Position numbers and translations under genes: made by a program. Positions 1-47,454 of a DNA stretch of 47,454 nt are shown in pieces (position 1 is the first letter of the stretch; each line of letters begins with the position of its first letter). The DNA is from Candidatus Woesearchaeota archaeon (GTDB lineage Archaea; Nanobdellota; Nanobdellia; Pacearchaeales; GW2011-AR1), in NCBI GenBank assembly GCA_964437455.1, contig CAYTGG010000004.1, positions 1-47,454 on the forward strand, read 5' to 3'. The notes under the pieces were generated by a model. The model searched no databases, was not told the DNA's origin, and saw nothing but the letters and a program-made list of their open reading frames with translations.

Positions 1-1
1 T

Positions 2-1564
2 TTATATTGTAGATTAACTGGTTGTTCAATGAGTGGTCAATTAACAATGTCAGGAACTTCAGCAAATATCGCCTTAGGTTCAAATTATCTTTCAGGCGAT
101 GGTGGTGATGAAGGAGTTTTTGTCAGTAGCACAGGTGACATTGGTATTGGAACAGCAAGTCCTTTATCTAAACTTCATATAAGTGGAAATTATAGTCTAA
201 ATGCATATGAAGCAAATGAACTTATTGTAAGAGCACCTTATAATTCTAATTTTACTGATTATAGAAAAGTAGGATTAACCTTATCTTTTGATTCAGATGC
301 TGATGCTCATGCTTCAGACCAACATTCAGCAGGTATTTTTGCTGAGTCAGAATCTAATTGGGCCAATGATGTTGGTCTTTCTTTTTATACTAGAGATACA
401 GTAACTTCTCCTTATTTCACTGAAAAAATTAGAATTGATAGTAGAGGAAATGTGGGTATTGGAAATTCAGATCCTTCTTACAAACTTGAAGTTAATGGAG
501 ATGTTAATTTAAGTGATATTCTATATGTAGAAGATTCTAACAGAGTTGGAATTGGACATAATAATCCAAGCTGTGAATTAGATATTTTAAGTTCTAGTTC
601 AACATTTACTGGAATAGAACTAGTGAATACTGATGTTTCAACAAGAGGATGGTTTATAGGTGCAAACAGCAATTCAACTACTTATGGTCCATCTAAAGGA
701 TTTATAATAAGAGATACTACAGTAGGTCGTACAGACTTTGTTATTGAAAAATCAGGAGATATTGGAATGGGAACTTTTAATCCTATTGGAAAATTACATG
801 TAGCACCAACTGAATTATCAAATATGCATTATCCTTCATATGGTAATGTTCTGAAATTAGAGAATACTAATACTATGCTTCAAATAATAGGAGACTATTC
901 TTCAGCAGTAATGTCTCATATTCTTTTAAGTGGAGCTTCTGATTCAGGAAATAATACTCACTGGTTTATTAATCATTTTGGGCCACATGCTAATGATCGT
1001 TTCTCTATTGGATATAAAGAGAGTACTGAAACACTTTTTTCTCCTATAGAAAATCTTGCTGAACATTTTTCAATAACTCCAGAAGGTAATGTTGGAATAG
1101 GAGATACTACTCCAGATTATAAATTAGATGTTGTTGGTTATGCTGGAAAGACTGGAGGAGGTTCATGGTCAGATTCTTCTGATATAAGATTAAAAACAAA
1201 TATTACTGATTTAGATGATGCTTTATCAAGAGTATTAGAATTGTCTCCTAAAGAGTATTATAGATTAGATAGAGAAGAGAAAGAGATAGGTTTAATCGCT
1301 GACGATGTTTTAAAGATATTTCCTAAATGGGTTGGAGAAAGAAATCCAACAGAAGAAGAACTTGATAAGGGCTTATTTGAAGAAGATGATAAAGTTAAGA
1401 TTTTGACTTTCCCTAACGAATTTAATGCTGTAATTGTTGAAGCTGTTAAAGAGTTGAAAGAAGAAAAAGATACTGAAATTCAAGAACTTAAAGAAGAGAA
1501 TAGAAAATTGAAAGAGTTAATTTGCCTTGAATATCCAGAAGCAGAAATTTGTAAAACAGAGTAG
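2..1564 (+). CDS. Fibre-like protein with GNVGIG repeats and C-terminal intramolecular chaperone (peptidase S74/ICA) domain; probably 5'-truncated by the window
   Basis: Repeated G[ND][VI]GIG units, then WSDSSDIRLKTNI (SDxRLK autocleavage motif), IGLIADDV and a terminal coiled coil. The frame is open from base 2 (LYCRLTGCS) to the ATG at 29. Confidence 0.8.
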   Translation, partial: LYCRLTGCSMSGQLTMSGTSANIALGSNYLSGDGGDEGVFVSSTGDIGIGTASPLSKLHISGNYSLNAYEANELIVRAPYNSNFTDYRKVGLTLSFDSDADAHASDQHSAGIFAESESNWANDVGLSFYTRDTVTSPYFTEKIRIDSRGNVGIGNSDPSYKLEVNGDVNLSDILYVEDSNRVGIGHNNPSCELDILSSSSTFTGIELVNTDVSTRGWFIGANSNSTTYGPSKGFIIRDTTVGRTDFVIEKSGDIGMGTFNPIGKLHVAPTELSNMHYPSYGNVLKLENTNTMLQIIGDYSSAVMSHILLSGASDSGNNTHWFINHFGPHANDRFSIGYKESTETLFSPIENLAEHFSITPEGNVGIGDTTPDYKLDVVGYAGKTGGGSWSDSSDIRLKTNITDLDDALSRVLELSPKEYYRLDREEKEIGLIADDVLKIFPKWVGERNPTEEELDKGLFEEDDKVKILTFPNEFNAVIVEAVKELKEEKDTEIQELKEENRKLKELICLEYPEAEICKTE

Positions 1565-1609
1565 ATTTATTTTAATTAATTTTTTAAACTGCTTAATCTT
1601 AATTTCTTT

Positions 1610-3298
1610 ATGAAAATATTATTACTACATTGTGATTATCTGAAATTTAAACCTCTGAAAAAAGCTTTGAAAGAAATTGAAGATTTATCAGAGAAAAAAA
1701 CTGTTAATGTGAAAGAACCTTTGGTAGTTATGATTGCTGTTGAAAAGTATGATAATAATTCTGATGAGGTTGTAAAAGAACTTATTAAAAATATTTCTGA
1801 AATAGCAGAGAGAATTAATGCTAAAAATATAGTTTTGTATCCTTATGCTCATCTGTCTAAGAATTTAGCATCTCCTGAAAATGCTATTGGAATTCTAAAA
1901 AAAACAGAAGAGGAAATTAAGAAAATAAAAAATTTCAAGATTTTTAAAGCTCCATTTGGATACTATAAAGAATTTGAGATGAAAGTCAAAGGACATCCTC
2001 TTTCTGAATTAGCAAGAGAAATAAGAATAGATAAAGAAGAATATGATTATAAAAAACTTTTAAATGAAATTTCAAAAACAAAACTAGATACTTCAAAATT
2101 AAAAGAAAATGACCATAGAATTATAGGAAAAGAAATGGATTTGTTCTCTTTTAATGAAACAGCTCCTGGAATGGTATTTTGGCATAATGATGGTCTTATT
2201 ATATTTAATGAATTAATTAATTTCTGGAGGAAAGAGCATAAAAAAGCAAATTATCAAGAGATAAAAACTCCTCAGATTTTAGATAAAAGACTTTGGCAGA
2301 TTTCAGGTCATTGGGAAAAATATAAAGAAAATATATTTCTAACAGATTATGAAAATCGGCAATTTGCTGTGAAACCAATGAATTGTCCTGGAGGAATACT
2401 AATATACAAAAACAAACCAAAAAGTTATAGAGATTTACCTTTAAGAGTTGGAGAATTGGGAGTGGTTCATAGACAAGAATTAAGCGGAGTTTTAGGAGGA
2501 TTATTTAGAGTTATTCAATTTACACAAGATGATGCTCATGTATTTTGCACAGAAAAACAACTTGAACAAGAAATCTTTGCAGTAATGGATTTAGTAGATA
2601 TTCTTTATTCTAAATTTGGATTTAAATATACTCTGGAATTATCTACTCGTCCTGAAAAAAGAATAGGAAGTGATAGAGATTGGAATAAAGCTGAAGAAGC
2701 ATTAAAAAAAGTTTTAGAAAAAAGAAAAATTAATTATAAAATTAATGAAGGAGATGGAGCTTTCTATGGACCTAAAATTGATTATCATTTAAAAGACTCT
2801 TTGGGAAGAACTTGGCAATGTGGAACTATACAGATTGATTTCTCAATGCCTGAAAGATTTGAATTGGAATATATAGACAAAGATAATCAAAGAAAAAGAC
2901 CAATTATGGTTCATAGAGCTATTTATGGAAGTTTTGAAAGATTTATTGGAATTTTATTAGAACATTATAAAGGAAGACTTCCTGTTTGGTTATCTCCTGT
3001 GCAAATAAGAATTCTGAGTTTTACAGAAAGAAACAAGAAATACGCTCAAAAAATAATTGAACAATTGAAAGAAGAAATTACTGATTTAAGAATTGATTCA
3101 GATTTCAAGAATGTTCCAATTTCTTCAAAAGTTAAAGAAGCTGAGATTAAGAAAGTTCCTTACATAATTGTAATTGGAGATAAAGAAGAAAAAGAGAATT
3201 TTCTTTCTGTAAGAATCAAAGGAGATAAGAAAATTCAAAGATTTAAGATTAAAGAATTTGCTGAAAAGATTAGAAAAGAAATTGAAAACAGAGAATAA
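1610..3298 (+). CDS. thrS: Threonine--tRNA ligase
   Basis: Archaeal editing domain (MKILLLHCDY, YPYAHLS); catalytic motifs KPMNCPG, FTQDDAH, GAFYGPKID, HRAIYGSFERF; C-terminal anticodon-binding domain. Confidence 0.97.
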   Translation: MKILLLHCDYLKFKPLKKALKEIEDLSEKKTVNVKEPLVVMIAVEKYDNNSDEVVKELIKNISEIAERINAKNIVLYPYAHLSKNLASPENAIGILKKTEEEIKKIKNFKIFKAPFGYYKEFEMKVKGHPLSELAREIRIDKEEYDYKKLLNEISKTKLDTSKLKENDHRIIGKEMDLFSFNETAPGMVFWHNDGLIIFNELINFWRKEHKKANYQEIKTPQILDKRLWQISGHWEKYKENIFLTDYENRQFAVKPMNCPGGILIYKNKPKSYRDLPLRVGELGVVHRQELSGVLGGLFRVIQFTQDDAHVFCTEKQLEQEIFAVMDLVDILYSKFGFKYTLELSTRPEKRIGSDRDWNKAEEALKKVLEKRKINYKINEGDGAFYGPKIDYHLKDSLGRTWQCGTIQIDFSMPERFELEYIDKDNQRKRPIMVHRAIYGSFERFIGILLEHYKGRLPVWLSPVQIRILSFTERNKKYAQKIIEQLKEEITDLRIDSDFKNVPISSKVKEAEIKKVPYIIVIGDKEEKENFLSVRIKGDKKIQRFKIKEFAEKIRKEIENRE

Positions 3299-3587
3299 AT
3301 TTCTATTAAAATTATCTCTTAAAATATAAAAATTTTTATTAATGAAAAATAATCATAAATTCTATGAAGAAAGACAGAGATTTTTATTTAGAGAGAGAAT
3401 AAAGAAGTTGATTGGAGATAATTATGAAGATAATGAAAGAGTATATAGCAAAATTAGGTAAATCAACAATTACTTTTCCTTTGGATATATTTCCATAAAT
3501 CTTAAAAAATATAAACTTAATAAAGTTTTTTTATTATTTCTATTTTTAAATTTGAAAATTATTTTCATAGAATTTATTGCAGTTAAA

Positions 3588-3595
3588 TTTATAAA
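3588..3595 (+). promoter_or_regulatory. Archaeal TATA box for lemA (leaderless)
   Basis: TTTATAAA ending ~21 nt before ATG 3617; the same arrangement precedes many genes in this window. Confidence 0.55.
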
Positions 3596-3616
3596 CTTTT
3601 ATCCTCTCTCTTTTTT

Positions 3617-4174
3617 ATGTCATTTATTTTAATAGGAATTATTTCTGGATTAATACTTTTTTTAGGATTTATGGCTTTTTATTATTATAATCGTTTTGTT
3701 ACATTAATTAATAGAATTGAAAATTCTTTATCTCAAATAGATGTTCAACTTAAAAGAAGAGCTGATTTAATACCTAATTTAATTAAATCTGTTAAAGGTT
3801 ATATGAAACATGAAACAGCAGCTATTAAAGCAGTTACTGATGCAAGAAAAGCTCTTATTTCTGCTGGAAATATAGAGAAAAAAGTTCAGGCAGATAATCA
3901 ACTTGAAAATGCTCTTAAATCAATATTTGCTATTGCTGAAGGTTATCCTGATCTAAAAGCCAATCAAAATTTCTTAGAATTACAGAGAGAATTAACCTCA
4001 ACAGAAGATAAAATTGCATATTCTAGACAATTTTATAATGATAGTATTTTAGTATATAACAATTTATGCACAAAGATTCCTGGAGTTATTTTTGCAAGAA
4101 TTTTCGGAAAACAGAAAAAAGATTATTTGAAGATTACTGAAGCAGAAAGAAAAAAAGTAGATGTTGATTTTTAG
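3617..4174 (+). CDS. lemA: LemA family protein
   Basis: N-terminal TM helix, IDVQLKRRADLIPNL, YPDLKANQNFLELQRELTSTEDKIAYSRQFYN; lies near htpX. Confidence 0.95.
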   Translation: MSFILIGIISGLILFLGFMAFYYYNRFVTLINRIENSLSQIDVQLKRRADLIPNLIKSVKGYMKHETAAIKAVTDARKALISAGNIEKKVQADNQLENALKSIFAIAEGYPDLKANQNFLELQRELTSTEDKIAYSRQFYNDSILVYNNLCTKIPGVIFARIFGKQKKDYLKITEAERKKVDVDF

Positions 4175-4276
4175 GATAATTTAATATTTCTATTTAAAAT
4201 ATTTCTAATAATTTTTATACCAAAAATTTTTTAGAAGAGTATTAATACAATATTGATATAGTGTTAATATATAAAA

Positions 4277-4513
4277 ATGTCAAAAGTAATTGTGGATATT
4301 AATGAAAGTGCAAATAGAATTCTAAATATAATGAAATTCAAAGAAAATTTAAAAGATAAAAGCGAGACAATAAATTTAATTTTAAGAGTCTATGGAAAAG
4401 AAATTTTAGAATCTTAATTAAGACCAGAATTTATTATTGAACTTATAAAAATTAAAAATGAAGAAACTGTTGAGATAAAAAACCGGAATAATTATTTTGG
4501 AGAGTTCATGTAG
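4277..4513 (+). pseudogene. Antitoxin pseudogene (DUF2683-like)
   Basis: MSKVIVDINESANRILNIMKFKENLKDKSETINLIL...ILES*LRPEF, with an in-frame TAA at 4415-4417 where the family has E-LRPE. Confidence 0.65.
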
Positions 4514-4604
4514 GTGATTATGTTCTTGTTTATTCAATAGATGAAAAAATAAACTGATTATAATTAAAAGGTACAAGAATCATGATGGAGTTTATAAAAA
4601 TTAA
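4501..4604 (+). pseudogene. RelE/ParE-superfamily toxin remnant (C-terminal half, frameshifted)
   Basis: RVHVGDYVLVYSIDEK, then after a 1-nt frameshift in an A-run NKLIIIKRYKNHDGVYKN*; N-terminal half absent. Confidence 0.6.
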
Positions 4605-4657
4605 TGAAATGTCTTATCTCACAAAATACTTAAAAACTTCTTTATTTTAAATAAATT

Positions 4658-5554
4658 ATGAAATCAAGATTAATTTTTCAAGATGAGATTTCTAGAAATA
4701 AAAGAAACTCTTTTTTTCTTATAATAATTATCTTTTTAGTCTTTTTAATTTTTGGTTATGTTATTTCTTTTGCTTTTGAACCAGGTTTTTTCTTTATAAT
4801 TATGATAATTGCAATAGTTATATCTATGATTTATATTTTAGTAAGTTATTATAATTCAGATAAAATTGCTATTGCAAGTGTTAGAGCTAAAAAAGCTTCA
4901 AAAACTGAGTATAAATTATATTATGATCTTGTGGAAGGAATTTCTCTAGCAAGTGGATTACCAATTCCAAGATTGTATATTATGCCTTCTGAGCAGATTA
5001 ATGCTTTTGCTTCAGGTAGAAATCCTGATAATGCAGTTATATGTGTTACAAAAGGTGCTTTGAATAAATTAAATAGGAGGGAATTAGAGGGAGTTTTGGC
5101 TCACGAGATGAGTCATATAGCAAATTATGACATGAGATATATGACTTTGGTAGCTATAATGGTGGGAATGATTGCAATAATCTCAGAAATTTTTTTAAGA
5201 AGTTTATGGTTTAGAAATTTTAAATCAAATGATTCAAAAGGAAATTTTATTTTTATTATAATTGGTATAATTATGGCTATTTTAGCACCTATAATTGTTA
5301 AATTAGTTCAATTATCTATATCTAGAAAAAGAGAATATGGTGCTGATTCAACTGCAGTTAAATTTACAAGATATCCTAAAGGCTTATTGGAAGCTTTGAA
5401 AAAAATAAAATTAGAATCAAATGAAATGGCTAATTCAAAAAATGAAAGAGTTAGTAAAGCACTTGCTCCACTATTTTTTTCAAATCCAATTAAAGGATGG
5501 ACAAGTACACATCCTCCTATAGATGATAGAATAAAAAAATTAGAAAAGATGTAG
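4658..5554 (+). CDS. htpX: HtpX (M48) membrane zinc protease
   Basis: INAFASG, LEGVLAHEMSH (HExxH), SRKREYGAD, STHPPIDDRI; TM helices. Confidence 0.95.
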   Translation: MKSRLIFQDEISRNKRNSFFLIIIIFLVFLIFGYVISFAFEPGFFFIIMIIAIVISMIYILVSYYNSDKIAIASVRAKKASKTEYKLYYDLVEGISLASGLPIPRLYIMPSEQINAFASGRNPDNAVICVTKGALNKLNRRELEGVLAHEMSHIANYDMRYMTLVAIMVGMIAIISEIFLRSLWFRNFKSNDSKGNFIFIIIGIIMAILAPIIVKLVQLSISRKREYGADSTAVKFTRYPKGLLEALKKIKLESNEMANSKNERVSKALAPLFFSNPIKGWTSTHPPIDDRIKKLEKM

Positions 5555-5588
5555 TTAAAATTTATAAACATCTTTTTATTTAATTTAT

Positions 5589-5903
5589 ATGGAATTTATA
5601 AGAGATATGATTATAATTTCAGTTAGTTTTTTACTTTTCTTTACTTTTCTTTTTATGAATCTTTTTATTACTCTTGTAATGTCTTTAGATTATGATTTGG
5701 TAAAAGAAGATATTTTAGATTTAGGAATTAATTCTGATTTGAATTCAATAACAATCTCTTCAAAGATTGAAAATGCTGAAATTAATAGAATTCCTTATAT
5801 GCTTGCCTTGGAAGATAGAAATGAAAAAGATAATAATCTTGCAGTTAGAATTAAAGGAGATAAAAAAATTGATTTCTTTCTTATAATGAATTTGTTGAAA
5901 TGA
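5589..5903 (+). CDS. Hydrophobic N-terminus fused to a degenerate ThrRS-type anticodon-binding domain (possible pseudogene)
   Basis: DLGINSD...ISSKIENAEINRIPYML...LAVRIKGDKKI aligns with the thrS C-terminus DLRIDSD...ISSKVKEAEIKKVPYII...LSVRIKGDKKI. Confidence 0.7.
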   Translation: MEFIRDMIIISVSFLLFFTFLFMNLFITLVMSLDYDLVKEDILDLGINSDLNSITISSKIENAEINRIPYMLALEDRNEKDNNLAVRIKGDKKIDFFLIMNLLK

Positions 5904-5948
5904 TAAAGAAAGAAATTAGAGAAAAAATAAATAAGGATATAATAAAAA

Positions 5949-6449
5949 ATGAATCTTCAATTTTATATTGAAAAACTGAAAAGTTCTGAAGAATTTAAAA
6001 ACTTTATAAAAGAAAATTCAGATGCTTTTTTGTGTTCAGGATTTTTTTCAATAGATAAACAAAATAAAGATAATCAATATCATCTTGATTTCTTTGTTCC
6101 TTCTAAAAAAAAGATATTTAGTTTTCAATTAGAAAATACTATCAAAAAAATTCCTATTGAAAGTTTAGATGGGCAGGTATTATATAAATTAAATGAGAAT
6201 TTAGATTTTAACTTTGAAGAAATTGATAGAATTATTTATGAGAAGATGAAAAAAGAAAATATTAAAAACAAAATTCAAAAGATTATTTTTTCTTTACAGA
6301 AAGTTAATGATAGAGATTATTTAATAGGAACTGTTTTTATCTCTGGATTAGGAATAATAAAAGTAAATTTAGATTTAGAGAATAAAAAAATTACAGATTT
6401 TGAAAAGAAAAGTTTTTTTGATATGCTAAATATTCTTCGGAAAAAGTAG
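5949..6449 (+). CDS. Hypothetical protein
   Basis: 166-aa ORF with typical codon usage; no motif recognised. Confidence 0.75.
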   Translation: MNLQFYIEKLKSSEEFKNFIKENSDAFLCSGFFSIDKQNKDNQYHLDFFVPSKKKIFSFQLENTIKKIPIESLDGQVLYKLNENLDFNFEEIDRIIYEKMKKENIKNKIQKIIFSLQKVNDRDYLIGTVFISGLGIIKVNLDLENKKITDFEKKSFFDMLNILRKK

Positions 6450-6496
6450 ATTGAATCATAATAATCTTTATAAATTATTTTTTATTTTATAATTTT

Positions 6497-6658
6497 ATGG
6501 AGGATGATTTTAAAACTAATTTATTTTACGGTTTCCATATAACTTATCCAAATGTAAAAGAAGTTGAGGAAATGTCTAAATTAAAAAACTATCTTTCTTC
6601 TTTAGAAGAGGATGATAAGTCTGAACTTGATAGATTATACAGAATTTTTCATGTTTAA
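6497..6658 (+). CDS. Small hypothetical protein (53 aa, not in ORF track)
   Basis: MEDDFKTNLFYGFHITYPNVKEVEE...RIFHV*, preceded by CTTTATAAA at leaderless spacing. Confidence 0.4.
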   Translation: MEDDFKTNLFYGFHITYPNVKEVEEMSKLKNYLSSLEEDDKSELDRLYRIFHV

Positions 6659-7260
6659 TTCATATCTGGTTTTTTAATTGTAAAAATTATATTTTCTTTT
6701 GATTTTATTTTTTTATTTATTTTAAATCCTACTTCTTTAAATAAATCATAAATTTCTTTTTTCTCAAATAAATAATAATATCTTGCTCCTTTGTCTCTCC
6801 ATCTAACAATTTTTTCTTTTGGAGAATTTTTAAATCTTCTTGAATTTTTATTCCATACAGATATCAAAACTCTTTTTTCTGGTTTTAAAACTCTAAAAAG
6901 TTCTTTTACTGCTTTTTTTCTATTTCTTTCTCCTTTAATACAATGAAGAGAAGAAATAAAGATTGCAGAATCAAAAAAATTATCTCTAAAAGGAAGACTA
7001 ATTAAAGAAGATATGAAAAATTTAGCTTTAATTTTTTTTTCTTTTGCTTTTTTTTCTGCTAAGTTAATCATTTCTTTTGAGAAATCAACAAGATACATTT
7101 CACTTTCTTGAATTTTTATTAAATGTCTTCCACTTCCAGAGCCCAAATCAAGAATCTTTCCTTTTTCTTTTTTTAGAAAATTTACAACTTCTTCTCTTGG
7201 TTCATCTCTAAATCTTTTCCATTCTTTTGCAATATTGTTCCAAATATCTTCTTGATTCAT
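6655..7260 (-). CDS. Class I SAM-dependent methyltransferase
   Basis: ILDLGSGSGRH motif I; LPFRDNFFD; RVLKP. Confidence 0.9.
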   Translation of the reverse strand: MNQEDIWNNIAKEWKRFRDEPREEVVNFLKKEKGKILDLGSGSGRHLIKIQESEMYLVDFSKEMINLAEKKAKEKKIKAKFFISSLISLPFRDNFFDSAIFISSLHCIKGERNRKKAVKELFRVLKPEKRVLISVWNKNSRRFKNSPKEKIVRWRDKGARYYYLFEKKEIYDLFKEVGFKINKKIKSKENIIFTIKKPDMN

Positions 7261-7336
7261 TTAAATTCTTAAATATTCTTAATTATAAAAACCTTTTAAT
7301 ATTGGAGATATTTTCTTTAATTGGAAGTAATTAAAT

Positions 7337-7843
7337 ATGAAAGATAAAACAAAATCAAAAACTGAGCGTGAAGTTGAATTTGGAGAAGCACTTGTTGGAA
7401 TAGGTCATTATAAGACAACTATTTCAAACAGTAGTGAAAAAGCAGAAGGTAGAGGAAGTACTTCAGAGGAATCTCAGAAGATTGCTAGTTCAAGATGGGA
7501 AAGTGGTAAGACTACTTCAAAAGGAGGTTGTTATTTAACAACAGCTTGTATTGAATCTAGAGGCCTTCCAGATAATTGCCTTGAACTTAAGACATTAAGG
7601 AATTTTAGAGATAAAATTCTGATGAAAGATACATCTGGAAGAAGAGCAGTTAGAGAATATTATGACATAGCTCCAGAAATTGTACAGGCTATTGGAGAAC
7701 AGAAGAATTCAGAGGAGATTTGGCAGAGCATTTATGGAGATATCAAATCTGCAGTATTTTTGGTAATGTCAAGAGATTTTGAAGGAGCTTTTAAAAAATA
7801 TTTCCAGATGACTTCAAGGCTCAAAGAAGAATATTTGAATTAA
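7337..7843 (+). CDS. CFI-box-CTERM-like domain protein
   Basis: GGCYLTTAC...ELKTLRNFRDKILM...GRRAVREYYDIAPEIV. Confidence 0.75.
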   Translation: MKDKTKSKTEREVEFGEALVGIGHYKTTISNSSEKAEGRGSTSEESQKIASSRWESGKTTSKGGCYLTTACIESRGLPDNCLELKTLRNFRDKILMKDTSGRRAVREYYDIAPEIVQAIGEQKNSEEIWQSIYGDIKSAVFLVMSRDFEGAFKKYFQMTSRLKEEYLN

Positions 7844-7955
7844 AGATTTATTCTTTATAATCAAAATATTTTTAATTTCTATTACAGAATGTTATAATCT
7901 TTTTGTTTAATTTGATATTCAAAAGTCTTTTAAGAGATGAAATTCATATTTTTTT

Positions 7956-9335
7956 ATGTTAAAGCCAGCAGAAAACGAAATTAGAAAACCAACTAAAACT
8001 ATTTCAGGAGTTACTCCATTAGCAGTTATGCTTCCTCCTAGAAAATGTAATCATGGGCTTTGTGTTTATTGTCCTAATCTTGGAGTTCCTCAGAGTTATA
8101 CTCCTAAAAGTCCAGTAGTAATGAGAGCTTCAAAGTTAAAATATGATCCATACAAACAAGTTAGAGCAAGATTAAAGGCGTTTAAGTTGATGAATCATCC
8201 TGTTGATAAAATTGAATTAATTCTAATGGGTGGAACTTTTCTTGAATATCCTGAGAATTTTAGATATGAATTTGTAAAAGGATGTTATGATGGATTAAAT
8301 GGAGAAATATCTAAAAATTTGAAAGAAGCTCAAAAAATAAATGAGAATTCAAAAAATAGATGTGTAGCCCTTTGCATTGAAACTCGTCCTGATGTTTGCA
8401 ATGATTATATTAAAGAAATGAGAGAATTTGGAGCTACTAGAGTTGAGATAGGAGTTCAAATATTAGATGATAAAATATATGAGAAAGTTAAAAGAGGACA
8501 TACAGTTAAAGATGTAATAGATGCTACGAGAGAATTGAAGAATGCAGGATTTAAAGTTGGTTATCATATAATGCCAGGACTTCCTGGAAGCAGTTTGAAA
8601 AAAGATTTTAAACTCTTCAGAAAAATCTTCAGAGATAAGAGATTTCGTCCAGACCAGTTGAAAATCTATCCTTGTCAGGTGATGCCTAATTCAGAACTTG
8701 AAGAATGGTATAATAGAGGAGAATATACTCCTTATAATAAAGAGAAAACTGAAAAAATTCTAATTGTTATGTTAAAAAATGTTCCAAGATATTGCAGAGT
8801 TATGAGGATTATGAGAGAAATTCCTCCTTCTTATATAATAGCAGGAACTAAGAGAATTGATTTAAGAAGAGATATTGAAAAAAAGCTTAGAGACAGCAAA
8901 GAAAAAATAAAAGAAATAAGATTTAGAGAAATAGGCTTTGCTTTACAAAATGGAGAAGAAATTTCTAAGAATTTAAGATTAAAAATTACAAAATATAAAT
9001 CATCTGAAGGAGAGGAATATTTTCTTGAGATGGTGAATGAAAAAGATATACTTTTTGGTTTATGTAGATTAAGAATTTTTGATAATAAAAAGAGAGTGAA
9101 GAAAGCAATAATTCGTGAATTACATGTTTATGGAAAATCTCTAAAATTAGGAGAAAAGAATGAAAATGCCTCTCAGCATGAAGGATTAGGGAAATTGCTT
9201 ATGAAAAAAGCTGAGAATATATGCAAAAAGAATAAGATAAAAGAATTGAAGGTAATCTCAGGAGTGGGTGTCAGAAATTATTACAAAGATTTAGGATACA
9301 GATTAGAAGAAAGTTATATGGTTAAGAGATTATAA
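7956..9335 (+). CDS. elp3: tRNA U34 acetyltransferase Elp3 (radical SAM + GNAT)
   Basis: CNHGLCVYCP, PQSYT, ETRPD, IRELHVYG, QHEGLG, ISGVGVRNYY. Confidence 0.96.
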   Translation: MLKPAENEIRKPTKTISGVTPLAVMLPPRKCNHGLCVYCPNLGVPQSYTPKSPVVMRASKLKYDPYKQVRARLKAFKLMNHPVDKIELILMGGTFLEYPENFRYEFVKGCYDGLNGEISKNLKEAQKINENSKNRCVALCIETRPDVCNDYIKEMREFGATRVEIGVQILDDKIYEKVKRGHTVKDVIDATRELKNAGFKVGYHIMPGLPGSSLKKDFKLFRKIFRDKRFRPDQLKIYPCQVMPNSELEEWYNRGEYTPYNKEKTEKILIVMLKNVPRYCRVMRIMREIPPSYIIAGTKRIDLRRDIEKKLRDSKEKIKEIRFREIGFALQNGEEISKNLRLKITKYKSSEGEEYFLEMVNEKDILFGLCRLRIFDNKKRVKKAIIRELHVYGKSLKLGEKNENASQHEGLGKLLMKKAENICKKNKIKELKVISGVGVRNYYKDLGYRLEESYMVKRL

Positions 9336-9414
9336 TAGAATCTTAATAGTATCTAAAATAGACTTGTATTAAGAATATAGAAAGAAATTTATATTTGTAA
9401 TTGCTTCTTTAATT

Positions 9415-10008
9415 ATGAATAAAAGGCAGTTGATTAGATTTTTGAATAATCAGAAATTTCCTGAGAGAATTATTAAAGCATTTGAAAAGATTAGAAGAGA
9501 AGATTTTATTTCTAAGGAATATAAAAAAATTGCATATGAAAATATTCCTCTTTCAATTGGACATAAACAGACTATAAGTCAGCCTTACACTATAGCATTT
9601 ATGCTTTTTCTTTTAGAACTTGATAATTTCCAGAGAATTCTGGAAATAGGAAGCGGAAGTGGTTATGTTCTGGCTTTAATAAATGAAATTTCAAAAAATT
9701 CTGAAATTTATGGAGTAGAAAGAATAAAAGAAATTGCTAAAAATTCAAAGAAAGTTTTGAAAAATGAAAATATCTCTATAATAATTAAAGATGGTTCTAA
9801 AGGATTAAAAGAGAAATCTCCTTTTGATAGAATTCTAATAAGTGCAGCTTCAAAGGAAATTCCTCAGAAACTGGTAGTTCAATTAAAAGAGGGAGGAATT
9901 TTAGTAGCTCCTGTTAAAAATTCTATAATTCAGATTAAAAAGTTTAGAAATGAAAATAAAATTAAGGAATTTCCTGGTTTTGTCTTTGTACCTCTTATAG
10001 ACAAATAA
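9415..10008 (+). CDS. pcm: Protein-L-isoaspartate O-methyltransferase
   Basis: QTISQPY, LEIGSGSGY, PFDRILISAA, FVFVPLI. Confidence 0.95.
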   Translation: MNKRQLIRFLNNQKFPERIIKAFEKIRREDFISKEYKKIAYENIPLSIGHKQTISQPYTIAFMLFLLELDNFQRILEIGSGSGYVLALINEISKNSEIYGVERIKEIAKNSKKVLKNENISIIIKDGSKGLKEKSPFDRILISAASKEIPQKLVVQLKEGGILVAPVKNSIIQIKKFRNENKIKEFPGFVFVPLIDK

Positions 10009-10038
10009 CTTTTTATATTATAATTCTTATTAAATTTT

Positions 10039-10881
10039 ATGAATAATTTTATTATTATAGATAAAAAAAACTTTGAAATAAAGAAAAAAGAATTTATTGA
10101 AGGAAGTTCTAAGAAAATTCAAGTTATTTCAGATTTTGATAGAACTTTAACAAAAGCTTTTGTAAATGGAGAAGAGATTCCTTCTGTTATTTCAATACTT
10201 AGAAATTATGATTATCTAAATAAAGAATATTCTGATAAAGCTAAAGCTCTTGCAAATTATTATTTTAAGATTGAGAAGGATTATTCAATACCTTATGAAA
10301 GCAGAAAAAAAGCTATGAAAGAATGGTGGACAAAACATTTTGATTTGCTAATAAAATCAGAATTAAATAAAAGCCATTTAGAAAGAATAGTTAATGAAGG
10401 AAAAATTCATTTTAGAGATAATTTTTTTGAATTTTTGGATCTTCTTCATTATAAAAATATTCCTTTAATTATAATCTCCTCAAATGGAATAGGAGATGTT
10501 ATTCCAATGCTTTTAGAGAAAGATAATAAGCTATATGATAATATTCATATTGTAACTAATTTATATAAATGGAATTCTAAAGGAAAAGCTATTTCTGTTA
10601 AAAAACCATTTATTCATTCGATGAATAAAGATGAAACTTCTATCAAAAAGTTTAAATTTTATGATAATATAAAAAATAGAAAAAATGTTTTATTATTAGG
10701 AGATTCTTTAGATGATTTGAAAATGATTAAAGGATTTGATTATAATTCTTTAATAAGTGTGGGCTTTCTGAATTATAAAACTCAAGAAAATTTAGAGTTA
10801 TATAAAAAGAATTTTGATATATTAATTCCAGATGACGGGAATTTTAAAGAAATTAATAAATTTATTAAAGAAATTAAATAA
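10039..10881 (+). CDS. HAD-family pyrimidine 5'-nucleotidase (cN-III/UMPH-1-like)
   Basis: ISDFDRTLT motif I, MKEWW, FIHSMNK, LLLGDSLDDLKM, VGFLN. Confidence 0.85.
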   Translation: MNNFIIIDKKNFEIKKKEFIEGSSKKIQVISDFDRTLTKAFVNGEEIPSVISILRNYDYLNKEYSDKAKALANYYFKIEKDYSIPYESRKKAMKEWWTKHFDLLIKSELNKSHLERIVNEGKIHFRDNFFEFLDLLHYKNIPLIIISSNGIGDVIPMLLEKDNKLYDNIHIVTNLYKWNSKGKAISVKKPFIHSMNKDETSIKKFKFYDNIKNRKNVLLLGDSLDDLKMIKGFDYNSLISVGFLNYKTQENLELYKKNFDILIPDDGNFKEINKFIKEIK

Positions 10882-10909
10882 TATTTTAATAGTAATAGAT
10901 TATAATAAT

Positions 10910-11752
10910 CTAAGAATTATCTTTTTTTAGATGAATTTTACCTTCTTGCCAATCTTTAAGAATTAAACAAGCTGTTCTTTTTTCATCTACAATATTTCCT
11001 TTTTTAAGAAAATTCTTTATTTTTCCTAATTTTTCTATTAAAATTTCTGAATTTCCTTCTGAATCTATTCCATAAAAATTTTCTAAAATATTTCTGTTAA
11101 GTTTTATAATTTCTGCTACTGCCAATTCAGGATCTTTAATCTGACTGTAAGATTTTCCTCCAATTCTAGCAGATTTTGCCATTAATTTACCTTTAACTGT
11201 TGAATAATCTTTCTTTGGAATAACTCCTGGAGTGTCAATCAAAACTATTTCTCTGTTTAATTTTAATTTTTGTATACTTTTAGTAAAGCCTGCTTGAGAA
11301 GAGATAGCTGCTGAACTTTTTCCTATTAATAAATTAATTAAAGAACTTTTTCCAGTATTAGGATAACCAATAACTCCTACAGTTATTTTCTCCTTTTTTA
11401 TTTTTTTTGAAATTTCTTTTATCTTATTTCTTAATAATCTAGTGCCTTTTCTTAATTTACAGGAGATAACTATACTCGGCTTTAAATTTTTTATATTTTC
11501 CTTTTCTACATTTGTTAAATCAGATTTGTTTAAGACATAAATTATTCTCTTGTTTTGTTTTTTTATTATTTCTTCTATTTCAAAATTTCTGGTCTCATAG
11601 ATAAAACGAGAATCTAAAACTTCGAGAATTATATCAGATTCCTGTATAATTTTTTTTGTAATATCAGGATATTTCTCTTTTTGTTTTTTCATGTTCTCTG
11701 AATCTCTTGCTCTTTTAGTATGTCTTGATGAAAAAGAATATCTCGGCTTCAT
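10910..11752 (-). CDS. Circularly permuted ribosome biogenesis GTPase (RbgA/YlqF-like)
   Basis: NKSD (G4) precedes GYPNTGKSS (G1) and DTPG (G3). Confidence 0.92.
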   Translation of the reverse strand: MKPRYSFSSRHTKRARDSENMKKQKEKYPDITKKIIQESDIILEVLDSRFIYETRNFEIEEIIKKQNKRIIYVLNKSDLTNVEKENIKNLKPSIVISCKLRKGTRLLRNKIKEISKKIKKEKITVGVIGYPNTGKSSLINLLIGKSSAAISSQAGFTKSIQKLKLNREIVLIDTPGVIPKKDYSTVKGKLMAKSARIGGKSYSQIKDPELAVAEIIKLNRNILENFYGIDSEGNSEILIEKLGKIKNFLKKGNIVDEKRTACLILKDWQEGKIHLKKDNS

Positions 11753-11840
11753 AAGATAATTAGTAAAATGAGGTTTATGAATTTAACTTATAGATAAGAG
11801 TCTTAGAAAGTTTTTTATATAGAAATAATATATCTTACTG

Positions 11841-12995
11841 ATGAAAAATAAAATTCTTGAATTACATAAAAGAGGAAAAATTTCTATAAAAAATAAAGTT
11901 TCTGTTAGAAATAAAAATGATTTGTCACTTATTTATACTCCAGGAGTTGCTGAAGTCTGCAAAGAAATAGAAAAAGATAAGGAAAAAGTCTATGATTATA
12001 CTTCTAAAGGAAATATGGTTGCTATAGTTACTGATGGAACTGCTGTCTTAGGATTAGGAGATATAGGGCCTGAGGCTGCTATTCCAGTAATGGAAGGAAA
12101 AGCTAATTTATTCAAGAAATTTGCAAATATTGATGCTATTCCAATATGTTTAAATGAAAAAGATACAGATAAAATTGTTGATATAGTTAAGGCTATTGAA
12201 CCTTTTTTTGGAGGAATTAATCTTGAGGACATATCTGCTCCAAGATGCTTTGAGATAGAAGAAAGATTAAAGAAAATTATGAATATTCCTGTTTTTCATG
12301 ACGATCAGCATGGAACAGCAATTGTGGTTTTAGCAGGATTAATTAATTCTTTGAAGTTAGTAAATAAAAACATAGAAGATTCTAAAGTAATTATTAATGG
12401 TGCTGGTGCTGCTGGAACAGCTATAACAAAATTGCTTTTTACTTACGGATTTAAAAATATTATTGTTTGTGATAGCAAAGGAGTAATCTCTAAAGATAGA
12501 GAATTAAACAAATCTAAAAAAGAAATATGCTCTTTTACAAACAAAAACAATGAAAAAGGAAATTTAAAAGATATAATAAAAAATGCAGATGTTTTTGTTG
12601 GAGTCTCTAAAGGAAATGTATTGACAAAAGAAATGATTAAGTCTATGAATAAAGAACCTATTGTTTTTGCTCTTGCAAATCCTGTTCCTGAAATAGAACC
12701 TGAAGAGGCTAAGAAAGCAGGAGCAAGAATTATTGCAACAGGAAGAAGCGATTTTCCAAATCAGGTTAATAATGCTCTTATTTTTCCAGGACTTTTTAGA
12801 GGGATTTTAGATTCTAGAGCTAAAGAGATCAATGAAAAAATGAAACTTGCTGCAGCTATAGCATTAAAGAATATTGTAGGAGATAAACTTAAAGAGAATT
12901 ATATTCTTCCAGATATTTTTGATAAAGAGATAACTAAAAAAATCTCAAAAGCAGTTTATAATAAAGCAATTGAAACAGGAGTTGCTAGAATTTAG
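11841..12995 (+). CDS. NAD(P)-dependent malic enzyme
   Basis: YTPGVA, TDGTAVLGLGDIG, NLEDISAP, FHDDQHGTA, GAGAAG, TGRSDFPNQVNN. Confidence 0.95.
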   Translation: MKNKILELHKRGKISIKNKVSVRNKNDLSLIYTPGVAEVCKEIEKDKEKVYDYTSKGNMVAIVTDGTAVLGLGDIGPEAAIPVMEGKANLFKKFANIDAIPICLNEKDTDKIVDIVKAIEPFFGGINLEDISAPRCFEIEERLKKIMNIPVFHDDQHGTAIVVLAGLINSLKLVNKNIEDSKVIINGAGAAGTAITKLLFTYGFKNIIVCDSKGVISKDRELNKSKKEICSFTNKNNEKGNLKDIIKNADVFVGVSKGNVLTKEMIKSMNKEPIVFALANPVPEIEPEEAKKAGARIIATGRSDFPNQVNNALIFPGLFRGILDSRAKEINEKMKLAAAIALKNIVGDKLKENYILPDIFDKEITKKISKAVYNKAIETGVARI

Positions 12996-13008
12996 TGAAT
13001 TGAATTAA

Positions 13009-13362
13009 TTAAACTTCTTTTTTAAGATTAGATTTAATTTTTAGCATTTGAGATTTTAATTCTGGAAGTTCAATTTTTATAATTTCCCAAATAATTTCTA
13101 AATCAATACCAAAATAATGATGAACCATTTTATCTCTTGCTTCAGAAATCTCTTTCCATTGAACTTCTTTATATTTCTCTTTAATTGGTTTTGATATATT
13201 CTTTACAGCTTCTCCTATAATCTCAAGTTCCCTTATTATTGCACTTTGTCTTAAGCGATTTTTGAGTAAATCATTTTTTGTCATCTTTTTACTAAACTTT
13301 TCTATTGCTTTAATACTCTCAAGAATATGTTCTATAAATACAAAATCATTTTTTTGATTCAT
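13009..13362 (-). CDS. HEPN (DUF86/HepT) toxin
   Basis: LEIIGEAVK, RDKMVHHY (Rx4HxY); 4-nt overlap with the upstream MNT gene. Confidence 0.92.
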   Translation of the reverse strand: MNQKNDFVFIEHILESIKAIEKFSKKMTKNDLLKNRLRQSAIIRELEIIGEAVKNISKPIKEKYKEVQWKEISEARDKMVHHYFGIDLEIIWEIIKIELPELKSQMLKIKSNLKKEV

Positions 13363-13817
13363 ATTATTCTAATCTCCTGACTAAGTATTTTATCTTTTAA
13401 TAAGCGGTTTATTCCCTTGTAAGTAATGAGATCTACTTTCTTGCCAAGTTTATTCTCTAATTCTGTAGAAATTCTAAAAAATCTAAATCCTATTCCTTTT
13501 GGAGGTTCAATTATAATATCTATGTCGCTTGATTTTTTCTGTTCACCTCTAGAATAACTTCCAAATATTCCTGCCTTTGTAACATGATTCTTTTTTAATA
13601 TCTCAATAATTTTCGGTTTAATTTTACTAATAGATTTCTCAATTTTATTTTTTAATAATTTCCTATCTGCTTTTTGCTCTTCATTAATTAATTCTTCTTT
13701 AGAAAGATTACATCCCAGATAAATTCTTTCTTTTCTAAATTTTTTCCCTTCTCGAATACTTCTTACTCTATAAAAATATTTTTTGTGATTTCTTTCTTTT
13801 ATTTCTGTATAAACCAT
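13359..13817 (-). CDS. Minimal nucleotidyltransferase (MntA) antitoxin with N-terminal extension
   Basis: IFGSYSRGEQKKSSDIDIII (GSx10DxD), LGKKVDLIT; ~55-aa extra N-terminal region. Confidence 0.9.
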   Translation of the reverse strand: MVYTEIKERNHKKYFYRVRSIREGKKFRKERIYLGCNLSKEELINEEQKADRKLLKNKIEKSISKIKPKIIEILKKNHVTKAGIFGSYSRGEQKKSSDIDIIIEPPKGIGFRFFRISTELENKLGKKVDLITYKGINRLLKDKILSQEIRII

Positions 13818-13821
13818 AATA

Positions 13822-13837
13822 TATGTACGGGCACATA
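13822..13837. promoter_or_regulatory. Imperfect palindrome, candidate operator of the MNT-HEPN operon
   Basis: TATGT-ACGGGC-ACATA between the minus-strand TATA box (TTTATATA) and the start codon at 13817. Confidence 0.4.
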
Positions 13838-13982
13838 ATATATAAACTTTTCTATGTGGAAATTCAGACTAGAATAAAATAATTCCTTATTTAATTATTT
13901 GTAAGCTAATTTCTTATTATTCTACTTTTATTTTTTTATATTCTAGAATTTATGTTTTTTTCAATATTTCCAGAAAAATATA

Positions 13983-14055
13983 CGCCCCCACCGAGATTCG
14001 AACTCGGGTCACAGCCTTGAAAGGGCTGCATTCTTGGCCTCTGAACTATGGGGGC
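13983..14055 (-). tRNA. tRNA-Glu(TTC)
   Basis: GCCCCCA acceptor stem, CAGCC-CT-TTC-AA-GGCTG anticodon arm, GTTCGAATC T-loop; CCA not encoded. Confidence 0.97.
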
Positions 14056-14130
14056 TTAGAATTGTTCTTTAATAGACTCTAGAAATAACTATTGAAAATA
14101 GTTTTTAAAGATAACTGGTTAAGAATTTAT

Positions 14131-14319
14131 TTATTTTCTTGATGGAATTATTATCCAAGCGACTATATAACCAAGAACTCCTGCACCCCATAAAAGACTT
14201 CCAAGAGCCCAGAGAAGTCTTATGATTGTAGGATCTGTATTAGTATATTCTGCTATTCCTCCACAAACTCCTCCAATTATTCTATTTTTATTGCTTCTGT
14301 ATAGTTTTGTTTTTGACAT
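14131..14319 (-). CDS. PspC domain protein
   Basis: LYRSNKNRIIGGVCGGIAEY...DPTIIRL...YIVAWIIIP. Confidence 0.92.
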   Translation of the reverse strand: MSKTKLYRSNKNRIIGGVCGGIAEYTNTDPTIIRLLWALGSLLWGAGVLGYIVAWIIIPSRK

Positions 14320-14373
14320 TTTTCATATCTCTTTTTTTGTATTTTTTAATGGATTCATTTTTGTGCTTTAAAA

Positions 14374-14495
14374 TGAGCCTGCTCGGATTTGAACCGAGGA
14401 CCCCCAGCTTTCTTAGACGAATCTAAGTAGCAATAATCCTAAAAGGATTATCGTCGTATAAGACTGGTGCTCTAACCAGGCTGAGCTACAGGCTC
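14374..14495 (-). tRNA. tRNA-Ile(TAT) with 47-nt intron at 37/38 (intron 14410-14456)
   Basis: GAGCCTG acceptor stem; CCAGT-CT-TAT-A[intron]A-GCTGG; BHB formed by the CTTA/TAAG helix, TAC and AAA bulges, and the GACGA/TCGTC helix. Confidence 0.93.
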
Positions 14496-14541
14496 ATTAT
14501 CTTCGCCTTCGCTACTGCTTCATCTTCTCACGAATCTGAAT

Positions 14542-14563
14542 CAGAGTTACAGGCTCATCATCT
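14542..14563 (-). repeat. Imperfect copy of the tRNA-Ile 5' end
   Basis: cagagttacaggctcatcatct vs ctgagctacaggctcattatct (14481-14502), 19/22 identical. Confidence 0.7.
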
Positions 14564-14650
14564 TTTTCTTAATTATTCTGAATATTTAAAATTTGCTTTT
14601 ATTATAATTATTATAATTAATCTTAAATAATCTTTATTCTTGTTTAAATT

Positions 14651-15844
14651 ATGTTAGTTGGACTTGTTGGAAAACCTTCGGTAGGAAAAAGCACATTTTT
14701 TAAAGCAGCGACTCTCGCAGAAGTTCCTATAGCAGATTATCCATTTACAACTATAAAAGCTAATCATGGTGTAGGTTATGTTAAAGTGGAATGTATAGAT
14801 AAAGAGTTTAATACTCAATGTAATCCTAATCACGGATTTTGTATAAATCATCAAAGATTTGTTCCAGTTGATATTATGGATGTTGCGGGATTAGTTCCTG
14901 GAGCTTCAGAAGGAAAAGGTCTTGGAAATCAGTTTTTAGATGAATTAAGACAAGCAGATGTTTTTGTTCATATAGTTGATTCATCTGGAGATTTAAATGA
15001 GGAGGGAAAACCAATTCAGAAAAATGAAGAATATGATGTTTCAAGAGATATAGAATTTCTAGAAGATGAATTAAACAAATGGTTTTATAATATTTTAATG
15101 AAAGTCTGGAAAAGTTTTTTAAAACAGATTAAAATAAAAGATATTAAATTCTCAGATGCTGTTGCAAATCAATTTTCTGGTTTAAAAGTCAAAGAAGAAG
15201 ATGTTAAAGATGTTTTGAGAGAATTGAATCTTCCTGAAAAGCCAACTTCTTGGAGTGATAATCAAATTTTTGAATTTGCTTCAGAATTAAGAAAGAAAAG
15301 CAAACCTATGATTATTGCTGCTAATAAAGTAGATAAGAAAAAAGGAAAAGAAAATTATGAAAAATTAAAAAAGAATTTTCCAAATCTGAATATTATTCCA
15401 TGCTCAGCAGATTCTGAATTAGCTTTAAGAGAAGCTACGAAATTAGGACTAATAGAATATATACCTGGTGAAAGAAATTTTGAAATTGTAGGAGAATTAA
15501 ATGAGAAGCAGAAAATAGCACTTAATAGAATAAAAGAGGATGTTTTAAATAAGTTTGAATTTGGAACAGGAGTTCAAGAAGTTTTAAATAAGGCTGTATT
15601 TGAAATTTTAGGTTATTTAGCAATATTTCCAGCTTCTGCAAATAAATTAGCTGACAGCAAGGGAAATATACTTCCAGATTGTTTTTTAATGCCTAAGAAT
15701 TCAACAGCCTTAGATTTTGCATATTATCTTCATACTGATTTTGGAAATAATTTTATTAAAGCAATAGATGCCAGAACAAAAAAGGCTCTGAGCAAAAATT
15801 ATCAACTTAAACATAGAGATGCTCTTGAAATAATAACAAAATAA
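14651..15844 (+). CDS. ychF: YchF/Ola1-family redox-regulated ATPase (archaeal type)
   Basis: GKPSVGKSTFF, YPFTTI, DVAGLVPGA, GLGNQFL, ANKVD; C-terminal TGS domain. Confidence 0.93.
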   Translation: MLVGLVGKPSVGKSTFFKAATLAEVPIADYPFTTIKANHGVGYVKVECIDKEFNTQCNPNHGFCINHQRFVPVDIMDVAGLVPGASEGKGLGNQFLDELRQADVFVHIVDSSGDLNEEGKPIQKNEEYDVSRDIEFLEDELNKWFYNILMKVWKSFLKQIKIKDIKFSDAVANQFSGLKVKEEDVKDVLRELNLPEKPTSWSDNQIFEFASELRKKSKPMIIAANKVDKKKGKENYEKLKKNFPNLNIIPCSADSELALREATKLGLIEYIPGERNFEIVGELNEKQKIALNRIKEDVLNKFEFGTGVQEVLNKAVFEILGYLAIFPASANKLADSKGNILPDCFLMPKNSTALDFAYYLHTDFGNNFIKAIDARTKKALSKNYQLKHRDALEIITK

Positions 15845-15892
15845 AATTCTTTTTCTGATAGAATTTATAAATTCTAAATCTTTCTTAATTCT

Positions 15893-16357
15893 ATGAATAG
15901 AAGTGTTCGTGTTAATTCTCTTGCAAATAGAATGATAAAGATTTTAAAACCCTACTGTAATAAAATTAAAATTGTTGGTTCAATAAGAAGAAGAGATAAA
16001 AATCCTAAAGATATTGATATAGTTCTTATTCCTAAAAATAGAATTAATTTAGAGGAATTTATGAAAATCCAAGGTAAATATCTGCAAGGAGGAGAGAAAG
16101 AATCAACTTGGAAAGTCAATGGAATTAAAGTAGAACTTTATTATTCTAAATCTGAAGAGTGGGGAGCTATGCTTCTGGCATATTCTGGAAAAAAGGGGTC
16201 TAATATTGGATTGAGAATAATAGCAAGAACAAAAGGATTTAAATTGACCAGATATGGTTTGTTTAATAGAAAAAGCGGAAAAAGAATAGCAGGTAAAACA
16301 GAGAGAGAAATCTATGAAGCTCTTAAAAGAAAATATAAATCTCCTTCTGAAAGATGA
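15893..16357 (+). CDS. Minimal family X DNA polymerase-like protein (palm + thumb only)
   Basis: VGSIRR...KDIDIV, LLAYSG..SNIGLR..ARTKGFKLTRYGLF, EREIYEAL..YKSPSER. Confidence 0.85.
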   Translation: MNRSVRVNSLANRMIKILKPYCNKIKIVGSIRRRDKNPKDIDIVLIPKNRINLEEFMKIQGKYLQGGEKESTWKVNGIKVELYYSKSEEWGAMLLAYSGKKGSNIGLRIIARTKGFKLTRYGLFNRKSGKRIAGKTEREIYEALKRKYKSPSER

Positions 16358-16566
16358 AAATAAAAATAAAAGTACATCCACAATCTTCTAGAAATGAAAT
16401 AAAAAAGATAGAAGAAAAAAGCTATGAAATCTGGATTCAAGAGAAATCAGTGAATAATAAAGCTAATTTGGCTATAACAAAATTATTGAAAAATTATTTT
16501 AAAAAAGAAGTGAGAATTACTTCTGGATTTAAATCAAGAAATAAAATTGTTGAAATTGAAGATTAG
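16354..16566 (+). CDS. DUF167/UPF0235 (YggU-like) protein
   Basis: IKVHPQSSRNEI...NNKAN...ITSGFKSRNKIVEI. Confidence 0.85.
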   Translation: MKIKIKVHPQSSRNEIKKIEEKSYEIWIQEKSVNNKANLAITKLLKNYFKKEVRITSGFKSRNKIVEIED

Positions 16567-16576
16567 TTTATAAAAA

Positions 16577-17101
16577 TTATTCTTGTTGAGAACCATGTCC
16601 AGGACATAAAATTTCATATTTTATCTTATCTAATTTCTCTATTGATTTTTTTAGTTCTTTTTCTGAACTTCCTGGTAAATCAGTTCTTCCAACAGTTCTT
16701 CTATGAAAAAGAGTATCTCCTGAGAATAATATGTTTTCATATAGTATGCAGATTCCTCCTTTTGAATGTCCTGGAGTTTCTATTATTTTTAATTCAGGAA
16801 TATCTAATTTTTTTATATCTTTTAGATTTTCTCCAAAATCTTTTTTACTTCCATAAATTTCAGATTTTAGGAAGAGGATTATTCCTCCAGTATGGTCCCA
16901 GTGATTATGTGTTAGAATTACAATATCTATATCTTTTGGAGATAGATTCAATTCTTTCAAATCTTTTTTTAATTCTTCAATAACCAAAGGAGAACCTGCA
17001 TCAATTAATATATTCTTATCTTTAAGTTTTACAAGATAAACATATGAACTAAATTTCTCAAAAGAGAATCTCCAAACATTATCTTTTATTTTTTTTATCA
17101 T
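16577..17101 (-). CDS. MBL-fold metallo-hydrolase (glyoxalase II-like)
   Basis: LTHNHWDHTGG, TPGHSKG, FSGDTLF, PGHG. Confidence 0.92.
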   Translation of the reverse strand: MIKKIKDNVWRFSFEKFSSYVYLVKLKDKNILIDAGSPLVIEELKKDLKELNLSPKDIDIVILTHNHWDHTGGIILFLKSEIYGSKKDFGENLKDIKKLDIPELKIIETPGHSKGGICILYENILFSGDTLFHRRTVGRTDLPGSSEKELKKSIEKLDKIKYEILCPGHGSQQE

Positions 17102-17195
17102 AGCTTATCCAAATTTTTTTTATTTAAGAATTTTACTCTAAAGAGATATTGAAAAAGTAGAGCAAATTTATAAACAATTAAATTTATTTTATTTT

Positions 17196-17597
17196 ATGAG
17201 ATATGACTTTGCTCCAGATATTCAAGAGGAAGTGGAAGAAATATGTGCTTTTTTGTTTCCTCATATAATTATTGAAAGAGTTAAATGTTTTAGAAGTTAC
17301 GGAACTTCTACTAAAAGAACTATTGCAAGATGCTATGCTCTAGGAAAAATAATGCAGAAAGCTATTGGAATAAAAGCATTTTATGCACTTGAATTTTTAT
17401 CTGAAAAATTTGAGAAACTTTCTGAAGAGGAAAAAACAAAAACAATTATTCATGAATTAATGCATATACCTAAAACTTTTGGAGGAGGTTTTAGACATCA
17501 TGATTATGTAAACGAGAAAAATGTGAATTTAATGTATCAAACTTATAGAGCTAAAAAAGAAGAATTAAATAATTCTAGGAGATTTAAATGGAAATAA
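17196..17597 (+). CDS. Putative metallopeptidase
   Basis: TIIHELMHIPKTFGGGFRHH (HExxH). Confidence 0.8.
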   Translation: MRYDFAPDIQEEVEEICAFLFPHIIIERVKCFRSYGTSTKRTIARCYALGKIMQKAIGIKAFYALEFLSEKFEKLSEEEKTKTIIHELMHIPKTFGGGFRHHDYVNEKNVNLMYQTYRAKKEELNNSRRFKWK

Positions 17598-17950
17598 TTC
17601 TAAGAAATGAAAATAAAAAAATAAACTTTAATGTTAAAAAATGCGGAAGAATTAAAATGTTTTTAGGATTAATGTTTTCCCGTAGAGAAAAAGCTAAATC
17701 ACTTCTTTTTGAATTTAAGAAACCTACCAATATTAAACTACATTCTTTTTTTGTATTTTTTCCTTTTTTAGTCTTATGGTTAGATAAAGACAACAAAATA
17801 ATAAAGATGAAAAAAGTGAAACCTTTTAGATTATCTGTAAGAATTTCTGAGAAATTCTCTAAAATAATTGAGATACCTTTTAATAAGAGATATAAAAATG
17901 TAATAAAAAATATCAAATCTCCGTCGGTAGAAAGATTTAAATACTTATGA
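17588..17950 (+). CDS. DUF192 (UPF0127) protein
   Basis: GLMFSR, LHSFFVFFPFLVLWLD, IIEIP. Confidence 0.8.
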   Translation: MEIILRNENKKINFNVKKCGRIKMFLGLMFSRREKAKSLLFEFKKPTNIKLHSFFVFFPFLVLWLDKDNKIIKMKKVKPFRLSVRISEKFSKIIEIPFNKRYKNVIKNIKSPSVERFKYL

Positions 17951-17975
17951 ACTTTTTTAATTAAATAAATTTAAA

Positions 17976-17982
17976 AGGAGGT
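17976..17982 (+). promoter_or_regulatory. Shine-Dalgarno site
   Basis: AGGAGGT 3 nt before ATG 17986. Confidence 0.75.
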
Positions 17983-17985
17983 AAA

Positions 17986-18165
17986 ATGGGAAAAGTTATT
18001 GTAAAAAATGTTGTTAATAGAAAACATGGTTATCTTTACTATATAGATGGTAAGGGAAATGTTTGTGAAGCAAAGATGGCTAGAGGCGGCAAAAAGAAAA
18101 AGAAAGCTGTAAAGAAGAAAACAACAAAAAAGAAGCCAGTTAAAAAAGTTAAAAAGAGGAAATAG
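17986..18165 (+). CDS. Small basic CC1-like chromatin protein with Lys-rich tail (59 aa, not in ORF track)
   Basis: RKHGYLYYIDGKGNVCEAKMARGG followed by KKKKKAVKKKTTKKKPVKKVKKRK; strong SD and own TATA box. Confidence 0.8.
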   Translation: MGKVIVKNVVNRKHGYLYYIDGKGNVCEAKMARGGKKKKKAVKKKTTKKKPVKKVKKRK

Positions 18166-18283
18166 ATAATTTCTTTTTTTATTTTATTTTTATTTAATTC
18201 TAATATTTCTTAGATTTCTAATTTGATTTTTTAGATTGATTAATCTTTTAAAGTATTTTACTTATTTAATTAAGAAAATAAAA

Positions 18284-19273
18284 ATGTCATTAATATTAGG
18301 AATAGAATCAACAGCTCATACTTTTGGAATAGGAATAGTAAAAAATGGAAAAATATTAGCTAATATAAAGAGGAGTTATACTACAGAAAAAGGAGGAATA
18401 ATTCCTATTGAAGCTGCTAAACATCATTTTGAGAAGAAGTATGAGACTTATTTTGAAGCCTTGAGTAAAGCAGAGATTAAAGAGGAAGAGATAGATGCTA
18501 TTGCCATATCTCAAGGTCCTGGATTGGCTCCATGTCTAATTGAAGGAATGAAATTTGCAAAAGAAATGTCTAAGAAATTAAAAAAACCTCTTGTTCCAGT
18601 AAATCACTGTATTGCTCATTTGGAAATTGGAAGATTAACTGGAGCGAAAAATCCTGTTATGCTTTATGCTTCAGGAGCAAATACTCAAATAATTGCATAT
18701 GCTTCTGGAAAATTTAGAATTTTTGGAGAAACTCTGGATATTGGTGTTGGAAATTTTATAGACACTTTTGCAAGATATGTTGGAATTGGATTTCCTGGAG
18801 GTCCAAAAATAGCTGAACTTGCTGAAAAAAGCAAGAATTATATTGAACTTCCCTATAAAGTTAAAGGAATGGATGTCGCTTTTTCTGGAATGCTCACCAA
18901 TTTAAAACAAAAATTAGATTCTGGAAAGTACACTTTAAGTGATTTATCTTATTCAATGCAGGAAACAGTGTTTGCTATGTTAGTTGAAACTGCTGAAAGA
19001 GCTTTAGCTCATGTAAATAAAAAAGAATTGCTTTTGGGAGGAGGAGTTTCCTGTAATAAAAAATTACAAAAAATGTGTGAAAAAATGTGTTCTCAAAGAG
19101 ATGCTAAATTCTTTTGTCCTCCAAATGAGCTTTTAGTGGATCAGGGAGCTATGATTGCTTTTCTTGGAGAAATTATGTTTAAATCTGGAATTAAGATTTT
19201 ATATAGAAATTTAGACAAGTTAGATATAAAACCAAGACAAAGAACTGATGAAGTTAATGTTTCTTGGAGATAA
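18284..19273 (+). CDS. kae1: tRNA t6A biosynthesis protein Kae1
   Basis: LGIESTAHTFGIG, SQGPGL, VNHCIAHLEIG, GETLDIGVGN, QRTDEV; start revised to ATG 18284. Confidence 0.96.
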   Translation: MSLILGIESTAHTFGIGIVKNGKILANIKRSYTTEKGGIIPIEAAKHHFEKKYETYFEALSKAEIKEEEIDAIAISQGPGLAPCLIEGMKFAKEMSKKLKKPLVPVNHCIAHLEIGRLTGAKNPVMLYASGANTQIIAYASGKFRIFGETLDIGVGNFIDTFARYVGIGFPGGPKIAELAEKSKNYIELPYKVKGMDVAFSGMLTNLKQKLDSGKYTLSDLSYSMQETVFAMLVETAERALAHVNKKELLLGGGVSCNKKLQKMCEKMCSQRDAKFFCPPNELLVDQGAMIAFLGEIMFKSGIKILYRNLDKLDIKPRQRTDEVNVSWR

Positions 19274-19311
19274 ATTTTTATATTATTATTAATATATTTT
19301 ATTCTATTGAG

Positions 19312-19393
19312 AAATATTCTGTATTAATAAAATTGAATACAAAAGGAAAAGAAAATATTCTGTATTAATAAAATTGAATACAAAAGGAAAAGA
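19312..19393. repeat. Perfect 41-bp tandem duplication
   Basis: aaatattctgtattaataaaattgaatacaaaaggaaaaga x2. Confidence 0.9.
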
Positions 19394-19655
19394 ATATTCC
19401 TTAAACATTTTAAATTATGAAATTGAGGAATTAAACTCTTATTCTACTAGTCCTTTATTAAGGAAAATAATGTCTGAAATTGATTTATGTAATAATCTTG
19501 AGATTTTTGAGAATAAATCTTCTTTTAGAGAAATTATTCTTAATTCAATGTCTAGAAAAAAAGATTTGCAATTTTTTTACTTAGAAATTTAAAATATTAA
19601 ATTTTTTCATAACAAAAAATTTATAAACCATTTTTAATCATATTAATTATCCTAT

Positions 19656-19688
19656 GAACGAAATTCGTGAGGAAATTAAATTTCGTTC
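19656..19688 (+). promoter_or_regulatory. Hairpin in the probable 5' UTR of rpl7ae
   Basis: GAACGAAATT / AATTTCGTTC 10-bp stem with a 13-nt loop, downstream of TTTATAAA (19620-19627). Confidence 0.55.
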
Positions 19689-19701
19689 TTTGATATTTAA
19701 A

Positions 19702-20007
19702 ATGACTATGAATATTTACTCAATAATAGAAAAAGCAAAGAAGACAGGGAAAATTGAAAAAGGAACAAACGAAGTTACTAAAGCAATTGAAAGAGGAACA
19801 GCTAAATTAGTTGTTTATGCTTCTGATGTAGAACCAAAAGAAATTATTCAGCATATTCCTTTATTATGTGAAGAGAAAAAGATTAAATGTCTTGGAGTTG
19901 AGAGTAAGCAAAAATTAGGAGTTGCTGTTGGAATAAATGTGCCTGCATCTTCTGTTGCAGTGATAGAAGTTGGTGATGCTGAAAAAGATATTCAGGCATT
20001 AAAATAA
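19702..20007 (+). CDS. rpl7ae: 50S ribosomal protein L7Ae
   Basis: GKIEKGTNEVTKAIERGTAKLVVYASDVEPKEII; start at ATG 19702 or 19708 more plausible than 19654. Confidence 0.96.
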   Translation: MTMNIYSIIEKAKKTGKIEKGTNEVTKAIERGTAKLVVYASDVEPKEIIQHIPLLCEEKKIKCLGVESKQKLGVAVGINVPASSVAVIEVGDAEKDIQALK

Positions 20008-20073
20008 AATGATATATTCATATCTCTTTAAAAACTACGTCTATAAATATAAAAATTACTAGGAAGAATATAA

Positions 20074-20370
20074 ATGGGAAGCAAAAAACAACAAAAACCT
20101 AAGCAAGGAAAGCAAGTAGGTACAAAAGGAAGTGAAAAAATTCTTGGAGAAGGAACTCCTGCTATTGTTGAAAATATTATTGGAAGAACAGGATTTAGAG
20201 GAGAAATTACTCAAGTTAAATGTTTAGTACAAGAAGGAAGAGACAAAGGTAGAAGTATGAGAAGAAATGTTAAAGGGCCTATAAAAATTGGAGATGTTTT
20301 AATATTGAGAGAAACAGAAATTGAAGCAAGAAAAATTAAATCAAAAGTAACAAAAGGAGCTTATACTTAA
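20074..20370 (+). CDS. rps28e: 30S ribosomal protein S28e
   Basis: [16 protein letters not shown]...[24 protein letters not shown]; basic N-terminal extension. Confidence 0.95.
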
Positions 20371-20380
20371 AATACTTAAA

Positions 20381-20542
20381 ATGTCTAAATGTTCATATTG
20401 TGGAAAAGAATACGATTCTTATAAAGGATTGACTTTAGTTTTGAATAGTGGAGAAATAAAACATTTGTGTTCTTCAAAATGTAGAAAGAATATGCAGATG
20501 AAGAAAAGAAAAATACGTTGGATTTCTAAGAATAAAAAATAA
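20381..20542 (+). CDS. rpl24e: 50S ribosomal protein L24e (53 aa, not in ORF track)
   Basis: CSYCGK...G...LCSSKCRKN...RKIRW; conserved L7Ae-S28e-L24e order. Confidence 0.92.
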   Translation: MSKCSYCGKEYDSYKGLTLVLNSGEIKHLCSSKCRKNMQMKKRKIRWISKNKK

Positions 20543-20618
20543 TTGGAAATGTTGTTCTAAATAGAATTATATCAAAGATAATTTTAAATACTTTCTCTCC
20601 TAATTTTCATAAAGGAGG

Positions 20619-23600
20619 ATGGCATACAAGAGATATATAAAAAGGGGCAATAAACTCTATGGCCCATATATTTATCATAGTCATAAAGAAGGTGGAAAAG
20701 TCATTTCAGAATATATAGGTAAAGGTAGTGTAACAAACAAAAACAAGAAATTATTCGGAATTTTCTCTCTTTTTTTAGGAATTTTAGCAGTTTCTTTATT
20801 TTTATTTTTATTTAATGTTTCTTTTACTGGAGATGTTATTCTGCAAATGAAAGATTCTTATTCTGAAAATGAAAATTTAAGTGGATATTTCTCATTTGTT
20901 CTAGAAAAAGAAGAATTTTTACCAGCTTCAACTAAGATTTTTATTAATAATTCAGGAGAAATTTATGAATATCCTTTATTAGATATTCTAGAAGAGCCTA
21001 CAGAAGGAGAATTTTATATGAGAGATACAAATATCTCTGGAAGAGGTTTAGGTTATGGTATGGAATCTAAATTAGTAAGTTTTGTTTTGAGAATATATAA
21101 TGAAACAGCAGTAAATGAAACTGATACTAATAAAACTGATACTAATAAAGCTGATATTGAAATTAATGAAACAGCAGTAAATAAAACTGATACTAATCAA
21201 ACTGATATTGAAATCAATGAAACAGCAATAAATGAAACTGAAGTCAATAAGACTGAAGATAATGAATCTGATATTGAAATCAATGAAACAGCAGTAAATC
21301 AAACTGATACTAATAAAACTGAAGATAATGAAACTGATATTGGAATTAATGAAACAGCAATAAATGAGACTGAAGTCAATAAGACTGAAGATAATGATAA
21401 TGAATTTGGTGATAATGAAATTAAAGAAACTGATAATAATAAAACTGAAAATAATGAAACTGAAGTTGGTGATGATGAAATTAAAAAAACTGATAATAAT
21501 GAAACTGAAATAGAATCTATAGAGGATATTCAAGAAGATCAGAAATCAGATAAAAATACTATTGAAGATGGAGAATCAGAAAAGAATGATTCTAAAATAA
21601 CTGGACAAGCTATAGGAAGATTACCAAATATCTTTACAAACTTCTATTTTGCTTTGACAGGAAATTCTATTTCTGGAATTAATATTGAAGGAGAGGTTTT
21701 AGGAGGTGAAAGATTTGTTTATAATTTATCTGAAGGACAAAACGCAGAAATTGTTTCTTCTTCTAATGATATAAATTTGATAGTAGAAGATAATCAGATA
21801 ATTGTCACAACAAATTCTACTTCAAGTAAAAGAGAGATAATTCTTAGCCTTGAAAAACTAAAAATTCCTGCTAGAAATGGAAGACTAGAAATTAGTTTAG
21901 TTTATGATGGAACAGAATTATCCTCTTTTGAAAAAGAGATTTCAGTAAAAGAAGAATTAGAAAACGAGACTGAACTTAATTTAAGTTTTGATATTGAGAA
22001 GAGAACAAAAAAACAATTTAAAGCTGTAATAAATCGGCCAGTAAAATGGATTGAGATTATTGATACTTCTAATGAAAGTATTAAAATAGAAATTCCAAAG
22101 CAGGCGAGAAATATAACTGTTAAAAAAGGAGAAGAAGTAGAAAAATCTCTAGAAGAATTTGAAGAATATAAAGAAGTAGTAAGAAGAACTGACAAAAGAG
22201 AATTATTAAAAAAATCTGAAATAGGAATTACAGGCCAGGTTTCTTTGGATATTGAAAAAGAAAGAGGATTCTTTTCAAAAATTTTAAATTTTTTCCTTAA
22301 AAAAACAATTACTGGAAATGTTATTTCAGAAGAGCAGATTAAAGAGAATATAACAGAAACAGAGAAGAACAAAATTATTGAGATAGAACCTAAAAAAATA
22401 GGAGCAGAAAATGAGAGTATTGCTGTAGAATATTATACAGATGCGCCATTCTCAAATGAAACAATTTCTTTTGGAAACAAAAAGAGAATAATAATTTCCT
22501 CTTCTGATGAATTGAACTATACAGATATTTTAGCTTATACTCTTTTGGATAAGAAAGTTCCCAAAGATAAAGTTGAAAGCATAAAACTATATTGGTATGC
22601 TTCTCTAGAAGATGCTGTTAAATATGGATATATGAATGAAGATTTAATAAATAATATAAGTGAAAATTATAATTTTACTTCTAATGATTCTTCTTTTAAT
22701 TCAACTGATACTTCTTTTAATTCAACTGATTCTTCTTTTGATTTAATGGAAGTAAAAGACTTATTAAATTTTGAGAAAGTGCCAATTCCCTCTGGATTTA
22801 GAATTGAGACTGATTTTGAAGCTTATGATTTAGATGGAGATGGTTATCTGGATTATGTTGAATGGATAGTTCCTCATTTGAGTAACCAGATATATGAAAT
22901 TGTGATAGAAATTAATAAAGCAGAACATTTAGATGAAAACAGAGATTTTATTTCTGATATTACAGAAAGAGTGATAAAGAAAGATAATAATTGGAGCGAG
23001 AAAATAGGTAATTCAGAATATGTAAGAATTTATTTTGAGAAAAATCTAACTTCTAGAAATGATATAACTTTTTATGCAAGAGATTTAGGAGATGATAGTG
23101 CAAATGTTGAGATTTATACTAAAGACGGAAATGAAAGAATTTCAGTTATTAAAAATATAAAAGAGGAAAAATATTATAAGACTTATCTTCTAAACTTGTC
23201 TGAAAACACTTCTATTTTTGATTTGAGAATTATCTCGAATTTCGGAGTCGAATTTGATCATATAATTGATCCTTATATAAATGTGATTATTAATGAAACA
23301 AATGATTATTTGTATATGCAAAATAGAACAGAATCGACTTCTCACGGAGCAAGATTAGATGCACCTGTTTTATTTATGAATTTCAATGAGGAAAATGAAA
23401 GTGATTATGTAAAAGATAATTCGATTTATAATAACTATGGAACAATAAATGGAAATCCAATTTATGATTCGTCATGCTCTTCTCCAATTGGCGATGGAGG
23501 AGGATGTTATGAGTTTGACGGATATGGAGATTATATTGAGATACCTAATAATCTCGGATATTCCAATAAAGTTTCTGCTTTTGCTTGGTTTAAACAAAAA

Positions 23601-25379
23601 GGAACTCCAGCAGGAGATTTTCATATTATTTTTGGAGGACAAGAACTAGAGATGAGTATATCTAATACAGGTTATTTAAGAACAGGAGTTTATACAGACA
23701 GTAGATATTATTCAGACTATGGTTCTGGCTTAACTGATGGAAATTGGCATTTTGTAGGATTTACTTTTGATGGAACAAATAAATCTACTTATATTGATGG
23801 AGAATATGTTGGAAGCAGTGATGTTTCTGGAACATTAACTTCTTCCTTTTCTAATAGGAGAATTGGTAGATTTGGAAGCTCTGATACTTATTATGCAAAC
23901 GGCTCAATCGATAATGTTCAAATATGGGACAGAGCATTAGAGGCATGGGAAATTAAAGAACTTTATGATGGAACTTATAATGCATCAGAAACTATTGGAA
24001 AATATGCAAGAACAGGAAACTTTAGCAGTTATGCTTATTATAATGACACAGCGATTTATTGGAATATAACCGCAAGTATAGCTGATTCTGATGGAGAAGG
24101 ATTGAATCTAAGTCATCCTAATTTAGTTTCTTATTGGGCTCTTGATGGAGATTATGAAGATTCTAAAGGAAACAATGATGGAAGTTGCTCTGTCGGAACT
24201 TGTCCTCATAATTCTACTGGTTTAAGCTCTTCTGCAATGTTATTTGATGGAGAGGATGACTATCTTTCTATCTCAGTGAGTGATTCAACAACTATTTCTT
24301 ATTGGAAGAAAAACAGCACAGATTCTTCTTGGTATCATATAATTAATTCTTCAAATGGATTTTATATTAATGGAATTAATACTACTTATCAGACAATTTA
24401 TATTAACAAAACAGTTATTGGAAGAAGTGATTCTGGATATTACTTCAATGGTTCTCTTGATGAAATTGCAATATATAATAAATCACTCACGACATCTGAG
24501 ATTGATGAATTGTATAAAATAGGATTAAGTCAGCACGCAGATACTAATGTTAGTATTTTTGTAAGAACAGCAAATAGTTACAATTTAAGCAATTCTAAAT
24601 TAGTAAGCTTCTGGAGTTTTAATGAGCAAAATGCAGATGATGAAATGGACAGAAACGATGGAACAGTTTATGGAGCTACTTGGATGCAAGAGTCAGGAGT
24701 TGTAGGAGGAGGATACAGCTTTAGTGATAATGATTATATTAATGTAGATGAAACAGAGTCATTGAATCCTTCTGAAATAAGTATTGAATTTTGGTTTAAT
24801 CCTAAAGAAGATTATAATTCAGAAACAGAGCTTGTTACTTTGTTGAGTCATTCTTATTATGAAGTTTATATTGAAGATGGAAGAATGGTTTTTGAGTATG
24901 AAGGAAGTAAAATAAACTCTTCTACATCTACTTGGAACAAAAATCAGTGGTATCATGTTTTAGTAACTTATGATGGAGTCTCACAAACAGTTTATATAAA
25001 CAGTGTTAATGAAAGTAGTGCTGTTGCAACTTTAGTAGCACCATTTAAAATAAAAGATTCAGCAGGAAATAATGTTGCTTCATTTTTTGATTCTGGAAAT
25101 TTAATTTTAAAAGGAAAATGTTTTGCAAAAGCTGATTGCACTGATCCAGGAGACACATCTTTTATAATTAAAAACTCTGGAGAGGTAGTTGCTTATATAA
25201 ATTCATCAGGAGATTTATGTATTGAAGATTCAAATTGTGATGATTATGATGAAAATTGTGATAATCCTGGAGATAATTCCTTTATAGTTCAAAATTCAAC
25301 TTTGAATAATGTTATTTATATAAATTCGACGGGAAATCTATGCTTAATTAGAACTTTAAAAGAGAATGGAAATCCATAA
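20619..25379 (+). CDS. Giant N-terminally anchored surface protein with LamG-like domains
   Basis: TM helix at ~aa 46-66, acidic NxT-rich repeats, DLDGDGYLD motif, three LamG-type segments (WHFVGFTFDG...GSIDNVQIW; GSLDEIAIY; WYHVLVTYDG), C-terminal F-x-[IV]-[KQ]-[DN]-S repeats. Confidence 0.85.
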   Translation: MAYKRYIKRGNKLYGPYIYHSHKEGGKVISEYIGKGSVTNKNKKLFGIFSLFLGILAVSLFLFLFNVSFTGDVILQMKDSYSENENLSGYFSFVLEKEEFLPASTKIFINNSGEIYEYPLLDILEEPTEGEFYMRDTNISGRGLGYGMESKLVSFVLRIYNETAVNETDTNKTDTNKADIEINETAVNKTDTNQTDIEINETAINETEVNKTEDNESDIEINETAVNQTDTNKTEDNETDIGINETAINETEVNKTEDNDNEFGDNEIKETDNNKTENNETEVGDDEIKKTDNNETEIESIEDIQEDQKSDKNTIEDGESEKNDSKITGQAIGRLPNIFTNFYFALTGNSISGINIEGEVLGGERFVYNLSEGQNAEIVSSSNDINLIVEDNQIIVTTNSTSSKREIILSLEKLKIPARNGRLEISLVYDGTELSSFEKEISVKEELENETELNLSFDIEKRTKKQFKAVINRPVKWIEIIDTSNESIKIEIPKQARNITVKKGEEVEKSLEEFEEYKEVVRRTDKRELLKKSEIGITGQVSLDIEKERGFFSKILNFFLKKTITGNVISEEQIKENITETEKNKIIEIEPKKIGAENESIAVEYYTDAPFSNETISFGNKKRIIISSSDELNYTDILAYTLLDKKVPKDKVESIKLYWYASLEDAVKYGYMNEDLINNISENYNFTSNDSSFNSTDTSFNSTDSSFDLMEVKDLLNFEKVPIPSGFRIETDFEAYDLDGDGYLDYVEWIVPHLSNQIYEIVIEINKAEHLDENRDFISDITERVIKKDNNWSEKIGNSEYVRIYFEKNLTSRNDITFYARDLGDDSANVEIYTKDGNERISVIKNIKEEKYYKTYLLNLSENTSIFDLRIISNFGVEFDHIIDPYINVIINETNDYLYMQNRTESTSHGARLDAPVLFMNFNEENESDYVKDNSIYNNYGTINGNPIYDSSCSSPIGDGGGCYEFDGYGDYIEIPNNLGYSNKVSAFAWFKQKGTPAGDFHIIFGGQELEMSISNTGYLRTGVYTDSRYYSDYGSGLTDGNWHFVGFTFDGTNKSTYIDGEYVGSSDVSGTLTSSFSNRRIGRFGSSDTYYANGSIDNVQIWDRALEAWEIKELYDGTYNASETIGKYARTGNFSSYAYYNDTAIYWNITASIADSDGEGLNLSHPNLVSYWALDGDYEDSKGNNDGSCSVGTCPHNSTGLSSSAMLFDGEDDYLSISVSDSTTISYWKKNSTDSSWYHIINSSNGFYINGINTTYQTIYINKTVIGRSDSGYYFNGSLDEIAIYNKSLTTSEIDELYKIGLSQHADTNVSIFVRTANSYNLSNSKLVSFWSFNEQNADDEMDRNDGTVYGATWMQESGVVGGGYSFSDNDYINVDETESLNPSEISIEFWFNPKEDYNSETELVTLLSHSYYEVYIEDGRMVFEYEGSKINSSTSTWNKNQWYHVLVTYDGVSQTVYINSVNESSAVATLVAPFKIKDSAGNNVASFFDSGNLILKGKCFAKADCTDPGDTSFIIKNSGEVVAYINSSGDLCIEDSNCDDYDENCDNPGDNSFIVQNSTLNNVIYINSTGNLCLIRTLKENGNP
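21099..21510 (+). repeat. Degenerate coding tandem repeats rich in N-glycosylation sequons
   Basis: Recurrent gatattgaaatcaatgaaacagca(g/a)taaat units encoding DIEINETAVN / NKTEDNE. Confidence 0.85.
22683..22742 (+). repeat. 21-bp coding tandem repeat (D[ST]SFNST)
   Basis: gattcttcttttaattcaact gatacttcttttaattcaact gattcttctttt. Confidence 0.8.
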
Positions 25380-25477
25380 AAAAAGAAATGATGAAGATAA
25401 AGAATTTAAAGAAGGGTAGTGTAACAAAATTTAAATATATTAAATTATTAATAAATGAAAGATGAAAAAGAGGAAAT

Positions 25478-25669
25478 ATGAAAAAACCAATTAAAATTTA
25501 TTTAGATTGTGAAACTGAGAAAAAATTAATTAAAAAAGCAGAAGAAACAGGATTTAGTGGTAGAGGTGCTTTAGCAAAGTTCTTTGAAAAAATTGCATCT
25601 GAAGATATCTGTTTTTTAGATAAAAATTTAAGGAAAATGTTAAAAACTTTATTTCCAAGTAATGATTAA
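25478..25669 (+). CDS. Small putative ribbon-helix-helix DNA-binding protein
   Basis: N-terminal alternating strand KPIKIYLD followed by two amphipathic helices separated by a Gly turn. Confidence 0.55.
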   Translation: MKKPIKIYLDCETEKKLIKKAEETGFSGRGALAKFFEKIASEDICFLDKNLRKMLKTLFPSND

Positions 25670-25722
25670 AATTAACAAAAATATTTAAAAACCCTTTTAT
25701 CTTGATTAGAATAATAAATAAA

Positions 25723-26010
25723 ATGAAACAAAAAAATAACCTATTGATTTTGATTTTGATAGCAGTGGTTGTAGTTTTGTTAGGAATAGTTCTTTATCTC
25801 TTGGTTATTAAACCAAGTTTTACTGGCTATGCTATTAATGCTCAAAATGAAGGAGCAGAGTATATCATAGGAACTATTTTCCAGATGGCATCACAATGTC
25901 AACAAGTTCCAATTACTTTTGACAACCAGACAATCAATCTAGTTGCAATTGAATGTCTTCAACAAGCACAACAGCAAGCACCACAGACATCAGATGAATT
26001 GTTAGAATAA
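25723..26010 (+). CDS. Small membrane-anchored protein
   Basis: N-terminal TM helix, SFTGYA, Cys pair, Gln-rich tail; ATG 25723 preferred over TTG 25702. Confidence 0.75.
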   Translation: MKQKNNLLILILIAVVVVLLGIVLYLLVIKPSFTGYAINAQNEGAEYIIGTIFQMASQCQQVPITFDNQTINLVAIECLQQAQQQAPQTSDELLE

Positions 26011-26098
26011 TAATAATTTTTTTATTTTTATTTTTTAGATTTTTATAATTAATTTTATAAAAAAACCAAAGATTTAAATTTTAATTTTACTCTTTTTA

Positions 26099-27499
26099 AT
26101 GATGAATAAAAGAGAGGATATTATTATTCTAGGAATATTTCTATTTTTTATATTTCTTGTAGGAATAAATGCATTATCTATCGGAGGAGAATCTGGAAGT
26201 TTTTATGATGGACAGATAGATGAGGTTAGAATATATAATGGAAGTCTTTCTTCTGAAGAAGTAAGAAGCAATTATGAATTAGATTATATTAATTGGGACT
26301 CTTGGAGTAAATTAGGATATTTAGAAGATTTAGTTCCAGTAAGATCTCCTTTAGCGAAATTTCTGCAATTTAAATTCTTGTTAGAGTCAAATGATACAGA
26401 AGTAAGTCCTAGTGTGTTAAACTACACTACTAAATCAGCTGGTTCTAATTTAGGACCGAGCATTCTTTTAGTTAGAGTAAATTCATCTTATGGAACCAAT
26501 TATACAGACGAGAATTTGTATTGTTATGTAAATATAACAGATTCTGATGATTCAAATGTTTATGCTAATTTTACTTGGTATAATGATACTGGAGCAGTAT
26601 TCTCAGGAGAATACGGTCCTTTTAGTATAGATACTTTAACTTTAATTTCAATATTGGAATCCGGAAATACTTCTAAATATGAAAACTGGACATGCTCAGT
26701 AAAAGCTTATGATGGAAAAGATTATGAAAATAATGAAAGTAATGCTTCTATAACTATTCTTAATAAACCTCCAGAAGTAAATCTGAGTTATCCTTTAGAT
26801 GACTTCGAAACTACAAATAGAACACCTACATTTAATTGGACAGGAAGCGATGCAGATGGAGATCCCATAACTTATGAACTAAATATATCTTGCTTTCATT
26901 CTGCTGGAGGAACCTGTTCTATTGATGATAGATACTTTACAAATTTAATATTAGAAAATAAAACTCTGGAAGAATATCTAAAATATTTGTGGGATAAAAA
27001 TTATTATTATAATTGGACTGTGAGAGCTAATGATAGTGAAGATTATGGAGAATGGGCTCCTCCTAGAAGATTGAAGATTCAAGCACTTATTGCAACTTCA
27101 CTTCCTGTGGATTTTGTAGATTTTGGAGAAATGGAGCCAGAAGAGATTAATGACACTTCTGATGATAATCCTTCTCCTTTAGAACTTCAAAATGATGGAA
27201 ACTGTTTTGTAAATACAACCATAAATGCAACAGATTTATGGTCAAGCGAGAATAATCCTTCTGAATATTATCTTTACAAAATAGATAATAAAACAGGAGA
27301 AGAAGGAGCTTTTGTATGGGATTTAAGTGAGGTATCCTGGATTAATATGCCTTCTATAAACTCTCTTGCAATAGCAAAATTAGACTGGAATGATTCTAAA
27401 GATCTTGCTGAAACTGATTTAAAAGTAAAAGTTCCAAATCATGAACTTCCTGGAAATAAAACATCAACAATCTGGTTTATATCAAGTTTAGGAGAATAA
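26099..27499 (+). CDS. Secreted multi-domain protein: LamG C-terminal half, Ig-like/Fn3-like domains, C-terminal pilin-like domain
   Basis: Signal peptide ending GINA; GQIDEVRIYNGSLS; WTCSVKAYDG; WTVRAND; VDFG...LELQNDGNC...VPNHELPGNKTSTIWF. Confidence 0.8.
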   Translation: MMNKREDIIILGIFLFFIFLVGINALSIGGESGSFYDGQIDEVRIYNGSLSSEEVRSNYELDYINWDSWSKLGYLEDLVPVRSPLAKFLQFKFLLESNDTEVSPSVLNYTTKSAGSNLGPSILLVRVNSSYGTNYTDENLYCYVNITDSDDSNVYANFTWYNDTGAVFSGEYGPFSIDTLTLISILESGNTSKYENWTCSVKAYDGKDYENNESNASITILNKPPEVNLSYPLDDFETTNRTPTFNWTGSDADGDPITYELNISCFHSAGGTCSIDDRYFTNLILENKTLEEYLKYLWDKNYYYNWTVRANDSEDYGEWAPPRRLKIQALIATSLPVDFVDFGEMEPEEINDTSDDNPSPLELQNDGNCFVNTTINATDLWSSENNPSEYYLYKIDNKTGEEGAFVWDLSEVSWINMPSINSLAIAKLDWNDSKDLAETDLKVKVPNHELPGNKTSTIWFISSLGE

Positions 27500-27500
27500 A

Positions 27501-27980
27501 ATGAATAAAACAAGAAAAATATTGATAGCAGAAGGAGTCTTTGTGTTAGGAGTCTTTGTGTATATTTTCTTATTTGCAAATCCAAGTCAAATTTATCCTT
27601 TACAGGGAATGATAATAAAAGAACCTGACCTTAATTTTGAATTTAAAAACGCAGAAGAAATTTTAATATCAACTGATAAAAACTTTGTTAATCAGATTAT
27701 TCTAAAAAAGAATGAAGAAATTTTATTAGAACCAGGAATTTATTTTTGGAAAGTTAGAAATAAATTAAAAGAAAGTGAAATAAGAAATTTTACAATTGAG
27801 GAAGTAGTTGCTATAAATCTTAAAGAAACAGGAGAATTTTATGAACTTCAAAATGTAGGCACAGTAAATTTAAACATTACTAAGATAGGAGAAAGAAATA
27901 TTACTGACATAACTATAGATATTGGAGATTCTGAATTTTTTGAAAAAGATAATTCCACATATGAAGGGAGGATGAAATGA
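27501..27980 (+). CDS. Membrane-anchored small beta-sandwich protein
   Basis: N-terminal TM helix, LEPGIYFWKV, LQNVGTVNLNI. Confidence 0.75.
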   Translation: MNKTRKILIAEGVFVLGVFVYIFLFANPSQIYPLQGMIIKEPDLNFEFKNAEEILISTDKNFVNQIILKKNEEILLEPGIYFWKVRNKLKESEIRNFTIEEVVAINLKETGEFYELQNVGTVNLNITKIGERNITDITIDIGDSEFFEKDNSTYEGRMK

Positions 27981-29179
27981 TATATAAAAATAAATTTTAT
28001 AATTTGGTATTCTTGGCAATAATTCTTTTATTTTTAATTTCTCCACAAATATCTGCTTTAGGAATTTCTCCTGGAAGAACTACTATTGATTTTGAGCCAG
28101 GATTGGAAAAGACAATAAAAGTAAATGTAGTTAATACAGAAAATAAAGAAATGGGAGTTGTTTTGTATGCTAAAGGAGAATTAAAAGATATAATAACTTT
28201 TTCAGAGGACACTCTGCTCTTTTCAGCAGATGAGAAAGAAAAAACTTTTACTTATTCTTTAAAACTTCCAGAATCTATGAGCCGTCCTGGTCTTTATACA
28301 GGAGAAATAATCGCTTTAGAAGTTCCTCCTGAAGGAGTAAAAGAAGGAGCAGTTATAGGAGCAACAGTTGCTGTAACAACTCAGCTTTATGTTAATGTTC
28401 CTTATCCTGGAAAATATATAGAATTTGATCTGGATATATTAGAAAAAGAAGGAGAAGTTTCTTTTTATATTCCTGTAATTAACAAAGGAGAAGAAGATAT
28501 AAATGAATTAGGAAGTTCCATAGAGATTTATTCAGGAACAGATAAAATAAAAGAAATAGATTTAGAGAAAATATCTATAGAATCTGAAAAAAGAGAAGAG
28601 TTAATTGCTAAATGGGCAGATGCAACTCCTGGAAATTATCTAGCAAAATTAATTTTAAATTATGATAGTGAAGAAGAAATTCTCGAGAAGAATTTCAAGG
28701 TAGGAAATGTAAAAATAGAAATTCTTTCTATAACAGTTGATGATTTTTCTTTAGGAGAGATAGCAAAGTTTAATATTCTTGTTGAAAATAAATGGAGAGA
28801 AGAAATAAAAGATGTGTCAGTTAATATGATTATTTATGGAAATTCAGGAGAAACAATAGCTGATTTTACTACTGCAAATTATAATCTTCTTGCTTCTGAT
28901 AGAGTAAATATGAATTCTTATTGGGATACAGAGAATGTAAATGAGAATATTTATGATGGAAAATTAACTTTAAGATATGAAAATGAGGAAGAAAGTAGAA
29001 ATATAAGAATTAAAGTTACAAAAGACAGCATTGAAGTTCTTGGACTTACAGGTTATGTAATAGATGAGGGAGGAGGAGAACTTAATTTAGTTAATTTGTT
29101 ATTAATAATAGTGGGATTATTAGTAATAGCCAATATAATCTGGTTTGTTGTAGTCAAAAAACTGAAGAATAAAAAATAG
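27977..29179 (+). CDS. Secreted three-domain Ig-like protein with C-terminal TM anchor (paralog 1)
   Basis: ISA|LGISP, FEPGL, RPG, VPYPGKY, INKG, C-terminal TM helix and basic tail. Confidence 0.8.
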   Translation: MIYKNKFYNLVFLAIILLFLISPQISALGISPGRTTIDFEPGLEKTIKVNVVNTENKEMGVVLYAKGELKDIITFSEDTLLFSADEKEKTFTYSLKLPESMSRPGLYTGEIIALEVPPEGVKEGAVIGATVAVTTQLYVNVPYPGKYIEFDLDILEKEGEVSFYIPVINKGEEDINELGSSIEIYSGTDKIKEIDLEKISIESEKREELIAKWADATPGNYLAKLILNYDSEEEILEKNFKVGNVKIEILSITVDDFSLGEIAKFNILVENKWREEIKDVSVNMIIYGNSGETIADFTTANYNLLASDRVNMNSYWDTENVNENIYDGKLTLRYENEEESRNIRIKVTKDSIEVLGLTGYVIDEGGGELNLVNLLLIIVGLLVIANIIWFVVVKKLKNKK

Positions 29180-29278
29180 GAATTTATAATATTTAAGGAT
29201 AAAGTCATAATACTTATATACTAAAAAACTATTATTAAAGAAAGATAAAACTAATAAACTAAAAAATATTATATAAAT

Positions 29279-29458
29279 ATGGACTTTAAGAAAAAGAGGA
29301 AGAAAATTTTAATTTTTTTGATAATAGCTATTTTATTAGGAACTTTCTTCTTTTTAGAATATTATTTTGATTTTCTGGAATTTCAGAATTCAAGTGGTGA
29401 AAACAGTAAAAATTCAGGAAATATAAATTTAAAAATCCTGCCTCCTTCAGATAATTAG
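29279..29458 (+). CDS. 59-aa membrane peptide ending in a putative donor-strand motif (not in ORF track)
   Basis: MDFKKKRKK + TM helix + linker + SGNINLKILPP; stop 3 nt before ATG 29462. Confidence 0.7.
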   Translation: MDFKKKRKKILIFLIIAILLGTFFFLEYYFDFLEFQNSSGENSKNSGNINLKILPPSDN

Positions 29459-29461
29459 AAT

Positions 29462-30046
29462 ATGGAAAAAACTGATATAGCTTTAATTGCAATAATTCTT
29501 CTAAGTAGTTTTCTTTTAGTTTTATTTTTTGGAATAAAATTTACTGGTTATCATCAACAAATAGGCTCAGCTAATGTTACTGTTGTATCTAAAGCTAGCA
29601 TAAATTTCACTTTGGATAATGTTAATTGGGGTGTTGGAGCTGTTGATGCAGGAGAAATAAATGCACATCTTGATACAGAAGGAAACATACTAGATGGAAA
29701 TTGGACTAATGTTTATCAAGGATTAGTTTTAAGAAATGAAGGAAACTGTAATGTAACTGTTAATCTATCTACTGATACTGCTGCTACATTTCTTGGAGGC
29801 TCAGCTGGAGGAGGTCCTAGTTATAAATTAAAAATCTCAGATAATGAGACAGGCTCTTGCGCTACAGGATATAATGAAATGTCAACTTATACAGAAACTT
29901 CAGGTTCAGCTCAGGATGCTTGTTTAAACTTTAGTTATGAGGACTCAAGAGATCAATTGAATATAGATATAAACATTACAATTCCTAGAGATGTTGTGCC
30001 TGGAGAAAAAGGCACTTTAATTACTGCATATGCAGGTGTGGTATAA
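29462..30046 (+). CDS. Putative fibre/pilin-like subunit
   Basis: TM helix + FTG + GSANVTV, VNWG, LVLRNEGNC, Cys pair, ITIPRDVVPGEKGTLITA; Gly/Ala/Asn/Thr-rich and Lys-poor. Confidence 0.65.
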   Translation: MEKTDIALIAIILLSSFLLVLFFGIKFTGYHQQIGSANVTVVSKASINFTLDNVNWGVGAVDAGEINAHLDTEGNILDGNWTNVYQGLVLRNEGNCNVTVNLSTDTAATFLGGSAGGGPSYKLKISDNETGSCATGYNEMSTYTETSGSAQDACLNFSYEDSRDQLNIDINITIPRDVVPGEKGTLITAYAGVV

Positions 30047-30196
30047 TTTCTGTAAGAAAAATATAAAAATTATAATTGTACGCAATAATAAAATAATTTC
30101 TGAATATTAAATAGCAACTTATAAAAATAAAATTATTTTTGTTTAATATAAAGAGAATAATATAAAAATAGGGAAATGCTTATAAAATATTATAAA

Positions 30197-31432
30197 ATGT
30201 TATTAAAAGAAAAAAGAAGTGGAATTTATTTACTTTCTTTTATTTATTTTGTTTTCTTACTGGGAAATCTATCTGCTTTAGGAATAAGTCCTGCTATTGA
30301 AGAATATAATTTTGAGCCAGGATTAAAAGGAAGTATTAATTTTATAATCACAGATACAAAATATGGAAAAGAATATTCAATTTATCCTGAAGGAGATCTT
30401 TCAGAGTATTTTCATATAGATAAAGAAAGAATAAAAAGAGATGATAAAATTAATGTAAAATTTGAACTTCCTTATGCAATTGATAGGCCTGGAAAACATA
30501 GAGTAAAAATAGTAGTAGAAGAAAAAAGAGATGAAGAAATTGTAGGAACAGGAATAGGAACGACTATAACTCTGTTTGCTGCGATTGATATATTTGTTCC
30601 TTATCCTGGAAAGTATGTAGAAGTTCTTTTAACTTCTCCTGATGTTAATGTTGGAGAACTCTTAACTTTTAATTTAGATATTATAAACAAAGGAAAAGAA
30701 AAAGTTAATATTACTCCTATTATAGAGATTTATTCTCAGAAAAATGACGAGAAATTAGAAGTTCTAAATTTCAAAAATAGAATATTAGAATCTCAGAAGA
30801 GAATTGAACTAAAGAAAATTATGAATACTACAAATTTTAATCCTGGTAAATATAAAGCAATAGCAGTTGTAGAATATGGAGAAAATAAGATTGCTAAATC
30901 AGAAAATGAATTTAGATTAGGAGAATTAATCATTTATATAACTGACTATACAAAAAAAATAATTCTTGGAGGTCTTAAGAAATTTGATATTTTTATTGAG
31001 AGTGGATGGAATAATGAAATTGAGGGAGTTTATGCAGATGTTTTAATTTTAGATAAATCAAATAAAAAACTTCTAGAGGAATTTAAAACTTCATCTACTA
31101 ATCTAATTCCTTGGGAGGAAAAAGTTATATCAGGATTCTTTGAGACTTCTAATTTCTCAGAAGGATTTTATGATGCAAATATATCTTTAATTTATTATGG
31201 AGGAGAAGTAGGAAAATCCTCAAGTGAAATAGTAGAAATTGAATTTGTCAAGCCTTCTTCTAAAATTCTTTTAATAATTTCTATAATTTCTGGAGGATTA
31301 TTCTTGTTAGTAATAATATTTATATTAATAAAAAAGGGATTTATAAAAAGAGATTCTATAAATAAAATTAAAAAATTTCTTAAGGAATTTATTAAAAATG
31401 AAAAAGAGAAAAAAAATAAGAAGAGAAATTAA
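30197..31432 (+). CDS. Secreted three-domain Ig-like protein with C-terminal TM anchor (paralog 2)
   Basis: LSA|LGISP, FEPGL, RPG, VPYPGKY, INKG shared with 27977 ORF; start 30176 or 30197. Confidence 0.8.
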   Translation: MLLKEKRSGIYLLSFIYFVFLLGNLSALGISPAIEEYNFEPGLKGSINFIITDTKYGKEYSIYPEGDLSEYFHIDKERIKRDDKINVKFELPYAIDRPGKHRVKIVVEEKRDEEIVGTGIGTTITLFAAIDIFVPYPGKYVEVLLTSPDVNVGELLTFNLDIINKGKEKVNITPIIEIYSQKNDEKLEVLNFKNRILESQKRIELKKIMNTTNFNPGKYKAIAVVEYGENKIAKSENEFRLGELIIYITDYTKKIILGGLKKFDIFIESGWNNEIEGVYADVLILDKSNKKLLEEFKTSSTNLIPWEEKVISGFFETSNFSEGFYDANISLIYYGGEVGKSSSEIVEIEFVKPSSKILLIISIISGGLFLLVIIFILIKKGFIKRDSINKIKKFLKEFIKNEKEKKNKKRN

Positions 31433-31832
31433 ATTTGTTTATTTTTTATTAATAATTTCTCTGTTTGTTTTTATTTTATATCTTCTTCTTAATCTAAACT
31501 CAGAAATTATTTATCAGAAAGTAATACCTATGAAATTGAATATTGGAGAAATTGCAGGCTTTGATGTTAATAATACAATTTTAACATTTGGAACAGTTAC
31601 TCCTCTTTCTAGTTCAAGAAGGCAATTAAAATTAGAGAATAATTATCCTTTTCCAATACAATTTAGATTTTATGCAGAAGGAAACATAAGCAATTTTCTT
31701 GTCTTTAAGAAGAAAGTATATCTGAATTCTGGAAAAAGTAGAGATTTTGATATAGTTGCTTTCAGTAATAATGAAACTTCAGGAGAATATTCTGGAAATT
31801 TCATAATCACAGCGAGAAGATTTTTTGGTTAA
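31398..31832 (+). CDS. Membrane-anchored single beta-sandwich protein
   Basis: TM helix, LTFGTVTP, LKLEN, SGEYSGNFII. Confidence 0.75.
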   Translation: MKKRKKIRREIKFVYFLLIISLFVFILYLLLNLNSEIIYQKVIPMKLNIGEIAGFDVNNTILTFGTVTPLSSSRRQLKLENNYPFPIQFRFYAEGNISNFLVFKKKVYLNSGKSRDFDIVAFSNNETSGEYSGNFIITARRFFG

Positions 31833-31882
31833 ATTAAACTTATCTTAGAAAGAAATTTAAACAATCAAAACAAATTATAATT

Positions 31883-32923
31883 ATGAAAAGAGGAAAAATA
31901 TATCTTTTAATTCTTATTGTAATAGCAATAATCTCTTTTTCTTTTTATTCTTTAATCATTAAAGAGTCTTTTTATACAGCAAAAACTACAGATAGTGGAA
32001 ATGTTAATTTAACAGTGATGCATAATCCTTATTGTGGAGATGGTACTTGTGATTCAGGAGAAAGTTGCTCTTCTTGTCCTTCTGATTGTGGAGTCTGTGA
32101 AGAAGAGGAAGAAGAGGAAGGTGGAGGAGGAGGTGGAGGAGGAGTAGTTGGAGGAGGTGGAGATATTAGTGACTCAGAATATTTTACAGTAGATAAAGAG
32201 CTTATTAAAACTGTTATGAGAGTAGGAGATGTACTAAAAGTTTCTTTGAGAATTAATAGTGAATATGGTTCTTCTTTAGATTTTGGACTTGAGACAGATA
32301 TGGGAAAGTATCTATCTATATCTGATCAGAATTTTACTTTAGGTCCTAATAAACAAAAAGAAGTTTTTTTAATTTTCTATACATCTTCTAAAACAGAACC
32401 AGGAGTTTATGTGGGAAAACTTAAAGTTGTGACAAATAAAAAAACAGTAGAAATTCCAATTATACTTGAAATCGAGACCAGAGAAGTTATTTTTGATGTT
32501 AGTTTGAATATACCTATAGCATATAAAATAGTTTATCCTGGAGATATTGTTATTCTACAATTTACAATTTTTAATTTAGGTAAAGTAGGAAAAGTAGATG
32601 TAAATATTGATTATTTTATAAAAGATTTTGAAGGAAACACTCTTGTGTCTAGTCAAGATATAATGTCTGTTGAGGATAAGACCTCTTTCTCTAGAACTAT
32701 AAGACTTCCTTATGAATTAGATCCAAAGAGTTATGTTGCTATAGCACAAGTTAGATATGATGCATTTGTAGGAACTTCTTCTGATACTTTTGAAGTAGAA
32801 AGGAGAAAAGGTTTTATTCCTTATTATATATTGTTATCTCTTTTGATATTTCTTCTTGTACTTTTAATTAGAAAATTGATTCAACTTGCTAAGAAATACA
32901 AAACTGAAAAAGAGATTGAATAA
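31883..32923 (+). CDS. Surface protein with Cys-rich repeat, poly-E/poly-G linker, Ig-like domains and C-terminal TM helix
   Basis: DSGNVNLTV, CGDGTCDSGESCSSCPSDCG, E7 followed by poly-G, EPGVYVGKL. Confidence 0.8.
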   Translation: MKRGKIYLLILIVIAIISFSFYSLIIKESFYTAKTTDSGNVNLTVMHNPYCGDGTCDSGESCSSCPSDCGVCEEEEEEEGGGGGGGGVVGGGGDISDSEYFTVDKELIKTVMRVGDVLKVSLRINSEYGSSLDFGLETDMGKYLSISDQNFTLGPNKQKEVFLIFYTSSKTEPGVYVGKLKVVTNKKTVEIPIILEIETREVIFDVSLNIPIAYKIVYPGDIVILQFTIFNLGKVGKVDVNIDYFIKDFEGNTLVSSQDIMSVEDKTSFSRTIRLPYELDPKSYVAIAQVRYDAFVGTSSDTFEVERRKGFIPYYILLSLLIFLLVLLIRKLIQLAKKYKTEKEIE

Positions 32924-32926
32924 AAT

Positions 32927-33208
32927 TTAACATAAATTATCTGTTTCATTTAGATTTCTTGGATCTCTCCAATCTTCGCTGTGTTGAATTATAGCACCAG
33001 TAGGATTCATAAATAATAACTCTTTTTCTTTACAAATTATATAATAATCTTCACAGAAATTAGTTTTATTACATATAGCTTTTGTATAAGAATGAGTATA
33101 AAAATTTTCAGAAGAGATATTGAAAAATTTAAAATTTAGATACAATCCAATAATTGATAAAAGAAATATTAAAAGCAGAATTATTATTTTAATCTCTTCT
33201 TTCTTCAT
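32927..33208 (-). CDS. Small membrane-anchored Cys-containing protein
   Basis: TM helix followed by SYTKAICNKTNFCEDYYIIC. Confidence 0.7.
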   Translation of the reverse strand: MKKEEIKIIILLLIFLLSIIGLYLNFKFFNISSENFYTHSYTKAICNKTNFCEDYYIICKEKELLFMNPTGAIIQHSEDWRDPRNLNETDNLC

Positions 33209-33482
33209 TTTTTTAAATATTTAAAGTATTTTTTAAATATTTAGAGTGTTTTTTATATTGTTTTAATTATATAAAAATTTCCTAAATTCTATAAAAATTA
33301 TAAAAGAAGAAAAAATTAGAGACAATGAAAGAATAATTAAATTTTTTTATTTTACCGACGATAAAATGGGAGAAAGCTTTATAAACTAATTCAACTTTTT
33401 TATTCTATATAATCAAATTAAGAGAGATTCTTTTCATTTCTCTTTTGAATTAAGTCAATAATAATTAAAGAAATGATATAAA

Positions 33483-35369
33483 ATGGATAAAAGTGAGTAT
33501 AATGCAGAGGCAATTAGAGTTTTAGAAGGTTTAGAAGGAGTTAGACAACGTCCTGCTATGTATATTGGAGGAACAGGTAAAGAGGGATTACATCATTTAG
33601 TTTATGAAGTAGTTGATAATTCTGTAGACGAAGCTCTTTCAGGATGCTGTAAGAAAATAAAAGTTTCTTTAAATAAAGATGGTTCAGTTACTTGTGAAGA
33701 TGATGGAAGAGGAATTCCTGTTGATATTAACCAAACTTACAAAATTCCAGCAGTGCAATTAGCTCTGACAAAACTTCATGCAGGAGGAAAATTTGACAAG
33801 AAATCTTATCTTATTTCAGGAGGTCTTCACGGAGTTGGAATATCTGTTGTTAATGCTTTATCTAAAAAGTTAATAATTGAAATAAAAAGAAATAGACATA
33901 TCTATAGACAAGAATACTCAAAAGGTTTAGTAAAAACTAAATTAAAGATAGTTGAAAGTTGTGATGAAAATGATACAGGAACAAAAGTTATATTCTGGCC
34001 TGATGAGACAATTTTTTCTGAAGTAGATTTTGATTATAAAGTTCTTGAAACGAGATTTAGAGAAATAGCTTTTCTAAATTCTGGATTAAAAATTACTCTT
34101 ATAGATGAAGAAAAAAATAAGAAAAAAGAATTTTTCTCATCAGGAGGTCTTATAGAATTTGTAAGATGGCTTAATGATTCCAAGGAGATTTTGCACAAAC
34201 CTATTTATTTTAAAAGAAGCGTTGATGGAACTTTAATTGAAGTTGCTATTCAATATAATTCAGGATATCGGGAAAATATTTTTGGATTTGTTAATACTAT
34301 AAATACAGTTGAAGGAGGAACTCATATTTATGGTTTTAAAACAGCTTTAACAAGAGTAATTAATGATTATATGAAAAAAAACGAAAATAATAAAATTTCA
34401 GTTTCTGGAGAAGATGTTAGAGAAGGTCTAACTGCCATAGTAAATATAAAAATACCTAATCCTCAGTTTGAAGGACAAACCAAAACAAAATTAGGAAATA
34501 GTGAAATAAAGGGATTTGTTGATTCTATTGTGACTTCTGCACTTTCAGAATTTTTTGAAGAGAATCCTTCTATAGTAAAAAAAATTCTTTCAAAAGCATC
34601 AGATTCCGCAAAAGCAAGATTAGCTGCAAAAAAAGCAAAAGAACTTGTAAGAAGGAAAACAAGCTTTTCATTGACAGGTTTGCCAGGAAAATTAGCTGAT
34701 TGTTCTTCTAAAAAAACAGATAGAACAGAACTTTATCTTGTAGAGGGAGAAAGCGCAGCAGGTTCAAGTAAAGCAGGAAGAGATAGAGAAACTCAGGCAA
34801 TTTTAGCTTTAAAAGGGAAAATCATTAATGTAGAGAAATCAAGTCAAACTAAAGTTCTTTCAAATGAAGAAGTAACCAATATAATAACTGCTGTAGGAAC
34901 TGGAATAGGAGAACAATTTGATATAAATAAATTAAGATATAGTAAAGTAATCATAATGACAGATGCTGATGTTGATGGAGAACATATAAAAACTCTTTTA
35001 TTAACTTTTTTTTATAGATTTATGCCTGAATTAGTTAAGCAAGGAAAAGTTTATGCGGCTGTGCCTCCTTTGTATAGAATAAGAAAAAATAAAGATATTT
35101 ATGTTTATTCAGATAAAGAATTAAAAAAGGTTCTAGAAAGATTGAATGTAAAAGATGGAAGAATTACTAGATTTAAGGGTTTAGGTGAAATGAGCTCTAA
35201 ACAATTATGGGAAACTACTATGAATCCAAAATCTAGAAAAATAAATAGAATCTATGTTGAGGATGCTGTAGAAGCTGATAGAACTTTTATTATGCTTATG
35301 GGAAATGATATTCCAGCAAGAAAAGCATTTATACAAGAAAATGCAAAGGAGGCTAAATTAGATATATAA
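33483..35369 (+). CDS. gyrB: DNA gyrase subunit B
   Basis: LEGLEGVRQRPAMYIG, EVVDNSVDE, DDGRGIP, LHAGGKF, VEGESA, TDADVDGEHI, RFKGLGEM. Confidence 0.97.
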   Translation: MDKSEYNAEAIRVLEGLEGVRQRPAMYIGGTGKEGLHHLVYEVVDNSVDEALSGCCKKIKVSLNKDGSVTCEDDGRGIPVDINQTYKIPAVQLALTKLHAGGKFDKKSYLISGGLHGVGISVVNALSKKLIIEIKRNRHIYRQEYSKGLVKTKLKIVESCDENDTGTKVIFWPDETIFSEVDFDYKVLETRFREIAFLNSGLKITLIDEEKNKKKEFFSSGGLIEFVRWLNDSKEILHKPIYFKRSVDGTLIEVAIQYNSGYRENIFGFVNTINTVEGGTHIYGFKTALTRVINDYMKKNENNKISVSGEDVREGLTAIVNIKIPNPQFEGQTKTKLGNSEIKGFVDSIVTSALSEFFEENPSIVKKILSKASDSAKARLAAKKAKELVRRKTSFSLTGLPGKLADCSSKKTDRTELYLVEGESAAGSSKAGRDRETQAILALKGKIINVEKSSQTKVLSNEEVTNIITAVGTGIGEQFDINKLRYSKVIIMTDADVDGEHIKTLLLTFFYRFMPELVKQGKVYAAVPPLYRIRKNKDIYVYSDKELKKVLERLNVKDGRITRFKGLGEMSSKQLWETTMNPKSRKINRIYVEDAVEADRTFIMLMGNDIPARKAFIQENAKEAKLDI

Positions 35370-35370
35370 A

Positions 35371-35658
35371 ATGCCTAAAAGAAGCAAAATAAAAACACCG
35401 GATTGGATTTTGAATGAGAAAGCTCCAAAAAAAGAAAGTAAAAAAGAAAAGGTCTTTAGAATTAAATTATGTCCAAAATGTAAAAGTGATAATGTAAAAA
35501 TTATATTAAGTGGAATGAATTCTGAAGAGCAGTCAAATACAGGAAAAGAATGGAAATGTGATAATTGTGGATGGAAGGGAAAGGAAATTATTGAAAAAGA
35601 GCTTAGCGAAGAGGAATTTTTGAAATATTTAGATGAAAAAGGAGAGAAAGTTAATTAA
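35371..35658 (+). CDS. Zinc-ribbon protein between gyrB and gyrA
   Basis: CPKC...WKCDNCGW; 1-nt gaps to both neighbours. Confidence 0.8.
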
Positions 35659-35659
35659 A

Positions 35660-38600
35660 ATGACACCTAAAAAAACAGATAAAGAAATGATAGAAGATGA
35701 AAAAGAAAATATCTCAGATTCAGAAGTCTCTGAAGTAATGAGAAAATCTTATTTAGATTATGCTATGTCTGTTATTGTTAGTAGAGCGATTCCTGCTGTT
35801 GAAGACGGTTTAAAACCTGTTCAGAGAAGAATTCTTTATTCTATGCATCAGATGGGATTAAAGTCAGCAAGTCAAACAAAAAAATCTGCTAGAATTGTTG
35901 GAGATGTAATTGGTAAATATCACCCTCATGGAGATACTGCTGTTTATGAAACTATGGTTAGAATGGCTCAGGATTTTTCTATGAGATATCCTTTAGTTTT
36001 TGGTCAAGGAAATTTTGGATGTTTTACTGCAGATACAAAAGTAAAATTAACCGATGGAAGAGATTTATCTTTCTTAGATTTGGTTGAAGAAAATAAACAA
36101 GGAAAGAGAAATTTTACATTTACAGTTGATGATGGTATTATAAAAATTGCAGAAATAAAAAATCCAAGAAAAATAAAAGGAAATACAGAAATTATGAAAG
36201 TAATTTTAGATAATAGTGAAGAAATAAAGTGCACCTTAGATCACAAATTTATGTTAAAAGATGGAACATATAAAGAAGCAAAAGATTTGAAATCAGGTGA
36301 TTCATTAATGCCTCTTTATTTTAGACTTTCAACAATAGAGGATGATTCTAAAGCAATAGGTTATGATATGATATTTCAACCTAAAAATAGTTCTTGGAAT
36401 TTTTCTCATATCTTAGCTGATGAATGGAATATAGAGAATAATATCTATTCAAAATCTGCAGGAAGAATAAGACATCATATTAATTTTAACAAATTGAATA
36501 ATAATCCAGATAATATAAGAAGAATGAATTGGAAAGAGCACTGGCAAACTCATTATAACTTTACTTCTGAAAAGCACAAAAATGATTTAGATTATGTCCA
36601 AAAATTGGCTGAAGGAAGAAAGAAATTTTGGAGTGATGATAAAAATAGAAAAGCTTATTCAGAAAGAATGAGAGAGAGAAATTTGAATAATTGGAAAAAT
36701 AAAAAATACAGACAGAATATGATTGTAACTCTAAGTGAAGTTAATAAAAAATATTTAAAAGAACATCCTGAAAGAATAGAAGAAATACGAAGAACCGCAT
36801 CTATATCTCTAAAAAAGATGTGGAAAATATCAGAATATAGAGAATTATTTCACAATATAATCTCTGAAAATAATAAAAAAAGAGAAACTAATTTAACTGG
36901 AAAGAGAAAATTTGTAAGGATATGCGAGTATCTTAAAGAAAATAATATTCCTCTGAATAAATCTAATTATGAAGAAACTAGAAAGAATATATTTGGAACA
37001 AAAAGTTTCACTTCTTGGGATTTGGGAATTAAAAAGTATTTTGAAAATAATAAAAATCTCGTTTTATGTGAGATAAACCAAAACCATAAAGTTGTTGGAA
37101 TTAAATTATTAAATGAATTTGCAGATGTTTACGATTTAACAGTTGATAAAACCCATAATTTTGCTTTAGCTTCAGGTATTTTTGTTCACAATTCAACAGA
37201 TGGAGATCCTCCTGCAGCTTATAGATATTGTATAACTGGAGATTCCTTAGTTGTAACAAATAAAGGTATTCAAAGAATAGATAAAATTTCGAATAAAGAA
37301 GATATTGATATAAACATTTTATCTAAAGATAAGAAAATTCATTCTTCTTCTAAATTGTTTGATTCAGGAATTCACTCTACAAAAAAGATAACAACAAATC
37401 GTGGTTTTTCTTTAACTGGAAGTTATAATCATCCTGTTTTAACTCTAACGAAGAATTTGACTGAAGCTCCTACTTTTATGTGGAAAACTTTTGAGCAGAT
37501 TAAGAATGGAGATTATATTGTCTTAGACAGATTGTCCGATGATTTTTGGCCTGAAAAAAATTTAGATTTAAGAGAATATTGGTCTGAAACCGATAATAAG
37601 AGAATAAAGCAGAGAATTTTACCTACTAATTTGAATGAAGACCTTGCATTTATATTAGCTTCTTTAATCACTGAAGGTACGCTTAATCATAAAAAAATAG
37701 AGTTTTGCAATACAGATGAAAAATGGATTAATGCTTTTGAGAACAAATGGAATAAAATTTTTCCAGATAGTAAATTACATAGATTCAAAAGAAAACCATC
37801 TTCTTATGGCAAAAAAGATTATTGGAGATTAGAATGTCATTGTTTACATACAATTAAGTTTTTAGAAAATATGGGTTTGTCTCTTGTGAAATCAAAGTCT
37901 AGAGAAATTCCTTTATTAATCTTACAATCTCCAAAGGAAGTTTTAAGAGAATTTGTAAAAGTATCTTTTGAAGGTGAGGGGGGTGTTGCTTTCACAGAAA
38001 AAATGATGGAAATTAGATTTTGTTCATCGAATGAGAGCTTAATTGATCAATTCCAAATTATTTTGTTAAGGTTTGGTATAGATTCTTTTAAGAGATATGA
38101 CAAATACAAAAAATTACATCTTTTGCAGATTAGAGGAAAGAGAAATTTCTTAAGATTTTATAAAGAAGTAGGATTTTTATCTGAAAGAAAAAATTTTGCT
38201 TTAGAATATATTCTTTCCAAATACAAGAAAGATTATTCTTCTACAGATTATGTTCCTTTTTTATCTAACTATATTAGGAGATTAGCTAAATATTCTGGAA
38301 ATGAATTTATTATGAAACATAATTTTGATAGATATGGAAATATGTCTAAAAATTATTTAAGAATTTCACAAATAGTAAAAGATAAAACAGGAGTTAATGT
38401 TAGATCTCTTTTTGAATATTTTTTAGGTTACCAATATTTATTTGACAGAGTTATTTCTATAGAAGAGACTGGGAAAAAGAGAGTTTATTCTATAAAAGTC
38501 GATAGTGATTGCCATTCTTTTATTTCTAATGGATTTATAAGTCACAATACTGAAGCAAAATTAATGCCAATATCCTCTGAGTTAATTCAAGATCTTGATA

Positions 38601-40615
38601 AAGAAACAGTTAAATTTAATTCTAATTTTGATAATACTCTAAAAGAGCCTGAACTTCTTCCAGGAAAACTTCCCGCTTTAATGTTAAATGGAGCAACAGG
38701 AATAGCAGTGGGTATGGCTACAAATATTCCTCCTCATAATTTAACAGAAATATGTGATGCTATAATTGAATATATTAAAAAACCTGAAATAAGCATAGAA
38801 GAACTTTGTGATATTGTTAGAGGACCTGATTTTCCAACAGGAGGAATGATTCAGGGAGATATGAAGGAACTTTATCAAAAAGGAAAAGGAAAGATTATAA
38901 TCAGAGGAAAAACAACAACAGAATCCTCGAAAAATAGAGAACTTATAATAATTACAGAAATTCCATATATGTTAAACAAATCAACTTTAGTTGCTCAGAT
39001 TGCTAATTTAGTTCAAAATAAAAAAATAAAGAATGTTTATGATTTGAGAGATGAAAGTTCAAAAGGAAAAATAAGAATTGTTCTAGAAGCTAAAAAGGGA
39101 ACAGATCCTAAATTTATAATTAATTCTTTGTATAAGTACACTCGTTTACAAGATTCTTTTAATGCTAATTTTCTTGCTTTAGTTAAAGGACAACCAAAAC
39201 TACTAAATCTTAAGAATATTCTTGAAGAGTATGTTAATTACAGAAAAGAAATAATTACTAATAGAGCAAAATACGAATTAAGGAAAGCAAAAGAGAGAAA
39301 AGAAATTGTAGAAGGGCTTTTAATTGCACTAAAAAATATAGATGAAATTATAAGATTAATTAAAGCTTCAAAAAGTGTTGCAGAAGCTTCAGATTGTTTA
39401 ATGAAAAAATTTAATTTGACTTCTAAACAATCTCAAGCTGTTTTAGACACCAAACTTCAACAATTGACTTCTTTAGAAAGAGATAAACTAAAAAAAGAGA
39501 GAGAAGAATTAGAAAAGAAAATTGAGGAATTAGAAAGTACTTTAGGAGATATTAAAGAGATTTTAAAGATTATAGTAAAAGAGATTAAAGAAATAAGAAA
39601 TAAATATGGTGATGATAGAAGAACTAATGTTTTGAAGAATATTAAAGAGATTAAAGAAAAAGATTTAATTCAGAAAAAAGAGGTTATAGTAACTATTACT
39701 GATAGAGGATACTGCAAAAGAATGGATGTAGAAACTTATAGAGAACAAAAAAGAGGAGGAAGAGGAAGTTTAGGAAGCAGTTTAGCGACAGGAGATTTTG
39801 TGAGAAAAATAATATCCTGCTCAACTTATGATTATCTTTTATTTTTCACAACTCGTGGAAGAGTTTTATGGTTAAAAGCTTATGAACTTCCTTCAGCTGA
39901 AAGATATAGTAAAGGAAAAGCATTGATTAATCTTCTTGGATTAAAAGATGAGTCTATTACAAATATAATTCCTCTGAAGAATTTTGATGGATATCTATTT
40001 ATGGCTACAAAAAAAGGAATTATTAAAAAAATTTCTCTGAATTATTTCTCAAAACCTAGAACTTCAGGAATTAAAGCTATTAAACTTCCTTCTGATGATT
40101 CTGATTTCCTTATTGGAGTAAAAGTAATAGGAAAAGATGATGAAGTCTTTTTAGCAACTAAAAAAGGAAAAGCTATAAGATTTGATAGTGGAAGCATAAG
40201 AAATATGGGAAGAACTAGTTATGGAGTTACTGGAATAAAATTAGAAAAAGATGATGAAGTAGTTAGTTTAGAAGTTTTAAATACAGATGCTATAATGACT
40301 ATTACGAGAAATGGATATGGAAAAAGGACTAATGTGAAAGATTATAGAAAAACAGCGAGAGCAGGAAAGGGAGTAATTAATCTAAAAATTATAGAAAAGA
40401 ATGGAGATGTTGTTACTACTATTGCTGTTAATGAGAAAGAAAATATAATAATAACAACTGCAAAAGGAATAGCGATGAGAACTTCTCTTGAGAATATAAG
40501 AATTATGGGAAGAGCAGCTCATGGAGTGAGAGTAATAAAACTACAGAAAGGAGATTATGTAACAGATTTAATAAGAGTTCCTGAGAAAGAAGAAAGAAAA
40601 GAAATAATTAATTAA
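35660..40615 (+). CDS. gyrA: DNA gyrase subunit A precursor with two inteins (820 aa after splicing)
   Basis: [30 protein letters not shown]|TEA, GyrA box QKRGGRG, C-terminal pinwheel repeats. Confidence 0.97.
36020..37192 (+). mobile_element. Intein 1 (391 aa) with HNH-type endonuclease
   Basis: GNFG|CFTADT ... CTLDHKF ... [16 protein letters not shown]...KEH ... VYDLTV..THNF..FVHN|S. Confidence 0.93.
37229..38548 (+). mobile_element. Intein 2 (440 aa) with LAGLIDADG endonuclease
   Basis: YRY|CITGDS ... SYNHPVL ... LASLITEG ... VSFEGEG ... [18 protein letters not shown]|T. Confidence 0.93.
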
Positions 40616-41403
40616 TTTTCCTCTAAATTATCTTTTTTGGAATTCCAGAAAGGACAGATATCCTTATATTCACACCATTCACATAATTTAGAAGGATTTG
40701 GTTGAAAATTTTCAGTTGATTCTATTTTTTTAATTAATTCCAAAATATCTTCTTTTAATTTTTCTAATTGTTCTTTTGTTCTCCTTGAAATTACTTTCTT
40801 ATTATGAGCTAAATAATGCCATATAAGTACAATCTCCTTATCTTCTCCAAATTCTTCTTTAATTGCTAAAGAATAAAGTGCTAACTGTCTGTCATTATCA
40901 ACATCTCTTTGCATGGGCATATTATTTGCTGTTTTATAATCATGGATTTCTATTCGTTGTTCTTTTAGATTATTAACGAGTCTGTCAATATATCCTATCA
41001 ATTTTCTATTTTCATCTAATAATATCTCAACTTTTTTTTCTGTTCCAATAGTATTCTCATCAAAAGGATAATTTTTTGTATAATAATCTGTGAGAAATCT
41101 AATTCCTTTATTGAAATAATCTTCTAAAGTTAAATTCTTTATTACAATTTTTGTATCCTCGTTATGATTCTCTTTCCAACAGTCTAGATATACATTAATT
41201 ATCTCATCTACTTTTGGAATTCTTCTAAATTTTATTTCATTATATAAATATTCCAAAGCATTATGAACACAAAATCCTAATAGTGCTTCAATGCTTTTTG
41301 TTTTAACTTTTATTTTGTCTATATATCTAAGTTTAAATTTTAAAGGGCATTGCTCAAAACAACTCAATTTTGAATGAGAATATATCTTATTATCTTCTTG
41401 CAT
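40612..41403 (-). CDS. PD-(D/E)XK RecB/AddB-like nuclease
   Basis: SHSKL...[31 protein letters not shown]. Confidence 0.9.
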
Positions 41404-41437
41404 TAATATTTCCAGATAAAAGCAGTTATAAATTTTG

Positions 41438-42088
41438 TTAATTTTTATCTAATTCAGAAATAAAAGTTTCTATTGTTTTTAGAATATATCCTTTTCTTTT
41501 TTTGTTAATATAAAAATATCCTATAATTGAGGCTATTAGACCTCCTAAACTATCAATTGTTAAATCAATCATAGTGTCAGTTAATCCGCTTATGTCTCCT
41601 AACATCATCTTTTGCATATTTGTATTAAATATGAGATCAACAAAGAATTCAAATATCTCCCAGATAGCACCTATTGAAACTGCGAATGAAAAGACAAATA
41701 TAGATATCCAAATTGGTTTTGCCTCTATTTTTCTTTTCTTGTATATTATAAATAGAATTGTTAATCCAATTATTCCAAGAGCCATAGCTGACCAGAAATG
41801 AAGAAAAATATCCCACCACCAGAATTTTAAATAGAATTTTTGAACTTCTCCAAGATAAAGAGCTGCAAATATGAAAAGTATCATTAATATTTCAAAGATT
41901 TCAGGAATATCTATCTTGTATTTTTTCTCAATTAAAAGTGGAATAAATGTAAGAAAAATTGTGAGAAGAGTGATAAAAAAAGTGAACCATCTTTGTTTAT
42001 ATATTTCTAAAAAAAGAGCGAGAATTAAACTTATTCTTAAGATATTTATTAAATAGAAATTTATTTTCTTTATGGACTCTTCTCTCAT
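41438..42088 (-). CDS. Polytopic membrane protein (YjdF/DUF2238-like)
   Basis: WWDIFLH, WEIFEF, DTMIDL in TM helices. Confidence 0.75.
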   Translation of the reverse strand: MREESIKKINFYLINILRISLILALFLEIYKQRWFTFFITLLTIFLTFIPLLIEKKYKIDIPEIFEILMILFIFAALYLGEVQKFYLKFWWWDIFLHFWSAMALGIIGLTILFIIYKKRKIEAKPIWISIFVFSFAVSIGAIWEIFEFFVDLIFNTNMQKMMLGDISGLTDTMIDLTIDSLGGLIASIIGYFYINKKRKGYILKTIETFISELDKN

Positions 42089-42130
42089 AGTAAGACTATA
42101 AACTTATTATATTTAAAATATCTTATTTTA

Positions 42131-42847
42131 TTATTCAGAGAAATCTTTCTCTTTACTATCTCTTGCTAAAAATCCCCACCAAGGATTTTTTATTCTAATT
42201 ATCTCTCCAGTTTCTGAGTCTATTTGAGCATCTATTTCTTCTCTTACTGGAAACAATAAAAATAATCTAGCTTTCTTTTGAACACGAACTTTGTAAATTC
42301 CGTCTTCATCTAAAGTCATATCTTCTAAAGTACAATTTCTTTGTCTTAATTTTTCTTCTACTTTTTCTTTAACTTTATCAGGAAGATAGTTTATTTCTTT
42401 AGTTTGATTATTTCCTATGTTTCTATAAACTTTTCCATTGTGATGATAGAGAGTTACATTTGTACTCATGTTTATATTCTTTACTTGAACAATAACATTT
42501 CCTGATTTTCCTGCTGTTACAGTCATTTCTCTTTTTCCATCTCCAATATCACATTTAGTTACAGAACCAGTGCAGGTGCAGTTCTCAGGACATTCTTCTC
42601 CTTGAGAAGAGATTCCTAATATATTTCTATTTCTTACTATATTTCTTATCTGAGAACTTGATTTATTTTCTAATTGGGATGTGATTAATTTTCCTTTAGA
42701 ATTATTTGAACTTTGATTTTCTTCTAAATTTGATGTTTTATTATTCTCTGAATTGTTTATTCCTTGATTTTCTTGCATAGCTCCTTGAACTAATATAAAA
42801 TTAATTAGAAGCAATACTAATATTCCAAATAAAATTGATTTTTTCAT
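42131..42847 (-). CDS. Secreted hypothetical protein
   Basis: Signal peptide, N/S-rich linker, CPENCTC, C-terminal IDSETGEII...PWWGFLA. Confidence 0.75.
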   Translation of the reverse strand: MKKSILFGILVLLLINFILVQGAMQENQGINNSENNKTSNLEENQSSNNSKGKLITSQLENKSSSQIRNIVRNRNILGISSQGEECPENCTCTGSVTKCDIGDGKREMTVTAGKSGNVIVQVKNINMSTNVTLYHHNGKVYRNIGNNQTKEINYLPDKVKEKVEEKLRQRNCTLEDMTLDEDGIYKVRVQKKARLFLLFPVREEIDAQIDSETGEIIRIKNPWWGFLARDSKEKDFSE

Positions 42848-42868
42848 AATATCTCAAAAAAAGAATAT

Positions 42869-44062
42869 TTATAAAACTTCTCCCCAACCAATTAATCTCC
42901 AATGTCCTCCAATATTTCTAGCTATTCCTAATTTATCTCCTTTTAATGTAACTAGAGGTATATTCAACATCAATTCAGTTTCTTCTTCAGAGATTTTTTC
43001 TACTGTTCCAACAGTTATTGTAGTATTTACTGAAAGCATTAACATTTCCTTAACTCTTAAATTATCCACTTTTTTATGTTCCTCTACTCCTAAAACTTCA
43101 TTAAAAAGATTAATTTTTACTCTTATTTTTTTTGTTATTTCAGGAAGCTTTCCCTTTAGTCCGACAATACGCCCTGTTAAAGAGTCTGTTTTTGTTAGAA
43201 AAGGATCTAGTCCTGTTTCAATAGAAATACTTACTCCAGGCTCAACTTCTTTAACTTTTTGGTCTCCTTTATACAAAGATAAAATTTCTGTGTTAATATC
43301 TTTATATTCAGTAGAATCTGCTTTCTTTATGGTTAATCCTGGTTTTATCTCTATTTTATCTCCTACTTTTAATTTTCCTTTCTTTAAGATACCTCCTAAA
43401 ACTCCTCCATTTAAATTTTCTATAGATTTTCCAGGACGATTTATGTCAAAACTTCTTGCTATTAAAAAAATCGGTTCTGTATTAATCTCTCTTTCTGGAA
43501 TTTCTATCTTGCATATCTCTTCAAGAATCTTATCTAAGTTTATTTCTTGTTGAGCTGAAACTGGTATTATTGGTGCGTTTTCTGCAATAGTTCCTCTAAA
43601 AAATTCTCTAATCTCTTTGTAATTTTTTAATGCTTGTTCTTTACTCACTAAATCTATTTTATTCTGGACTATTATAATATTTTTTATACCTTTAGTTTGT
43701 AAAGCCATGAAATGTTCTTTTGTTTGTGGTTTTATTCCTTCATTAGCAGCAATTACTAAAATTGCAGCGTCTATGATTGAAGCTCCAGAGAGCATAGTTG
43801 CCATTAACATTTCATGTCCAGGAGCATCTATAAAACTTATATATCTTAGAGGAGTGCCTTTCTTGTTAATATTGAATTCATCTTTATCTTTGTATATGAT
43901 TGTATTAGCATATCCTAACTTTATTGTAATTCCTCTTTTTAATTCATCAGAATGAGTATCAGTAAATTTTCCAGTAAGGCATTTAAGAAGTGTTGTTTTT
44001 CCGTGATCTATATGTCCAATCACTCCAATATTTAACTCAGGTATATTCTTTTCATCTTTCAT
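42869..44062 (-). CDS. eif2g: Translation initiation factor aIF2 gamma subunit
   Basis: GHIDHGKTT, RGITIKLGYA, DAPGHE, RSFDINRPG, WRLIGWG; start revised to ATG 44062, with a TATA-like box upstream. Confidence 0.96.
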   Translation of the reverse strand: MKDEKNIPELNIGVIGHIDHGKTTLLKCLTGKFTDTHSDELKRGITIKLGYANTIIYKDKDEFNINKKGTPLRYISFIDAPGHEMLMATMLSGASIIDAAILVIAANEGIKPQTKEHFMALQTKGIKNIIIVQNKIDLVSKEQALKNYKEIREFFRGTIAENAPIIPVSAQQEINLDKILEEICKIEIPEREINTEPIFLIARSFDINRPGKSIENLNGGVLGGILKKGKLKVGDKIEIKPGLTIKKADSTEYKDINTEILSLYKGDQKVKEVEPGVSISIETGLDPFLTKTDSLTGRIVGLKGKLPEITKKIRVKINLFNEVLGVEEHKKVDNLRVKEMLMLSVNTTITVGTVEKISEEETELMLNIPLVTLKGDKLGIARNIGGHWRLIGWGEVL

Positions 44063-44268
44063 AAAAAAGAAAGAAATAGTTAGATTAAAAGGTTTTTGGA
44101 TTATGACAAACACGTTTTCAGAATTTTCTTCTTCAGATTTTAATGCTATTTTTTATTTCTGTTTATAATTATTTAATAGAGATATCTTTTATTATTAATA
44201 GAATAAGAATTTATCGTAACTATATCTTATTTTTTTAAAAAACTCTTTTTAAGATTCTTCAAATTTTA

Positions 44269-44709
44269 TTATTCTGCTTTTTTAGTTGGTTCTTCTTTAT
44301 TTTCAGGAAATATTTCAGATAATTTTTTACTTCCTTCATTAATAATTTTTAAATTTATCTGGACTATTGATTCTGATATCACTTTTCCTCTTACAGTCTT
44401 TCTTAATCTCAATCCTTTAGGACGATTTCTTCCAACTTTCTTTTTTCCTTCTTTTCTTGGTTTTTTCTTCATGCCTTTTCCGTATGTTAAAAGGACTTTT
44501 TTTAATCCTATTCCTTCAATATTTCCCATTGAAGTAAATCCAGCTTTATCACTTGTTCCTGTAATTTCAAATTCATAATCTTCTAAATCTGAAGAAATAT
44601 CTTTTCCTGATATTTTATCATGAAGCTCTTTTCCTATAAGAGATTCTGAATCTGATTCTAATTTATAGGTTTTTCCTTCTTTTGTTCCTATATTAATTTT
44701 AAATACCAT
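44269..44709 (-). CDS. rps6e: 30S ribosomal protein S6e
   Basis: FEITGTSDKAGF, GLRLRKTVRG, IVQINLKI. Confidence 0.95.
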   Translation of the reverse strand: MVFKINIGTKEGKTYKLESDSESLIGKELHDKISGKDISSDLEDYEFEITGTSDKAGFTSMGNIEGIGLKKVLLTYGKGMKKKPRKEGKKKVGRNRPKGLRLRKTVRGKVISESIVQINLKIINEGSKKLSEIFPENKEEPTKKAE

Positions 44710-44822
44710 TAGATTTAATTGAAGAGTTAGTTTTTAAAGTTTATGAGTGATGTCTTTATTTCATTCTTATAGTCCTAGAAATATAATAATAAAACTTATA
44801 TACTCTTTTTATTTTTTTATTA

Positions 44823-45836
44823 ATGGTGATTTTAAATTCTTTTAAATTTACTTCACTGATTATATTCTTCCTATTAATCTTTCCAACTCTTGTCTCTTCA
44901 GAATCGTCAATAGTGGACTTTGATATTACTAAATTATCAGATGAAGAATATAAAATGTTCTTAGAAGGTAAGTGTGATAAGTTTAATGGAGAGACTCAGG
45001 ATTCCTGTAATCTTAGGTCTTTATTTCGGAATCCTCACATAACGGATTGTAGTGAATTTAATACTGAATACTATAAAAATCAATGTTATGCCTTTTTATA
45101 TAAAATATTGCGTTATCCTTCTCATTATGGAATTAAAGAAACTGAAATTGAAAATTTTGATAATTTTTTAAAAGCTTGCTTATCCTATAATAGTTCTTTA
45201 GATGATAGTCATTCTTTTCTTGATGAAGTAGATTATTCTAATCAAGATTGTTTATATTATTTAGCTGATATAACCGGAGATGAATCAATATGCAACAAAA
45301 TAAGTGAGTTTAGTGAAGCAAATAAAATTATTTTTGGGCAAAAAGTTTCTTATAAAAAAGCTTGTTTATTAAATCTTAAGCATATTAATTTTAAATCTCT
45401 TTTTAGTTTATATCTTTTATTTTCATTATTGATAGTTTTTTTCTTGTCTTTCTTTTTAATTAAAAAAAGAGAGAATCTAAAACCTCTTTCTAAGGATATT
45501 TTTTTAGGACTTATTATAAATTTATCTTTCATACTTTTTGTTCAATTTCCTTATCTTTTACAGAGAGAAGTAGAGACAATGTGGTATTCATTATTTTTGA
45601 TTATTTTCTTTTTTATTTTTATTATACCTTTATATTTTCTAGATAATATTCCTCCTTCTTTTCTGCTAAACTTTATTTCAATTTTTATTTCTTCAATTGT
45701 TATAATAATTTTAACTCTGATTTTCAATAAACTTTTTAGAAAAAATAAAACTTTGTTTTGGATATCTCTTGTTATTTTCCTTATCTTTTATTTTATATTG
45801 TCTTTCTTTTTTATATTAGGATTATCAAGTTTATGA
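44823..45836 (+). CDS. Membrane protein with extracellular Cys-rich helical repeats
   Basis: Signal peptide, regularly spaced Cys (e.g. CLYYLADITGDESICNKI), ~5 C-terminal TM helices. Confidence 0.75.
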   Translation: MVILNSFKFTSLIIFFLLIFPTLVSSESSIVDFDITKLSDEEYKMFLEGKCDKFNGETQDSCNLRSLFRNPHITDCSEFNTEYYKNQCYAFLYKILRYPSHYGIKETEIENFDNFLKACLSYNSSLDDSHSFLDEVDYSNQDCLYYLADITGDESICNKISEFSEANKIIFGQKVSYKKACLLNLKHINFKSLFSLYLLFSLLIVFFLSFFLIKKRENLKPLSKDIFLGLIINLSFILFVQFPYLLQREVETMWYSLFLIIFFFIFIIPLYFLDNIPPSFLLNFISIFISSIVIIILTLIFNKLFRKNKTLFWISLVIFLIFYFILSFFFILGLSSL

Positions 45837-45948
45837 GTTCTGAAATTATAGTTTTTTTAATTTAATAATATTATTCAAATCTAGACTTTAGAAATTTTTG
45901 GAAGTTCTTTTATAAGAGATCTAATCTTATGAGAAGCGCGTACAAATA

Positions 45949-46410
45949 TTATTCTTTAACTTTTCTATCTAATCCTAAGCATTCCATAACTCTTTCAGTG
46001 TCTTTCATCAAAATTTCAGGTATTTGATAATATCTTTCATTATGTTCTTCATTCCAATCAACTGAAAAAGTTCTTTCTCTTAAGTTAATTGTACCTATTG
46101 TTTTTTGAATATATTTCCATTTTTTTTTATATTCTCCAGCTGGAGCATATTCAACATTTGCATTTCCATGTCCTTGGTTATTATTAAATCTACATAATCG
46201 AACTTTTCCAACAAGGGGACTTTCTTCACTATAGTTAGTTTTTCCCTCTGGCTGTTCTTGATAAAGTGATTGCATAGCATTATTTAGAATATCCTCAAAA
46301 TCATAAGAATCTTCAGCTTTAATTGCCAATCCCTTAAGTCCGCTATTTAATCCTTCTGTATCTACAAATGTTCTGTTGTTAACTTCCATATACACAATTC
46401 TTTTGTCCAT
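45949..46410 (-). CDS. Hypothetical protein
   Basis: 153-aa ORF with upstream TTTAAATA; no motif recognised. Confidence 0.65.
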   Translation of the reverse strand: MDKRIVYMEVNNRTFVDTEGLNSGLKGLAIKAEDSYDFEDILNNAMQSLYQEQPEGKTNYSEESPLVGKVRLCRFNNNQGHGNANVEYAPAGEYKKKWKYIQKTIGTINLRERTFSVDWNEEHNERYYQIPEILMKDTERVMECLGLDRKVKE

Positions 46411-46590
46411 ATGTTTAGGATTATCTGATTCATATTTAAAGATTTAGGTGATTGGATTTAATGAGTATTTCCTTTTATTTCTCCAACAAATAACTTGCAT
46501 TTTTCCAGATTCTTTCTTTAGAAAACCTCTTTTATCTTTGATGTTATATTCAATTTTTACAATCACCTATTTTATAATGGAACAAAAGCT

Positions 46591-47382
46591 TTATCGAAGA
46601 ACTGAAGAAGCAGATTGAAGATATCCTCTAACTTTTCCAATATTCAATAAATCATCTCCATATACAGAAGTTACTTTATCTCTCAATTCCCCTTCTGCAT
46701 CAATGCAAAACTTATCTTCTTCAATTTGTTCAAGAATTTCTTTTAATCTTGGAGCAACATTTTCTCCACTAAATCCACCAGCAAAACCAATAGTTAGATT
46801 AGGACATTGTTCTCTTAATTCTGAATAAATCGCAACTGATGATTCCAAATCAAAAGGCATTCCTCTGCCTCCAGATGGATCAATCAAAGCATAGCTTATT
46901 AAATCCTTATAATCCTGAACACCTTTTGCTATTTGATTCGGTGTTTTTTTATACATAGCTTTATGTGAAGCTTGAAAAACAATTTGCATATTAGGATGTT
47001 GCTGTTTTATTCTTGCAACTTGACTAATGTCTGGCCAAACTATGTTTAATTGTATTGCTTGGCACAAATCATCTTCATAAACACCATCAAATATTTGAGC
47101 AACCTGATTAGATAAGGTGTCAATTTCTTTTGAATTGTAATGAACCATAGTTAAAACTTGTCTATCGGTTGCTTTCAATAATTCAGGAAGAGAATTTGCA
47201 GAAGGATATCTTCTATTTTGAGTTGCTTGTCCATTAAGTGTTTTGTAACTTACTAAAAATCCAAGCATTGGAATGTGTGGACTTTTCATAGAATAATCTG
47301 ATTGAGAAAACTCTCTGCAAATCTCTTTTGTTTCTTCAACATTTACTGGTCCCGTAATTCCAATATAGGGTTTTGCCCTCAT
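46591..47382 (-). CDS. TIM-barrel protein distantly related to phosphoribosylanthranilate isomerase (TrpF)
   Basis: YIGITG, IQLN, LIDPSGGRG..FD, GFAGG.S.ENV, IDAEG. Confidence 0.7.
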   Translation of the reverse strand: MRAKPYIGITGPVNVEETKEICREFSQSDYSMKSPHIPMLGFLVSYKTLNGQATQNRRYPSANSLPELLKATDRQVLTMVHYNSKEIDTLSNQVAQIFDGVYEDDLCQAIQLNIVWPDISQVARIKQQHPNMQIVFQASHKAMYKKTPNQIAKGVQDYKDLISYALIDPSGGRGMPFDLESSVAIYSELREQCPNLTIGFAGGFSGENVAPRLKEILEQIEEDKFCIDAEGELRDKVTSVYGDDLLNIGKVRGYLQSASSVLR

Positions 47383-47454
47383 AATAAATAGAAAATGTTG
47401 CTAAATTATAAAGCTTTTGCCCTTGATTGTGTGTCTTTGATCTATCACTTCGTT

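Follow-up and report, generated by a model that had tools for sequence, protein, structure and literature searches.

The window, that is the whole stretch of 47,454 nucleotides of archaeal DNA that was analysed, carries two genes for large secreted proteins that are separated by small ORFs (Table 1). The genes are termed here A (ORF 20619-25379) and B (ORF 26099-27499), with the genome of the window called G000 and that of a sister species G001. The product of A has a cytoplasmic motif and a TM helix at its N-terminus, behind which lie Asn/Thr-rich repeats, then three LamG domains and lastly a C-terminal module. Pfam finds three Laminin_G_3 stretches in it, the first (aa 967-1113) complete at profile positions 1-151 of 151, the second covering 51-150 and the third (aa 1369-1473) only 2-110, with 54.8 bits. 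The initial annotation held that this third domain lacks its closing strands and then switches to an unrelated repeat, and the profile bears this out, past its break the domain reads into an unrelated Cys-rich three-repeat module. In a direct reading of the sequence, the first and second LamG domains show the closing motif (..IG.., F/Y-x-G-x-[IL]D[EN].., ..L), which the third lacks after ...TVYINSVNESSAVATLVAP.

Table 1. Features of genes A and B and of the ORFs between them, in positions of the window
Feature	Position	Strand	Remarks
ORF A, giant surface protein	20619..25379	+	1586 aa
Outer beta-sandwich, first strands (GKYARTGNFSS...WNITASIAD, A aa 1127-1156)	23997..24086	+	aligns to G449 giant proteins
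Outer domain, middle strand (TNVSIFVRTANSYNL, A aa 1309-1323)	24543..24587	+	
Third LamG, N-terminal part (A aa 1325-1473)	24591..25037	+	break after Pfam 110/151, custom HMM 149/212
C-terminal tail module (A aa 1475-1586)	25041..25379	+	three Cys-rich ~38-aa repeats, end ..ENGNP, then stop codon
Ribbon-helix-helix-like (RHH) ORF, 63 aa	25478..25669	+	weak TraY match
Small membrane protein (TM) ORF, 95 aa	25723..26010	+	frame open from 25702
ORF B	26099..27499	+	466 aa
B signal peptide (aa 1-25)	26099..26173	+	hydrophobic core aa 8-22; helix aa 4-23 in model
Third LamG, C-terminal part (B aa 26-57), two closing strands	26174..26269	+	Pfam 117-150/151; custom HMM 160-199/212
Outer beta-sandwich, closing half (B aa 58-115: ..INWDSWS..KFLQFKFLLESNDTEVSPSVLNY..)	26270..26443	+	aligns to stretch after intact G449 LamG domains
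B body, three tandem FN3/Ig-like beta-sandwich domains	26444..27499	+	AF2 pLDDT 85-98 for aa 221-466

The missing part is found in B, as had been claimed, right after the signal peptide. The closing LamG motif lies directly behind the hydrophobic leader (...GINA|LSIGGESGSFYDGQIDEVRIYNGSL), and B aa 24-55 match Laminin_G_3 positions 117-150 of 151 (E 1.6e-5) with 25.6 bits, just below the cut-off of 27.6. The leader is predicted to be cleaved at ..INA|LSIGG, with the motif xNA|[LF][SI]IGG kept in all five aligned B-type N-termini. The body of B has no membrane anchor, its Foldseek matches are FN3 tandems and SiiE BIg domains, and the same module forms the covalent C-terminus of giant proteins in relatives.

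Neither protein holds a whole-length Laminin_G_3 (PF13385) above the gathering score for the split domain, jointly they cover positions 2-150. The same complementarity is given by a custom LamG HMM of 212 positions, trained on 25 contiguous LamG domains taken from relatives, which was run over the whole 482-kb genome and returned six LamG hits. Four are complete, namely the first domain of A (10-202), the second (3-92 and 113-205), a protein on contig C15 (13-200) and one on C10 (3-197). The only two partial hits are the third domain of A (1-149) and B (160-199), which complement each other, a match that is not explained by chance.

The break also runs through a second domain, as the second and third LamG domains of A are nested in an outer beta-sandwich. 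The giant proteins of the genome G449 have this nested unit intact, with a strand like ..TNVTLQTRTANNYN.. upstream of a full LamG (profile 1-150/151) and ..HINW..G....KFMQYK..NDTNVVPYL.. downstream of it, and the counterparts of these pieces in the window are A aa 1309-1323 and B aa 58-108. The outer domain suggested by the initial annotation is real.

Comparison with relatives shows that A and B are the products of fission of one giant surface-adhesin gene. A fused orthologue, which it had been proposed to search for, exists in the genome G030 as one ORF of 3497 aa, its N-terminus matches A (the homologous parts of A are its first ~66 aa and aa 445-885), its last ~440 aa match B (41% identity to B aa 24-466), and an intact LamG (profile 3-150/151) lies between the A-like and B-like parts. 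The genes 3' of this ORF are homologues of ORF159 and ORF400, which follow in the window too. Of the two origins offered by the initial annotation, that an ancestral giant gene was split or that it was shuffled, both are shown, the first by the fused G030 gene and the second by the tail of A.

This tail is the module that closes many unrelated large proteins, and it has become the new C-terminus of A. It is present in 41 of 301 genomes sampled from the order and is the very C-terminus at eight of ten loci read. As in eight of ten other proteins read it follows unrelated domains or a complete LamG, it is regarded as an independent domain. No Pfam or NCBIfam family was matched. A bulb-type lectin (B_lectin, PF01453) was considered and rejected, the match spans 23 residues only, with E of 0.049 in G000 and 0.0072 in G001 and a score of 14.6-17.3 bits where the cut-off is 32.4. 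When PDB was searched with a profile, only weak repeat-like matches came up, among them a designed WD40-like protein (E 5e-5).

The split is found again in at least two more distant organisms, in which the DNA between or after the two genes differs. Both parts occur as intact ORFs in G000, in G001, in the organism of locus L172 and in G454, and P0031 is a fifth B-type fragment, the number of lineages that retain the split being at least four to five. The arrangement of LamG N-terminal part, tail and stop recurs in L172 and in P0153/L251 of G454 (both Pfam 1-116/151), with the tail directly after the LamG part in four of four A-type proteins. A signal peptide followed by the LamG C-terminal part recurs in P0086 (117-149/151), the gene for which lies 3.2 kb downstream in L172, in G454:C77 (115-151/151, 29.0 bits) and in P0031. 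The A-type gene is followed by the RHH and TM ORFs in the window and by a 1052-aa ORF in L172, and in G454 and G001 the two genes lie on separate contigs. The outer-domain halves are of two types, a jelly-roll in the window and an Ig/Big_13-like fold in L172 and G454, and they match within each A/B pair. The distribution is patchy, with the split unit in one of 60 relatives of G000 and none of 25 relatives of G454.

Purifying selection acts on both remnants, as measured between G000 and G001 by pN/pS with a Fisher test (dS about 0.4-1.1). The LamG N-terminal part in A has a pN/pS of 0.26 over 143 codons (p 4e-9), and the tail behind it, at 0.11, is under strong purifying selection. For B aa 26-115 the ratio is 0.49 (90 codons, p 2.8e-4) and for its outer half, aa 58-115, it is 0.48 (p 0.001), for the LamG piece by itself, of 32 codons, significance is not reached (p 0.06).

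A complex of A(1300-1586) and B(24-130), the modelling of which had been suggested, gave an ipSAE of 0.78/0.84/0.83 against 0.00 for the best of three controls, although a high score may be a memory of the known LamG fold and, as the halves of split domains tend to pass, it is to be read as likeness and not as binding. At least 92% of the contacts are common to the runs, with a partner pLDDT of 68-70. The model puts the strands of B at the canonical sites of the LamG sandwich, with IDEVRIY of B between LVSFW, the first LamG strand of A, and ISIEFWF, as in a whole LamG. The outer half of B lies on the VSIFVRTA strand of A, and B residues 58-75 and 83-98 touch TNVSIFVRTANSYNL.

Taken as a whole explanation, fission of one giant gene followed by extracellular fragment complementation of its halves is slightly favoured here. 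The break falls inside the last LamG, itself nested in a second beta-sandwich, of a giant adhesin of a Woesearchaeota-like DPANN archaeon. The 5' gene retains the LamG strands to about profile position 110 and ends with the Cys-rich three-repeat module and a stop, and the 3' gene has a start of its own and encodes a Sec-type signal peptide. With cleavage at ..INA|LSIGG, mature B would have the LamG strands that A lacks at its free N-terminus and the absent outer half behind them. After secretion these N-terminal ~90 residues may insert into the open LamG and outer sandwich of A, a fragment complementation analogous to donor-strand complementation, by which the anchor-less B would be tethered non-covalently to the distal end of the membrane-anchored A, beside its tail module. 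The halves, carried on separate secreted proteins in several related archaea of very small size, would probably rejoin outside the cell and so link the two proteins. Docking by fragment complementation, as first proposed, stands in this way as an in silico and evolutionary case, made from the complex score, the disorder of the B fragment, selection and recurrence. Its extension to a coupling of the adhesin to a fibre tip is more than the data can carry, nothing that points to a fibre was found and B consists of three FN3/Ig-like domains. If the leader were left uncleaved, B would be a membrane protein and its remnant a stalk.

A wider reading, which is rather doubtful, is that the recurring unit of LamG N-terminal part, tail and stop, then signal peptide and LamG C-terminal part, is a conserved plug-and-socket, by which giant adhesin genes are cut in two and their products re-joined outside the cell by beta-sandwich complementation. 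It is possibly a mobile 'gene splitter', which may have spread between LamG repeats by homologous recombination, given the two types of host domain (jelly-roll and Ig/Big_13), the patchy distribution and the differing genes after the A-type gene. Were it true, adhesin tips would be exchangeable as separate genes.

Fission could also have occurred without any docking, with the half-domains left as recombination scars, A using its new tail and B secreted or held by an uncleaved helix, its ~90-residue remnant being only a flexible stalk or linker that is slowly lost. This is unlikely, though several findings fit it. In the model of B alone aa 23-132 are disordered (pLDDT 29-60, no strands), constraint on the remnant is weaker than elsewhere in B (pN/pS 0.49 vs 0.31, identity 60% vs 72%), and a known fold can yield a high complex score. 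The A-type and B-type genes are not adjacent in G001 and G454, therefore no operon enforces their co-expression, and in G006 and G035, which belong to other genera, B-like proteins with their own leader and without the LamG piece stand alone, so the module can work untethered or anchored in another way. Against a scar, a pN/pS significantly below 1 would be unexpected, all five B-type N-termini have the LamG core motif xNA|[LF][SI]IGG....G.IDE[VL]R[IV][YW] and a matching outer half despite an overall identity as low as 27-34%, and the truncated LamG ranks with the most conserved parts of A, being 83% identical between G000 and G001 compared with 60-66% for the N-terminal part.

Less probable again is a completion in cis, in which the first beta-hairpin of the tail replaces the missing LamG strands and the B fragment has another role or none. 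The truncated LamG in A(1300-1586) is modelled confidently by AF2 without B (pLDDT 81-94) and so may need no completion. Residues 21-177 of this model are a LamG-like (ConA-like) jelly-roll (best match 5hp6, Z 13.4, rmsd 2.1, 143 aligned), and strands that follow directly on the truncated sandwich, at residues 178-180 and 186-191, could close the gap in cis. The tail stands immediately behind the LamG part in all four A-type proteins, and no stretch is better conserved than the junction and the first tail repeat, where G000 and G001 share 44 identical residues. However, these strands have a pLDDT of only 44-59, the LamG-like structural matches end at residue 173-177, it is B that fills the gap in the complex model with the tail making no contact, and elsewhere the tail mostly follows other domains, as described above.

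That the 1.1 kb insert is misassembled, or is excised to restore the giant gene, is highly improbable, even with a 127-b piece (25017-25143) that in runs X3 and X4 is covered 5-9 times as deeply as its neighbours, therefore a branch point in the assembly graph, and with G000 contigs C1 and C8 ending at the sites next to which the RHH and TM ORFs lie in G001. This piece is 124/127 identical to G001 and shares its difference at 25082, so that its depth is attributed to a more abundant sister species. In runs X1 and X2 a Logan contig of 1471 b covers 25114-26584, in X3 this span is covered by one of 1470 b, and others of 428 b (24619-25046) and 127 b (25017-25143) overlap, such that 24619-26584 and both junctions are bridged in four runs from two studies, and one of these runs may be that of the source sample. 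Their contigs contain no joint in which the insert is skipped. The independently assembled G001 has both junctions identical in kind (Pfam 2-110 and 118-151), and four independent assemblies share the LamG-to-tail junction, with the tail in frame and under strong purifying selection. As each junction is spanned by contigs and the split recurs in the sister species, misassembly, which the initial annotation had asked to be checked, does not account for it, and its remark that no repeats were seen at the junctions agrees with the present search, in which neither meaningful flanking repeats nor a recombinase gene were found.

The favoured reading, fission with docking, can be set beside several known systems. 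Split genes of DPANN archaea are known for cytoplasmic enzymes, the products of which assemble in the cytoplasm. A and B are alike in that the gene is single in relatives and two in a reduced-genome DPANN archaeon, with both halves kept, but they form a secreted adhesin cut inside a beta-sandwich, any reassembly must be extracellular, and the 5' half gained a C-terminal domain and the 3' half a signal peptide. Split protein-coding genes are described from Nanoarchaeota and DPANN, such as Nanoarchaeum equitans, in passages of PMC3655853, and the main text of a survey of archaeal gene fusion and fission (PMC11237513) does not mention LamG, laminin, adhesin or surface.

Chaperone-usher pili are known for donor-strand complementation. 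The proposed joint is similar, an incomplete beta-sandwich completed by the N-terminal extension of another secreted protein in a non-covalent, strand-integrated manner, A having a LamG without closing strands and mature B, cleaved as predicted, starting with them. It is unlike these pili in that the fold is LamG/jelly-roll and not an Ig-like pilin, ~90 residues (two LamG strands and half of a second domain) would be donated and not one strand, and the product would be a heterodimer joint with a traceable fission origin and not a polymer. Scanned with Pfam, A, B and the four ORFs that lie between them or follow them have no chaperone/usher or pilin families, and A/B is not counted as a member of these systems, though it may work alike. 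In archaea such complementation is reported for threads, cannulae and bundling pili (PMC9715654, 10.1101/2024.12.30.630787, PMC12337348).

In engineered fragment complementation, such as split GFP and split lectins, two fragments of a beta-rich domain fold only together. A/B differs from these in being natural, extracellular and conserved across lineages. A itself resembles the giant, secreted LamG or ConA-like lectin proteins of DPANN archaea, rich in N-glycosylation sites and thought to mediate host-cell attachment, which are described in passages of PMC7443923 and PMC5498576, and a LamG domain divided between two genes is not mentioned in those passages.

If the halves re-associate, this would be a natural lectin-type beta-sandwich made from two genes and assembled outside the cell, and as the ancestral one-gene state is visible in relatives, it would show how evolution can lead from an adhesin with covalently linked domains to a complex joined by strand complementation, the principle on which donor-strand-complemented pili are built. 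Docking would also bear on the ways in which ultra-small symbiotic archaea vary the giant surface proteins that are presumed to bind their hosts, a detachable tip with its own gene could be swapped or separately regulated, and protein engineers would have in the pair an orthogonal split-domain tag that is ready for use. Without docking, it is still a clean, dated case of gene fission with domain capture at a fast-evolving adhesin locus.

Of the ORFs between A and B, the 63-aa RHH ORF has 72-80% identical counterparts in 16 of 301 family genomes, there in other contexts, and the 95-aa membrane ORF has a homologue in G001, where it precedes the B homologue.

The LamG domain is divided between two separately encoded proteins, the giant surface protein A and the predicted secreted protein B, as the initial annotation had proposed. 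In A, Pfam recognises Laminin_G_3 three times, and the last of these stretches (aa 1369-1473) ends at position 110 of the 151 in the profile, whilst aa 24-55 of B correspond to positions 117-150. A custom LamG HMM of 212 positions, trained on 25 LamG domains that are contiguous in relatives, gave six matches over the entire genome, four of them complete, with the other two being the complementary pieces in A (its third LamG, 1-149) and B (160-199). An equivalent pair of partial Pfam matches, 2-110 and 118-151, is present in the sister species G001. Some 13 residues are retained in A after the YINS strand and 4-6 in B before LSIGG, thus the break is clean with essentially no overlap or loss. 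The outer domain, a second beta-sandwich suspected to enclose the split LamG, is real, as the giant proteins of G449, a relative with unsplit giant genes, have its strands either side of an intact LamG: a strand resembling TNVSIFVRTANSYNL of A, then a complete LamG (1-150 of 151), then a stretch resembling INW...KFLQFKFLLESNDTEVSP of B.

The genome is 482 kb in 16 contigs, with a GC content of ~27% and a completeness of 88%, and the window is its complete contig C4 (47.5 kb). Genes for Kae1, L7Ae and S28e upstream, together with relatives named as Candidatus Woesearchaeota MAGs, place it among the DPANN archaea. A and B belong to a run of surface-protein genes that continues beyond B with ORF159, ORF400 and more secreted proteins. 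Within A, aa ~150-310 (21072-21533) form a long Asn/Thr/Glu-rich run of near-repeats (INETAVNKTDTN...) that is rich in N-x-T sequons, with a spurious 153-aa ORF on the opposite strand.

Genes around the divided LamG domain
Feature	Position	Strand	Length	Location
A	20619-25379	+	1586 aa	
RHH-like ORF	25478-25669	+	63 aa	between A and membrane ORF
Membrane ORF	25723-26010	+	~95 aa	directly before B
B	26099-27499	+	466 aa	

That an ancestral giant gene had been split was one of two explanations first put forward, and it is confirmed by the relative G030 of the same family. Here a single ORF of 3497 aa has an N-terminus matching A aa 1-66, a further match to A aa 445-885 at 35% and a C-terminus matching B aa 24-466 at 39-41%, with an intact LamG (3-150 of 151) where the break between A and B falls. 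Downstream of this ORF lie homologues of ORF159 and ORF400, the genes that lie downstream of B in the window. Many relatives have the body of B, three FN3/Ig-like domains, as the C-terminal part of a large protein, with matches in 30 of 61 genomes and frames reaching 3820 aa. In G006 and G035 it is a protein by itself, ~430 aa long, with its own leader and without the LamG piece. The event was a gene fission, in which a C-terminal module was captured on one side of the break and a signal peptide on the other. A and the fused G030 protein also have in common an N-terminal cytoplasmic motif, M..KR...KRG.K.YGPYIY.S....GKV...Y.GK, ahead of a TM helix (20619-20730).

The captured module, the tail, is a stretch of 112 aa past ...VYINSVNESSAVATLVAP in A, consisting of three Cys-rich repeats and with the end ..ENGNP. 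In a sample of 301 genomes of the order it is present in 41, and it is the very C-terminus, behind unrelated domains, at eight of ten loci read; at the other two an RHS/YD-like region comes after it. At L036 and L038 (G127:C45, G307:C16) the RHS/YD-repeat-like region that follows the tail has a variable C-terminal end and resembles polymorphic toxin architectures. No Pfam or NCBIfam family covers the tail, and neither the ESM Atlas nor a profile search of the PDB gave anything firm, with only weak similarities to B_lectin and WD40-like repeats. A tail nested within a whole LamG, the unsplit form, was seen in none of the ten tail loci read, nor among proteins of 2777-5000 aa, which is weak evidence. 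Small genes encoding a signal peptide and a tail, possible partners in the recombination, exist (L086, L088), and none was found beside the RHH gene at the loci checked. Arrival of the tail, RHH and membrane ORFs as one mobile cassette was considered and is unsupported, with the RHH gene in other contexts, away from tail-bearing genes, at all ten loci checked.

The same split is found in other lineages. B aa 1-130, compared by HMMER with 1.84 billion representatives, gave 5574 matches at E <= 0.001, and nearly all of the best 150 of these are internal LamG ends of giant proteins. Among those 150, seven have the LamG closing motif within their first 90 residues: four with a hydrophobic leader directly ahead of it (B, its G001 homologue, P0031, a 115-aa fragment, and P0086 with 3319 aa) and three that begin mid-domain without a leader and resemble cut gene calls. 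P0086, from the metagenome contig L172 (GC 0.36), has ..VNA|LIIGG, with LamG 117-149 of 151 followed by the second half of an Ig-like domain (Big_13 58-100 of 102). The gene upstream of it (at least 2260 aa), beyond a 1052-aa ORF, ends in a LamG N-part (Pfam 1-116 of 151), a tail and a stop, with LamG and tail joined at the same position as in A and the tail 58% identical to that of A. In another distant organism, G454, the A-type protein P0153 (2449 aa) has LamG 1-116 of 151 and a tail 64% identical to that of A, and its B-type partner, on a separate contig, has 472 aa, with ..NLNA|LIIGG, LamG 115-151 of 151, an Ig-type closing half and a B-like body at 32% identity, with an ORF400 homologue downstream.

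The LamG N-parts of A-type proteins have 41-53% mutual identity across lineages, and at most 42% to any other LamG in the 301 family genomes. The outer-domain halves are of two types, which match within each A/B pair. The distribution of the split is patchy; it was found only in G001 among 60 relatives of the genome and in none of 25 relatives of G454, four of which gave a match, each time within an ORF of 815-4177 aa. Among the 80 genome and 79 metagenome loci retrieved with the N-terminus of P0086, a leader directly before a LamG C-part occurs in L172 only, and a word-based search at near lengths, in which B aa 1-130 was the query, returned only B itself and the G001 protein. A tree of the B body, from which L089 (merged pieces too long) and L018 (internal stop) were left out, has 16 rows and support for 3 of 13 inner branches, with G454 on a long branch. 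The split could stem from one old event inherited vertically, or from a cassette that recombination carries from one LamG repeat to another. In G454 an island of toxin-antitoxin-like genes comes directly after the P0153 gene (L251 9000-12000); by eye these are small PIN-like, RHH-like and RelE-like ORFs, and past the island (11665-11979) lies a second, partial tail copy, 55% identical to the tail of A. The arrangement resembles an insertion of DNA by recombination within tail-coding sequence.

Both pieces were compared between the genome and G001, for which dS is ~0.4-1.1.

Selection on the LamG pieces and their surroundings, genome under study against G001
Region	Codons	pN/pS	Fisher p	Identity
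LamG3 N-part of A	143	0.26	4e-9	83% (vs 60-66%, A N-terminal part)
Tail of A		0.11		
B aa 26-115	90	0.49	2.8e-4	60%
B aa 26-57 (LamG piece alone)	32	0.51	0.06	
Body of B		0.31		72%

The alternative first proposed to the split of a giant gene, docking of the two proteins by fragment complementation, has the support of a structure model in which the canonical fold is rebuilt and the halves fit, though fit is not binding. Modelled alone, A(1300-1586) has a LamG N-part with a pLDDT of 81-94 (model residues 21-177 align to LamG-like jelly-rolls, best Z 13.4), whilst the 30 residues after it are at 44-59 and the tail at 37-71. In B alone aa 23-132 are without strands at a pLDDT of 29-60, with aa 221-466 at 85-98. 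The complex of A(1300-1586) and B(24-130), each chain with its own separate alignment, gave ipSAE values of 0.78, 0.84 and 0.83 against 0.00 for the best of three controls; the calibration mark, which 58 of 80 solved complexes reached as against 2 of 110 mismatched pairs, is a rough guide here as own alignments were used. The runs have at least 92% of contacts in common, with a partner pLDDT of 68-70. IDEVRIY of B is placed between the LVSFW and ISIEFWF strands of A, and the outer half of B on the VSIFVRTA strand of A.

Extracellular re-association of A and B is the best-supported mechanism, and a somewhat probable one. It is favoured by the complex model, by the predicted leader cleavage motif that is kept, by the retention of both half-domains across four to five lineages, by the outer halves that match within each pair and by the fact that B has no anchor of its own. 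As the LamG fold is well known, the complex model may have passed through memory of it, and the main rival, that the half-domains are an undocked scar or stalk, has a lesser though appreciable chance of being right. Completion of the LamG of A in cis by its own tail is improbable; the tail does lie directly behind the N-part, and in the complex model it is free of contacts. Split genes are known in Nanoarchaeota and donor-strand complementation is known in archaeal filaments. A LamG domain divided between two secreted proteins was not found in the literature searched, nor in the main text of a survey of archaeal fission families (PMC11237513). Two reports describe the giant, LamG-rich surface proteins found in DPANN archaea as likely host-attachment factors (PMC7443923, PMC5498576).

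Misassembly at the junctions, which the initial annotation had raised, is not borne out, as overlapping Logan contigs from four runs in two studies (one study possibly the source of the window) bridge 24619-26584 without any joint bypassing the insert between A and B. One contig of 1471 b (runs X1 and X2; 1470 b in X3) runs from the end of A through the two small ORFs into the start of B, its LamG piece included. No RNA run was found to contain the stretch. A 127-b piece, 25017-25143, has a far higher depth in X3 and X4, which is put down to a more abundant sister species, given that 124 of its 127 bases are identical to G001 and that it has the G001 base at 25082. Loose ends and a joint skipping 175 near 25540-25750 were dismissed, their sides being 20-24 AT-rich letters from other contigs. 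The absence of junction repeats reported earlier also holds, with a search for repeats and target-site duplications giving AT-rich chance matches only. A hairpin at the LamG-to-tail junction (25041-25114) is not significant (RNA fold z-score -1.16), and a scan for sigma-70-type promoters and terminators, a type ill-suited to archaea, gave promoter counts at shuffle level. The DNA of the B signal-peptide core (26113-26142) is 70% identical over 30 nt to that of the TM helix in the small upstream ORF (25764-25793), probably by chance amongst AT-rich hydrophobic codons.

Contig C8 of G001 has the LamG-to-tail junction and the RHH ORF, and the membrane ORF and B are on its C24 with other neighbours, thus a rearrangement between these two small ORFs distinguishes the species, with synteny broken exactly between them (25670-25722). 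After the RHH ORF G001 has Sec61beta and NAC, corresponding to the end of contig C1 in the genome under study (C1:89422), and before the membrane ORF it has genes like those of that genome's C8 (end C8:1). One inversion would explain the difference if the ends of C1 and C8 adjoin. Between the two species of the genus, the DNA spanning the LamG-to-tail junction (24999-25130) has an identity of 97-98%, against ~80-85% in flanking coding DNA, and dS at the junction is as low as ~0.2; this suggests that either the DNA itself is constrained or the species have recently exchanged it.

The RHH protein is unusually conserved, with 72-80% identity in 16 of the 301 family genomes. At all five outgroup loci read (among L075-L084) its gene stands in divergent orientation to a gene for a large secreted protein whose N-terminal motif is conserved, and the RHH gene is often near tRNA genes homologous to 13983-14055 and 14374-14495 of the window; the protein may be a regulator of surface-protein genes. 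The tRNA at 14374-14495 is called by Rfam and absent from the ARAGORN output, and its length of 122 nt suggests an intron. Further along the window the GyrA ORF (35633-40615, 1660 aa) apparently has two intein-like insertions, marked by ...VHNS and ...SHNT in the translation read by eye.
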